DNA from: Haliotis rufescens
Taxonomy: Eukaryota
DNA length: 64,000 nt
Direction: 5' to 3'
Assembly: GCF_023055435.1 (NCBI RefSeq)
Contig: NW_025964201.1
Location: 2,542,001-2,606,000 of the forward strand
The position numbers and the translations under genes were made by a program. Below, piece by piece: positions 1-64,000 of the stretch; positions within the stretch are counted from its first letter, which is position 1; the number at the start of each line of letters is the position of its first letter. Below the pieces are notes generated by a model, which saw nothing but the letters and a program-made list of their open reading frames with translations, did not search any database and was not told where the DNA came from.

Positions 1-12499: not shown

Positions 12500-12865
12500 T
12501 TGGTAGGTTATTGTATTTTGATGCGTTTTATTAGTTCCGTTTTTATTAAGAATACGCCTAAGGCCTTGAAGTTTTCTAGTTTATTTTGTGGGTTTAGTAT
12601 TGCTTCTAGAGTGAGAGCCTTGTTTAGATTGAGGGTGGTTTGTAATGCGGTTCGATGTGTTAGGTAGTGTGTGCAGTGGATGAGTGCGTGTTCTGGGGTT
12701 TCTGGTTGTTTGCAGTGTGGGCAGTTACCTGTAGTGTGTTTTTTAAAAAAAATGTATGTGGTTATTTAGGTTGGTGTGTCCTGTTTGGAGTTTAGTGATT
12801 ACTCTGTCGATTTTTTTTGATGGATGGATAATTTTTGGTTTGGTTAGTGGTTTGCTGAGCACTTT
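12500..12865 (-). mobile_element. LINE (I/Nimb-like) ORF2 C-terminal fragment
   Basis: Minus strand reads RVITKLQTGHTNLNNH..CPHCKQPETPEHALIHC, a CCHC knuckle preceded by the RLxxGH-type motif. Confidence 0.7.
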
Positions 12866-13044
12866 TTTCATGCTTCATGCATGCTTCAGAACGTGCAGAT
12901 ACATATAGGACAGTTTTGCATTTGTAAAAACATACACACAAGGGACCCCATTCAGTCCGTAACAGTACCAATTACACTCACAGCATGAAAACCAATTGTT
13001 GTTAATCCTAAAGTCTATAGCTATTATTTGGTTAACATACATTA

Positions 13045-13330
13045 AAATCAGATAGAAGTTCTCGCTATCGCCGAGGACATCCCATTACAGGTCACATAGA
13101 ACAATCTTCACAAACTATGACCGACCAATGAAATGACTAACAGGAAGTCGACATTAGACACTAAGAAAGCAGCTTTCTTAAGCTTTGTGGTACCAGTTTC
13201 AAACTGGCGACTTACATTCCAGACTATGCCTTTTAAAGTAATTTGAAGAGGTCGTACAGTACGTAACCGTTGTTTTGTGTTAAGCTTAAGAGATTGCATG
13301 ATTAGAAAACATATTCCGCTGACAATGTAA
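13045..13330. mobile_element. Partial copy of the MITE at 26787-27231
   Basis: Shares AAATCAGAT..AGTTCTCGCTA..GAGGACATCCCATT..GACCGACCAATG..AACTGGCGACT. Confidence 0.65.
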
Positions 13331-13770
13331 CATAACAATATGAATACTCTTTTTTTCATTTTTTTATTACGTGTTTGTATCGTTATCTACCGTGTAGGTG
13401 TCCGAGCTTCTCTCGAGGAACGTTAACACAACTTAAATTCGTGTGTCCGACATACTCGTTAATCCGACATAATCATAAGCAACTAACCATGTCGGATTAA
13501 CGGGACTTGGCTGTATTGTCTTCTAAACTGATAAACCGAATAATAAACGAGTGCAACAAGCAACAAGACTCCAGATGGATGAGTTCACACAAAGATCCTA
13601 CGTAAATGAAATCATCACCGGTATCTCCCAGCACCGGTAGCGACATGGATACAATTGCGTACATAAATGTGTAAATTTCCTTCTATGTAAAACAAGTTAA
13701 TAATATTACTAGGCATCTAAGGAACGCTATCAAACAAGGATTAGAGAAATTGTAAATCTACTATTCTGTT

Positions 13771-14311
13771 AAGTCTTTTGAAGGCATTTAGAAATGATAC
13801 ACTAAAAGGAAGAGAATTTATGGATGTCAACTTCTTTATTATGAGGAACACAATCTGCCTTGTGCTTGGAACTTATTGCTTTGATCTTGTTCGGTGCCTA
13901 TTATCTATCTGGCTTCCATTTGCCCTTTGCTATTTCCATTCGTTCACCTATCAGTGCTAATTACCCCCGGCCTCCCGTTTACCCATTGTCCATTGCCTAT
14001 TGTCTATTACCTATCAATGATAACTTAAGTACTGGCTTCCATACCATCAGCGCTAATTCCTGTAAAGTGTTGGCTTCCATTGTCTATTCCTAATCACCTA
14101 TCAGCGCCAATCATCTGTTGGCTTCCCTTTTTAGCTTCTACCCCTTGTTAGCTTCCATCTTTTGTAATCTTATTGATTTTGTTGTCCTTACATGTACATA
14201 TATATGCTCTCTGCCTCATGGCATTCTCTCACTTGATGAAGGAGTAAGCATGTACTCCGAAACGTTGTGTTCCTCATAATAAAGACGTTGACATCCATAA
14301 ATTCTCTTCCT
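13771..14311 (+). mobile_element. Penelope-like element terminal repeat (pLTR) with inverted tail segment
   Basis: 13806-13853 is the near-perfect reverse complement of 14265-14312; hammerhead-like core and AATAAA at the 3' end; candidate TSD TACTATTCTGTT (13759-13770) / TACTATTCCGTT (14312-14323). Confidence 0.7.
14230..14269 (+). ncRNA. Minimal type I hammerhead ribozyme-like motif (PLE-associated variant)
   Basis: CAC-UUGAUGA-A-GGAGUA-agcaug-UACUCC-GAAA-CGUU-GUG: stem II GGAGUA/UACUCC, stem I CAC/GUG, loopless palindromic stem III. Confidence 0.6.
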
Positions 14312-14574
14312 TACTATTCCGTTCTTCCTTTTACAGGAACATACGTGGGTGGTTCACTCAGTGGAACCGATACCGAAAGAAGTAATAGATGACTGATTTG
14401 AAAGGGCACAATTTAGTCTCCATTTATAAGTACAGCAATTCAAGAAACACACAGAGACCATGGATACATGCATCTGCCCCAGTACTATCAACTTCTGGTT
14501 GGACATCGACTACATCGTCTTGTATAAATACACATCCGTAACGAGGGATGTTCGTGTATTTTGCTGTGTCAGTC

Positions 14575-14730
14575 AATGTACTACAGTGATCTATATGCCG
14601 GTGGCCTGTAAACAATCGAGTCAGGAGAAGACAATCCAATGATCACTATCCACGTCATCGGGTAAGAAAGCCACGATGTCCACCAAGTCACCATCCCTGA
14701 CCACACGATCCAGTGATCTGGAGTAAGGTG
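14575..14730 (-). mobile_element. Family C repeat, diverged
   Basis: ACAATCCAATGATCA..CCAAGTCA..CCTGACCACACGATCC, similar to 27600-27861. Confidence 0.55.
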
Positions 14731-15737
14731 ATGTGATAACCCCACCCGAAGGTAACAGAATAGCATCGCGCATCACGGTGATGATGATTAATCCGACAAA
14801 CCCCCTTTCCTCAGCCACAGGAGTCCTTTGTACGACTGTATCATGCGCATCTGATTGGGAATCGCTTTCAAATAGCGATGACACCAGGTGTTCACGAGAG
14901 AGTTAGCGTATCCTAGCCGTCTGATGGCACCCGTTACAAACCTATGGTAACATGAGAACTATAGCCACCAAAGGTTGGAGCTACAGAACACTGCTCGACA
15001 TTTGAAGTCTTGTCACTGAAAACGGCAACACGTTTCATGTAGGGTGACATCTGACTGGAAAAGAATGGGTTTATTCCAATTCTGTGTCCTTTTTTCTGTT
15101 TGTGCATTCTACCAATAACAACACCACACAGTGAATTAATCCACGCACAAAAACATCAACAGGTTCCTCTTCTCTTTTGTTCCTTTTTTTGCATATGCCT
15201 CCAGAGCATCTGTAATAGTTTTAATTAGAATGTTGTGATCTCAACTGGTAGGTGGCTGCTCACGATATCTTGGTCCAGGCTTGATAGAGACGTCACCGGT
15301 GATTTTTGACCAAACGGTTGATTACGGAATGATGGCAGCCTCAAGTTGTTGAATTTACATCATGAGCTGCCCAGTCCGCGTTCTGCAACGGACTTTCCTG
15401 TAATTGAACACGAATTCAAATTCAAGAACATGCGGTCTTTCTTTGATTTATTGGAGTCAGTTTCTGGTTTGTCAAAACGTGTCAAAACAATATCAAGAAC
15501 TATTCCACCTGGTCGATACTATTGGCCCTTCCTATTTGTGGACCCACCCACCAGCAAAGGTTGCTGGAGTTGTTGGATTTCTTTCAAGGACACAGAATAT
15601 AAGTGACGTGTCATCTTTAGTAAAGGTCCAGCAAGTGGTCAACGTCTGAGACCTGCATAAACTTAATGTCAGAAAAACGTCTTTTAACCTATCCCCCCAT
15701 CGCTGGGTAAAGTGTGGAGATGTGGATGCATTGCTTC

Positions 15738-18700
15738 TCAACATTCTGTGTTACCGCGTATGTACATATGCCCCCCCTCCAGGTGGTCGGAGATGTTGGT
15801 GTAGATGTTGTTGCTGCCATTGGTGTAAGTGTGGCTGCCGGTGTGACTGCCGGTGTGACTGCCGGTGTTACCGCCGTTGTTGCTGTCGGCGCTGCTTACA
15901 GTGTTGTTGCAGATGTTGGTGTCGGAGTCAGGACGCCCATCTGGGTCCGATGACTCGGAGATGTCACATGGTTCCAGTACATGGTCCACCCCGTGATCAT
16001 AGTAGGTATAAGTGGCATCTGTTTCAGCTCCGTTAGTTTTTCTTCTGCGTTTTACTATTTTGCTGAAAGAGAAGACAACATCTTTGAAATGTGACGTATA
16101 TTGGACATATGAATTATAAATATGTCATATAAATAACAACTAAGTTGAAAATATGATATAATGTTCATATGTCGTGCTTTCTACTTGCTGTTATGTCCCT
16201 GTTCCTGGACGAGTACATCACGATATCACTCACCAACAGACTACACTCAGAACAAACACAACAGCACCAACAGCACATGCCACAATCAGTGTCATCTTGG
16301 TCTTCCCTGAAAGATACAGATGCGGATAATTATTACGAAAAGTGGTTTTTCAATCAGACAATTTTCTTCAGATGTGGATCGTCTTTTTTTGGACTCTCCA
16401 TGCTACTGTGCGCACCTTGTGTATGTAGGGGGGCAATGTGTGGGGACGACGTAGTGGGGGGAGGTGATGTCGGTGATGTCGGCCCTGTACCTCCGTTGCA
16501 CGTGACTGTCAGGTTGGACACACCTGGAACATCAATCAGCGGAATCATTGCTTTGTATCTGCTTTTTAAAGGAAAATGAAAAACCCATAAAAATCTGTTT
16601 TCCGAGACACCTGAACGTACCTCTGACCTTCAGCCACACCTGTTGACCTTGCTTCCCATATGTTTGAAACGTCACCGTAAAACGTGAAACATTTTCCATC
16701 ACTGGCGTATTGTATACAAAATATCTGTGTGAGAGAGATTGCCAGATAGAGTTGTCTCCCTTCAGTGTTATGTTAGCTCTGACGCCGTCACGATGTCTGA
16801 AGAACAGTTCTAGTATCGTCACCGTCATTGACGTCCCTGTCACGTCACACTGACACGTGTTATATGAGTTCTGTGATTCGTATGGGTAATTGGAAGATGA
16901 AAGATACAGAGTAGAGTCTTCCGTGGAGGAGGTTGTGGTGCAGCTGCAGATATCTATGGGCGATTCTGTAAATATACAACCCGTCCATTTCAATCAGCGT
17001 ATCTCATGCAAACTAAACCAACGTGTCATGTTATTTGTAATATTTCCAAAAAATAATGGACATTAAATATTGGAATGAAGAGGTTGAAGAGTATTTCAGA
17101 TTTATCACAGCATGTCTGTTTGATGTGAGAGGTGAGGTGAGGTGGGGTGGGGTTTAACGTCGCGTTCAACATTATTTCAGTTTCGACGTGTGTCTGTGTC
17201 TGTGTGGCTGATTTAATAGTGCTACTCCACTGAGATACCACGCAGAAGTCTAACATGGATACTCCACTCAGATGAAGTTTTCTCCAATCCGACATGTATT
17301 TGTTTCATCTCCTTAATGCCGAACACCCACCAAGGTAACAACAAGTATCATCTTTGTTCTGTACCATCAACGTCTTTTGGAATGACACTACTAGCGGATC
17401 GAACCACCGACCTTCTACTCTCCGGACAGACGCTCTAGACTAGTTCACGGAGGAGAGCCTGATGTCGAAAAGAAAATTAACAAGAATATGATCCAGTATC
17501 TCAATAAGTGTAAATCTTACGAAGCAACGATCAACGGATTCTGGAAATACTATGAGACTCAGCACGTACACTCGAGGCGCTTTTAGACCGGGAGGTCGCC
17601 CTTCCCACCCAATAGATATAGGATGGTCATGTATCACTCATATGAAACATTTTATCTTGGTTATTCGTGTATTGATGTTTGAAAACTACCAACCGTTGAT
17701 ACACTGGTATGATAATGTCACCGTATATGACGTCGTATTTCCACACTTGTGAGTCAGCCAGAAGCTCCAGATGTCGTGGTGGCAGACCGACACTCCGACG
17801 CAGTTTGTTGTCAGCCCTTGTTTCTGAGTCTCCTGCAGATATTCACACGTGTCATCTTGTGTGACACATCCTGGTGACGTCTTCCTGTACAGGACGCGGA
17901 CCAGACGGATCCTGCCAGGGTGCCCGCACTCAAGCCTCACAGACCCGCGGGGCAGGTTGCTGCAGACCTCCTTCACCTCGACAGACCCAACTGCAATGTA
18001 AATTGAGATTATTTAGACCTGCTACACCTGGACAGGCCTACCTGCAATCTGAAGTGAGGTTATATAGACCTCCTTCACCTGGACAGATCCACATGCAATG
18101 TGAAGTGAGGTTATATAGAACTCCTTCACCTGGACAGACCCACTTGCAATGTGAAGTGAGGTTATATAGACCGCCTTCACCTGGACAGACCCACTTGCAA
18201 CGTGAAGTGAGGTTATATAGACCGTCTTTACCTGGACAGACCCACCTGCAATGTGAGGTGAGGTTATATAGACATTCTTCACCTGGACAGACCCACCTGC
18301 AATGTGAAGTGAGGTTATATAAACCTCCTTCACCTGGACGGACCCACCTGCAATGTGAAGTGAGGTTATATAGACCTCTTTCACCTGGACAGATCCACAT
18401 GCAATGTGAAGTGAGGTTATATAGACCTCCTTCCCCAAGACCGACCCACCTGCAATGTGAAGTGAGGTTATATAGACCTCCTTAACCTCGACAGACCCAC
18501 CTGCAATGTGAAGTGGGGTTATATAGACCTTCTTCACCTGGACAGATCCAACTGCAATGTGAAGTGAGGTTATATAGACCTCCTTCACCTGGACAGACCC
18601 ACCTGCAATGTGAAGTGAGGTTATATAAACCTCCTTCACCTGGACAGACCCACCTGCAATGTGAAGTGAGGTTATATAGACCTCCTTCACTTGGACACCT

Positions 18701-19387
18701 TAACGCTGTCAGCACGATGCGATGCAACGACATAATTGCACGCGCATATGATACATAAGATTAATTAATACCGTATATGTTACGATTCCAATATAGTGTA
18801 ATGCTAAATTGAAAGAACACATGCAAGCATTTTAATTTCTCAATCAAGAAAGATCAGTATTTTTAAAGAATTAAACGTAATATTGCAAAAAGGCAAATAC
18901 CAGAGTGGAAAACTATGATGGCTAACGTTCAAAACACAAGCCATGTGTGACATACGCCGTAAAATACCATCACTGTGAACATCACGGCTGGTGTTGCACT
19001 CAGCGAATCTTCTACTTGACATTTCAATAATGAGCCATTGTAATACATGAGTATGTACAGAAATGCGTCTACATGAGAAATATGCTGAAACTCATCGTCT
19101 GTGTTGTACAAGTGGCATATTATGTCACTAATCAACACGAGATACATACCGATTCGTAGTGGTCTATATCATAACTTCGAGCTGAATTGAGATAACAGGT
19201 TTGGCACTTTCTCTGTTAAATATCACAACTCGGGGTCACTGAAGACTAATGTCAAATTGTAGTGCCATCCATAAAAGATTCAATGACATCACACAGAAGA
19301 CACCTGTTCGTCAATCTGCAACTCACCTGCCACGAAACATCTGATGTAGCCCAGGATGAACAGAGTCTTCGCCCACAGTAGATGCAT
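15738..19387 (-). CDS. Gene 2: SUEL-lectin-like + CUB-like single-pass receptor (~402 aa; 6 coding exons: 19387-19327, 17990-17694, 16965-16621, 16523-16416, 16306-16234, 16062-15738)
   Basis: In-frame GT-AG joins (phases 1,1,1,1,2; 1209 nt). Signal peptide MHLLWAKTLFILGYIRCFVA, SUEL-like VCSN..LECGHPGRIRLVRVLYRK..VTLSYQC, CUB-like LYLSSSNYP..TCQCDV..VWLKV, P/T-rich stalk, TM MTLIVACAVGAVVFVLSVVCC followed by the basic stop-transfer KIVKRRRK, and tail with YTYY, YTNG, IYTNI. Confidence 0.85.
17129..17437 (-). mobile_element. SINE family B
   Basis: Similar to 988-1316; (CCTCA)n tail. Confidence 0.75.
17965..18698. repeat. 51-bp minisatellite (~14 units) derived from the gene 2 intron 1/exon 2 junction
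   Basis: The minus-strand unit TATATAACCTCACTTCACATTGCAG|GTGGGTCTGTCCAGGTGAAGGAGGTC matches the real acceptor TTTACATTGCAG|TTGGGTCTGTCGAGGTGAAGGAGGTC at 17990. Confidence 0.9.
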
Positions 19388-19623
19388 GTTGACCTGTCCA
19401 GCTGGCGTTTACATGGCAAGTCTGTCCGTACTACAGTGGAGATCTCACTGGGCCGCCCACAGTAGATGCATGTTTCCCTGTCCAGGTGGCGTTTACATGG
19501 CAAGTCTGTCTGTACTACAGAGGAGGTCTCACTGGGCCGCCCACAGTAGATGCATGTTGGGCTGTCCAGCTGACGTTTACATGGCAAGTCTGTCCGTACT
19601 ACAGAGGAGGTCTCACTGGGCCG
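19370..19623. repeat. 84-bp x3 tandem repeat including the gene 2 start codon
   Basis: Units start at 19370, 19454 and 19538; each carries ACATGCATCTACTGTGGGCG on the minus strand. Confidence 0.9.
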
Positions 19624-20449
19624 AGCAGGGTGGATCTCACTGGAGCTGTGACATGAAAGGTGGAAGTATAAAGTCGCCCATAGCGCCGCTGATTCACTTC
19701 TACCCATTTGTTCCCATGATCTGAATAGAGGTGTTTCGTGTGTTGTTAACAGAGAATGCACACACCCCAGTCAATAGGTTGTGATTAGCATAACACAGAA
19801 GTTTCAGTCATACACGGTGATTCTGCCACACCAAGTTTAATATGCACTATACCTTCACATGGGCGGCGAGCCAAGGTCTTGATTCGATTCTCACTCATTA
19901 TGTACACAGCATGTACACCGACGTAGAGAACTCGTCCATCGAATAACTCATAAATCGTTTCTTAATCTTATACGTTTCATCTCCTTGTAAAATAGTATAC
20001 AGTAAGCGTGCTGTGAACCTACCGATACACAACATTTGTGTTGCAGTTGATTTGCAGTCTAAATGCGTTAAGTTATTACAACACAGACACACCAAAGACA
20101 AATAAAGGCGACAAATTCCCACCCATAATCCTTAGAAATTTCTACTAAAAGCAGAGTCAATCGAACGATTCCACCGATTGGCTATTTCAGATTACAGAAT
20201 GATGTCAGATCTTCAATATACCTGAAGCCTAAGTCACACTTGTTTTCAGGATGTCGTACAGTCAGCCCGTGATATTCTATAACCTGGGATTGTATTGAAA
20301 TATAATTTGTTCTGGAAAATAGTAGAAAAAACAATAAAGCTATTAGGTTTTAGCAGATATTTCAGATATGGAAGCCAGTATTAGGATGAGAAGGATTAAG
20401 ATATAAGGACAATGGAAATGATGTCAAACTTGGTTTGTGATTGTTTTAT

Positions 20450-20592
20450 GTTTGTGGCTGGTTGGGGTCTGTTGATGTTGGTGGCTGGTTGGAGTCTGTT
20501 GATGTTGGTGGCTGGTTGGAGTCTGTTGATGTTGGTGGCTGGTTGGAGTCTGTTGATGTTGGTGGCTGGTTGGAGTCTATTGATGTTGGTGG
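20450..20592. repeat. 27-bp minisatellite (~5 units)
   Basis: GTTGGTGGCTGGTTGGAGTCTGTTGAT in tandem. Confidence 0.9.
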
Positions 20593-21640
20593 ACGGTTGC
20601 ACCTCCGAAATCGCTTCCTGACAGTGACGTCATCGTCGACAAATGCCTTAGGTCACAGGGTTAGTCGACAGGAGACTCAGGGCTCATGGAATCAGGGCTT
20701 TTAGATCATACAGAGGACAGCTATTGACAGCGCAACATCGTCGTCTGCGATTGAGATGGGCCCGGACTGTACGACGTTGGCAACGACGTGACTGGCAGAG
20801 GGTTGTCTTCACTGACGAAAGTCGATTCTGTATGTTTAGGGCTGATGGAAGACAACGTGTTTACCGCCGAAGGGGTGAACGAACGGCGGGGTGTTGCGTG
20901 CAGGAGGTCGTACCATATGGTGGAGGGAGTGTCATGGTGTGGGGAGGGATCTGTAGGCAGGAGAGGACACCGCTGGTCATCGTTAACGGAAACGTGACAG
21001 CTCAGCGTTACATGGATAACATTCTTCGTCCAGTTGTCCTACCATTTCTCCAACAGCAGCCACGTGGTGTCATTTATCAGCATGACAACGCTAGAGCCCA
21101 TACAGCCAGAATTGTCACTAACTTCCTCGCAGCCAACAACGTCAATGTCCTGCCGTGCCCTGCACGCTCACCCGACATGTCCCCCATAGAACACCTCTGG
21201 GACTTGATGGATCGTCGCGTTCGACAATGACACCACTCTCCAGCCAACCGGCAAGAACTGATGTTGGCCCTCCAAGAAGAATGGCGTCAAATCCCACGTG
21301 ATCTCATCAGACGACTGACTTTTTCTGTGCGTCGAAGAGTTTTTGCGTGTATTGAGGCATTTGGTGGTCACACACGCTACTAATGACTTGTTATTCAACG
21401 TGAGCGATTGTTTATGTACTCTGCCTATTGTCAATGATTCTTAAAGCTCGAGTTTTGTACCACACCCAACTTTGGGGGGCTCTGACGTCATTCTCGGTCG
21501 CGGTATGATTGTCATTTTCAGTGTTGATTATGTTGATATATTGATCTTCTCAATACATTTCACTTCATGCAAGTATGTTTTGTTGTTTTCGAGCAAGAAT
21601 GATTACAAACTCTGGTAAAGTTTCTTTTGGACGTCAGTTT
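20593..21640 (+). mobile_element. 5'-truncated Tc1-family transposon, DD34E pseudogene
   Basis: ORF 20724-21230 has FTDESRF, GGGSVMVWGGI, QHDNARAH and SPDMSPIEHLW, then a premature stop; right TIR TGGTAAAGTTTCTTTTGGACGTCAGT. Confidence 0.88.
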
Positions 21641-21759
21641 ACATGACTATATACAATGAAATCTTGTCATACAGTGCTAATGAATACACAATTTACAAGA
21701 TACAATTTGTGAGCAGTAAGGTATACATGCATGTGTCTAGTAGATATACATAAGGTATT

Positions 21760-22720
21760 TCTTCAAATTCCATATAATGTGGCCGAAAGACCACGTATGA
21801 TAATCAATTTCGTAAGTTACGTCATGAACATCTGCCCCGATAAAGAATGCAAGCATATCTATTTTCACAGATACATCAACATCAAGTTGATTAATCAGAC
21901 ATGAGACAAAATGTCATCAGACAAAAAATATTCACAATGTAAAAAAATATGGCAATCATAGTAATAGCAATGTCTATTACAATGGTTACATTCTTTCGAC
22001 ACCTTTGCTCTTGATGCGATTTCAATACAAAGTTGCAGGGTTTGTCTTAAATGTGGATAGAGATGTATTACATTATAAAGAACATGCTATTGTAACCGTT
22101 TATGAATGTTATGGTACCGTGAAAGAGTTGGTACCTGTGTTCGTCTTTTCGTGAAATGTTTTGTTCAATCTCTGATAGATGTCTGATTCCAAGACCTCGA
22201 CAAGTTATTTTATTTGGGAATGAACCCCAATCAGTATGCTCTTTGATATAGTTATCTAAATGATTTTTTTCAGAAGTATATAGGAGGATGCTGCATATGC
22301 TTACTGGACAGCTAATAGTGACAATAGCGTTGGTAGCAAAGTGAGCACAAAATGGTTGCTTTGTTATTGTGTTAACATCGTTATTACAGAGCCTTCCTAA
22401 TAATTGTAATCTACATTTATCTATGAAGCCATTCATTGACTACATTCCAAGGTAGCGTTGTGTAGATTCAGCCATTTCAAGTTCTTTACCGTATAAGGCT
22501 GGTAACAATGCACACCCATAAAAGCTTGTAGAGAGAATAATTCTTTTCCATATATTGACACACACACAGCCGGGTGGAGATCGGATTCGTTAAGGCCGAG
22601 TGATCGTAAAGAATTAACAGATCTCCTTGCTTTTGAGCAACACGTCATGACTGTTTCTAATAATTCCGACATATTTGACAGAGTTCGAGCTGTCAATTGT
22701 AGCATCGCCAAACTTGTAGC
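21760..22720 (-). mobile_element. Degenerate LINE ORF2 3' fragment
   Basis: Frameshifted ORFs (SLRSLGLNESDLHPAVCVSIY.., FIDKCRLQLLGRLCN) resemble the post-RT region of invertebrate LINEs. Confidence 0.55.
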
Positions 22721-22839
22721 TTACTTTAGTATGAAACTGGCGTGTTTGACAAGTGATTTACTCTGACATGCATTATTGGTGAGTCGGCATATGTTGACAT
22801 ATAAACGATCTGAAGAGGATCAAGTGAAGACAGTAACAT

Positions 22840-23395
22840 TGATAACGATCACACCGGTACTTTAGCATACCAATAACGATCACACCGGTACTTTAGCATA
22901 CCAATAACGATCACACCGGTACTGCAGCATACCAATAACGATCACACCGGTACTGCAGCATACCAATAACGATCACACCGGTACTGCAGCATACCAATAA
23001 CGATCACACTGGTACTGCAGCATACCAATAACGATCACACTGGTACTGCAGCATGCCGATAACGATCACACTGGTACTGCAGCATACCAATAACGATCAC
23101 ACTGGTACTTTAGCATACCGATAACGATCACACCGGTACTGCATCATACCGATAACGATCACACCGGTACTGCAGCATACCAATAACGATCACACTGGTA
23201 CTTTAGCATACCAATAACGATCACACTGGTACTTTAGCACACCAATAACGATCACACTGGTACTTTAGCATACCAATAACGATCACACCGGTACTGCAGC
23301 ATACTTATAACAATCACACCGGTACTGCAGCATACTGATAACAATCACGCTGTTACTTCAGCATATTCATTATAACGATTACACAGTTATTTCAG
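22840..23395. repeat. 31-bp minisatellite (~17 units)
   Basis: ATAACGATCACACCGGTACTGCAGCATACCA in tandem. Confidence 0.92.
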
Positions 23396-24370
23396 CTCAT
23401 TTTATCTAATCCCTCACTCAGCCGTGCCAATTTACACTTGTCAGAGGGGTACATAAAGTACGTGATCTAGACTTCCAGTTATCAGACTTTCATTTTGTGG
23501 AAGCCTCGGTGGCTGAGTGGGTTAGATCGCTGACTTTGTGTGCTGGCGATTAGGTGCCTACTATGGCAGTGTGGGACTCAACCCACATAAGTGCTGGAAT
23601 CTGTACTTTAAGGAGAAAGTGTCATCCCAATACAACTTTTGTTACATGTGACAACTTTCTAAATTACATTGTGTATTCCATATCTCGATGTGTTATTGTT
23701 TCAGAAAATGTGGGAACCTTTTTAGGGTAACACTTCAATGTCCTTTGTATATTCCAATATGGTTGCGACTTTTCATTACGCCCGTGATTGTGTGAATGTG
23801 TGAATGTGTCTGGGTTCTGTAGCAGTTACAGTTATACTTTCATTCATTAATCTGATCCCGTAAAACTTCGTTTCAAATATAATAACACACAAGATCATAA
23901 GTATTTCTAAAATCTAGAATTCAACTTATTCTAGTTCATTTCATTTTATCCACCGAGCTTGGTGTACATATCCAAGTGTCATGACGACATGAAGTCAGTG
24001 TCATGATGGTCACTTGACCGGAAGTAGTATTGAAGGACTGTGACCTTCATCTCAGTTCCGGTAACGTGACATATGCACGTGGTCTTCGTCTCTTGTGTAC
24101 CGGCGCCAAGTGGCTAGTCTGATGAGCCAAGCTGCAGGGTCATGTCAGTCCCCGGAGGAAGGACCGTCCAGCTGCAGACATAAACAGTCGCATCTGACAC
24201 CGCGGAGAACCAGCAGATCGTGCATGGGAGGGTTGTGGTTCTCACGTTTGAGCATCACACATGGACGGTATGCCCTGGGAGGAACGTCTTTATCCATCAT
24301 TTCAGTTGGCTACCGTTTGTCACAGAGTGTGGCACCGCAAGTAGCATCTCTAGTGCCCCGCACGCGGGAA

Positions 24371-24590
24371 TGAGTGAGTATGGTTTTACGCCGCTTTTTG
24401 CAATATTCCAGCAATATAACGGCGAGGGACACCAGAAATGAGTTTCATACAATGTATTTTAGGTCACGTTCTGGTTACCTGACGTTGAACAGTTTGGGAG
24501 TGGGGTGAGGTGGGGTTTGACGTCGCGTTGAAGATTATTGCACATATATGCTGTCTCCGGACAGACGCTCTATCCACTCGACCACGGAGG
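24371..24590 (-). mobile_element. Adjacent SINE fragments (family A 3' part; family B internally deleted)
   Basis: 24371-24455 matches the family A tail; 24500-24590 joins the family B tail directly to its head. Confidence 0.65.
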
Positions 24591-25352
24591 CGGTATTGAA
24601 TGGTTAAGATGTATATAGGGAACGGGTTGTATTGTGAGTGTTGTATTACAGCCCGGCGTCTCCATACTGACACATTTTGTAAGGTGGTTCTATACCCTTT
24701 AGTATTGTATTCACTGTATTCCCAGACGACTGAGCGATTACCTATTGTAAGTTATATAAGGGTGTACCAAGCATAGCAGTAGAGACCCACTTTCACCGCC
24801 ACAGTGATCAGGCCGCAGCTTAAGCCAGACCCTGAACACAAAGACGGCTCCCCCCAGGAATACGCTCACTTGACTCAATGTTTGCCTCGGCAGAAGACAA
24901 CAACATGTGTATCAGGATATTACTCCACTTCTCTTTAACCTGCTTTATGTAAAAATCGCGATCTAACTGAGAACTAATTTCTCCTACTCATCGGTATGTC
25001 TTTCTAGTCACTGCAAAAAGCCTTTAGTCGTGTTAGTTAAAGTCAGCCACGTAAAATAATTCATGTAGTAAATGGTTTGTCATGTTTTAATTTTGTATGA
25101 GTTTCAACTGTACAACAATGTCGATTCATCACGTAACGTTGTTCGAAGATGGCTCTGTTCACCAAACAGTGAATGAACTCCCGGCAGTATGTAATGTGAC
25201 TGTTCACCTTCAAAGGTTGTATTCTCCTCAGGGAGATGAGAATGAAAATCGAGTGCACACTGATCCATTCAACGCGGTAATAATGTCACACTTGGAACAT
25301 GCTTTGGGGTGTGGATTTGGCCCATTATAAATATGCACATTATTCTTATTAT

Positions 25353-28300
25353 CTAGACAAACATATTTTCAGGTGTGGTATTCCTGAATTCCGAGTTTTG
25401 GTCACTTTGGTGAGGATTGGTCGGCAGTTCTTCAAAGTTAGCATTCCCGTCCAGCTTTCTGTAGTCATGGTCGCCATCTTGGCTGTCACAGATGTCCAGG
25501 CGCTGGTAGGTGTTGCTGTCTGAGTCCTCTGCCATGTGTTCATGAAACGGCACTTCTGATTGGTCAGGTGGTTCAATCACGTGATCAAAGTGGGTGTACG
25601 TGTGCTCGTTTGTAGGCATGCTTGCCGTCGCCTTACGGTTACAACAGCATCTGGAATGCTGGATTACTTTGCTGAAACAGAAGTAAGGAATAGAAACTCT
25701 TAGACGTCACACATGATTGTTTTCCTGCGAATGGTTGTCAATAATTGTTGTCAATAAGTGGTGAGTCTTGTTTGACCCGTGTTCTAGTTGTATAACGGCG
25801 TGAAAGCTTCATGTGGGAGGAAAAACCAGATGTGATGCAGGTATTACACTTTTACCGCTTTGTGAAACCCACGAACACCTGTATGGTGCTCACAAACCTA
25901 AAACCTACTCAGGTCGAACCGGGATTCTGACCCACGATCCTAGATTTCTGGTACCCTAAGGGACACACATGAGCATGTTAATAGACAGTTACCGTTCAGT
26001 AGCTAAACATGTCGTTACATCCTGGAGTATGCTACTTACAAATACACGACTGCTGCAACCAGGAGGAGAAGGCCTATGACAGCCACTGCTCCAACGACAC
26101 TCCCTACTATCACGGCAGTGTCTTCTGAAATCGTTACATAAACTGTCTACATCAAAGCGGTAATTTTCAACATGCTCTTGCAGGGTGTGGGTTANNNNNN
26201 NNNNNNNNNNNNNNNNNNNNNNNNNNNNNNNNNNNNNNNNNNNNNNNNNNNNNNNNNNNNNNNNNNNNNNNNNNNNNNNNNNNNNNNNNNNNNNNNNNNN
26301 NNNNNNNNNNNNNNNNNNNNNNNNNNNNNNNNTTGACGTTTCAAAGGTAAAATGTTAAACAGTTTGTCAACAGATTTAATATTACACGTTTGTCATCACG
26401 AGTGTCTTTCATTCAATACCTGCTCTGTTGGGTTACCCCCAGTGAGATGAAGTCCCCGGTGCCTGATGCTGATTACAGGAAGAAACTGAACTAGGGAGTT
26501 TGACCTGCTCAAAGTATGTCATCGTTCACTGAAGGCGTTGATCGTCGACCGGTGTGGTCGATCATTATAGGCAGCGGTAAACAACATTCACTCGAATATT
26601 TACTTATCTAAGTACAAAAAGTTTATTATCAACTTACCTTTGACGTTTGCAGGTGGTTTTAAAGACGATAGTGTGTGTGCAGGTGCACCTCCACTGCACG
26701 TGACTGTCATGGATGCTGCACCTGCCAATGTTTTATTAGTTACTATCGTTATGACGCATTGATCAACCATTCCTCCAGTTTAATTAAAATTAGATCTTAG
26801 TTCTCGCTACCGCCCCAAAAAAACAACATCTGAGGACATCCCATTGCAGGTCATGTCAGAACGACCTTTCATCTGACCAATCAGAGCATCGCTTATCAGA
26901 TCATGAAAATGACAATTGGAATGTGATTTGTTATCGTGCAACCTTGAAAAAACACACACATGGTATTCCGAACGACAGTTATGTCTGTATTCATACAATC
27001 TAGACCATCTGTTTGCCATTCCAGAATGTGAGAGTATATGTCAAAGCGCAGTCGCCAGTTTGAAACTCGTACCGTAGAGCTCGATTAAGCTGCCTTCTGA
27101 TTGGCTATTGTCGACTTCTTGTTAGTCATTCCATTGGTCGGTCAAACTTCGCGAAAGGTCGGTCTGACGTGACCCCTAATGGGATGTCCTCAGATCTTCG
27201 TTTAGTGGTAGCGAGAACTAAGATCTGATTTCATGAAATTCCTATTCCACGCGCTGTAAACGTCAACACATATCTGCCCAACACAGAGAGGTGATGCAAC
27301 TACATAAGTTCTAGAAATGTTACATCACAGTCTGTCTCGGACGCTTAACTCTTTTGTGAAATCCCCGAGTATGGATATGGTGCTGACAGGCCAAGGATCA
27401 TAATTGGAAAGAATTTGGGATTCGAACCCGTGAACCACGGATACTTACACAAGGAATATCAGTACCTTCCATCGCCGTGCCATAAGTAGCAATGTACATA
27501 TAAATGCATATTATACATGTAACACAGTGATGTATTGTGCGGAACAAGAATTGTTAGGTTTGTTTGTCAGAGAACAGGTTTCTACACTACTATACCTAGT
27601 GTTTGTTTGTTTGTTGTTTAACGTCGCACTCAGCAATATTCCAGCTATATGAAGGCGGTCTGTGAATAATCGACCAGACAATCCAGTGATTGACATCATG
27701 AGCATCTATCCACGCAATTGGGATACGATGACATGCATCAAACAAGTCAGCGAGCCTGACCACCCGATCCCGTTAGTCGCACCTTACGACAAGCATAGTC
27801 GTTTTTTTACGGCAAGCATGGGTTGCTGAAGACCTATTCCACCCCGGATCATCACGGGTCACTATACCTAGTGAACAGTGTAACAAAGTAAATACACATT
27901 CACCTACTTTCTATCTTTATCCAGGCATGTTGACCTATTTTCACGTTAGCAGCAAGACTCAGGTGTAAACTGTCCACGCTGTCCATTGCTTGAGTATTGT
28001 ACACAAAGTAGTGATCAGGGTGGGAGTTCCACAAAGAGTTTTCTCCCCTTAACGTCATGGTGGCTCTGTCACCCTCCCTGTGCCTGAAGAACAGTCCCAG
28101 GATGTACACGTTCATGGCCGCGCCCACGACGTGGCAGGCGCACGTGTTGCTGGTGTTGAGAACACCACGTGGGTAGTTGGGAGTTGCGAGGTACAGGGTA
28201 TAACCAGCTCCAGAAGAAACCGCTGTGTTGCTGCAGATATCTAAATAGGGATCTGGAATTGAAGACAATAATAATAATAATGAGTGTCAACCAAGCGAAG

Positions 28301-31300
28301 TGCCATATCAAATCGGCCAAGACTCATTTTTTAAAGGAGAGGCTATCTGAACGACCACTGCATCGAGTGTATGTGCAATTTGTTGAGAAGATCAGCAATC
28401 CTGCAGAGTCCTTTGCTTGGATGAAGTCGTCTGGACTGAAAAGTGAAACAGAAGGCTTTCTGTTTGCTGCTCAGGACCAGTCACTTCCAACTCGAAACCG
28501 TCAATGTGTGATTTTGCATCAAAATATGAATATGAAATGTAGATTATGCAATTAATTTAATGAGACTGTCCAACACATTGTCAGTGGGTGTCCAGCTTTG
28601 GCACAGACAGAATATCTTAAGCGACATGACGGGGTGGCTCGATCATTTTATTACCGTCTTCGCCATGCTTGTGGTTTTGACACAGAGGTCCACCCATGGT
28701 ACGACCCGGAATATGAAGAGGGCATCATGGAAAATGATGAATACAAAATTCTTTGGAATAGGCCCATTGACAGCCTCAGCCTCTGCATTTTTTTTATTTT
28801 AATCTGTAAATAATAATAATAATGAGGAAAGGAAAAGGAATTCATTGATAATGAAACGTCTGTGAATTTGACAATGTTACTTCTTACATCATATGAAAGA
28901 ACGTATCATAATCTAGACAAATGTCCTGGTCTGTGTACAGCAAGGGATAGGAGACCTGGTGGTAAGCAGCCAGTCACACCGTGAAACACACGTACCCGTC
29001 ACACACTCATATGACAGTGTCACGATATATGACGTTGTGGGTCCACACGTGTCAGTCAACCAGAAACTCGAGATTCCCTGCAGGCAGGATGAAGCCCCTT
29101 GGCAGTCAGTCCGCAGCCCTTGTTTCTGAGTCTCCTGCAGGTATTCACACGTGTCGTCCTGTGTGACACATCCTGGTGACGTCTTCCTGTACAGGACGCG
29201 GACCAGGTGGATCCTGCCAGGGTGCCCGCACTGCAGGCTCGTGGACGTCTCGGACTGATTGCTACATACATGCCTGGACAACAGTTCACCTGAAACACGG
29301 TGGAGTCGTTTTGAGTTTGTTTGTTGAGTCCACTAAAATACAAATATGTCTCGGTATCACTGTCTAGGTGTTATACACATATGTGTCTGTATAACTGTCT
29401 TGGTGTTGTCAAACTGATATACGGGGCGGTCGGGTAGCCTAGTGGTTAAAGAGTTCGCTCGAAGACACGGGTTCGATTCCCGACATGGGTACAACGTGTG
29501 AAGCCCCTTTCTTGTGTCCCCCGCCGTGATATTACTGGAATATTGCTAAAAGCGGCGTAAAACCATACTCACTCACTCAAACTGATATGCACTAATGTTA
29601 TAAAGTGTAGTAACATCTATAAAAACATGAGGGTTGAGACACACAGGCAAGACGCCGGCATCCCAATGGCGCTCCCTTTCTTGCTGATCTGTTTCTTAAT
29701 GCTCATGAATCAGAATTTCTGCTCGGATCAAAATCGCAAGGGAATTTGCCCAAGAAGTAACATAAGTGTCGCCGGGTATACATTTAAAACACGTATTTTC
29801 ACATGACTTAGCTCTCTCTGTCCGTTTACGTACTCTTCATCTCTTACTCCTACTCCTGATTGTCTGACCAGCTGTATCTCGTGCACATACCCGGGGTGTG
29901 ATGTGGACACTTTAAATTGTCACTTTTTGTCACGCCACAGCCGAGGGAAGACCTTCTTGCTCCCTCGACTCAACATCAATTCATATTGATGCCATTTATA
30001 TCTTTTACAGATTTGTACCCTTATCTATCTGCTTTCTTTATGGTACGCTAGTTGATAGAAAGGTAACGCGATCGTAGAAACTAAATCATAAATGTAATCA
30101 ATTGTGAATATTCTACTCCATTAAAAGGCATCGCGTTGCACGAGATTACCAATTCACTGTATGCATGTCCTATGTTAATCATGCATATATTATATTTAGG
30201 AGATCAACATACTGTGTTTTCAATGTAGAGCTAGGTTACCTGTAGATTTAACCCCACTAAATTGAATTTGGAACCGAACGCGCAGCGTGAGGCTTCAAAT
30301 GTTAAATTTAGCGCGGTTAAATCTACAGGTAACCTAGCTCTACATTGAAAACACAGTATGTTTATCTCCATTCTACCATGACTAAATAAAACGCGAACTC
30401 TTTGATGTTAGCAAATATACTGAGTGAAGCGGCATTGGTTGAGTTCAGTGTTTTGAGTGGGTTATCGATCTGAATTACGGAATCACCGAACAAAATGTGG
30501 CGCTGTATATACTCAAGCAGTTTGTTTACACCGTAATACTTCACTGGAACATATGACAGGCATTGAAAGCATATAAGCACGGCAACTTGCTAAGCTAACA
30601 TGAGGTGGGCATCCCTTAAGAAAACAAAGCAAGCTTTGCAAGGCTTTCGCTCTACATCGCAAACGATATGACGTCACAGTCGTATATAGAAAAGCGCCAA
30701 AATTCCAAGCTCTCTGTTGTCTCCAAAACGTAAATACATTCAACACGTCCCATTTTAATTCTGGAAACCCAAAAGTCCAGAAACTCTACGGTCTTTACCG
30801 ACTCTCGGTCAAAGGTATTTACAAAATTAAACATGCTGTTTTCATGGGAACATACCAAGGAAGAAAAAAATTAAAAAAAATTGTTAAAAAACTCAATATT
30901 TACACTTTCTCGCCCATGGGCCTGCCCATGGGCGAGAATATGTTCCATTACTCAAAATTCATGTTTTTGTTTGGCAAATACATTAAATGTATTTATTCAA
31001 GTATCATGACACAAAATTTAACTCATTTTAACTTAATTCAACTATTTTATAGCGATATTGAAATATTTCGCCCATGGGCGAGAAATAGGTTTGGCCCATG
31101 GGCGAGAATATGATCCTTTACTTAAAACTCATGTTTTTGTTTCGCAAATACATTAAATGTAGTCATTCAAGTATCATGACACAAAATTTAACTCATTTTA
31201 ACTTAATTCAACTATTTTATAGCAATATTGAAATATTTGGCCCATGGGGGAGAAAAAGGTTTGGCCCATGGGCGAGAATATTTTCCTTTGCTCAACAGTT

Positions 31301-34300
31301 TTAGTTTCGCAAATACATAAAGGTTTCCCTTTTTAGATTTAAATCGTGTTTTCTGCATGAAATGTATTGCCACACATCCTTTAAATATTGTAGTAACCGC
31401 ATCTGTGCATTTTGTAACCTGTAATTGTAGATATAATTATTTAAATATGCCTACCGACAATGGCTGAAAATAGTACTTTTCTATGAATATTAGCTTCCGC
31501 GGTGATGCGGGCGTCAAACCAGCTGTTTCAATCAGAGTTTTTTTGTGATTTAATAGCCTCTGATTGACTAATCAGAATCGAGTAAATTTCAAATTCATGG
31601 TAGAATATTGCATAACATATCATAAAATTGTACTTTTTAATGTTTTGACGTTACCCCTTGTGTGTGCCACCGAAAACATTCGTTGTTACAGCTGATTTAT
31701 GTAAAGTAACAACGTTAGAATCTGGTATTTAGCCAACCTATTGAAAGTAACAGTGTTAAAATATTGTATTTCAGCAATAAAGTCAAGTTAACCTTCAAGT
31801 CAAGGAATAGCTCCAGCCTTTGATGTGCACATTTCACAAGTTCTGAGAGACATTCGACCTTGCTCTTTCTATGAAGATTCCCACAGTTGTCATTCATACG
31901 ACTCTTCCTCACTTGTCTTATCAAGGTTAGCATATTCAGTAAATAATTCAGAACGTGTCAGGAGAGACATGTGGAGGCCATTTCCAAATGTTACGCATCT
32001 CTGACAACAATCATATCGGATGCAATTCCCTGCTATCTGCTCCCATGTTCTTTCAGATGAACAACTGACTTGCCTTTGCGTGTGTTTGTGCCCAGTGCTA
32101 CAGGTGGGGCGCGATTTACTCACTTTATCGCGGATAGTTGGTATCATCACTATTTGATAGAGATTCGTGTACACATGCTCAGGGTAAAGTCGGAGGAATC
32201 GCACAACTGACTCTGCATCAGGACGAGGTTTCTTATGACCATCTTTTAACATTTTTTGGTGTGACGGGGATCGAACCCCTACCTTCCCCTCTCCGGGCGG
32301 ACGCTCTACCACTAGACCACGGAAGCTGTATTGATCTTCTCCCATGATAAATGTACACCAGCACTATTTTTGCGAGGCGCTCTAGTTCACCACAATGCTG
32401 AAGTAACATGACCAACTGTAACAATATTTGTATATATGACTTCCTACCAAAATAAATTAAATCATGATATCGTAGTTTTGTTTTTCGAACGATATGGCTT
32501 ATGAACAACAATTCTTGATTTATCTGGCGGTGTCTCCCACTCATATCACGTACTAAATGTTACCTATAAAAAAACAATAGGTTTAACTTCAAGCATCTCG
32601 ACACGAGACATCTAAGGCACATTGTGAAAATTACAAACATCAGGAAACAATGGCAGCTTCGACCATGTTCACATGAAAGCCCTACTGATACCGTCCATGT
32701 GTATTTACACGAAAGCCCTACTGATACTGCCCCTATGTATTCCCATGAAAGCCCTACTGATGCTGCCCTAATGTATTCACATAAAAGCCCAACTGATACC
32801 GTCCGTATGTATTCACATGAAAGCCCTACTGATATCGCACCTGTGTATTCCAATGAAAGCCCTACTGATACTGCCCCTATGTATTCCCATGAAAGTAATA
32901 CTGATACTGCCCCAATTTATTCCAACGAAAGCCCTACTGATACCGTCCCTATAAATTCACATGAAAGCCCCACTGATACCGTCCCTATGAATTCACATGA
33001 AAACCCTACTGATACCGTCCCAATGAATTCACATGAAAGCTCTACTGATACTGCCCCTATGTATTCGCATAAAAGTCCTACTGATACCGTCCTTCTGTAT
33101 TCACATGAAATTCCTACTGATACTGCCCCTATGTATTCGGATAAACGTCATACTGATACCGTCCGTATGTATTCACATGAAAGCCCTACTGATACTGCCC
33201 CTATGTATTCGGATAAACGTCATACTGATACCGTCCGTATGTATTCACATGAAAGCCCTACTGATATCGAACCTGTGAATTCCTATGCAAGCCCTACTGA
33301 TACCGTCCTTGTGTATTCACATGAAATCCCTACTGATACTGCCCTTATATATTCACATGAAAACAATACTGATACTGCCCCAATGTATTCAAATGAAAGC
33401 CCTACTGATACCGCCCCTATGTATTCCCATGAACGCCATACTGATACCGCCCCTAAGTATTCCCAGGAAAGCTCTACTGATAGTGCACCTATGTATTCAC
33501 ATTAAATCCCTACTGATACTGCCTCTATTTATTATTATGAAAGCCCTACTGATATCGTCCGTATGTATTCACATGAAAGTCCTACTGATACCGTCCCTAT
33601 GTATTCCTATGCAAGCCCTACTGATACCGTCCTTATTTATTCACATGAAAGCCCTACTGATACTGCCCTTATGTATTCACATGAAAGCCCTACTGATACT
33701 GCCCTTATGTATTCCCATGAAAGCCCTACTGATACCATCCTTATGTATTCATATGAAAGTCCTACTGATACCGCCCCCTATTTATTCCCATGAAAGTCCT
33801 ACTGATAACGCCCCTATGTATTCCCAGAAAAGCTCTACTGATAGTGCCCCTATGTATTCACATTAAAACCCTACTGATACTGCCTCTACGTATTCACCAG
33901 AAAGCCCTACTGATATCGTCCGTGTGTATTCACATGAAAGTCCTACTGATACTGTCTTATGTATTCACATGAAAGCCCAACTGATACCGTCCCTCTGTAT
34001 TCCCATGCAAGCCCTACTGATACTACCCCTATGTATTCGCACGCAAGTCCAACTAATACTGCCCCAATGTATTCCCATGAAAACCCTACTGATAACATCC
34101 TTATGTATTCACATGAAAGCCCAACTGATATCGTCCCTCTGTATTCCCATGCAAGCCCTACTGATACTACCCCTATGTATTCGCACGCAAGTCCAACTAA
34201 TACTGCCCCAATGTATTCCCATGAAAACCCTACTGATAACATCCTTATGTATTCACATGAAAGCCCTACTGATACTGCCCTTATGTTTTCCCATGAAAGC

Positions 34301-36019
34301 CCTACTGATAACATCCTTATGTATTCACATGAACGCCACACTGATACCGCCCCTATGTATTTCCAGGAAAGCTCTACTGATAGTGCACCTATGTATTCAC
34401 ATTAAAACCCTACTTATACTGCCTCTACGTATTCACATAAAAACCCTACTGATATCGCCCCTATGTATTCACATGAACGTTTTATTGATACCGCCCTTAT
34501 GTATTCCCATAAAAGCAGTACTGATACCGTCCTTATGAATTCACATGCAAGCCCTACTGATACTGCCCCTATGTATTCACATGAACGTTCTATTGATACC
34601 GCCCTTATGTATTCCCATAAAAGTGGTACTGATACCGTCCTTATGAGTTTACATGCAAGCCCTACTGATACCGCCCCTATGTATTCTCATGAACGCCATA
34701 CTGATACCGCCCCTATGTATTCCCAGAAAAGCTCTACTGATAGTGCACCTATGTATTCACATTAAATCCCTACTGATACTGCCTCTACGTATTCACATGA
34801 AAGCCCTACCGATACTAACCCTATGAATTCACATGAAAGCCCTATTGATACTGTCTTAAGTATTCACATAAAAGCCCTACTGATACCGTCCTTGTGTATT
34901 CACATGAAATTCCTACTGATACCACTCCTAGGTATTCACATGAAAGCCCTACTGATACTGCCCCTATGTATTCGGATAAAAGTCATACTTATACCGTCTT
35001 TGTGTATTTACATGAACGCCCTACCGATACCGCCCCTATGTATTCGGATAAACGTCCTACTGATACCGTCCTTGTGTATTCACATGACAGCCATTCTGAT
35101 ACCCTCCCTATAAATTCACATGAAAGCCCTACTGATACTGCCCCTATGTATTCGGATAAACGTCCTACTGATACCGTCCTTGTGTATTCACATGACAGCC
35201 ATGCTGATACCCTCCCTATATATTCACATGAAAGCCCTACTGATACTGCCCCTATGTATTCGCATGAAAGACCTACTGATACTGCACCTATGTATTCACA
35301 TGACAGCCATTCTTATACCCTCCCTATATATTCACATGAAAGCCCTACTGACACTGCCCCTATGTATTCCCATGAAAGAAACCTAATGATACTACACCTA
35401 TGTATTCACATGAAAGCCCTACTGATGCTGCATCTATGTATTCACATGACAGCCCTACTGATACCGTCTTATGTATTCACATGAAAGCCCTACTGATACC
35501 GCCCTTATGTATTCACATGAAAGTACTGTGCAGGTGGTTGTAGGAAGGGATGATAACTGCCAGGTCTACCCTCTGTTGATGGATTGTTTACATTAGTTGT
35601 GTTTTTCCTGATTTGCTGTATTCCCGGATAAGACCTCCTCGGTCTGATGTAGTTTACACCCCGCTTGTTGACGACGTGTACGTCGTGTTGATGTCATTGA
35701 TAGCATGGGCGTATCGATTAGTGAAGACACCGACAGACGAAACCAGTCAACTAGGATTGTATAGATAAAAAATAGTTTGCAACACCTTCATAGCTGATAC
35801 GAGTACTGGCGACTAAATTAACAACAAACGAGTGTATTCGTTACATTTGACACTCATAACTACACCGACATCCTGCATCTGTAGCGTACAGCTACTTGCA
35901 ACAGCAACATCTACCCTCGACAGTTTCTACAAGCAACATGTTAGATTCCTCTACTACTCACCCAGTGACAGGCTTGTGCACAGGCCGAGGATAAACACCA
36001 CATTCGTCCATACAATCAT
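25353..36019 (-). CDS. Gene 3: SUEL-lectin-like + CUB-like single-pass receptor with ITAM-like tail (~394 aa; 6 coding exons: 36019-35962, 29289-28996, 28252-27908, 26721-26638, 26124-26040, 25671-25353)
   Basis: In-frame GT-AG joins (phases 1,1,1,1,2; 1185 nt). Signal peptide MIVWTNVVFILGLCTSLSLG is homologous to that of gene 2 (W..FILG). The CUB-like exon is 345 nt, as in gene 2. TM AVIVGSVVGAVAVIGLLLLVAAVVYF, juxtamembrane CCC, and tail YQRL-x11-YRKL. An extra small exon could be hidden in the N-gap at 26195-26332. Confidence 0.85.
26787..27231. mobile_element. MITE with long imperfect TIRs
   Basis: AAATTAGATCTTAGTTCTCGCTACC..CTGAGGACATCCCATT / AATGGGATGTCCTCAG..GGTAGCGAGAACTAAGATCTGATTT. 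Confidence 0.78.
27600..27861 (-). mobile_element. Family C repeat, near full length
   Basis: Reverse complement matches 52500-52767; (AAAC)n tail. Confidence 0.82.
28268..28823 (+). mobile_element. R4/Dong-like RLE non-LTR retrotransposon fragment in gene 3 intron
   Basis: SFAWMKSSGLKSETEGFLFAAQDQSLPTRN..CRLCN*FNETVQHIVSGCPALAQTEYLKRHDGVA..ENDEYKILWN (CCHC knuckle + RHD motif); flanked by (TAA)n on both sides. Confidence 0.8.
29423..29578 (+). mobile_element. tRNA-derived SINE family A
   Basis: A box TAGCCTAGTGG, B box GGTTCGATTCC, (ACTC)n tail. Confidence 0.85.
30199..30369. repeat. Foldback palindrome / hairpin MITE
   Basis: AACATACTGTGTTTTCAATGTAGAGCTAGGTTACCTGTAGATTTAACC and its exact reverse complement around a partly paired centre. 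Confidence 0.85.
30912..31281. repeat. Tandem duplication of ~175-bp AT-rich unit bounded by CCCATGGGCGAGAATA motifs
   Basis: Two near-identical blocks; the palindromic CCCATGGG recurs six times; probably subterminal repeats of a DNA transposon. Confidence 0.75.
32235..32324 (-). mobile_element. SINE family B head
   Basis: Minus strand CCGTGGTCTAGTGGTAGAGCGTCCGCCCGGAGAGGGGAAGGTAGGGGTTCGATCCCC. Confidence 0.7.
32665..35525. repeat. 36-bp minisatellite (~79 units) in gene 3 intron 1
   Basis: ATTCACATGAAAGCCCTACTGATACTGCCCCTATGT in tandem, with recurring higher-order variant blocks, stops and 1-nt indels. Confidence 0.95.
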
Positions 36020-36039
36020 ACTTAGTTCAGGCAGTCTAC

Positions 36040-36415
36040 AGCGTGTCAGCCTCGCCACAGTAGAGTGTCAGCCTCCCAGAATAGCGTGTCAGCCTCGCCA
36101 CAGTAGAGTGTCAGCCTCCCCAGAATAGCGTGTCAGCCTCCCTAGAATAGCGTGTCAGCCTCCCCAGAACAGCGTGTCAGCCTCCCCAGAACAGCGTGTC
36201 AGCCTCCCCAGAATAGCGTGTCAGCCTCCCCAGAACAGCGTGTCAGCCTCCCCAGAATAGCGTGTCAGCCTCCCCAGAATAGCGTGTCAGCCTCCCCAGA
36301 ATAGCGTGTCAGCCTCCCCAGAACAGCGTGTCAGCCTCCCCAGAACAGCGTGTCAGCCTCCCCAGAACAGCGTGTCAGCCTCCCCAGAACAGCGTGTCAG
36401 CCTCGCCACAGTAGC
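36040..36415. repeat. 22-bp minisatellite (~17 units) just upstream of the gene 3 ATG
   Basis: AGCGTGTCAGCCTCCCCAGAA(C/T) in tandem. Confidence 0.93.
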
Positions 36416-38221
36416 ATGTCTTCCCCTCTTCTCTTTTCTAGGTACTCTGCAATGTCATGTCCCATATAATGTTTTCTTCACCGTCTGCAGTGATCTACTC
36501 CTTGACAAACACGTTTCTCAAGTCTGTCGGGTTTGTGTTCGCCTGTTTGAGTACAAGTATAAAAATGCCCTTCGCACGCCTCGGCGATTTTAAATGCTCA
36601 TGTTGGGGTGCATTTGATGAAGACATTTAGTATTCATCCTATTTGCTCGAATACATAGATATATATTTCCTTTAGAGATCTTCTCTGGGTGTGTCGTGCT
36701 TTTACGTTAAACATATACATGAGATGTCCTCTTAACAGTCATTCACAATACTGGGTCAGGGCGCCCTGTATGTACATATATGTGTATCCTCTTCAGAAGA
36801 TATTCACAATGCTGGGTCAGGGTGCCCTATACGGAGCTCACAGTAGAGGATTAGTGTCGCATGTGCTCTGATCCCGACGTGGTGTCTTTAACATCTGTCT
36901 AGACACAATCAGTGTGTGTCACGTTTCTTCACGTGTGACCGAGATTGTGTCTTGATACCTGCTCCAGCAATAGACCAAATACACACTGGGATATGATGTA
37001 TATAGATCATTACACGGGCATATGCGTCATACTGCTTTACGAAATGAATCGTAATGCATGAATACATGAATTCTTATACGACTTTCGGATGACACGACTT
37101 TCAGTATGCAATAAGTTATCTATGTCACACTATTTCTCAATCCCCTTGAGCTCCCCTTCAGAAAAGTGTACTGATCACCATCGCCGTCTAAAGAACCACA
37201 ATTGTCGAATGATGCCGACAATCCTCAGCTCTGACGTCGTTTCTAGTGTGACGTCATTTCGACCTTACATCACAATACGATTCGAATGACGTCAACGATG
37301 CCGTGTGGATGACTTGGTTAATTTATATATTATAAAACATATATGCATATTTATCATATAATGGGAAGGTTTCTCGGCAGGATAAAGCCAACGGATAAAA
37401 ACGATATCCGTTGGGGTCATATGCGGATAGAGATGCAAATATCAAAGGTCAAGTAGGGACTACTTTCACTGTTTATAAACAAACATGGCGTCGCCCTCGT
37501 CATTCGGCGATCGAGTCAGAATTAACCATCGGGAATCTGGATAAACTACAGAGATAATTGCTTTCATTATCAAAAGAACAGTCTTATATACTGAAAATCA
37601 GTGTCTAACTGTGACGTAGCTAAGGCATTTTATAAGTTTTGGCAACTTTGGAGATATAAATTTCGACACAATTTTGCGAGGGCACGAGGCCTAGCCAAGC
37701 GGGATCAGTAGCCATATCTGTGCTTGTAGACCTCTGCGGCTTGAACCTTTCTCCACAAATTAAAAAAGTTGGATTTGGCCGAAATATGTTTGAATTGTTA
37801 CCTTGTTTCGTTTTGTCGCTGTGTGTACATCTGACTACACTTCTTAACGTTATGACAGGACAGACCGACTGTCAACAACGTCTGAACGTGGCCGTGACGT
37901 CTCATTGACTAGGGTAAGAGTAGCTTCCCTTTGACAAAGGGCAGTTAATCTAGCAGACAGACCGATGATCGATTGCCGCGAAAGGAAATTAAAAACAATT
38001 GTTGTTTTGCGTATATGTTGCTTCGCCACTGTATAAGAAACAGATTTCAGTTGGAACTATATTGGCTACTGTCACTGTCCGACTGACACATCACTTACCC
38101 TGTGACGTAATAAATATTAATGCGCGCATTCCAGGAAAACTCGCAATGTTTCGGTAATGTTTTTGAGAGAGGGAAAGCGATTTTGAAACACAGATTTAAA
38201 AAAATGACATTTATATGATAA

Positions 38222-38373
38222 AGAGGTTATCACGCATGTGTGTTTGGGGATGGTAAATATCCTGTATTAGGAATAAACACTATGTATTTAGCTCGCCAAG
38301 GCTCGCTTAATACAATGTTTATTCCTAATGCAGGATATTTACCATCCCCAAACACACACGCGTGATAACCTCT
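38222..38373. repeat. Foldback palindrome / hairpin MITE
   Basis: AGAGGTTATCACGCATGTGTGTTTGGGGATGGTAAATATCCTGTATTAGGAATAAACA and a near-perfect reverse complement. Confidence 0.85.
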
Positions 38374-38474
38374 ATGTATTTGTTTGAGTTCCCCTATGGG
38401 ACTGGACACACAGGTAGGTTTCCCCACCCTATGGATGAGGCATTACATCATGATTCCACTTCTTTACAACTCTG

Positions 38475-38705
38475 GGCCCCGTTCCACAAAGCAATCTTAG
38501 CGCTACGACTGTCGTAAGTCATGATCAGTGTTAAAGAATGGGAGTTACAATCACCTTAGCGCTACGACTGTCGTAAGTCATGATCAGTGTTAAAGAATGC
38601 GAGTTACAATCACCTTAGCGCTACGACTGTCGTGAGTCATGATCAGTGTTAAAGAATGGGAGTTACAATCACCTTAGCGCTAAGATCGCTTTGTGGAACG
38701 GGGCC
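38475..38705. mobile_element. PIF/Harbinger-like MITE with internal 59-bp triplication
   Basis: TIRs GGCCCCGTTCCACAAAGC / GCTTTGTGGAACGGGGCC, CTG direct repeat on both sides; internal unit boundaries at 38499, 38558, 38617, 38676. Confidence 0.75.
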
Positions 38706-39027
38706 CTGGACAGACGCAGCAGGAGACATTGTTTCCCTGTTATACGTAAATTATTATTCATTTTTTTATTGATATCAAGAACAGTTTTTAGTTTGGGTGT
38801 AATGGGTGATTTGATTACTTCAGTATTTTGTAGAGTAATAACTTCAGAATCATCGTTTTCTACACTGACACCATGCCCAAGAACAGTCCTATAATTATCC
38901 ATGTTTTGTTATGGATGTTATTCCAGGCCACCTTAAAAAAAATCAACCTAAGGGGCAAAACATTTTGGCATTAGAATAGATACTGTCACGTGGTGTCTAG
39001 ACATCCACAAAATTCAATTTAATTCTA

Positions 39028-40013
39028 CACTCTTCAAAAAAGAAAACGCACGGGTGGATTTTTAGGAAATGTGTTGTACATAATAAAGTCGATATATTTC
39101 ATTTAATATCATTGATACAAATGTGAAATTCTTGAGCTCGATAGTCACATGTTGTCGTTGTACAAAGGCATTGAAAACTGTTCATTGTCACGACACAAAA
39201 GGCCACAAGGTTGCGCTGAAATCAGTATCTCGTGTGACCGCCCCGGGCAGCAATCACGACTCAGCATCTCCTCGGCACTGACTGGATAAGTGTACAAATT
39301 CTGTCCTGCGCCATTCTGCTTGTAACGCGTTGGCCAGTTGTGGGGGTGTCTGCGGCGTGTTCTGACGTTGACGTTCACATCGATCGAGTACATCCTAGAG
39401 GTGTTCGATTGGGTTGAAATCTGGAGATCTCGACGCCAGGGCAAGCCGTTGATGTTGGCATTATGAAGGTAGTCTACCGTGACACGAGCTGTGTGCTGTA
39501 GAGCGTTGTCCTGTTGAAACAGCTTCCTCTGAAGGTGAGGTTGAAGAATTTGATTCATGTAGCGATTTGCTGTCAAATTTCCCTGAACCACAAGCAGGTC
39601 AGATCTTGTGGTGTAGGATATGCCCCCACCCCAACTGTGTGTATCGGTCACAAAGGCGGCAAATGGTGCTGTGGTGGACGTTGAAGTGGCGTGCAACAGA
39701 AAACTGCGATTCCCCTCTTTGGAGGTCTCGGCATTTTCGAACTTGAAAAATGTTGACAATAATTATTGAATGACAAATTATTGGCTTATGCTTGCCTTTT
39801 GCTTTACTGTTTTCCTCCCTGACATTTTTGAACAAGTGTGAAAAAAATGCCGTTTAAGACATTGCAAATCGACAATGGCTGCGTTTTGACGCACCGTCTG
39901 TCGAATATCCGGCCACCAACATTTTCGAATAACATATATCCAATTTATAAACCGGATTTTTTGTGTAGTCCATGGACTACATACTACCTGTGCGTTTCTT
40001 TTTTTGAAGAGTG
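39028..40013 (-). mobile_element. Internally deleted Tc1-family transposon
   Basis: TIRs CACTCTTCAAAAAAGAAAACGCAC / GTGCGTTTCTTTTTTTGAAGAGTG with TA on both sides; transposase remnants WGGGISY..GNLTANRY..FQQDNA..HTARVT. Confidence 0.88.
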
Positions 40014-40556
40014 TAATCAAGTCGGCCAACCCCAACTGTTTGAAGTTTAGGGAAAGACGGCACGCAGCAGAGCCCTCGCTGAATTCCTTCGCGATTTATA
40101 TCTCCAAAGTTGCTAAAACGTGAGAAATGATTCACCTGCGTCCCAGGTGGACACTGCTTTTCAGTATCACAGACATTTGTTGTGATAACGATAACAATTA
40201 CCCCAGGAGTTTCTCCAATATTCCCAATAGTTAATTCTGTCTCGATCGCAGATTGACAAGGGCGACGCCATGTTTGTTTGTAAACACTGAAAGTAGTACC
40301 TACCTGACCTTTCATATTTGCCTCTTTATCCGTACATGGCCCCACCCACATATAATAAATGTGTCGAAAGTGAACAACGAGGTAAACTCACTCTGGATAC
40401 GCACACTTCCTCGTCACGTTTACCAGATAAAAGTGTTACATTAATGTGTTACAGTATAGTGTTACATTATTTCCCCGCAAATGTCCATTGACTGCAGCAG
40501 TTTCCTTGGCGCGGCATCAGCGTCAACAGTGTTGATACAACATGTTCTGTAGTGTT

Positions 40557-41046
40557 GGGGGCACGGGTGGCACAGTCGTCTAAGGCTCCGCGATTCGATC
40601 TGCAGAATTACGTCCCTTGGCCACGCCAGAAACCTATGATTGTGGGTTCGAATCCCGGTTCGCCCCGATTATGTTTCTAATTTTGTCAGCACCATACCCG
40701 TGCTCGTGGGTTTCAACGAAGTGGTAAACGTCTGAGACCTGCATCACCTGCATGTGCTTTCATCCCACATTGAGCTGACCCAACTGATATAGTGAGTGAA
40801 TATAGTTTTACGCCGTTTTTTAAGCAATATTCCAGCAATATCACGGCGGGGGACACCAGAAATGGGCTTCACACATTGTACCCATGTCGGGAATCGAACA
40901 CAGGTCTTCGGCGTGACGAGCGAACGCTTTAACCACTAGGCTACCCGACCGCCCCCCCCCCCCCCCCCCCCCCCCAACTGATATAACTGGAATAATGTTA
41001 AAAGCGGCGTTAAACTCAACTCACTCACTCACTCACTCACTCACTC
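40557..41046 (+). mobile_element. SINE family D containing a nested family A SINE
   Basis: Head GGGTGGCACAGTCGTCTAAGG..GGTTCGAATCCC, (ACTC)n tail; homologous to 44288-44545. Confidence 0.8.
40792..40972 (-). mobile_element. SINE family A, full length, with 13-bp TSD
   Basis: CCCAACTGATATA duplicated at 40779-40791 and 40973-40985. Confidence 0.88.
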
Positions 41047-42631
41047 TGTTCTGTTCTGTGGCCTCGAGACAGACCCTGTGTTTTATTTATGTCTATGTAT
41101 CATATATCTCTGTATCATATATGTCTCATGTATCATGTATCTCTGTATCTTCTATCTTCCTTTATTATACCTCAAAGTGAGATTGGCCAATCAGAGAGCA
41201 GAACAACTGACCCCACATGAGCCCTTATCCCGTCAGTAAAATCCAGGATGGTTGTTACTGACCTCATATGAGACCGTATACCGTCAGTTGCAGCCATCTT
41301 GGATTTTCCAACACCCACTTGTCACATGAAAATTTGAGAAATTCGTTATTCGACACTGTTAATTGTGATGTGCAAGGACATTAATCTTTTTTTAGACCAT
41401 GTTCGTGACGTTATTGATAAAGATTATAGCTAAAATTATCAACGAGGTTTGGCTTCTAAATTTTAAAGAGTAGTCTCCCTTTGACCCTCAACGTCCACAT
41501 TTGTAAGTGTCAAGTTCTCATTCTGACAACATGGGCGATATAAATACCAGAGTGTGTAAACTTTTCGCCATGATAAATTCGTTATGGTGTCTTAGTTGCC
41601 GTATTCGGTGTTATATTAGATTAGTAATATAGGTAACCTAATATGACACTGCATACGGCAACTAATGACGCCCTAACTAATAGTATGGAACCAATGCATA
41701 AACAGAGAAGACATTGACGTACTTACAATAATGTATTTATTAATGGACACGGATATGATAAGTAGTATATGCAAGCAAGGCAGATATAAACTGAGACACT
41801 TTACGCACAGAAATCAAATAAACTGTTCTGGGTATTTAGGCATGAGATAATCAAACACAGCACCGTCGACGTACGGGTTCGAATCTCATGCCTTGTGTTT
41901 AGAGATGAATTTCAGCCCCAAACACGTATTTCGAGTTAAAGTTGATTTAAAGTTGATTAAGGTTGAATGTCTATATATGAATGTGCAGGTTTCAACCGTA
42001 CGTTGATATACACAATATACAATGACCCAGATTAAGTGTTGCATCTTGTGTGCCTGGGTCAAGCTCCTGACACGTGATCAGCTCAGGCAGGGACAGTATG
42101 GGGATCAGTGAACCTATCGCGATACACACTTCCAGCAAACCCCACGGAAGTGAAAACTAGGTATTTGATACCTACACATGATTAATACATATATCAGCTG
42201 TATATGACAAATTACTTGGGCAGGTATCTTTTATACAGCACAACATTAGCGATTTAGCCTTTCGAATTTTCTCTTGAGACTAGGAATGAATGATTTGAAA
42301 CAAACGATATGCTTTGATGGTTCGCAACTGCTGATATACCAGCATGCACTTGATTATCAATGTATAGAGGTGGCTTGAAGTGGGGCCTGGTGAGGCCACA
42401 GTCATCGTGACGATATCCATTACAAAGTGAGGCTTCTCGAAGCTAGCAAAGTTCAAACCCGTCGGCAATGAAATCAGTGGTTGGAGGGTGTGCGAGGATG
42501 AAGTCAAGTTTGTTTGACCTATCCAAAGTTGCCACAGTTGGTCATCAATGCAATAAGACACTGAATCCATCCTCTATATCATTCACGTCATGGCTGCAGG
42601 TCGTGATGCTCATAGGGAACGGCTGGCTGGT

Positions 42632-45600
42632 TCAGCAAATACTGTTGTTCAACTCGAGGCGTGAAGATGTCTCATATATGTCATTATCAACCATATCAAC
42701 ACTGTCAGCAGCTGTCGGCGTGAGGTTTGGGTCCGTGTCCGCTGTCTGGACATTGTCGTACATGTTGTTGTTTGATCCCGTGTCATACAGGTCATTGTCA
42801 ACCATCTGTACTTTACTGTGTGGTTTGACCACAGACTGGTCAGGGTTTGATCCCGTGTCATACAGGTCATTGTCAACCATCTGTACTTTACTGTGTGGTT
42901 TGACCACAGACTGGGCAGGGTTTGATCCCGTGTCACACAGGTCATTGTCAACCATCTGTACTTTACTGTGTGGTTTGACCACAGACTGGGCAGGGTTTGA
43001 TCCCGTGTCATACAGGTCATTGTCAACCATCTGTACTTTACTGTGTGGTTTGACCACAGACTGGGCAGGGTTTGATCCCGTGTCATACAGGTCATTGTCA
43101 ACCATCTGTACTTTACTGTGTGGTTTGACCACAGACTGGGCAGGGTTTGATCCCGTGCCATACAGGTCATTGTCAACCATCTGTACTTTACTGTGTGGTT
43201 TGACCACAGACTGGACAGGGTTTAATCCCGTGTCATACAGGTCATTGTCAACCATCTGTACTTTACTGTGTGGTTTGACCACAGACTGGGCAGGGTTTGA
43301 TCCCGTGTCATACAGGTCATTGTCAACCATCTGTACTTTACTGTGTGGTTTGACCACAGACTGGGCAGGGTTTGATCCCGTGCCATACAGGTCATTGTCA
43401 ACCATCTGTACTTTACTGTGTGGTTTGACCACAGACTGGGCAGGGTTTGATCCCGTGTCATACAGGTCATTGTCAACCATGTCTACAACACTAAACCCCA
43501 TCAGATCAGATGGAGCATACGCTGCGTCAGGTGGGTTAGAAGGTCGACAGAAGCGTGACTGGCACAACTCAATCGTGTCTGCTGCGCCAGGCATGGTCTC
43601 CGAGTTTCCCAATGTTACCATCATCACACTGCCTATGTCGGATACGTGTTCCTGTTCGTCTGTGGACGGGATGTCGAGATTATTGTAACTGATATCGTCA
43701 CGGCCCGTCTTCATAGAATCTGGTTTGTCATCTCCGTGTGACGTGACAGCTTTGTGCCTGAAACAACATGACGTCATATTTCATACAGCGCAGGCCTTGA
43801 TCAACATCGTTCATCGTATTTGCCATAGCTTGGTACATTTTGGTAAAGATATAATTGATGTACATTTTTGTGTATAGAATTCGTAAATACATTTGTACTT
43901 CGACTAATATGAGTAGGCACGTCGTAGTGCATCTTCTGTACACACTTTAGATGGGAAACACTATCAATTAAGTTATGTATGTTTAGAATATCAATATGAG
44001 ATATGATTTTTTGAAATCCGAGGAACATGCTTGCATGGCTATAAGGATGATGGTGATGGTGATGACAACGACGGCAGCGACGAAGGCGGAGACGACGGTG
44101 ATGAGAGGTGGGGTGTTGTCTGCAAGGGAATATAGGTAGTTGCTCTTTGACTTTCACCTTGATAACGACATTACGATGAACAAGAAAACGAGATGTATTG
44201 ATACGAAGCGTGAAGAACGCGGCGTGTCAGCCTTAGGTGGGAAGAGTGTCGTAGGTTAGAGAAGTTCCCTACTGTGGGGCGTGGGGGGAGGGGCACGGGT
44301 GGCCCAGTCGTCTAATTTGCCGCGATTTGCTGTGCAGAGTTGCGTCCCTTGGGCACGCCAGAAACCTATGATCGTGGGTTTGAATCCCGGGTTCGCCCCG
44401 ATTGTGTTTCTAGGTTTGTCAGTACCATACCCGTGTGTCTGGGTTTCACGTGCATCATCTCGGGCTTTCCTCCCACATTAAGCTGACACGCCGTGATATG
44501 ACTGGAATACTGTTAAAAGCGGCGTTAAACCAACTCACTCACTCCCTACTTTGGTGTGTTCTACTTGCACTGAATCATAATCAGGATGAATGCAAACCAA
44601 CGACCAGTGGATCCGGAGGCGGATGAGTGACAACGTCTGTTCCCTGACGTGGGGTGAGGGGGGAATACAAGCCGTGCCCCCATCGTTATGTCTGTTCCCT
44701 GACGTGGGGTGAGGGGGGAATACAAGTGGTGCCCCCATCGTTATGTCTGTTCCCTGACGTGGGGTGAGGTGGGAATACAAGCCGTGCCCCCATCGTTATG
44801 TCTGCTCCCTGACGTGGGGTGAGGGTGGGAATACAAGTGGTGCCCCCATCGTTATGTCTGTTCCCTGACGTGGGGTGAGGGTGGAAATACAAGCCGTGCC
44901 CCCATCGTTATGTCTGTTCCCTGACGTGGGGTGAGGGTGGGAATACAAGTGGTGCCCCCATCGTTATGTCTGTTCCCTGACGTGGGGTGAGGGTGGGAAT
45001 ACAAGTGGTGCCCCCATCGTTATGTCTGTTCCCTGACGTGGGGTGAGGGTGGGAATACAAGTGGTGCCCCCATCGTTATGTTTGCTCCCTGACGTGGGGT
45101 GAGAGTGGGAATACAAGTGGTGCCCCCATCGTTATGTCTGCTACCTGACGTGGGGTGAGAGTGGGAATACAAGTGGTGCCCCCATCGTTATGTCTGTTCC
45201 CTGACGTGGGGTGAGGGGGGGGGGGGGGGGGATACAAGTGGTGCCCCCATCGTTATGTCTGTTCCCTGACGTGGGGTGAGGGTGGGAATACAAGTGGTGC
45301 CCCCATCGTTATGTCTGTTCCCTGACGTGGGGTGAGGGTGGGAATACAAGTGGTGCCCCCATCGTTATGTCTGTTCCCTGACGTGGGGTGAGGGTGGAAA
45401 TACAAGCCGTGCCCCCATCGTTATGTCTGTTCCCTGACGTGGGGTGAGGGTGGGAATACAAGTGGTGCCCCCATCGTTATGTCTGTTCCCTGACGTGGGG
45501 TGAGGGTGGGAATACAAGTGGTGCCCCCATCGTTATGTCTGTTCCCTGACGTGGGGTGAGGGTGGGAATACAAGTGGTGCCCCCATCGTCATGTCTGTTC

Positions 45601-48600
45601 CCTGACGTGGGGTGAGGGTGGAAATACAAGCCGTGCCCCCATCGTTATGTCTGTTCCCTGACGTGGGGTGAGGGTGGGAATACAAGTGGTGCCCCCATCG
45701 TTATGTCTGTTCCCTGACGTGGGGTGAGGATGGGAATACAAGTGGTGCCCCCATCGTTATGTCTGCTCCCTGACGTGGGGTGAGGGTGAGAATACAAGTG
45801 GTGCCCCCATCGTTATGTCTGTTCCCTGACGTGGGGTGAGGGTGGGAATACAAGTGGTGCCCCCATCGTTATATCTGCTCCCTGACGTGGGGTGAGGGTG
45901 GGAATACAGGTGGTGCCCCCATCGTTATGTCTGTTTCCTGACGTGGGGTGAGGGTGGGAATACAAGTGGTGCCCCCATCGTTATGTCTGCTCCCTGACGT
46001 GGGGTGAGGGTGAGAATACAAGTGGTGCCCCCATCGTTATGTCTGCTCCCTGACGTGGGGTGAGTGTGGGAATACAAGTGGTGCCCCCATCGTTATGTCT
46101 GCTCCCTTACGTGGGGTGAGGGTGAGAATACAAGTGGTGCCCCCATCGTTATGTCTGTTCCCTGACGTGGGGTGAGGGTGGGAATACAAGTGGTGCCCCC
46201 ATCGTTATGTCTGTTCCCTGACGTGGGGTGAGGGTGGGAATACAAGTGGTGCCCCCATCGTTATGTCTGCTCCCTGACGTGGGGTGAGGGTGGGAATTCA
46301 AGTGGTGCCCCCATCGTTATGTCTGCTCCCTGACGTGGGGTGAGGGTGGGAATTCAAGTGGTGCCCCCATCGTTATGTCTGCTACCTGACGTGGGGTGAG
46401 GGTAGAAATACAAGTATCGATGTGACCGTGAAGCCTGCTCCCTGACGTATGTCTGGCTTGGAATACAATTGATGCGCCTACCGTTATCCCTGTCCCCTGA
46501 CGTGGGATGTGGGGTATCTGGGGATGTCAGGCTGGAGTTCAGGGCCGTCCATGTTGATCCTGACGGAACGGTTGTACCCGTAGCTGTAGTCTCGGTGCTG
46601 TAGACATCAGTGGGTTCATGGTTTGTTGCAGAGTCAGTTTTCCCTGTCGATGCTGTCCCACTGTTTGCTGTTACTGATACTGTCTCGGTCGTTGTTGTAC
46701 CACTGTTTGTTGTTACTGATGCTGTTTCGGGCGATGTTGTCCTACTGTTTGCTGTTACTGATGTCGTCTCGGTTGTTGTTGTGCTGCTGTTTACCGTTGC
46801 TGATGGTGATGGTGATGCTGATGATGCCCCACTACTGCTGGATTCAGACGAGGAATCCGTGGATGTCGGTCCGTTTGATTGAGAAGATGGTGCCAGTGTT
46901 GACGTCGTTCCACCTTACAATTACACATTGGTAATAATTTGCCGACAGCTGCTTTATCACAGGTATTTTGATGGTGGAAAGTACTCGTGATTAACCCAAT
47001 GCTAGAGTCTCAGCTCATAATTCTTCGTCGGTCTAAAGGGAAACTGTTAAAATTGATTCGACTTACCTTATATCTACAAAACTAAGATGTACCCGAGACG
47101 GGCCATAATGCCCTCATTGTGTTCTACAGACACTGCACACATCGCCAAACTGAAACATTTCAGGCGAGTACATTGGCCTTCATTGCAGTAAATCATCGCC
47201 AGGGGGTCACATACACGTAGCTCGTCAGGGGATCTTATACATGTAGCTCACATCGTCAGGGTGTCTTATCAATGTAGCTCACATCGTCAGGGTGTCATAT
47301 CAATGTAGCTCACATCGTCAGGGGACATTATATACGTAGCTCACATCTTCAGGGGGTCATATATATGTAGCTCACATCTTCAGGGGTTCATATACATGTA
47401 GCTCACATCGTCAGGGGGTCATATACATGTAGCTCACATCGTCAGGGTGTTATATACATGTAGCTCACATCGTCAGGGGGTCATATACATGTAGCTCACA
47501 TCGTCAGGGTGTTATATACATGTAGCTCACATCGTCAGGGGGTCATATACATGTAGCTCACATCGTCAGGGTGTTATATACATGTAGCTCACATCGTCAG
47601 GGTGTCATATAAATGTAGCTCACATCGTCAGGGTGTTATATACATGTAGCTAACATCGTCAGGGGGTCATATACATGTAGCTCACATCGTCAGGGTGTCA
47701 TATACATGTAGCTCACATCGTCAGGGTGTCATATAAATGTAGCTCATATCATCAGGGGGCCATATACATGTAGCTCACATCGTCAGGGGGTCATATACAT
47801 GTAGCTCACATCGTCAGGGTGTTATATACATGTAGCTCACATCGTCAGGGGGTCATATACATGTAGCTCACATCGTCAGGGTGTCATATACATGTAGCTA
47901 ACATCGTCAGGGGGTCATATACATGTAGCTAACATCGTCAGGGTGTCATATACATGTAGCTAACATCGTCAGGGTGTCATATAAATATAGCTCATATCAT
48001 CAGGGGGCCATATACATGTAGCTCACATCGTCAGGGGGTCATATACATGTAGCTCACATCGTCAGGGTGTTATATACATGTAGCTCACATCGTCAGGGGG
48101 TCATATACATGTAGCTCACATCGTCAGGGTGTCATATACATGTAGCTAACATCGTCAGGGTGTCATATAAATGAAGCTCATATCATCAGGGGGCCATATA
48201 CATGTAGCTCACATCGTCAGGGGGTCATATACATGTAGCTCACATCGTCAGGGTGTTATATACATGTAGCTCACATCGTCAGGGGGTCATATACATGTAG
48301 CTCACATCGTCAGGGTGTCATATACATGTAGCTAACATCGTCAGGGTGCCAAATACATGTAGCTCACATCGTCAGGGGGTCATATACATGTAGCTCACAT
48401 CGTCAGGGGGTCATATACATGTAGCTCACATCGTCAGGGTGTTATATACATGTAGCTCACATCGTCAGGGTGTTATATACATGTAGCTCACATCGTCAGG
48501 GGGTCATATACATGTAGCTCACATCGTCAGGGTGTTATATACATGTAGCTCACATCGTCAGTGGGTCATATTTATATAGCTCACATCGTCAGGGTGTCAT

Positions 48601-51600
48601 ATACATGTAGCTCACATCGTCAGGGTGTCATATACATGTAGCTCACATAGTCAGGGTGTCAAATACATGTAGCTCACATCGTCAGGGGGTCATATACATG
48701 TAGCTCACATCGTCAGGGGGTCATATACATGTAGCTCACGTCGTCAGGGTGTCATATATATGTAGCTCACATCGTCAGGGGTCATATACATGTAGCTCAC
48801 ATCGTCAGAGCGTCATATACATGTAGCTCACATCGTCAGGGTGTCATATACATGTAGCTCACATCGTCAGGGGGTCATATACATGTAGCTCAGATCGTCA
48901 GTGGGTCATATTTATGTAGCTCACATCGTCAGGGTGTCAAATACATGTAGCTCACATCGTCAGGGGGTCATATACATGTAGCTCACATCGTCAGGGGGTC
49001 ATATACATGTAGCTCACATAGTCAGGGTGTCAAATACATGTAGCTCACATCGTCAGGGGTATATAAATGTAGCTCACATCGTCAGGGTGCCATATACATG
49101 TAGCTCATATCGTCAGGGGGTCATATACATGTAGCTCACATCGTCAGGGGGTCATATACATGTAGCTCAGATCGTCAGTGGGTCATATTTATGTAGCTCA
49201 CATCGTCAGGGTGTCAAATACATGTAGCTCACATCGTCAGGGGGTCATATACATGTAGCTCACATCGTCAGGGGGTCATATACATGTAGCTCACATAGTC
49301 AGGGTGTCAAATACATGTAGCTCACATCGTCAGGGGTATATAAATGTAGCTCACATCGTCAGGGTGCCATATACATGTAGCTCATATCGTCAGGGGGTCA
49401 TATACATGTAGCTCATATCGTCAGGGTGTCATATACATGTAGCTCACATCGTCAGGGGGTCATATACATGTAGCTCACATCGTCAGGGTGTCATATAAAT
49501 GTAGCTCACATCGTCAGGGTGTCATATACATGTAGCTCACATCGTCAGGGTGTCATATACATGTAGCTCACATCGTCAGGGGGTCATATACATGTAGCTC
49601 ACATCGTCAGGGGGTTATATACATGTAGCTCACATCGTCAGGGTGTCATATACATGTAGCTCATATCGTCAGGGTGTCATATACATGTAGCTCACATCGT
49701 CAGGGGGTCATATACATGTAGCTCACATCGTCAGAGCGTCATATACATGTAGCTCACATCGTCAGGGTGTCATATACATGTAGCTCACATCGTCAGGGGG
49801 TCATATACATGTAGTTCAGATCGGACAATAATACATCGTAAAGAAAATATCACAATATACTTAGGAACACGGGTATATAAGAGATAAAGGTTTCTGTACT
49901 CGTCACTAAGCTTAATGAGTTTAATTCAACATGTTATGATTTAATGTTCAAAATTTTAAGATTGGTAGATACAAACTTTTTGGAAGATATAAGTAGTTTC
50001 GATCGTTTAATGTAACTTTAAAGGCTTGTTCTGGTTTAGAAACTAACCGTAGAGTACTATTGTTTTACTTCTAAGTATACGTAACTATCCAACATATCCA
50101 ATAACACAATAGTGGAAGGATAATTTTAATTCCTAACCGTACTTTACTGTATATATCATTCATTCTCAGTGCAATTTATTCCTGATTTTGTTCAAGATTG
50201 GCCGCTGCTTGTGTAATATCTTCAGTAGTTTTGTCAGAATTTAAAAGATTACAGCTGTAGGAATGATTATTTGTTTCTTTTTCCTCATCACGTAGTCTAG
50301 TTTTTATTGTTTCGAAAATTTTCGTCAAGATATAAATATAAAATGTTCAATAAATTTATTCGGTATTGTATTATCATCTTTTGATTTGACTTTATTTAAA
50401 AACTTCTAAAAAGTCTTCAGGGGATATATTTTAATTTTGATGAAATATGTCTTGTAAGGTTTCTTTGTGTTGACGAATATATACTGAAGGCCAACGGAAA
50501 CTTTACCATTGTTTTAAATCCCTCTAGTTTTAAACCACAAAGATCGATGCATGAAGGAAATGTATTGAAAAGATCAAATCGGACGAGGAATGTCATCTGC
50601 GTAACGCTGAGCTGTCAAATGTTAACGGCGGCCAGCAGTGTTCTCTCCTGCCCACAAATTCCTCCGTCTTAGGACTAACAATGTTTACAGGTCTTTACAG
50701 TGTTGACACTACCCATAGTGTACAGTACATTCACCCTGTGCACTCAAAAGAACCCACTCGTCCGATGGCAGATGACCAGATGTTGGGAACATGAATACGT
50801 ACATACCCCCGAAACACAAGGGTCAAAACTTGTGGTGTCATCCTGGGCAAGTGATTTAGTTCAAATGTGCCTTTGGGAATTGGTACCCGATATGTAAATT
50901 GGATGTAAAAACCCTCAAGCGGCCGTAGGCAGTTTGGGTTGTATTCTCCCTTGGGAGTTGAGAATGATATCTGGAATACAAACGGATCAGCTGGTCGAGG
51001 AACAAAAAAAATATAAGAACCGGCTTTCAGCAGCGAAGACGACCATCTGCCAGTTACGTCGCTGCCAACGACATCTCGCTGTCCGGCCCATCTCAAACTA
51101 TGACGATGATGCTGCGCTGTCAATAATTGTTCTCAGCTGGGTCTGTAAGTCCTTACTCCTCGAGACCTGAGTCGACTGGCCACTGTCTGTCGATTTACCC
51201 TAAGACTTTCGTCGCTGATGACATCATTATCAGGAATCGATTCCGAAGATGCAAAGTACGCAAGTACCGGTCTTCATTGGGCGTAGTTACCCTAGGGTCT
51301 GCTTGTTCTTGGTCTGTCTGATGTCTGCCCGGTCTGTCTGTAACGTTTCATCAGGTTAGTTACAGCAACACGGGATCAACGAAAAGTTCTAGCAATGTGG
51401 GCATTGGTGGCTCCCATCTGTATCATACTCAGGTCCGCTCGCATTGTTCGGTTGTCAGTCGTGGCATCCCCTTGCGTTTTTCTTATCGGTGTGAGTGTCT
51501 CACATGCTGTCCGTATTATTTATATACCCTTGCACGTGTAGTTTCGGCTGCCCAAGTAGCACGTGTTTTTCACTTTATGGCATTTTTTACGAAAAATACA

Positions 51601-52914
51601 TGCCGTGGACGTGTATCAAATTCTGCACGGAGAAATGTTGTTTTTGGACGCAGTGTGAGTGTTTTTGAATTTTTGCAACTTTATTTTTAAAGCGTCATTT
51701 TTGGTCGTCAGTATCCTTATTATATACATACATCTTTTTATAAGCTTAGTTTCGTCCCGTGATAAGTGTACATTTGATGATGATTTGAATTATTAATTAT
51801 TCCTGTGAGAATCTCGCGTTTGGTATTTACAGATCAGCCATAAAAGATTTAGGTTCTAATTCAGATGTTACATGACTTTTATTCATTTCAAATACCTTGA
51901 TGACGTAATTGTCATACATTTTATAATCAGGGGCGTTAATTGTTCTGGCATGAAAATCTCCCATGTGTGTAACGAAGTCACGCTTAGTAAACATTAATTT
52001 TCTGATACAGACTTTTCAAATTCATAAAATGTAACCGCAGAGACATATTTAGATCATTCAGTGAGAATTGTATAAACCATTCCTGAATAAATGTCTTTAT
52101 CTAAATTAAAAGGGGTTTTGCATAGTTTAATCCACAATACAGTGTCACAAGATTCTTGTGTAAGTTCTTCACATTTTATATAGTAAGTGCTTCCTTACGC
52201 TCTCGGGGCCTGGACGTCAGCTGGCATTGCATACCACTCATATCAGTGCCGCTCTGTGATGACGTCACGGTTTCAAGAACATTGTATAAAAAAGTGTTAC
52301 ATTGTTCATATTTCTGCTCCGCTAATAGACTAACTGTTCAAATTGACTCCAGGAAACCCACATTTTCTAACTTTTCACAGTTAACTTTAACTTTAAGTGT
52401 TTCTCATTATAATAATTCAAGAAGCATTAGCTCCAAGATATGTTGTTAAATTTTAAACTATTGAAATCAGAAGAACGTCTTAATACTACAACGAATAACA
52501 GACCCGTGAAGATCCCGGGATAGAATAGGTCTTCTAAACCCATGCTTGCCGTAAAAGCGACTATGCTTGTCGTTAAAGGCGACTAACGGGATCGGGTGGT
52601 CAGGCTCGCTGACTTGGTTGATACATGTCATCGATCCCAATTGCGTGGATCGATGCTCATGCTGTCAATCACTGGATTGTCTGGTCAAGACTCGATTATT
52701 TACATACCGCAACTATATAGCTGGAATATTGCTGAGTGCGGCGTTAAACAAAACCAACCAACCAACAACGAATAACAGGATTATGTTTAGTATTCTATAT
52801 CCATGATAGCAAACAATCAAATGGTATATACTGAAAATGAAGAGATAAATATACACAAAACTCACCTTTTGTCGAAATCACCAAAAACGTAATGATGTTA
52901 AAAAACGTCAACAT
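42632..52914 (-). CDS. Gene 4: mucin-like single-pass membrane protein with tandem NxxY-repeat cytoplasmic tail (~563 aa; exons 52914-52866, 46913-46482, 44119-44035, 43757-42632)
   Basis: Signal-peptide exon MLTFFNIITFLVISTK (accATG, GTGAGT donor). 432-nt S/T-rich exon (GGTTSTLAPSSQSNGPTSTDSSSESSSS..TTETTSVT..). 85-nt TM exon PLITVVSAFVAAVVVITITIILIAM, the same length as the gene 3 TM exon. 1126-nt last exon with ISYNNL and 25-aa repeats. Total 1692 nt in frame, but this requires a GC donor at 44034-44033; additional exons between 46914 and 52865 cannot be excluded. Confidence 0.72.
42771..43480 (-). repeat. Coding 75-bp VNTR (9.5 units, MVDNDLYDTGSNPAQSVVKPHSKVQ) in the gene 4 tail
   Basis: Period 75 (42771, 42846, 42921...), no indels or stops, embedded in unique in-frame sequence. 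Confidence 0.92.
44288..44545 (+). mobile_element. SINE family D
   Basis: Homologous to the outer element at 40557-41046. Confidence 0.78.
44635..46470. repeat. 56-bp minisatellite (~32 units) derived from the gene 4 mucin-exon donor junction
   Basis: GTCTGTTCCCTGACGTGGGGTGAGGGTGGGAATACAAGTGGTGCCCCCATCGTTAT in tandem; aligns to 46460-46510. Confidence 0.93.
47195..49822. repeat. 31-bp minisatellite (~84 units)
   Basis: GTAGCTCACATCGTCAGGG(T/G)GTCATATACAT in tandem. Confidence 0.95.
50482..51713 (-). mobile_element. Degenerate Tc1-family element, same family as 20593-21640
   Basis: Left end CTGAAGGCCAACGGAAACTTTACCA matches the TIR at ~21613-21640; remnant LTAQHHRHSLRWA matches LTAQHRRLRLRWA; right end TTTTTGGTCGTCAGTA. 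Confidence 0.7.
52500..52767 (+). mobile_element. Family C repeat, full length
   Basis: GACCCGTGAAGATCCCGGGATAGAATAGGTCTTC head; GCTGGAATATTGCTGAGTGCGGCGTTAAAC + (AACC)n tail. Confidence 0.82.
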
Positions 52915-53299
52915 GGTTTGCCTTTGAGCACATCAAAGTGTTGTAAAGTATTTTTGGTTGTAGAGGACAAACAATTTATCACGTTAGACGAGGTCCGGGG
53001 ATGAGGCGCTCAACAATGTAGCAACTGACTATTGTTTGGTCATACGATGCAGCTGGTATAGTGTTTCTGTCATTCGATCACACTTGTCTACCCACGACCC
53101 TGGACACCCTACAATCACTGCATATCCGCCTCAATGGGTGGTGTACTCACAGTCATCAAACCCTGACTGGGCAGTCGTTCCCCACTCTTCCTCGTCACGC
53201 GGTGCCCCATAAAACACTTGACTTTCAGCTAATTATCGGAGTTATGGCTCTATTTTAGTTTGTGAATATAATGAATCAAAAGCATAATTATGTCCTCAA

Positions 53300-55812
53300 T
53301 AGTGAGGTTATAGGTAAAGCGTATGGTGTGTAGTTAAAGCTTGTAGTGTAGAGGTAAAGTTTTTAGCGTAGAGGTAAATGTTATAGGGAAGATAAAAGAT
53401 TATAGTGTAGAGGTAAAGCTTGTAGTGTAGAGGTAAAGATTATAGTGTAGAGGTAAAGCTTGTAGTGTAGAGGTAAAGCTTGTAGTGTAGAGGTAAAGCT
53501 TAAAGTGTAGAGGTAAAGCTTAAAGTGTAGAGGTAAAGATTATAGTGTAGAGGTAAAGCTTGTAGTGTAGAGGTAAAGATTATAGTGTAGAGGTTAAGAT
53601 TATAGTGTAGAGGTAAGGCTTGTAATGTAGATGTAAAGTTTATAGTTTTGAGGTTAAGCCTTTGGTGTTGGGGTAAAGCTTATAGTGTAGAGGTAAAGCT
53701 TGTAGTGTAGAGGTAAAGATTATAGTGTAGAGGTAAGCTTATAGTGTAGAGGTAAAGATTATAGTGTAGAGGTAAGCTTATAGTGTAGAGGTAAAGATTA
53801 TAGTGTAGAGTTAAGGCTTGTAGTGTAGAGGTAAGCTTATAGTGTAGAGGTAAAGATTAAAGTGTAGAGGTTAAGATTATAGTGTAGAGGTAAGGCTTGT
53901 AATGTAGATGTAAAGTTGATAGTTTTGAGGTTAAGCCTTTGGTGTTGGGGTAAAGCTTATAGTGTAGAGGTAAAGCTTGTAGTGTAGAGGTAAAGATTAT
54001 AGTGTAGAGGTAAGCTTATAGTGTAGAGGTAAAGATTATAGTGTAGAGGTAAAGATTATAGTGTAGAGGTAAAGATTATAGTGTAGAGGTAAAGCTTGTA
54101 GTGTAGAGGTAAAGATTATAGTGTAGAGGTTAAGATTATAGTGTAGAGGTAAGGCTTGTAATGTAGATGTAAGGTTTATAGTTTTGAGGTTAAGCCTTTG
54201 GTGTTGGGGTAAAGCTTATAGTGTAGAGGTAAAGCTTGTAGTGTAGAGGTAAAGATTATAGTGTAGAGGTAAGCTTATAGTGTAGAGGTAAAGGTTATAG
54301 TGTAGAGGTAAGCTTATAGTGTAGAGGTAAAGATTATAGTGTAGAGTTAAGGCTTGTAGTGTAGAGGTATAGTTTGTAGTGTAGAGGTAAAGCGTGTAGT
54401 GTAGAGGTAAAGGTTATAGTGTAGAGGTAAAGATTATAGTGTAGAGTTAAGGCTTGTAGTGTAGATGTTAAGCTTATAGTGTAGATGTAAAGTTTATAGT
54501 TTGGAGGTAAAACGTTTGGTGTTCGGGTAAATATTTTAGTGTAGAGGTAATGATTATAGTGTAGCGGTAAAGCTTGTAGTATAGATGTTAAGCTTATAGT
54601 GTAGATACAAAGCTAATAGTGAAGATGTTAAGCTTATAGTGTACATGTAAAGCTTTAAGAGCAGATTCAAGTTTATAGTGAAAATGTAAAGCTTATAGTG
54701 AAGATGTAAAGCTTATAGTGTAGATTAGAGCCTTTAGTGCAGATATAATGCTTATAGTGAAGATTTAAAGCTTATACTGCAGATTTTAAGCTTATAGTGT
54801 AGAGGTAAAGCTTACAGTGTAAAGGTAAAGCTTGTAGTGTAGATGTTAAGCTTATAGTGCAGATGTTAAGCTTATAGTGTAAATATAAAGCTTGTAGTGT
54901 AGAGGTAAAGCTTATAGTGCAGATGTTAAGCTGATAGTGTAGATGTAAAGCTTGTAGTGTAAATATAAAGCTTGTAGTGCAGATGTTAAGCTTAAAGTGT
55001 AGAGGTAAAGCTTATAGTGTAGAGGTAAGCTTGTAGTGTAGAGGTAAAGATTATAGTGTAGAGGTAAAGATTATAGTGTAGAGGTAAGGCTTGTAGTGTA
55101 GAGGCAAAGCTTAAAGTGTAGAGGTAAAGATTATAGTGTAGAGGTAAAGATTATAGTGTAGAGGTAAAGCTTGTAGTGTAGAGGTAAAGATTATAGTGTA
55201 GAGGTAAAGATTATAGTGTAGAGGTAAAGCTTGTAGTGTAGAGGTAAAGATTATAGTGTAGAGGTTAAGATTATAGTGTAGAGGTAAGGCTTGTAATGTA
55301 GATGTAAAGTTTATAGTTTGGAGGTGAAGCGTTTGGTGTTGGGGTAAAGCTTATAGTGTAGAGGTAAAGCTTGTAGTGTAGAGGTAAAGCTTAAAGTGTA
55401 GAGGTAAAGATTATAGTGTAGAGGTAAAGATTATAGTGTAGAGGTAAAGCTTGTAGTGTAGAGGTAAAGATTATAGTGTAGAGGTAAAGATTATAGTGTA
55501 GAGGTAAAGCTTGTAGTGTAGAGGTAAAGATTATAGTGTAGAGGTTAAGATTATAGTGTAGAGGTAAGGCTTGTAATGTAGATGTAAAGTTTATAGTTTT
55601 GAGGTTAAGCCTTTGGTGTTGGGGTAAAGCTTATAGTGTAGAGGTAAAGCTTGTAGTGTAGAGGTAAAGATTATAGTGTAGAGGTAAGCTTATAGTGTAG
55701 AGGTAAAGATTATAGTGTAGAGGTAAGCTTATAGTGTAGAGGTAAAGATTATAGTGTAGAGTTAAGGCTTGTAGTGTAGAGGTAAGCTTATAGTGTAGAG
55801 GTAAAGATTAAA
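53300..55812. repeat. 19-20-bp minisatellite (~125 units) with higher-order blocks
   Basis: TAGTGTAGAGGTAAAG(A/C)TT(A/G); the variant block AATGTAGATGTAAAG..TTTGGTGTTGGGG recurs five times. Confidence 0.95.
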
Positions 55813-56288
55813 GTCAGGAACAACACTGACAGCTGAGTGACGGTAGTCATTGCCCGGTACCAGCACACTACCGAGAAGATCTCCTTACTGTCAGGAACAA
55901 CACAGACAGCTGAGTGACGGTTGTCATTCCCCGGTACCAGCACACACCCGAGAAGATCTCCCTACTGTCAGGAACAACACAGACAGCTGAGTGACGGTAG
56001 TCATTTCCCGGTACCAGCACAATACCGAGAAGATCTCTTTATTGTCAGGAACAACACTGACAGCTGAGTGACGGTAGTCATTGCCGGTACCAGCACACTA
56101 CCGAGAAGATATCCTTACTGTCAGGGACAACACTGACAGCTGAGTGACGGTAGTCATTCCCCGGTACGAGCACACTACCGAGAAGATCTCCTTACTGTCA
56201 GGGACAACACTGACAGCTGAGTGACGGTAGTCATTGCCCGGTACCAGCACACTACCGAGAAGATCTCCTTACTGTCAGGAACAACACA
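55813..56288. repeat. 77-bp tandem repeat (6 units)
   Basis: GTCAGGAACAACACTGACAGCTGAGTGACGGTAGTCATTGCCCGGTACCAGCACACTACCGAGAAGATCTCCTTACT. Confidence 0.93.
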
Positions 56289-56605
56289 GGCGCCTTGACC
56301 AACAACTTCGGACGGAAAGTCTGATGGTGCTTTGTAACAACTAATAGTTCAAATACCATCATTTGATGAAGAAGGTGTCTTCCGAACATCCTCTCTAAGT
56401 AAGTCACAGTGACAACGCGACGTTAACCATTTTCATCAAAACCTGGACTTCAAAATGTCCGACACGAAAAACGTAACGGTATTTCCGAATCAGTTCATGA
56501 AGCTGCGGTGATGACAACTGTTAGCCAATCATTGAAAGGTGATCGTGATGATGTGTCAAATTCATAGACTGATATGGACTGTCGTTGCAGGTCTAGACAC
56601 GGGTT

Positions 56606-56924
56606 GACCTCCTCGGTGGTCTAGTGGTAGAGCGTCCACCCGGAGAGAGGAAGGTTCGGGGTTCTCCAAAAGGCGCTAAAATATGGCACTTGTTGTTACC
56701 CTGCATGACGCTCGGCATTACAGTGCTAAAACAAGGACTGGTCGGCTCGGAGTCAGTATTCCGTGTCTGAGTCGGGTATTCATTAATAAAACATCGTATC
56801 TCAGTGGGCTAGCACTATAAAATCGACTTTTGTCTCGACTAATACAAGCAGCCATACGCGCGCTTGCACGTCGCTATATAAGTGCAATAATCTTGGACGC
56901 GACGTTAAACCCCGTTTCACCTCA
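56606..56924 (+). mobile_element. SINE family B, near full length
   Basis: A box TGGTCTAGTGG, degenerate B box, body matches 988-1316. Confidence 0.8.
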
Positions 56925-57319
56925 ACGGATCGAGTCAACACTACTAAAGTTTGGATGTGCATTTCGTCGTTTTGTTCACTACGATGGGTCGTAGCGATGA
57001 TATTCTTGAATGATCATGCAGTAAAACTCCTTGATTTTTCTCAATATATGCTAAATGCTAAGTTCAGGATTAAAGGGTCTGAATGTTCAAAAACAACGCT
57101 TGTGTATGTGTTCGTGTTTGGGAATTCCCAGGGTTTCCCAAAGGGATGTGGAAGTTGTCAGTCAGTGTTTACGTCATTTCAAGAATACATTCTCGTGAAA
57201 AGGTACTGACGACAAATTGTCGTTCTATGTGACTAGCCTCTCGTCCAATCGAAAACCGAATACCATTTAAACATTAAATACGTATTGCATTATGATTACG
57301 CGCAAATATGAGCCCTAAT

Positions 57320-60300
57320 ACATAAAGACTATCACAAGTAAGCTTTGACACATAATGACCAGTAGAAGTAAGCCCTGACACACACTGACCGGTACAAGTA
57401 AGCCCTGACACAGCAAGACTGGTAGAAGTAAGCCCTGACACAGCATGACCGTTACAAGTAAGCCCTGAGACAACATGACCGGTACAAGTAAGCCCTGACA
57501 CAGCATGACCGGCAGATGTAAGCCCTAACACATACTGACCGGTAGAAGTAAGCCCTGACACAGCAAGACTGGTAGAAGTAAGCCCTGACACGGAATGACT
57601 GGTACAAGTAAGCCCTGACACAGCATGACCGTTACAAGTAAGCCCTGAGACAACATGACCGGTACAAGTAAGCCCTGACACAGCATGACCGGTAGAAGTA
57701 CGCCCTGACACAACATGACCGGTAGAAGTAGGCCCTGACACAACATGACCGGTACAAGTAAGCCCTGACACAACATGACCGGTAGAAGTACGCCCTGACA
57801 CAGCATGACCGGTACAAGTGAGCCCTGACACAACATGACCGGTACAAGTAAGCCCTGACACAAACTGACCGGTAGAAGTAAGCCCTGACACAACATGACC
57901 GGTAGAAGTAAGCCCTGACACAGCATGACCGGTACAAGTAAGCCCTGACACAAACTGACCGGTAGAAGTAAGCCCTGACACAACATGACCGGTAGAAGTA
58001 AGCCCTGACACAGCATGACCGGTACAAGTGAGCCCTGACACAACATGACCGGTACAAGTAAGCCCTGACACAGCATGACCGGTAGAAGTAAGCCCTGACA
58101 CAGCATGACCGGTACAAGTGAGCCCTGACACAACATGACCGGTAGAAGTAAGCCCTGACACAGCAGGACTGGTAGGAGTAAGCCCTGACACAGCATGACT
58201 GGTATAAGTAAGCCCTGACACAGCATGACCGGTACAAGTAAGCCCTGACACACCATGGCCGGTAAAAGCAAACCCTGACACAGCATGACTGGTACAAGTA
58301 AGCCCTGACACAGCAGGACTGGTACAAGTAAGCCCTGACACAGCAGGACTGGTAGAAGTAAGCCCTGACACAGCATGACTGGTATAAGTAAGCCCTAATA
58401 CAACATGACCGGTACAAGTAAGCCCTGACACAAACTGACCGGTACAAGTAAGCCCTGACACAAACTGACCGGTACAAGTAAGCCCTGACACAAACTGACC
58501 GGTAGAAGTAAGCCCTAATACAACATGACCGGTACAAGTAAGCCCTGACACTGCATGACCGGTACAAGTAAGCCCTGACACAAACTGACCGGTAGAAGTA
58601 AGCCCTGACACAAACTGACCGGTAGAAGTAAGCCCTGACACAAACTGACCGGAACAAGTAAGCCCTGACACGGAATGACTGGTACAAGTAAGCCCTGACA
58701 CACCATGGCCGGTAAAAGCAAGCCCTGACACAACATGACTGGTACAAGTAAGCCCTAATACAACATAACCGGTACAAGTAAGCCCTGACACTGCATGACC
58801 GGTACAAGTAAGCCCTGACACAACATGACCGGTAGAAGTAAGCCCTGATATACACTGAGTGGTACAAGTAAGCCCTGACACAAACTGACCGGTAGAAGTA
58901 CGCCCTGATACAACATGACCCGTAGAGGTATGCCCTGACACATACTGATCGGCAGAAGTAAGCCCTGACACATACTGACCGGTAGTAATAAGCCCTGACA
59001 CAACATGACCGGTACAAGTAAGCCCTGTCACACACTGACCGGTACAAGTAAGCCCTGACACATACTGAGTGGTAGAAGTAAGCCCTGACACATACTGACC
59101 GGTAGTAATAAGCCCTGACACAACATGACTGGTACAAGTAAGCCCTGTCACACACTGACCGGTACAAGTAAGCCCTGACACAGCATGACTGGTAGAAGTA
59201 AGCCCTGACACATACTGATCGGTAGAAGTAGGCCCTGACACATACTGACCGGTAGTAATAAGCCCTGACTCAACATGATCGGTAAAAGCAAGCCCTGACA
59301 CACACTAACCGGTACAAGTAAGCCCTGACACAAATTGACCGGTAGAAGTAAGCCCTGACACACCATGGCCGGTAAAAGCAAGCCCTGACACAACATGACC
59401 GGTAGAAGTAAGCCCTGACACAAACTGACCGGTAGAAGTAAGCCCTGACACAACATGACCGGCACAAGTAAGCCCTGACACAACATGACCGGTAGAAGTA
59501 AGCCCTGACACAAACTGACCGGAACAAGTAAGCCCTGACACAACATGACCGGTAGAAGTACGCCCTGACACAACATGACTGGTACAAGTAAGCCCTAATA
59601 CAACATGACCGGTACAAGTAAACCCTGACACAAACTGACCGGTAGAAGTACGCCCTGACACAACATGACCGGTAGAAGTAGGCCCTGATAAAACATGACC
59701 GGTACAAGTACGCCCTGACACAAACTGACCGTTAGAAGTACTCCCTGACACATACTGACCGGCGGAAGAAAGCCCTGACACAGCATGACTGGTAGAAGTA
59801 AGCCCTGACACACACTAACCAGTTCAAGTAAGCCCTGGCAGAGCATGACTGGTAGAAGTTAGACCTGACACATACAAACTTGCTGAAGTAAGCCCTGACA
59901 CAGCATGACTGGTAGAAGTAAGCCCTGACACATACTGACCGGTAGAAGTAAGCCCGGACACAACATGACTAGTAGAAGTACGCCTTGACACAACATGACC
60001 GGTACAAGTAAGCCCTGACACAACATCACTGGTAGAAGTATGCCCTGACACAGCATGACCGGTAGAAGTACGCCCTGACACAACATGACCGGTAGAAGTA
60101 AGCCCGGACACAACATGACCGGTAGAAGTAAGCCCTGACACACTAACCGGTACAAGTAAGCACTGACACAACATGACCGTTTCAAGTAAGCCCTGGCACA
60201 TACTGACCGGTAGAAGTAAGCCCTGACACAACATGACTAGTAGAAGTACGCCTTGACACAACATGACCGGTAGAAGAACGCCCTGACACAACATGACTGG

Positions 60301-61903
60301 TAGAAGTATGCCCTGACACAGCATGACCGGTAGAAGTACGCCCCGACACAACATGACCGGTAGAAGTACGCCCTGACACAACATGACCGGTAGAAGTACG
60401 CCCTCACACAGCATGACCGGTACAAGTAAGCCCTGACACACCATGAATGGTATAAGTAAGCCCTGACACAACATGACCGGCAGATGTAAGCCCTGACACA
60501 GCATGACCGGTAGACATACGCCCTGACACAACATGACCGGTAGAAGTAAGCCCTGACACAACATGACCGGTAGAAGTACGCCCTGACACAACATGACCGG
60601 TAGAAGTACGCCCTGACACAGCATGACCGGTACAAGTAAGCCCTGACACAGCATGACCGGCAGATGTAAGCCCTGACACAGCATGACCGGTAGACATACG
60701 CCCTGACACAACATGACCGGTAGAAGTACGCCCTGACACAACATGACTGGTATAAGTAAGCCCTGACACAGCACGACCGGCAGATGTAAGCCCTGACACA
60801 GCATGACCGGTAGACTTACGCCCTGACACAGCATGACCGGCAGATGTAAGCCCTGACACAGCATGACCGGTACAAGTAAGCCCTGACACAACATGACCGG
60901 TAGAAGTACGCCCTGACACAACATGACCGGTAGAAATACGCCCTGACACAGCATGACCGGTAGGAGTAAGCCCTGACACAACATGACCGGTAGAAGTACG
61001 CCCTGACACAACATGACCGGTAGAAGTATGCCCTGACACAATATGACCGCCAGAAGTACGCCCTGACACAACATGACTGGTATAAGTAAGCCCTGACACA
61101 GCCTGACCGGCAGATGTAAGCTATGACAGCATGACCGGTAGAAGTATGCCCTGACACAACATGACCGGTAGAAGTATGCCCTGACACAGCATGACCGATA
61201 GAAGTAAGCCCTGACACAGCATGACCGGCAGATGTAAGCCCTGACACAGCATGACCGTTAGACGTACGCCCTGACACAACATGACCGGTAGAAGAGCGCC
61301 CTGACACAACATGACGGGTAGTAATAAGCCCTGACACAGCACGACCGGCAGATGTAAGCCCTGACACAGCATGACCGGCAGATGTAAGCCCTGACACAGC
61401 ATGACCGGTACAGGTAAGCCCTGACACAACATGACCGGTAGAAGTACGCCCTGACACAACATGACCGGTAGAAGTACGCCCTGACACAACATGACCGGTA
61501 GAAGTAGGCCCTGACACAACATGACCGGTACAAGTAAGCCCTGACACAACATGACCGGTAGAAGTACGCCCTGACACAACATGACCGGTAGAAGTACGCC
61601 CTGACACAACATGACCGGTACAAGTAAGCCCTGACACAACATGACCGGCAGATGTAAGCCCTGACACAGCATGACCGGTAGAAGTATGCCCTGACACAGC
61701 ATGACAAGTAGAAGTATGGCCTGACACAACATGACCGGTAGAAGTACGCCCTGACACACACTTACCGGTAGAAGTACGCCCTGACACAACATGACTGGTA
61801 GAAGTATGCCCTAACACAACATGACCGGTAGAAGTACGCCCTGAAACATACTGACCGGTAGAAGTACGCCCTGAAACAACATGACCGGTAGAAGTAAGCT
61901 CTG
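57320..61903. repeat. 30-bp minisatellite (~150 units)
   Basis: GTAAGCCCTGACACAACATGACCGGTAGAA in tandem; 2-nt deletions near 60140 and 61125. Confidence 0.96.
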
Positions 61904-62451
61904 AGAAAAGGAAATATTAAGAATGTGTGTCAGCCTGGACAAATGTTAATAGATTTATACATTTCCTCTTGACCAGTTACACGAACGTAATCAATAGTGC
62001 ATGCACATGTGACAGTCACGCCATGACGAGCTGTTCCACTTGCCGGTGTGGTGTATAAGGATGTCCTGGTGTTAATATGACATTCAGGGAGATGTTGAAT
62101 GGTAATGTCAATATGCGAAGCGTTTATAAATGTTTCCTCTGTGTAACAGGAAGAAAGTATAAACATTTAACATTCAGTGTGATAACGTTGTGCTGGTGTA
62201 AGTCATCAGGGTGAGTGAGTCACTTGAGTTCACCATCGTTCTGAACAGTATTTCCATTTTATGCAGTCGTTTCAGCGGTTTTAGAGATTTACCACATTGG
62301 GTGAAACCCAGGGTTATGTTATCATAATCAGGGCAAATCTGGCGTTGGAAGCCTTGATCATACCGGCTCCTGGAAGACTGTAGGACTCAACTCTGCACAG
62401 AAAAAAACGGTGACGTTGACGCCAAATCCATGTCCTCGGCTATACATGGGT

Positions 62452-64000
62452 CAAAAGTAAGCCCTGACACAAAATGACAGGTGCAAGTAAGTACTGATAC
62501 ATTATGACAGGTAAAGCAGGCCGTGACACATAATGGCAGGTAAAGTAGAACTTGACACCTAGTGAGAGGTAAAGTAGACCTTGACACATAATGACAGGTA
62601 AAGTAGACCTTGACACATACTTAAAGGTAAAGTAGACCTTGATACATAATGACAGGTAAAGAAGACCTTGACACATAGTGACAGGTAAAGCAGACCTTGA
62701 CACATACTGAAAGGTAAAGCAGACCTTGACACATAATGACAGATAAAGCAGACCTTGACACATAATGATAGGTAAAGTAGACCCTGACACATAATGACAG
62801 GAAAAGTAGACCTTGACACATAATGACAGGTAAAGCAGACCTTGACACATAAGGAGAGGAAAAGTGGACCTTGACACATAATGACAGGTAAAGTAAAATT
62901 TGATATAATGACAAGGTAAAGTAGACGTTGACATAATGACAGGTAAAGTAGACGTTCACATAATGACAGGTAAAGTAGACCATGACACACAGCTAAAGTA
63001 AACCTTGACATAATGACAGGTAAAGTAGACCATGACACACAGCTAAAGTAAACCTTGACATAATGACTGGTAAAGTAAAGCTTGACATAATGACAAGGTA
63101 AAGCAGACCTTGACATATAATAGCAGGTAAAGTAAAGCTTGATATAATGACAGGTAAAGTAAACCTTGACATAATGACAGGTAAAGTAAACCTTGACATA
63201 ATGACAGGTAAAGTAGACTTTGACACATACTGACAGGTAAAGTAGACCTTGACACATAATGACAGCTTAAGTAAACCTTGACATAATGACAGGTAAAGTA
63301 GACCTTGACATAATATGAGGTAAAGTAAACATTGACATAAAGACAGGTAAAGTAAACCTTGACATAATGACAGGTAAAGTAAACCTTGACATAATGACAG
63401 GTAAAGTAGACCTTGACACACAAGATCAGGTGAAGTAGAACTTGACACATAATGACAGGTAAAGTAAACCTTGACACATAATGACAGGTGAAGTAGACCT
63501 TGACACATACTGACAGGTAAAGTAGACCTTGCCACATTATGACAGGAAAAGTAGACCTTGACACATAATGACAGGTAAAGTAAACCTTGACACATAATGA
63601 CAAGGTAAAGTAGACCTTGACAGAATGACAGGTAAAGTAGACCTGGACACATAAGGACAGGTGAAGTAGACGTTGACACATAATGACAGGTAAAGTAGAC
63701 CTCGACACATAATGAGAGGTAAAGTAAACCTTGACACATAATGACAGGTAAAGTAGACCTTGACACATAATGGCAGCTAAAGTTAACCGTGATATAATGA
63801 GGGGTAAAGTAGACCTTGACACATAATGACAGCTAACGTAAACCTTGACATAATGACAGGTAAAGTAAACCTTGACACATAATGACACGGAAAGTAGACC
63901 TTGACACATAATGACAGGTAAAGTAGACCTTGACGTATAATGAGAGGTAAAGTAGACCTTGACGTATAATAACAGGTAAAGCAAACCTTGACACATAATG
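62452..64000. repeat. 27-30-bp minisatellite related to the 30-bp array (runs off the window)
   Basis: GTAGACCTTGACACATAATGACAGGTAAA in tandem; the first unit reads GTAAGCCCTGACACAAAATGACAGG. Confidence 0.93.

What the first reader, a model, noticed from the sequence alone, without database searches (positions are those of the whole stretch)
17965..18698. Minisatellite made of ~13 extra copies of the gene 2 splice acceptor; only the last is productive
Each 51-bp unit holds a pyrimidine tract, TTGCAG (a few units have TTGCAT or TTGCAA) and the first 26 nt of exon 2, in the exon frame. In-frame TAG (18024-18022) and TAA (18015-18013) lie just before the true acceptor, so use of any upstream copy gives a truncated 17-aa-repeat peptide or NMD. 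Copy number could tune expression; alleles lacking the stops would gain N-terminal repeats (inference).
Basis: partly seen in the sequence, partly recalled or inferred. Interest (0 to 1): 0.7.

Follow-up and report, generated by a model that had tools for sequence, protein, structure and literature searches.

The report
Abalone splice-acceptor "mirage" minisatellite
An abalone cell-surface protein gene carries 13 extra head-to-tail copies of the boundary between its first intron and second exon; the assembled transcripts seen use only the last, original copy, so this is likely a tolerated repeat of a kind known from lancelets and humans, though a predicted RNA hairpin may help hide the extra copies.

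Summary
A 51-bp x 14.4 array (17964-18697) repeats the last 25 nt of intron 1 and the first 26 nt of exon 2 of an abalone membrane-protein gene (weak SUEL-lectin match). Nine of 13 extra copies keep AG; both in-frame stops are present. Contigs from 3 of 3 probable RNA runs laid on exon 2 (three studies) join 19327 to 17990, and none covers the copies' intron halves, though contigs cannot exclude rare isoforms. The array evolves neutrally as protein (pN/pS 0.96; 2 stops against 1.7 expected). Another sample keeps both stops and carries frameshifted units, so N-terminal repeat gain is unsupported. About 35% of the sampled DNA is minisatellite, and three arrays nearby sit on likely splice donors. 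This is a new member of the amphioxus 'mirage' kind (compare CBS 844ins68, F7 IVS7); the scan has found it before in this genome and in several others. One twist: each unit is self-complementary, and a predicted 11-12 bp hairpin covers each copy's pyrimidine tract but is broken at the real acceptor (post hoc p about 0.03; a second test was not significant). Copy-number tuning of expression is untested and unsupported.

The parts
17964..18697 (-). 51-bp minisatellite spanning the intron 1/exon 2 boundary: 13 extra acceptor-like copies plus the authentic junction as the last unit
17991..18015 (-). Authentic acceptor (intron half of the last unit); 4 changes from the array consensus, all towards A/T; highest PWM score (10.1 against 7.4-8.5 for the AG-intact copies)
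17694..17990 (-). Exon 2 (297 nt, phase 1-1), cysteine-rich domain with a weak SUEL-lectin match below Pfam's cut-off
   Evidence: both ends shown by contigs; Pfam E 0.01, 16.6 bits against cut-off 31.4
18022..18024 (-). In-frame TAG in copy 1
   Evidence: also present in DNA run X13
18013..18015 (-). In-frame TAA in the last unit's intron half
   Evidence: no difference listed there for the X13 contig that spans it
18610..18639 (-). Example of the predicted hairpin between one unit's exon half and the next unit's pyrimidine tract (-16.7 kcal/mol; the same register at the authentic site gives -1.5)
19327..19387 (-). Coding part of exon 1 (20-aa signal-peptide-like stretch); donor GT at 19326-19325; intron 1 is 1336 nt
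   Evidence: matches the N-terminus of P0001
19370..19623 (-). 84-bp x 3 repeat that triplicates the start codon (two upstream 8-codon ORFs)
   Evidence: RNA-type contigs go back 84 nt
16621..16965 (-). Exon 3 (second extracellular domain)
   Evidence: start shown by contig loose ends; end from the GT position and P0001
16416..16523 (-). Exon 4 (Ser/Thr/Pro-rich stalk), by homology
16234..16306 (-). Exon 5 (hydrophobic, likely transmembrane segment), by homology
15738..16062 (-). Exon 6 coding part (likely cytoplasmic tail with Tyr motifs, to the stop codon), by homology

Best explanation
The array is a locally born 'mirage' minisatellite: a 51-bp piece spanning the intron 1/exon 2 boundary is repeated into the intron, the assembled transcripts use only the last, original acceptor, and the 13 extra copies are likely silent passengers spliced out with intron 1. 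Inferred steps: (1) a slippage or unequal-exchange duplication across the junction, possibly seeded by the unit's inverted repeat; (2) expansion tolerated only on the intron side, because only the last copy has the intact exon body behind it; (3) the last copy wins mainly by exon definition with the donor 297 nt downstream, helped by a slightly stronger T-rich acceptor and possibly by hairpins over the copies' tracts; (4) rare mis-splicing would end at the TAG and probably be degraded, with the stops being ordinary neutral decay.
For: Shown: junction 19327 to 17990 in contigs of X1, X5 and X6 (3 of 3 RNA-type runs, three studies); X2 has the same kind of contig, running 125 letters past the 26-nt piece. 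No RNA-type contig lies on a copy's intron half. The four nearest of 7 paralogous exons and the duplicated scaffold copies have an acceptor at or within a codon of the same place, and 0 of 7 have an array on it. pN/pS 0.96 and 2 stops against 1.7 expected. Edge unit 16% from the copies against 9.5% among copies, the boundary exclusion described for BflGb6 (PMC3087553, passages). The consensus unit reads like the H. rubra orthologue's exon start (G-G-S-V-Q-V-K-E-V), while the window and H. cracherodii start with V, so the unit derives from the exon and is probably old. 35.5% of 234 kb sampled is minisatellite, and three more arrays in the cluster straddle likely donors.
Against: Contigs drop rare forms, and NMD would deplete them further. 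'RNA' is the tool's guess for these runs, although the joints have GT..AG ends. The RNA runs carry organism labels A, B and C, and the array is shown only in the window and in DNA run X13 (label E), so it is not shown that the RNA donors carry it. Post hoc hints of non-neutrality: 6 distinct variants in the intron half against 20 in the exon half (p about 0.01; 0 of 14 control arrays reach this at any phase, with less power); 2 of those 6 hit the G of AG; the hairpin is broken at the real site (p 0.03). The copies score like real acceptors (median real site 7.9), so something must disfavour them.
Confidence: 0.72

Rival explanations
1. Self-silencing mirage: the array persists because each copy's pyrimidine tract is predicted to be masked by a hairpin with the preceding unit's exon half, and selection broke that hairpin at the real acceptor. 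Structure, not only position, would choose the last copy.
For: Hairpin -16.7 kcal/mol, 0 of 200 shuffles as good (segment chosen after seeing it), against -1.5 at the real site. The real site is the weakest of the 10 AG-intact sites in this register (others -4.6 to -16.7). 3.1% of 5000 same-number random mutations weaken it as much. The unit is the 2nd most self-complementary of 45 arrays (z -2.7). Intron half more conserved than exon half.
Against: Ensemble accessibility of the tract at the real site (0.22-0.37) overlaps several copies, and 27% of 1500 simulations open it as much. The real tract can still pair with its own exon (-12.6). The exon-side arm is the most variable part of the copies (10 of 20 variants). 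Edge units diverge anyway. Folding was at 37 C for a cold-water animal. All tests were post hoc.
Confidence: 0.14
2. One reading: upstream copies are used at a real rate, the products are destroyed by NMD or give a short secreted 17-aa-repeat peptide, and copy number sets the expression level.
For: 9 copies have intact AG and PWM scores near the median of 30 real acceptors. Every copy reads into the TAG, about 330 nt upstream of the next junction. NMD would hide the products from contigs.
Against: No contig of the RNA-type runs lies on the copies' intron halves. The stops are no more than chance gives. Known mirages and CBS 844ins68 give normal mRNA (passages).
Confidence: 0.07
3. Recursive-splicing salvage: a copy chosen by mistake regenerates a donor (AG|GT) and is re-spliced to the real acceptor, so the mature mRNA is identical.
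For: 8 of 9 AG-intact copies are followed by GT, 7 of them with 7 Watson-Crick plus 2 wobble matches to a recalled U1 consensus, while the real site reads AG|TT.
Against: GT is the ancestral exon start (H. rubra and H. asinina orthologues start with G; 8 of 30 ordinary acceptors nearby are followed by GT). The intron is only 1.3 kb, whereas recursive sites are recalled from very long introns. T-start units occur in the array (copy 11; variants in X13).
Confidence: 0.05
4. Coding reservoir: the 51-bp (17-codon) units are kept in frame to supply N-terminal repeats in some alleles.
For: The period is a multiple of 3 and 209 codons are open.
Against: One period in three is a multiple of 3 by chance. 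pN/pS 0.96. One-base indel units and both stops in X13. 0 of 4 homologues carry repeats.
Confidence: 0.02

Closest known systems
Amphioxus 'mirage' minisatellites, above all globin BflGb6 (also Adh3, troponin C, PGBD5); PMC3087553 and PMC3902484, passages read
   Same: Tandem copies of an intron's 3' end plus the start of exon 2; many but not all keep AG; normal splicing reported; boundary units excluded from homogenisation.
   Different: Mollusc; 51-bp unit and 13 extra copies against 150-160 bp and 3-6 copies in BflGb6; length polymorphism not measured here; self-complementary unit ('hairpin' has 0 occurrences in PMC3087553).
Human CBS 844ins68 (PMC2630376 and PMC1802585, passages read; Romano 2002 not seen)
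   Same: Duplicated intron/exon junction; the distal 3' splice site is used and the mRNA is normal.
   Different: One extra copy of 68 bp; G-runs between the sites are reported to favour the distal site. Here a GGG follows the real site as well as most copies, and its role was not tested.
Human F7 IVS7 37-bp VNTR (PMC1557585, abstract and Discussion read)
   Same: Minisatellite spanning an exon boundary; 5-9 functional but unused pseudo-sites; only the site next to the unique exon is used.
   Different: Donor side rather than acceptor side; the authors found no structure-based explanation there.
Recursive splice sites (AG|GT ratchet points; recalled, no paper read)
   Same: Acceptor directly followed by a donor-like GT motif in 8 of 9 intact copies.
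   Different: Short intron, ancestral GT, no intermediates shown.

Membership tests
Mirage minisatellite (PMC3087553) | Head-to-tail duplication spanning an exon-intron boundary | tested here: met
   25 nt intron plus 26 nt exon per unit; boundary shown by contigs
Mirage minisatellite (PMC3087553) | Many but not all units keep the splice signal | tested here: met
   9 of 13 keep AG
Mirage minisatellite (PMC3087553) | Regular mRNA is spliced at the authentic site | tested here: met
   3 of 3 RNA-type runs; main form only, rare forms cannot be excluded, and the array is not shown in those animals
Mirage minisatellite (PMC3087553) | Concerted evolution with the boundary units left out | tested here: met
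   Edge unit 16% from the copies against 9.5% among copies; copy 1 and the partial 14th unit are also diverged
Mirage minisatellite (PMC3087553) | Length instability between haplotypes or in the soma | tested here: inconclusive
   X13 has another upstream edge and indel units; copy number cannot be read from contigs
Recursive splice site (recalled features) | AG followed at once by a strong donor motif | tested here: met
   8 of 9 intact copies; 7 with 7+2 U1 matches
Recursive splice site (recalled features) | Lies in a very long intron | tested here: not met
   Intron 1 is 1336 nt (19326-17991)
Recursive splice site (recalled features) | Splicing intermediates or lariats at the site | not testable with these tools
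   Only contigs were laid
Regulated unproductive splicing (AS-NMD) | Measurable use of the stop-bearing isoform | tested here: inconclusive
   None seen in contigs, which drop rare forms
Regulated unproductive splicing (AS-NMD) | Response to NMD block, condition or allele length | not testable with these tools
   No such data could be reached
Coding VNTR | Purifying selection on frame and peptide | tested here: not met
   pN/pS 0.96, 2 stops, indel units in X13
SUEL lectin domain (PF02140) | Score at or above Pfam's cut-off | tested here: not met
   16.6 bits (paralog 21.2) against 31.4; SUEL-like at most

The most novel reading that the evidence does not exclude
A self-silencing mirage: the duplication itself builds a hairpin over every extra acceptor's pyrimidine tract, selection opened it only at the real acceptor, and any copy still chosen is erased by re-splicing at its AG|GT. 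That would give a general rule for which junction-spanning repeats can expand, and a natural ladder for testing structure against position in 3' splice-site choice.
Probability: 0.15. Interest if true: 0.55.

Novelty: new member of a known kind. Interest (0 to 1): 0.22.

Why it matters
As it stands it extends a described repeat type to an abalone acceptor and shows how often repeats engulf gene landmarks in this genome. It is also a warning for annotation: true-junction reads land on a copy with one mismatch. If the hairpin reading holds, the locus is a ready-made test of how the spliceosome ignores nine intact decoy acceptors, which the mirage passages read here leave unexplained.

Tried and rejected
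No run was on record as RNA; 'RNA' is a guess for X1, X2, X5 and X6. Lack of contig cover on the copies is not proof of absence. Array length in X13 could not be read from summed contig depth. A dispersed or mobile origin of the unit was rejected. Accessibility simulation: not significant (p 0.27). The 311-nt fold had z -1.9 only. The clustering of dead AGs in copies 2-4 was not counted as evidence, because neighbours share mutations. The G-run mechanism of CBS does not separate the copies from the real site. H. rubra isoforms X1 and X2 differ in exon 1, not at this acceptor. Pfam gave nothing above cut-off for exons 2 and 3. PMC10078293 (12 of 19 passages shown) had nothing on multiplied acceptors. 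Paper searches for Haliotis + minisatellite + intron, recursive splicing + repeats and mirages + hairpin listed no paper on this locus or on hairpin masking in mirages; the library lacks most subscription papers, and the BflGb6 alignment supplement was not opened. No structure prediction or complex job was run, as the question concerns splicing.

Full report
Observation. Tandem Repeats Finder reports an array at 17964-18697 with period 51, 14.4 copies and 90% matches. On the minus strand each unit is the last 25 nt of an intron and the first 26 nt of an exon. There are 13 extra copies with exon starts at 18041 to 18653: 9 keep TTGCAG, 2 read TTGCAT and 2 TTGCAA. Joined in silico to exon 1, every copy reads in the exon frame up to TAG 18024-18022, followed by TAA 18015-18013. 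A genome search with the array found 5 matches, all within it, so it arose here.

The gene. Exon 1 codes a 20-residue signal-peptide-like stretch from ATG 19387; five more exons give two extracellular domains, a Ser/Thr/Pro stalk, a hydrophobic segment and a tyrosine-bearing tail. The four homologues found are uncharacterised Haliotis proteins of 386-402 aa; P0001 (H. cracherodii) is 97% identical over exon 2. The neighbouring paralog's cluster has an H. rufescens member, so the window is abalone, probably red abalone. Exon 2 matches PF02140 (SUEL lectin) only below the cut-off. Seven paralogous exons lie in this cluster and on a small scaffold; none has an array on its acceptor, which falls at or within about a codon of the same place.

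Which acceptor is used. No run was on record as RNA; I laid 5 of the 24 listed. In X1, X5 and X6 (three studies, organism labels A, B, C) a contig runs through exon 2 to 17994 and continues as exon 1. In one search, which lacked exon 2, the same X1 and X5 contigs, and one from X2, were laid from 19327 onto copy 12 with one mismatch and ran off the edge. This shows how easily true-junction reads are misplaced. No contig of these runs covered a copy's intron half in either call, although X1 did hold an unspliced intron 2 contig. Limits: contigs drop rare forms, NMD would deplete them, and the array is shown only in the window and in DNA run X13 (label E). X13 differs from the window by about 2.7% in the intron pieces listed (34 of 1247 letters), well under the 9.5% among copies. 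The array is therefore probably older than that split and probably shared by the RNA donors (inference).

Is the array under coding constraint? No. Against the consensus there are 38 substitutions, pN/pS is 0.96, and 2 stops stand against 1.7 expected. An X13 contig spans 17970-18079 at about flank depth with no difference listed at either stop (the T of the TAG is seen directly). X13 also has one-base indel units and another upstream edge. None of the 4 homologues carries the 17-aa repeat. The consensus unit reads G-G-S-V-Q-V-K-E-V, as the H. rubra orthologue's exon 2 begins, while the window and H. cracherodii begin with V. The copies likely preserve the older exon start.

Base rate. Minisatellites cover 35.5% of 234 kb sampled on this contig, one array per 3.5 kb (164 kb of it surround the window and 7 spaced samples ranged from 0 to 92%). 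Within the cluster, a 32-bp x 7 array multiplies a paralog's likely exon 1 donor, a 52-bp x about 80 array multiplies another of its likely donors, and a 56-bp x 32 array starts at a likely donor near 46385 (from sequence and homology, no RNA). An 84-bp x 3 repeat triplicates this gene's own start codon. Of 31 acceptors located, only this one has an array; donors were not counted. Earlier notes of the scan list a donor array in the same genome and acceptor arrays in shark, annelid and sea urchin genomes (unchecked leads).

How it likely works. Shown: the unit derives from the junction, and the main transcript uses the last copy. Inferred: a duplication across the junction expanded on the intron side, where it is tolerated because the last copy keeps the whole exon behind it. 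The copies look competent: on a small PWM from 30 nearby acceptors, intact copies score 7.4-8.5, the median real site 7.9 and the authentic site 10.1. Exon definition with the donor 297 nt away, plus that small edge, is the simplest selector. This step rests on established splicing knowledge and was not tested.

The twist. The unit is self-complementary, second of 45 arrays (z -2.7). One unit's purine-rich exon half is predicted to pair with the next unit's pyrimidine tract: -16.7 kcal/mol in copy 12 against -1.5 at the authentic site, the weakest of the 10 AG-intact sites. Random changes of the same number weaken it as much in 3.1% of 5000 trials. Against this, ensemble accessibility does not single out the real site (27% of 1500 trials), the real tract can still pair with its own exon (-12.6), and the exon-side arm is the most variable part of the copies. 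The intron half has 6 distinct variants and the exon half 20 (p about 0.01), which the G-richness of the exon half may partly explain. All these tests were made after seeing the pattern. Also, 8 of 9 intact copies read AG|GT while the real site reads AG|TT; GT is ancestral and common here (8 of 30), so recursive splicing stays a remote option.

Comparison with what is known. Amphioxus 'mirages' are tandem duplications of exon-intron boundaries; BflGb6 repeats an intron's 3' end with the start of exon 2, many but not all units keep AG, splicing is reported normal, and boundary units escape homogenisation (PMC3087553, passages; PMC3902484, passage). The name came from earlier scan notes and I checked it in these papers. 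CBS 844ins68 duplicates a 3' splice site and the distal one is used (passages). F7 IVS7 is the donor-side case (abstract and Discussion). Four of five mirage features are met here; length instability is inconclusive. Searches listed nothing on this locus or on hairpin masking in mirages, in a library that lacks most subscription papers.

Verdict. Real, accurately described, and a new member of a known kind. The regulatory and coding readings have no support in the data reached. The hairpin is a modest, testable lead. Interest 0.22; novel reading about 15% likely.

Noticed in passing
window 19370-19623 (-): An 84-bp x 3 repeat triplicates this gene's start codon, giving two upstream 8-codon ORFs; RNA-type contigs show at least two units in the transcript. 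An ATG at 19707 also opens a long frame through the repeat, out of phase with exon 2.
   Followed up: partly
L003 2838-3068 (G000:C423 about 2538600-2538830); same in L005 and L006: A 32-bp x 7 array multiplies the likely exon 1 donor of a paralog.
   Followed up: partly
L019-L020 (G000:C423 about 2529790-2534000): A 52-bp x about 80 array multiplies a consensus-like donor at the end of a Ser/Thr-rich exon of the same paralog; the next paralog ends this exon at a similar place without an array.
   Followed up: partly
window 44635-46415 (-): A 56-bp x 32 array starts at a likely donor (about 46385) of a mucin-like exon; most copies lack the GT.
   Followed up: partly
window 42770-43480 (-): A 75-bp x 9.5 array at 98% match appears to be coding, repeating a tyrosine motif in the tail of a membrane-protein gene.
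   Followed up: no
L018-L019 (G000:C423 about 2522490-2526500): A 70-bp x 58 array begins inside the last exon of a paralog and seems to supply its stop codon.
   Followed up: no
window 17820-17930 and 29120-29230 (-): The middle of exon 2 is nearly identical in DNA to the neighbouring paralog while both ends differ, which suggests gene conversion.
   Followed up: no
window 17979 and 17990; copies 10 and 11: The two bases that set the window's exon start apart from the array consensus each recur in one copy, a hint of exchange between array and coding exon.
   Followed up: partly
window 24009-24179 (-): A fragment like exon 3 with an in-frame stop lies between the two paralogs, probably a pseudo-exon.
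   Followed up: no
G000:C281 (L005, L006): A small scaffold holds two identical copies of a paralog's exon 2 region about 3.1 kb apart; a recent duplication or an assembly artefact.
   Followed up: no

Follow-up and report, generated by a model that had tools for sequence, protein, structure and literature searches.

Does the cytoplasmic tail of an abalone receptor carry a working ITAM? The question is raised by a 64,000-nt stretch of Haliotis rufescens DNA (the window), in which a sequence-only reading had noticed a pair of tyrosines in the tail of one predicted protein, that of gene 3, and proposed an activating or phagocytic receptor. ITAM-type receptors are already known in oyster, Drosophila and Hydractinia. 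For molluscs, ITAM-Syk signalling has been reported in a handful of oyster receptors of the Ig and C-type lectin kinds, and in the literature outside subscription journals and supplements we found no description of an abalone SUEL-CUB receptor family or of an abalone ITAM. Here, we suggest that Y344 and Y359 of gene 3 form a non-canonical ITAM, which would dock Syk or Shark and give an activating signal; the probability of this reading is put at about 0.55. It draws on the observed sequence, its splicing, the homology of paralogue tails and the presence of Syk- and Shark-like exons, together with predicted folds and a predicted topology. If it is true, the SUEL-CUB family with its ITAM-like and ITIM-like tails would constitute a new ectodomain class, and a testable set of activating and inhibitory receptors in a farmed, disease-prone gastropod, whose natural spacings of 8, 9, 11 and 12 would offer a direct test of Syk versus Shark on long and short ITAMs. 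The motif would be ordinary if it is a sorting signal instead.

Gene 3 and its predicted product

Gene 3 lies on the minus strand. In its six-exon model (Table 1), each of the five introns is bounded by AG/GT, and the translation is exactly P0002, the NCBI 'uncharacterized protein LOC124112376 [Haliotis rufescens]' of 394 aa. The last two introns are skipped in contigs of four of four public runs (joints 25671-26040 and 26124-26638), in which the motif exon is joined in frame to the transmembrane exon. Exons 2, 3 and 6 are covered by contigs of another set of four public runs. It should be noted that one run is common to both sets, that the contig comparison took in exons 2-6, and that the runs, with no RNA on record, were taken as RNA from the intron-skipping joints; such contigs cannot rank expression. 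There is also a second AG acceptor at 25650, 21 nt into exon 6, whose use would drop KVIQHSR. This segment is absent from the H. cracherodii model P0001, and the acceptor at 25671 is used in 4/4 runs.

Table 1. Coordinates of gene 3, its tail motifs and related features (window positions unless a contig is named).
Feature	Position	Strand	Remarks
Gene 3 exon 1	35962..36019	-	start codon and predicted signal peptide; tblastn 21/21 to P0002
Gene 3 exon 2	28996..29289	-	SUEL/RBL-fold domain; run contigs, Pfam, VIA-align
Gene 3 exon 3	27908..28252	-	CUB-fold domain; run contigs, VIA-align
Gene 3 exon 4	26638..26721	-	last strand of CUB region and short stalk
Gene 3 exon 5	26040..26124	-	predicted transmembrane helix, zero charged residues
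Gene 3 exon 6	25353..25671	-	cytoplasmic tail, 105 aa + stop; predicted disordered
Juxtamembrane CCC (C299-301)	25641..25649	-	candidate palmitoylation site; translation
YTHF (Y314, YxxPhi; in TYTHF)	25587..25598	-	third tyrosine motif; aligned to EEPTY of paralogue D
ITAM-like pair YQRL-x11-YRKL, Y344-L362 (Y344, Y359)	25452..25508	-	translation of exon 6
C-terminal MFV	25356..25364	-	translation; same in P0001
SUEL tract common to genes A and B	29114..29232	-	119 nt, 5 mismatches; gene-conversion-like
Lone CUB-exon fragment	24012..24209	-	in-frame stop (pseudo-exon); between genes 3 and 2
Paralogue B (gene 2)	15738..19387	-	SUEL-CUB-TM; tail TYTYYDH, IYTNI, HMYIRG, no ITAM pair
Paralogue C (gene 1)	661..9046	-	SUEL-CUB-TM; tail TTYSTV (ITSM-like), VHYTSI (ITIM-like); start read by eye
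Larger SUEL-CUB tandem clusters	G000:C445:40.97-41.19 Mb, 47.15-47.38 Mb; G000:C423:2.67-2.78 Mb		P0015 search

The product is predicted to be a single-pass cell-surface receptor, in which a signal peptide is followed by domains of SUEL/RBL and CUB fold, an uncharged membrane helix and a tail of 105 residues. In the AlphaFold2 model, based on a 13-row alignment with a mean pLDDT of 65.8, two beta-rich domains precede a helix (residues 262-296) and a disordered tail (pLDDT <50 from residue 296). In VIA-align comparisons with this model, residues 21-119 match the SUEL/RBL fold (Z 7.3-8.0, rmsd 2.9-3.2, 85-88 aligned), best of all the ADGRL3 lectin domain (Z 8.0, rmsd 3.1, 88 aligned), and residues 124-236 match the CUB fold, with C1s CUB2 on top (Z 10.0, rmsd 2.9, 106 aligned). 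Pfam gave PF02140 (SUEL) on exon 2 with E 3.6e-4, below the cut-off, no match for the CUB exon (exon 3) and no EGF match among exons 2, 3 and 6. Whole-model Foldseek matches were weak and mixed (best SIDT1, E 4.9e-5, rmsd 23.5), and the domain-level VIA-align comparison was preferred. The nearest Atlas models are EVA1C clusters (TM 0.47-0.48), the Atlas feature scores, all <=0.81, being leads only; the two-SUEL layout of EVA-1/EVA1C is not found in gene 3, where a CUB fold (Z up to 10.0) follows the single SUEL domain.

YGR, DPC and KYL are the sugar-binding motifs of rhamnose-binding SUEL lectins. The alignment of gene 3 to CSL3 is weak (E 0.087); in it, the CSL3 stretches ANYGR, GDPC and YKYL correspond to VLYRK, TDTC and TSYI in gene 3, so that LYRK, DTC and SYI stand in place of the three motifs. 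To judge from the residues, the gene 3 ligand is probably not rhamnose. No charged transmembrane residue occurs in 15/15 proteins checked; therefore, no adaptor of the DAP12/FcR-gamma type is implied.

Tyrosine motifs in the tail

The minus strand from 25508 to 25452 translates as YQRLDICDSQDGDHDYRKL, with EDSDSNT immediately before it. Both the translation and the spliced exon 6 bear out the YxxL-x11-YxxL pair of the sequence-only reading. The pair is spliced behind the transmembrane exon, which together with the predicted topology (helix, then disordered tail) places it in the cytoplasm. The juxtamembrane CCC and the hydrophobic C-terminus MFV, which had also been pointed out, are present as well, the former 8 residues past the exon boundary, after KVIQHSR, in the splice form of the public runs. 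By consensus, MFV is presumably class II PDZ-like. Besides the pair listed earlier, the tail contains a further tyrosine motif, TYTHF.

As claimed, the pair falls within the extended ITAM definition YxxL/I-x(6-12)-YxxL/I, and its Y-Y distance of 15 equals that of Y934/Y949 in Draper, both as given in 10.1101/198986; this equality argues for the ITAM reading. The claim of upstream acidic residues stands for positions -4, -6 and -7 but not for -3, which is Ser. The D/E three residues before the first tyrosine in the consensus of PMC6994640 is thus absent from gene 3, and the spacer of 11 falls outside the classical x(6-9) spacing of PMC9546547. The spacer outside x6-9, the Ser at -3 and the variable spacing in the family described below count against the ITAM reading.

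How often would such a pair arise without selection? An x6-12 YxxL/I pair appears in 199 of 200,000 shuffles of the 105-aa tail, which, together with the spliced cytoplasmic exon, supports the ITAM reading. The raw six-frame translation of 174 kb of the region yields 112 pattern matches in 175,016 residues (0.064 per 100 aa), and because of this background the pattern counts only through a real cytoplasmic exon.

The main rival is a set of YxxPhi sorting signals, whereby YQRL, YRKL and YTHF, when unphosphorylated, would engage AP-2 (through its mu subunit) or a related adaptor, so that the receptor and its ligand would be internalised or retrieved to the Golgi. YQRL is identical to the YxxPhi peptide from TGN38 that served for AP-2 binding in PMC3655264, and all three tail tyrosines fit YxxPhi, as they do in 0.4% of tail shuffles; both points weigh against the ITAM reading. 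Sorting signals need no fixed spacing, in keeping with the variable spacing of the family. We regard this explanation as unlikely in view of the paralogue tails described in the next section, and it should be noted that a sorting role is compatible with an ITAM role, since both could operate at once.

Family tails and shared lectin exons

A single orthologue of gene 3 was found, H. cracherodii P0001, which is 96% identical and has an identical motif. Word-based protein searches and the representative search, both limited in sensitivity, returned no distant orthologue, and a genome search with the tail exon returned the exon itself plus one match at E 0.64. No variant lies within the motif in four runs, among the table rows listed, or in P0001. 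None of the 7 variable tail sites (from P0001, plus two changes in run X12) falls in the 19-aa motif (P=0.21); with a single orthologue this close, conservation tells little, a shortfall that is listed among the points against the ITAM reading. These results and the six-frame background would also suit a decayed or chance pattern with no selected function. However, the intact spliced reading frame, the homology to a selectively conserved pair in paralogue D and the excess of YxxL/I/V across the family make this explanation highly unlikely.

On this motif, the family is more informative than the orthologue. Six paralogues lie head to tail on the contig, A (gene 3), B and C within the window, and the other three, D, E and F, further down. 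The gene 3 tail is homologous to the D tail (0/2000 shuffles; 1/2000 against H. rubra P0009), and the two tyrosines of each pair coincide in the alignment (TYQRL..DHDYRKL in gene 3, IYTGL..DHEYGKL in D), which favours the ITAM reading. The D tail reads IYTGL-x9-YGKL, with a third tyrosine inside the pair, and its spacer of 9 agrees with the x6-9 consensus. Between the window's species and H. rubra, the D pair is conserved at 15/17 positions versus 37/71 in the rest of the tail (Fisher p=0.005). This again argues for the ITAM reading, while the fact that the linker between the D tyrosines is conserved along with the motifs argues against mere sorting signals. On the other side of the balance, the gene 3 tail is not significantly like those of B, C or P0015, an H. 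rubra y-type tail (134-727 of 2000 shuffles), and neither B nor F has a pair in the tail. Paralogue E corresponds to P0006, a protein in which YAEL, YAKV and YQEI occur along a long tail.

Of the 48 tyrosines in nine family tails, 21 are followed by L/I/V at +3, where 6.9 would be expected, and an x6-12 pair occurs in 3/9 tails, a number reached in 0/20,000 shuffles; both excesses favour the ITAM reading, with the proviso that paralogues are not independent. The spacing of the pair varies among x9, x11, x12 and, for an upstream pair, x8.

A genome-wide search with P0015 gave 77 exon-level matches to the SUEL-CUB family, including the larger clusters of Table 1. Among the 20 C445 tails in the matches listed, at least one pair is present in 12, and overlapping x8 and x12 pairs in 10; TYxxL-x8-YNxI-x12-SYGHI, then YxN-type sites, is the order in 10/20 tail stretches. 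The last tyrosine is kept in 21/21 aligned rows, with the upstream partner missing in 3. The frequency of pairs and the constancy of the last tyrosine support the ITAM reading. Several family matches in the larger clusters contain stops, and some C445 tail matches are probably pseudogenes. The YxN sites of the C445 clade, PSYVNS and DPYINA, which we take by consensus to be Grb2-type sites, occur with a retained acidic linker, and the two features point to phosphotyrosine signalling rather than sorting. The C445 linker SEDGDEHSY resembles SQDGDHDY of gene 3, with a weak profile score (28/1000 shuffles, one of 8 tails tested). This weak likeness, the lack of significant likeness to B, C and P0015 and the lack of a pair in B and F are points against the ITAM reading.

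The distal site has an H-x-Y in common: DHDYRKL in gene 3, DHEYGKL in D, EHSYGHI or EHNYGHI in the C445 clade and P0015, and VHGYAKV in P0023. Could the distal tyrosine (DGDHD-YRKL) then be the working element, as a hemITAM-like or single-SH2 site, with Syk bridging two receptors or with SHP2 as partner, and YQRL secondary? H-x-Y is the most constant feature of these tails, the last tyrosine outlasts its upstream partner in the aligned rows, an SHP2-like gene, assigned by eye, is present in the genome, and oyster hemITAM lectins are reported to use Syk (PMC13027682). However, paralogue D retains the upstream YxxL/I, with its +3 residue, in two distant species, the upstream YxxL/I is also present in the majority of the C445 copies, and we consider a distal site acting by itself distinctly unlikely.

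Within the 119-nt SUEL tract of A and B, 37 residues were compared. Genes A and B, in the window's species and in H. cracherodii, show 0-1 differences among them, whereas the counterparts of B in H. rubra and H. asinina depart from B at 5-8 positions; the A and B CUB exons are only 61% identical. C and D have 186 identical nt of SUEL tract with CUB exons 70% identical. Likewise, C (window 7644-7943, -), D and E (L001, L003) share 156-186 nt of identical SUEL-exon sequence and have three different tails, D and E being 96% and 93% identical. The domain trees are mostly unresolved, and D and E of the window's species form no supported clade. On the basis of tract identity, the shared SUEL tracts look like gene conversion, and B, the partner of gene 3, has neither ITAM nor ITIM.

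Several other features were observed. The D tail frame continues past EDTV on C423 (L002 4426-4800), while the copy on C281 (G000:C281:6165-6500) stops there; the H. rubra counterpart of D ends EDSV. C281, a contig of 35.6 kb on which the SUEL-CUB exon pair is doubled, might represent an alternative haplotype. At window 18025-18699 (-), the start of the gene 2 SUEL exon (GSVQVKEV) is tandemly repeated in the intron upstream. A fourth membrane-protein gene occupies window 42635-46914 (-). Its stalk exon (46914-46357) is rich in Ser/Thr, the open frame 44153-43986 contains a transmembrane exon, and a long exon for the tail carries ISYNNL (ITIM-like) and 11 MVDND(L/I)(Y/C) repeats. P0006 and P0025, members of the SUEL-CUB family, likewise end in MVDND(L/I)Y, but a search for SUEL and CUB exons of the fourth gene up to G000:C423:2636000 found none. 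Read by eye, Tc1/mariner transposase-like remnants lie at 2787-3383 (+), 20652-21227 (+) and 39148-39762 (-), and a non-LTR retroelement-like remnant at 28160-28810 (+).

Candidate partners and known systems

Would the abalone have a kinase to read such a pair? The genome gave 47 SH2 matches. At G000:C112:26903584 there is a Syk-like N-SH2 exon, whose best PDB match is SYK (E 1.1e-14), and more SH2 pieces follow downstream, the stretch read ending before the kinase exons. From G000:C605:21382570 onward, SH2, ankyrin-like, SH2 and kinase pieces were read by eye in series; among the matches of the kinase piece, ZAP70 and SYK rank directly below a single chain labelled EGFR, which fits with Shark. 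Thus, candidate Syk and Shark partners are encoded in the genome, and their presence supports the ITAM reading. The first tandem-SH2 candidates had turned out, by eye, to be Csk-like and SHP2-like rather than Syk or Shark, and others PLC-gamma-like. Syk ligands do not usually have basic residues at +1/+2, and those of gene 3 are counted against the ITAM reading.

We infer that clustering of the receptor would lead a Src-family kinase to phosphorylate Y344 and Y359, that Syk or Shark would bind the doubly phosphorylated pair through its tandem SH2 domains, and that the docking would give a signal of presumably activating sign, with a possible immune or phagocytic output. That oyster CgIgR (ITAM) and hemITAM C-type lectins are reported to recruit Syk (PMC6994640, PMC13344425, PMC13027682) favours the ITAM reading. 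However, tandem-SH2 proteins other than Syk and Shark may bind tyrosine pairs at various spacings, according to PMC12132298, and consequently dual docking alone would be no proof of an activating signal.

Among the oyster receptors, CgIgR (ITAM) and CgCLec-HTM/CgCLec-TM1 (hemITAM; Syk-ERK) resemble gene 3 in that they are molluscan single-pass proteins with the motif in their own tail. They differ in having Ig or C-type lectin ectodomains and functional data; in CgIgR, moreover, position -3 is E and the spacer is shorter (EGDYTELGQCDPETPYEKL; PMC6994640). The Alr receptors of Hydractinia, as described in PMC9546547, are like the abalone family clustered invertebrate receptors with divergent tails, some with ITAM and some with ITIM, in a genome with Syk, Shark and SHP homologues; their ectodomains are Ig/Fn3-like, and their ITAMs were identified by x6-9, a spacing that the pair of gene 3 exceeds. 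The rhamnose-binding SUEL/RBL lectins (CSL3, SUL-I), the latrophilin lectin domain and EVA-1/EVA1C have a fold in common with the first domain of gene 3. Unlike the SUEL/RBL lectins and EVA-1/EVA1C, gene 3 has one SUEL followed by a CUB and degenerate CSL3 motifs.

The ectodomain of Draper, CED-1 and MEGF10 is an EMI/EGF array, unlike the SUEL and CUB ectodomain of gene 3, in whose tail no NPxY motif was found. Nevertheless, Drosophila Draper (CED-1/MEGF10 family; Src42A-Shark pathway) is, like gene 3, a single-pass protein with its own ITAM-like pair at a Y-Y distance of 15; an intact ITAM is needed for binding of the Shark tandem SH2, and the Draper tail has 13 tyrosines versus three in gene 3 (10.1101/198986). 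For Shark, the kinase of Draper, there is the Shark-like exon series in the abalone genome.

Then, is there a wider parallel in vertebrates? The paired receptors (Siglec, LILR/PIR, KIR) are encoded by tandem genes with near-identical lectin exons and ITAM-like or ITIM/ITSM-like tails, and gene conversion is one of their features. The abalone family shows the same layout of tandem genes, near-identical lectin exons and ITAM-like or ITIM/ITSM-like tails, with conversion-like tracts. It differs in that no charged transmembrane residue occurs in the 15/15 proteins. A paired layout is suggested by C (ITIM/ITSM-like) and D (ITAM x9), which share their 186-nt tract but have CUB exons only 70% identical; the partner of gene 3, B, is without ITIM. 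Tentatively, gene 3 might be the activating member of a SUEL-CUB immune-receptor family in tandem clusters, where conversion would keep the ligand-binding exons alike and the tails would be ITAM-like, ITIM/ITSM-like or multi-tyrosine. Such a family, which we think possible though short of probable, would be a gastropod paired-receptor system, independent of KIR, LILR and Siglec, with Syk or Shark set against SHP2.

Follow-up and report, generated by a model that had tools for sequence, protein, structure and literature searches.

The window, a 64,000-nucleotide stretch of the Haliotis rufescens genome, carries on its minus strand a gene for a small mucin-like type I membrane protein, with a signal peptide, a serine/threonine-rich (S/T-rich) stalk of ~144 aa, one transmembrane (TM) helix and four exons (Table 1). 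The signal peptide MLTFFNIITFLVISTK, the 144-aa S/T-rich exon and the TM segment PPLITVVSAFVAAVVVITITIILIAM join in one frame with phases 1/1/1, the signal peptide and TM helix being judged by eye. This bears out the original prediction of a mucin-type membrane gene, since the signal peptide, stalk and TM exons follow one another in matching phases. Pfam returned sub-threshold noise only, with no SEA or other Pfam domain. A candidate 5' exon ending ATATAAG/gtaagt near 47077 was discarded as coding sequence, every frame through its donor having a stop or no ATG. The last exon holds a 75-bp minisatellite within a long open frame, which had been predicted to be the cytoplasmic tail of the receptor.

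Table 1. Features of the mucin-like gene. Positions are counted from the first letter of the window; a slash marks an exon-intron boundary, with intron letters in lower case.
Feature	Positions	Strand	Basis
Exon 1, coding part: ATG at 52914, signal-peptide-like MLTFFNIITFLVISTK, donor AAAG/gtgagt after 52866, phase 1	52866..52914	-	Sequence reading; phase fits next exon
S/T-rich 'mucin' stalk exon, 432 nt, ~144 aa, no Met; acceptor aag/GT, donor AACG/gtaggc, phase 1; internal 42/84-bp repeat	46482..46913	-	Sequence and X10 depth
Intronic minisatellite, 56-bp x 31.7	44635..46415	.	TRF
TM exon, (D)NTPPLITVVSAFVAAVVVITITIILIAMQA; acceptor cag/AC; candidate donors CAT/gttcct (end 44027, phase 1) or CAA/gcatgt (end 44031, phase 0)	44027..44119	-	Sequence and contig depth
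Intron, 34% GC, partly retained, depth 0-25% of exon depth	43758..44026	-	Contig depth
Last exon, acceptor tttcag/G at 43757, AATAAA at 41741-41736; lower end approximate	41725..43757	-	Contigs and poly(A) signal
Second AG (aaag/CT), exon start 43749	43749..43752	-	Phase arithmetic; absent from contigs
374-codon 'tail' frame: 92-aa non-repeat head (ISYNNL), array, 45-aa end (NNMYDNV and diverged motif copy SVDMVDNDIYETS); stop 42632-42634	42635..43756	-	ORF and motif reading
Tandem repeat, 75-bp (25-aa) unit MVDNDLYDTGSNPAQSVVKPHSKVQ, 9.5 copies	42770..43480	-	TRF and translation

Transcription of the gene and its repeat-rich surroundings

We compared the contigs of 4 of the 24 listed runs (X1, X2, X9 and X10, from four studies with two organism labels) with the window over 42300-44630. 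No run was recorded as RNA; the run type was taken to be RNA from the behaviour of depth, and the 14 best small runs were guessed to be RNA. Depth was high over 42300-42845 and 43470-43781, fell to between zero and about one quarter in 43782-44015 (zero in X9), was zero in 44172-44249 and returned to exon level on the covered part of the TM exon. In X2 and X9 the contigs stop exactly at 43757, and a contig of 1084 letters from X10, at a depth of 16.8, matches 43451-43757 and then departs from the genome line. Contig depth in X10 over 44076-44120 is also 16.8, the same as on the last-exon contig, with neighbouring intron bins at zero or far lower. The X10 bin fits 27 covered bases (44094-44120), implying that G is the last base of whichever exon is spliced ahead of the TM exon, which is true of the mucin exon. 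At the other end, contigs come close to the poly(A) signal, extending to about 41744-41826. The last exon is thus transcribed, with its acceptor at 43757, and shares a transcript with the TM exon; the earlier expectation that the repeat exon is transcribed and spliced at 43757 agrees with the contig ends and the jump in the X10 contig.

Much of the DNA around these exons is repetitive. There are 44 TRF rows in the 64-kb window of this 1.33-Gb genome, and very long minisatellites take up much of intron 1 and of the sequence upstream of the gene, at 47194-49823 (31 bp x 85, in intron 1), 53312-55814 (20 bp x 126) and 57336-61904 (30 bp x 152). Intron 2 contains the 56-bp array. The last ~50 bases of the mucin exon together with its donor (46440-46530) are a diverged copy of the 56-bp intronic unit, with 42 invariant columns, and the true donor, ATAACG/GTAGG, stands where the unit has ATAACGATGGG; the exon end and the array are therefore of common origin. 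Intron 2 also holds, at 44250-44560, a very abundant interspersed repeat whose summed contig depth reaches several hundred thousand, in all four runs. It has many rearranged joints and loose ends with a GGTTCGAATCCC-like box, and ARAGORN found no tRNA in it. Short periodic runs (GTC/GTT, ATCACC) make up the DNA of the TM helix at 44038-44075, which was handled as repeat in read mapping.

Coding-like character and relatives of the repeat-bearing frame

The minus-strand ORF at 42632..43777 has 381 aa, or 374 codons counted from acceptor 43757, and is open from the first base of the last exon. Its motifs run in the order ISYNNL, nine NDLY and one NDLC, NNMYDNV and a last NDIY, and here the description given in the original prediction was exact, ORF and TRF being in agreement. 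The copies of the 75-bp unit match at 98%, with zero indels. The differences between units all fall at codon position 2 (6/6) and are all non-synonymous (6/6); one is the Y>C change that leaves a unit without its tyrosine (NDLC). NPxY and NxxY are PTB- or FERM-binding motifs, and the ITIM is defined as [SIVL]xYxx[ILV]. The tail frame has 11 NxxY sites, with proline absent from the motif, and ISYNNL fits the ITIM pattern. An ITIM, PTB/FERM docking and a valency set by allele length are proposals drawn from the motif pattern.

The array is not peculiar to the assembly. In three runs we found a collapsed repeat contig of 99-105 letters at ~6-8x the depth of the flanking contigs (827 against 105-148 in X1, 65.6 against 8.6-9.9 in X2 and 70.9 against 8.3-10.9 in X9), from which it follows that a multi-copy array is present in other individuals too and that the repeat is no assembly artefact, the outcome that would have undone the prediction. 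Because short-read contigs collapse the array, they inform on its presence rather than on the copy number of each individual.

Does the tail frame have the properties of coding sequence? Openness inside the repeat says little, because three of the six frames are open there, including a 406-aa ORF on the plus strand, and because a 63-bp minisatellite elsewhere in the genome (L006, G000:C512:1846836-1850465) has ORFs of 395-438 aa in three frames. L006 illustrates the ease with which this genome yields long repeat ORFs. The non-repeat flanks are more informative. Their 92 + 45 = 137 codons contain zero stops in the tail frame, as compared with 8 and 7 (first flank) and 1 and 6 (second flank) in the two remaining minus frames. 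Among 20,000 shuffles, such openness arose at a frequency of 0.0009 in the given frame and of 0.0029 in any of the three frames. Using a codon table derived from six long open frames that lie at HSP70 loci in this genome, we obtained log-odds of +32.9 and +21.2 bits for the two flanks in the tail frame and strongly negative values in the other frames; among the controls, the TM exon scored +26.0 in its own frame, and 3'UTR and intron at most +5.7. This codon score is a weak instrument, because the S/T frame of the mucin exon went unrecognised by it. On these features of its sequence, the tail frame has the look of coding sequence. The antisense ORF of 406 aa (42468-43688, plus strand), in which ~169 non-repeat codons are open, probably arises as a side effect of sense-frame composition.

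Comparison of the ORF flanks between the window and the four runs gave a different picture. There were 14 differences, 3 synonymous and 11 non-synonymous, none of which created a stop, and no indels occurred in the 493 flank bases across the four runs. The density of SNPs in the flanks (14 in 493 nt) is like that of the 3'UTR (11 in 332 nt). By our own binomial estimate the data fit no constraint, and strong constraint (omega <=0.3) is excluded at about p = 0.02; the same estimate would be compatible with a loosely constrained, disordered tail.

These observations bear on whether the frame is coding at all. A minisatellite lying in a 3'UTR could be open by chance, as many are in this genome, and the number of tandem repeats in the window, the three open frames within the array (with L006 behaving likewise) and the neutral look of the variation are what such a minisatellite would give. 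Against it stand the openness of the flanks (P ~0.001-0.003), a codon signature specific to the tail frame and a motif held in common with P0009, the one relative described below, and we consider the purely non-coding reading very unlikely.

Word searches, run with the complete tail, its leading 102 aa or alignment A1, found no protein with the tail and recovered only P0009. A search of 1.84 billion representatives gave 26 matches at E up to 0.001 and none at 1e-30. Twenty-five of these matched the repeat part only, at 22-37% identity, and the remaining one was again P0009; the nine repeat-part matches that were inspected proved to be RCC1-like, bacterial or minisatellite-derived repeat proteins in which the motif was absent. 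A protein-level search of this genome with the tail gave 46 matches, which beyond the locus itself were all repeat against repeat, many with stops. The best open match among them, L006, was rejected as a paralogue, being a 63-bp minisatellite open in three frames. Within the window, tblastn with the tail flanks, the TM exon and the signal peptide found no paralogue, and the neighbouring lectin genes are without the tail. The absence of the tail from protein collections agrees with an annotation that leaves it untranslated.

P0009 is a 150-aa protein from one Logan contig of 1923 nt, with 33-45% identity over 87-146 aa. In one open frame it contains four diverged units of the VDMVDNELYES type, with P/A-rich linkers of 28-30 aa between them; three of the four units retain N and Y, and the fourth has S. 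Its start, MVTSIGVVYFRIYAPIKKVRSAK, resembles the end of a TM helix followed by a basic stop-transfer stretch (KKVRSAK). In this genome P0009 matches the tail locus only, and its best match is the old, diverged motif copy SVDMVDNDIYETS near the C-terminus. The two proteins also differ: the units of P0009 are diverged and so old, whereas those of abalone are 98-100% identical, the head before the first motif is shorter in P0009, and ISYNNL has no counterpart there. These likenesses argue for inheritance of the motif-bearing tail as a coding feature and for its recent expansion as the source of the near-identical 25-aa units. By descent, the 374-codon frame of the last exon would be a cytoplasmic tail built on the acidic motif VDMVDN[DE]LY[DE][ST], which a young 75-bp minisatellite may have copied to about ten.

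Splice phase and possible products of the last exon

In the tail frame, 43757 is the third base of a codon, so that a phase-2 junction, supplying two bases from upstream, is required. Apart from the GT after 44027, in phase 1, all GT and GC dinucleotides of the TM exon begin codons, and none is in phase 2. Near the end of the TM exon that GT is the only one, and one base remains with it; with the GC at 44030 no base remains. Acceptor 43757 calls for phase 2; as the canonical donors provide 1 or 0, the tail should fall out of frame behind the TM helix, and under these donors the repeat is not in the frame read on from the TM exon. The GT donor takes the TM frame on for 15 codons of the last exon, to a TGA at 43713-43711; the GC donor brings it to a stop after 9. 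We infer this frame break from splice rules and a probable choice of donor rather than from a junction: on the donor side, 44038-44075 was skipped as repeat and the row for the joint was dropped. The prediction that the repeat exon is joined to the TM exon thus stands for the RNA, on contig depth and contig ends, while an in-frame join is unsupported, the phase being 1 or 0 in place of the 2 that is needed.

Several ways of restoring the frame were considered and set aside. A junction after ...GCATG (TT-AG) would be in frame and was ruled out, as the next letter of the X10 contig mismatches 43758. Skipping the TM exon does not help, since the mucin exon is also in phase 1 and the tail stays off frame. 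U12-type or AT-AG splicing of an exon ending ...CAAGC was not adopted because the donor misfits the U12 consensus. The sole canonical in-frame join pairs the GT donor at 44027 with an acceptor at 43749, 8 nt downstream of 43757. Use of this acceptor was not seen in the contigs of X2, X9 and X10, which run unbroken through 43749 to 43757, and contigs lose rare isoforms.

The reading that we place first, and judge as likely right as wrong, gives the gene a short-tailed mucin-like protein as its main product, whose stop precedes the repeat; the long tail would be either a minor splice form using acceptor 43749 or recently uncoupled. In the contigs the last exon of the main mRNA begins at 43757, where both canonical TM donors would throw the tail out of register; the membrane protein would then end within the last exon, after 9 codons with the GC donor or 15 with the GT donor, leaving the repeat in the 3' untranslated part.

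Alternatively, the long tail could be translated in frame behind the TM helix, by the GT donor with 43749 or by an unobserved junction, giving a receptor with about ten acidic NxxY phosphotyrosine docking sites. The open, codon-biased flanks and a frame open from the acceptor onwards are in keeping with such a receptor, as is P0009, in which four copies of the motif come after a hydrophobic segment and KKVRSAK, arranged like a tail that follows a TM helix, and which matches this locus alone in the genome. The join it calls for is canonical GT-AG as well as in frame, and the in-frame start that results, ..S-VTSHG, resembles the start of P0009, MVTSIG. These points are offset by contigs of X2, X9 and X10 that pass from 43749 to 43757 without a branch, by the lack of a canonical phase-2 donor, by variation that looks neutral and by protein collections without an annotated protein bearing the tail; docking and phosphorylation, moreover, are read from the motif pattern. 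We regard this second reading, with the receptor made in appreciable amounts, as possible but doubtful.

The tail frame might also be translated independently of the membrane protein. The GT junction creates an AUG (..AT/G CAC..) that opens a 375-codon frame, which would encode a soluble tyrosine-motif protein and no receptor tail. The junction AUG follows directly from the sequence. With the same donor, the TGA of the TM frame also overlaps an ATG of the tail frame (ATGA, 43714-43711), an overlap that speaks for this route but may be a coincidence. Alternate-frame translation of a mucin mRNA has a reported precedent in MUC1-ARF (PMC5074479). Yet several upstream AUGs and a 200-codon upstream ORF would, by the established rules of eukaryotic initiation, make scanning or reinitiation unlikely, and this route depends on the weaker-looking GT donor. 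We judge it very unlikely.

One further proposal can be framed, which is unlikely as it stands: two acceptors 8 nt apart may switch the receptor between an almost tail-less form and a form with about ten acidic DNDLY motifs multiplied by the minisatellite, splice choice and allele length together setting the number of docking sites, and the motif may define a small, undescribed mollusc tail family that includes P0009.

Comparison with known systems

If the long tail is made, the locus would be a rare instance, for animals, of a minisatellite that has multiplied the intracellular tyrosine docking motifs of a receptor. If it is not made, the locus is a caution that a long repeat ORF that looks coding may be out of frame even when it directly follows a TM exon, and it may show a receptor tail just after its uncoupling. 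That repeat number can set valency is an idea already exemplified by the nearest published concepts, CagA and, in the case of SH3 motifs, DRD4.

In its signal peptide, its S/T-rich repetitive stalk and its single TM helix, the abalone protein is like MUC1-type mucins and sialomucins, and it would share with them several tail tyrosines if the tail is in frame. MUC1 itself differs in that its VNTR is extracellular and its tail short and non-repetitive, and the abalone gene has neither a SEA domain nor any sequence relation to it.

A further parallel is the 48-bp VNTR in exon 3 of DRD4, which, like the array as proposed here, lies in coding sequence and raises the number of copies of a short docking motif on the cytoplasmic face of a membrane protein. 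The DRD4 repeat lies in a loop of a GPCR, carries proline-rich motifs of the SH3 type and varies within populations as a polymorphism. Its being in frame is beyond doubt. The suggestion in the original prediction that allele length could set signalling valency has a counterpart in the EPIYA-C repeats of Helicobacter pylori CagA, a bacterial effector that is injected, has another motif and shares no homology with the abalone protein; there, as reported, the number of repeated tyrosine motifs sets the valency of SH2-protein binding (PMC4623810).
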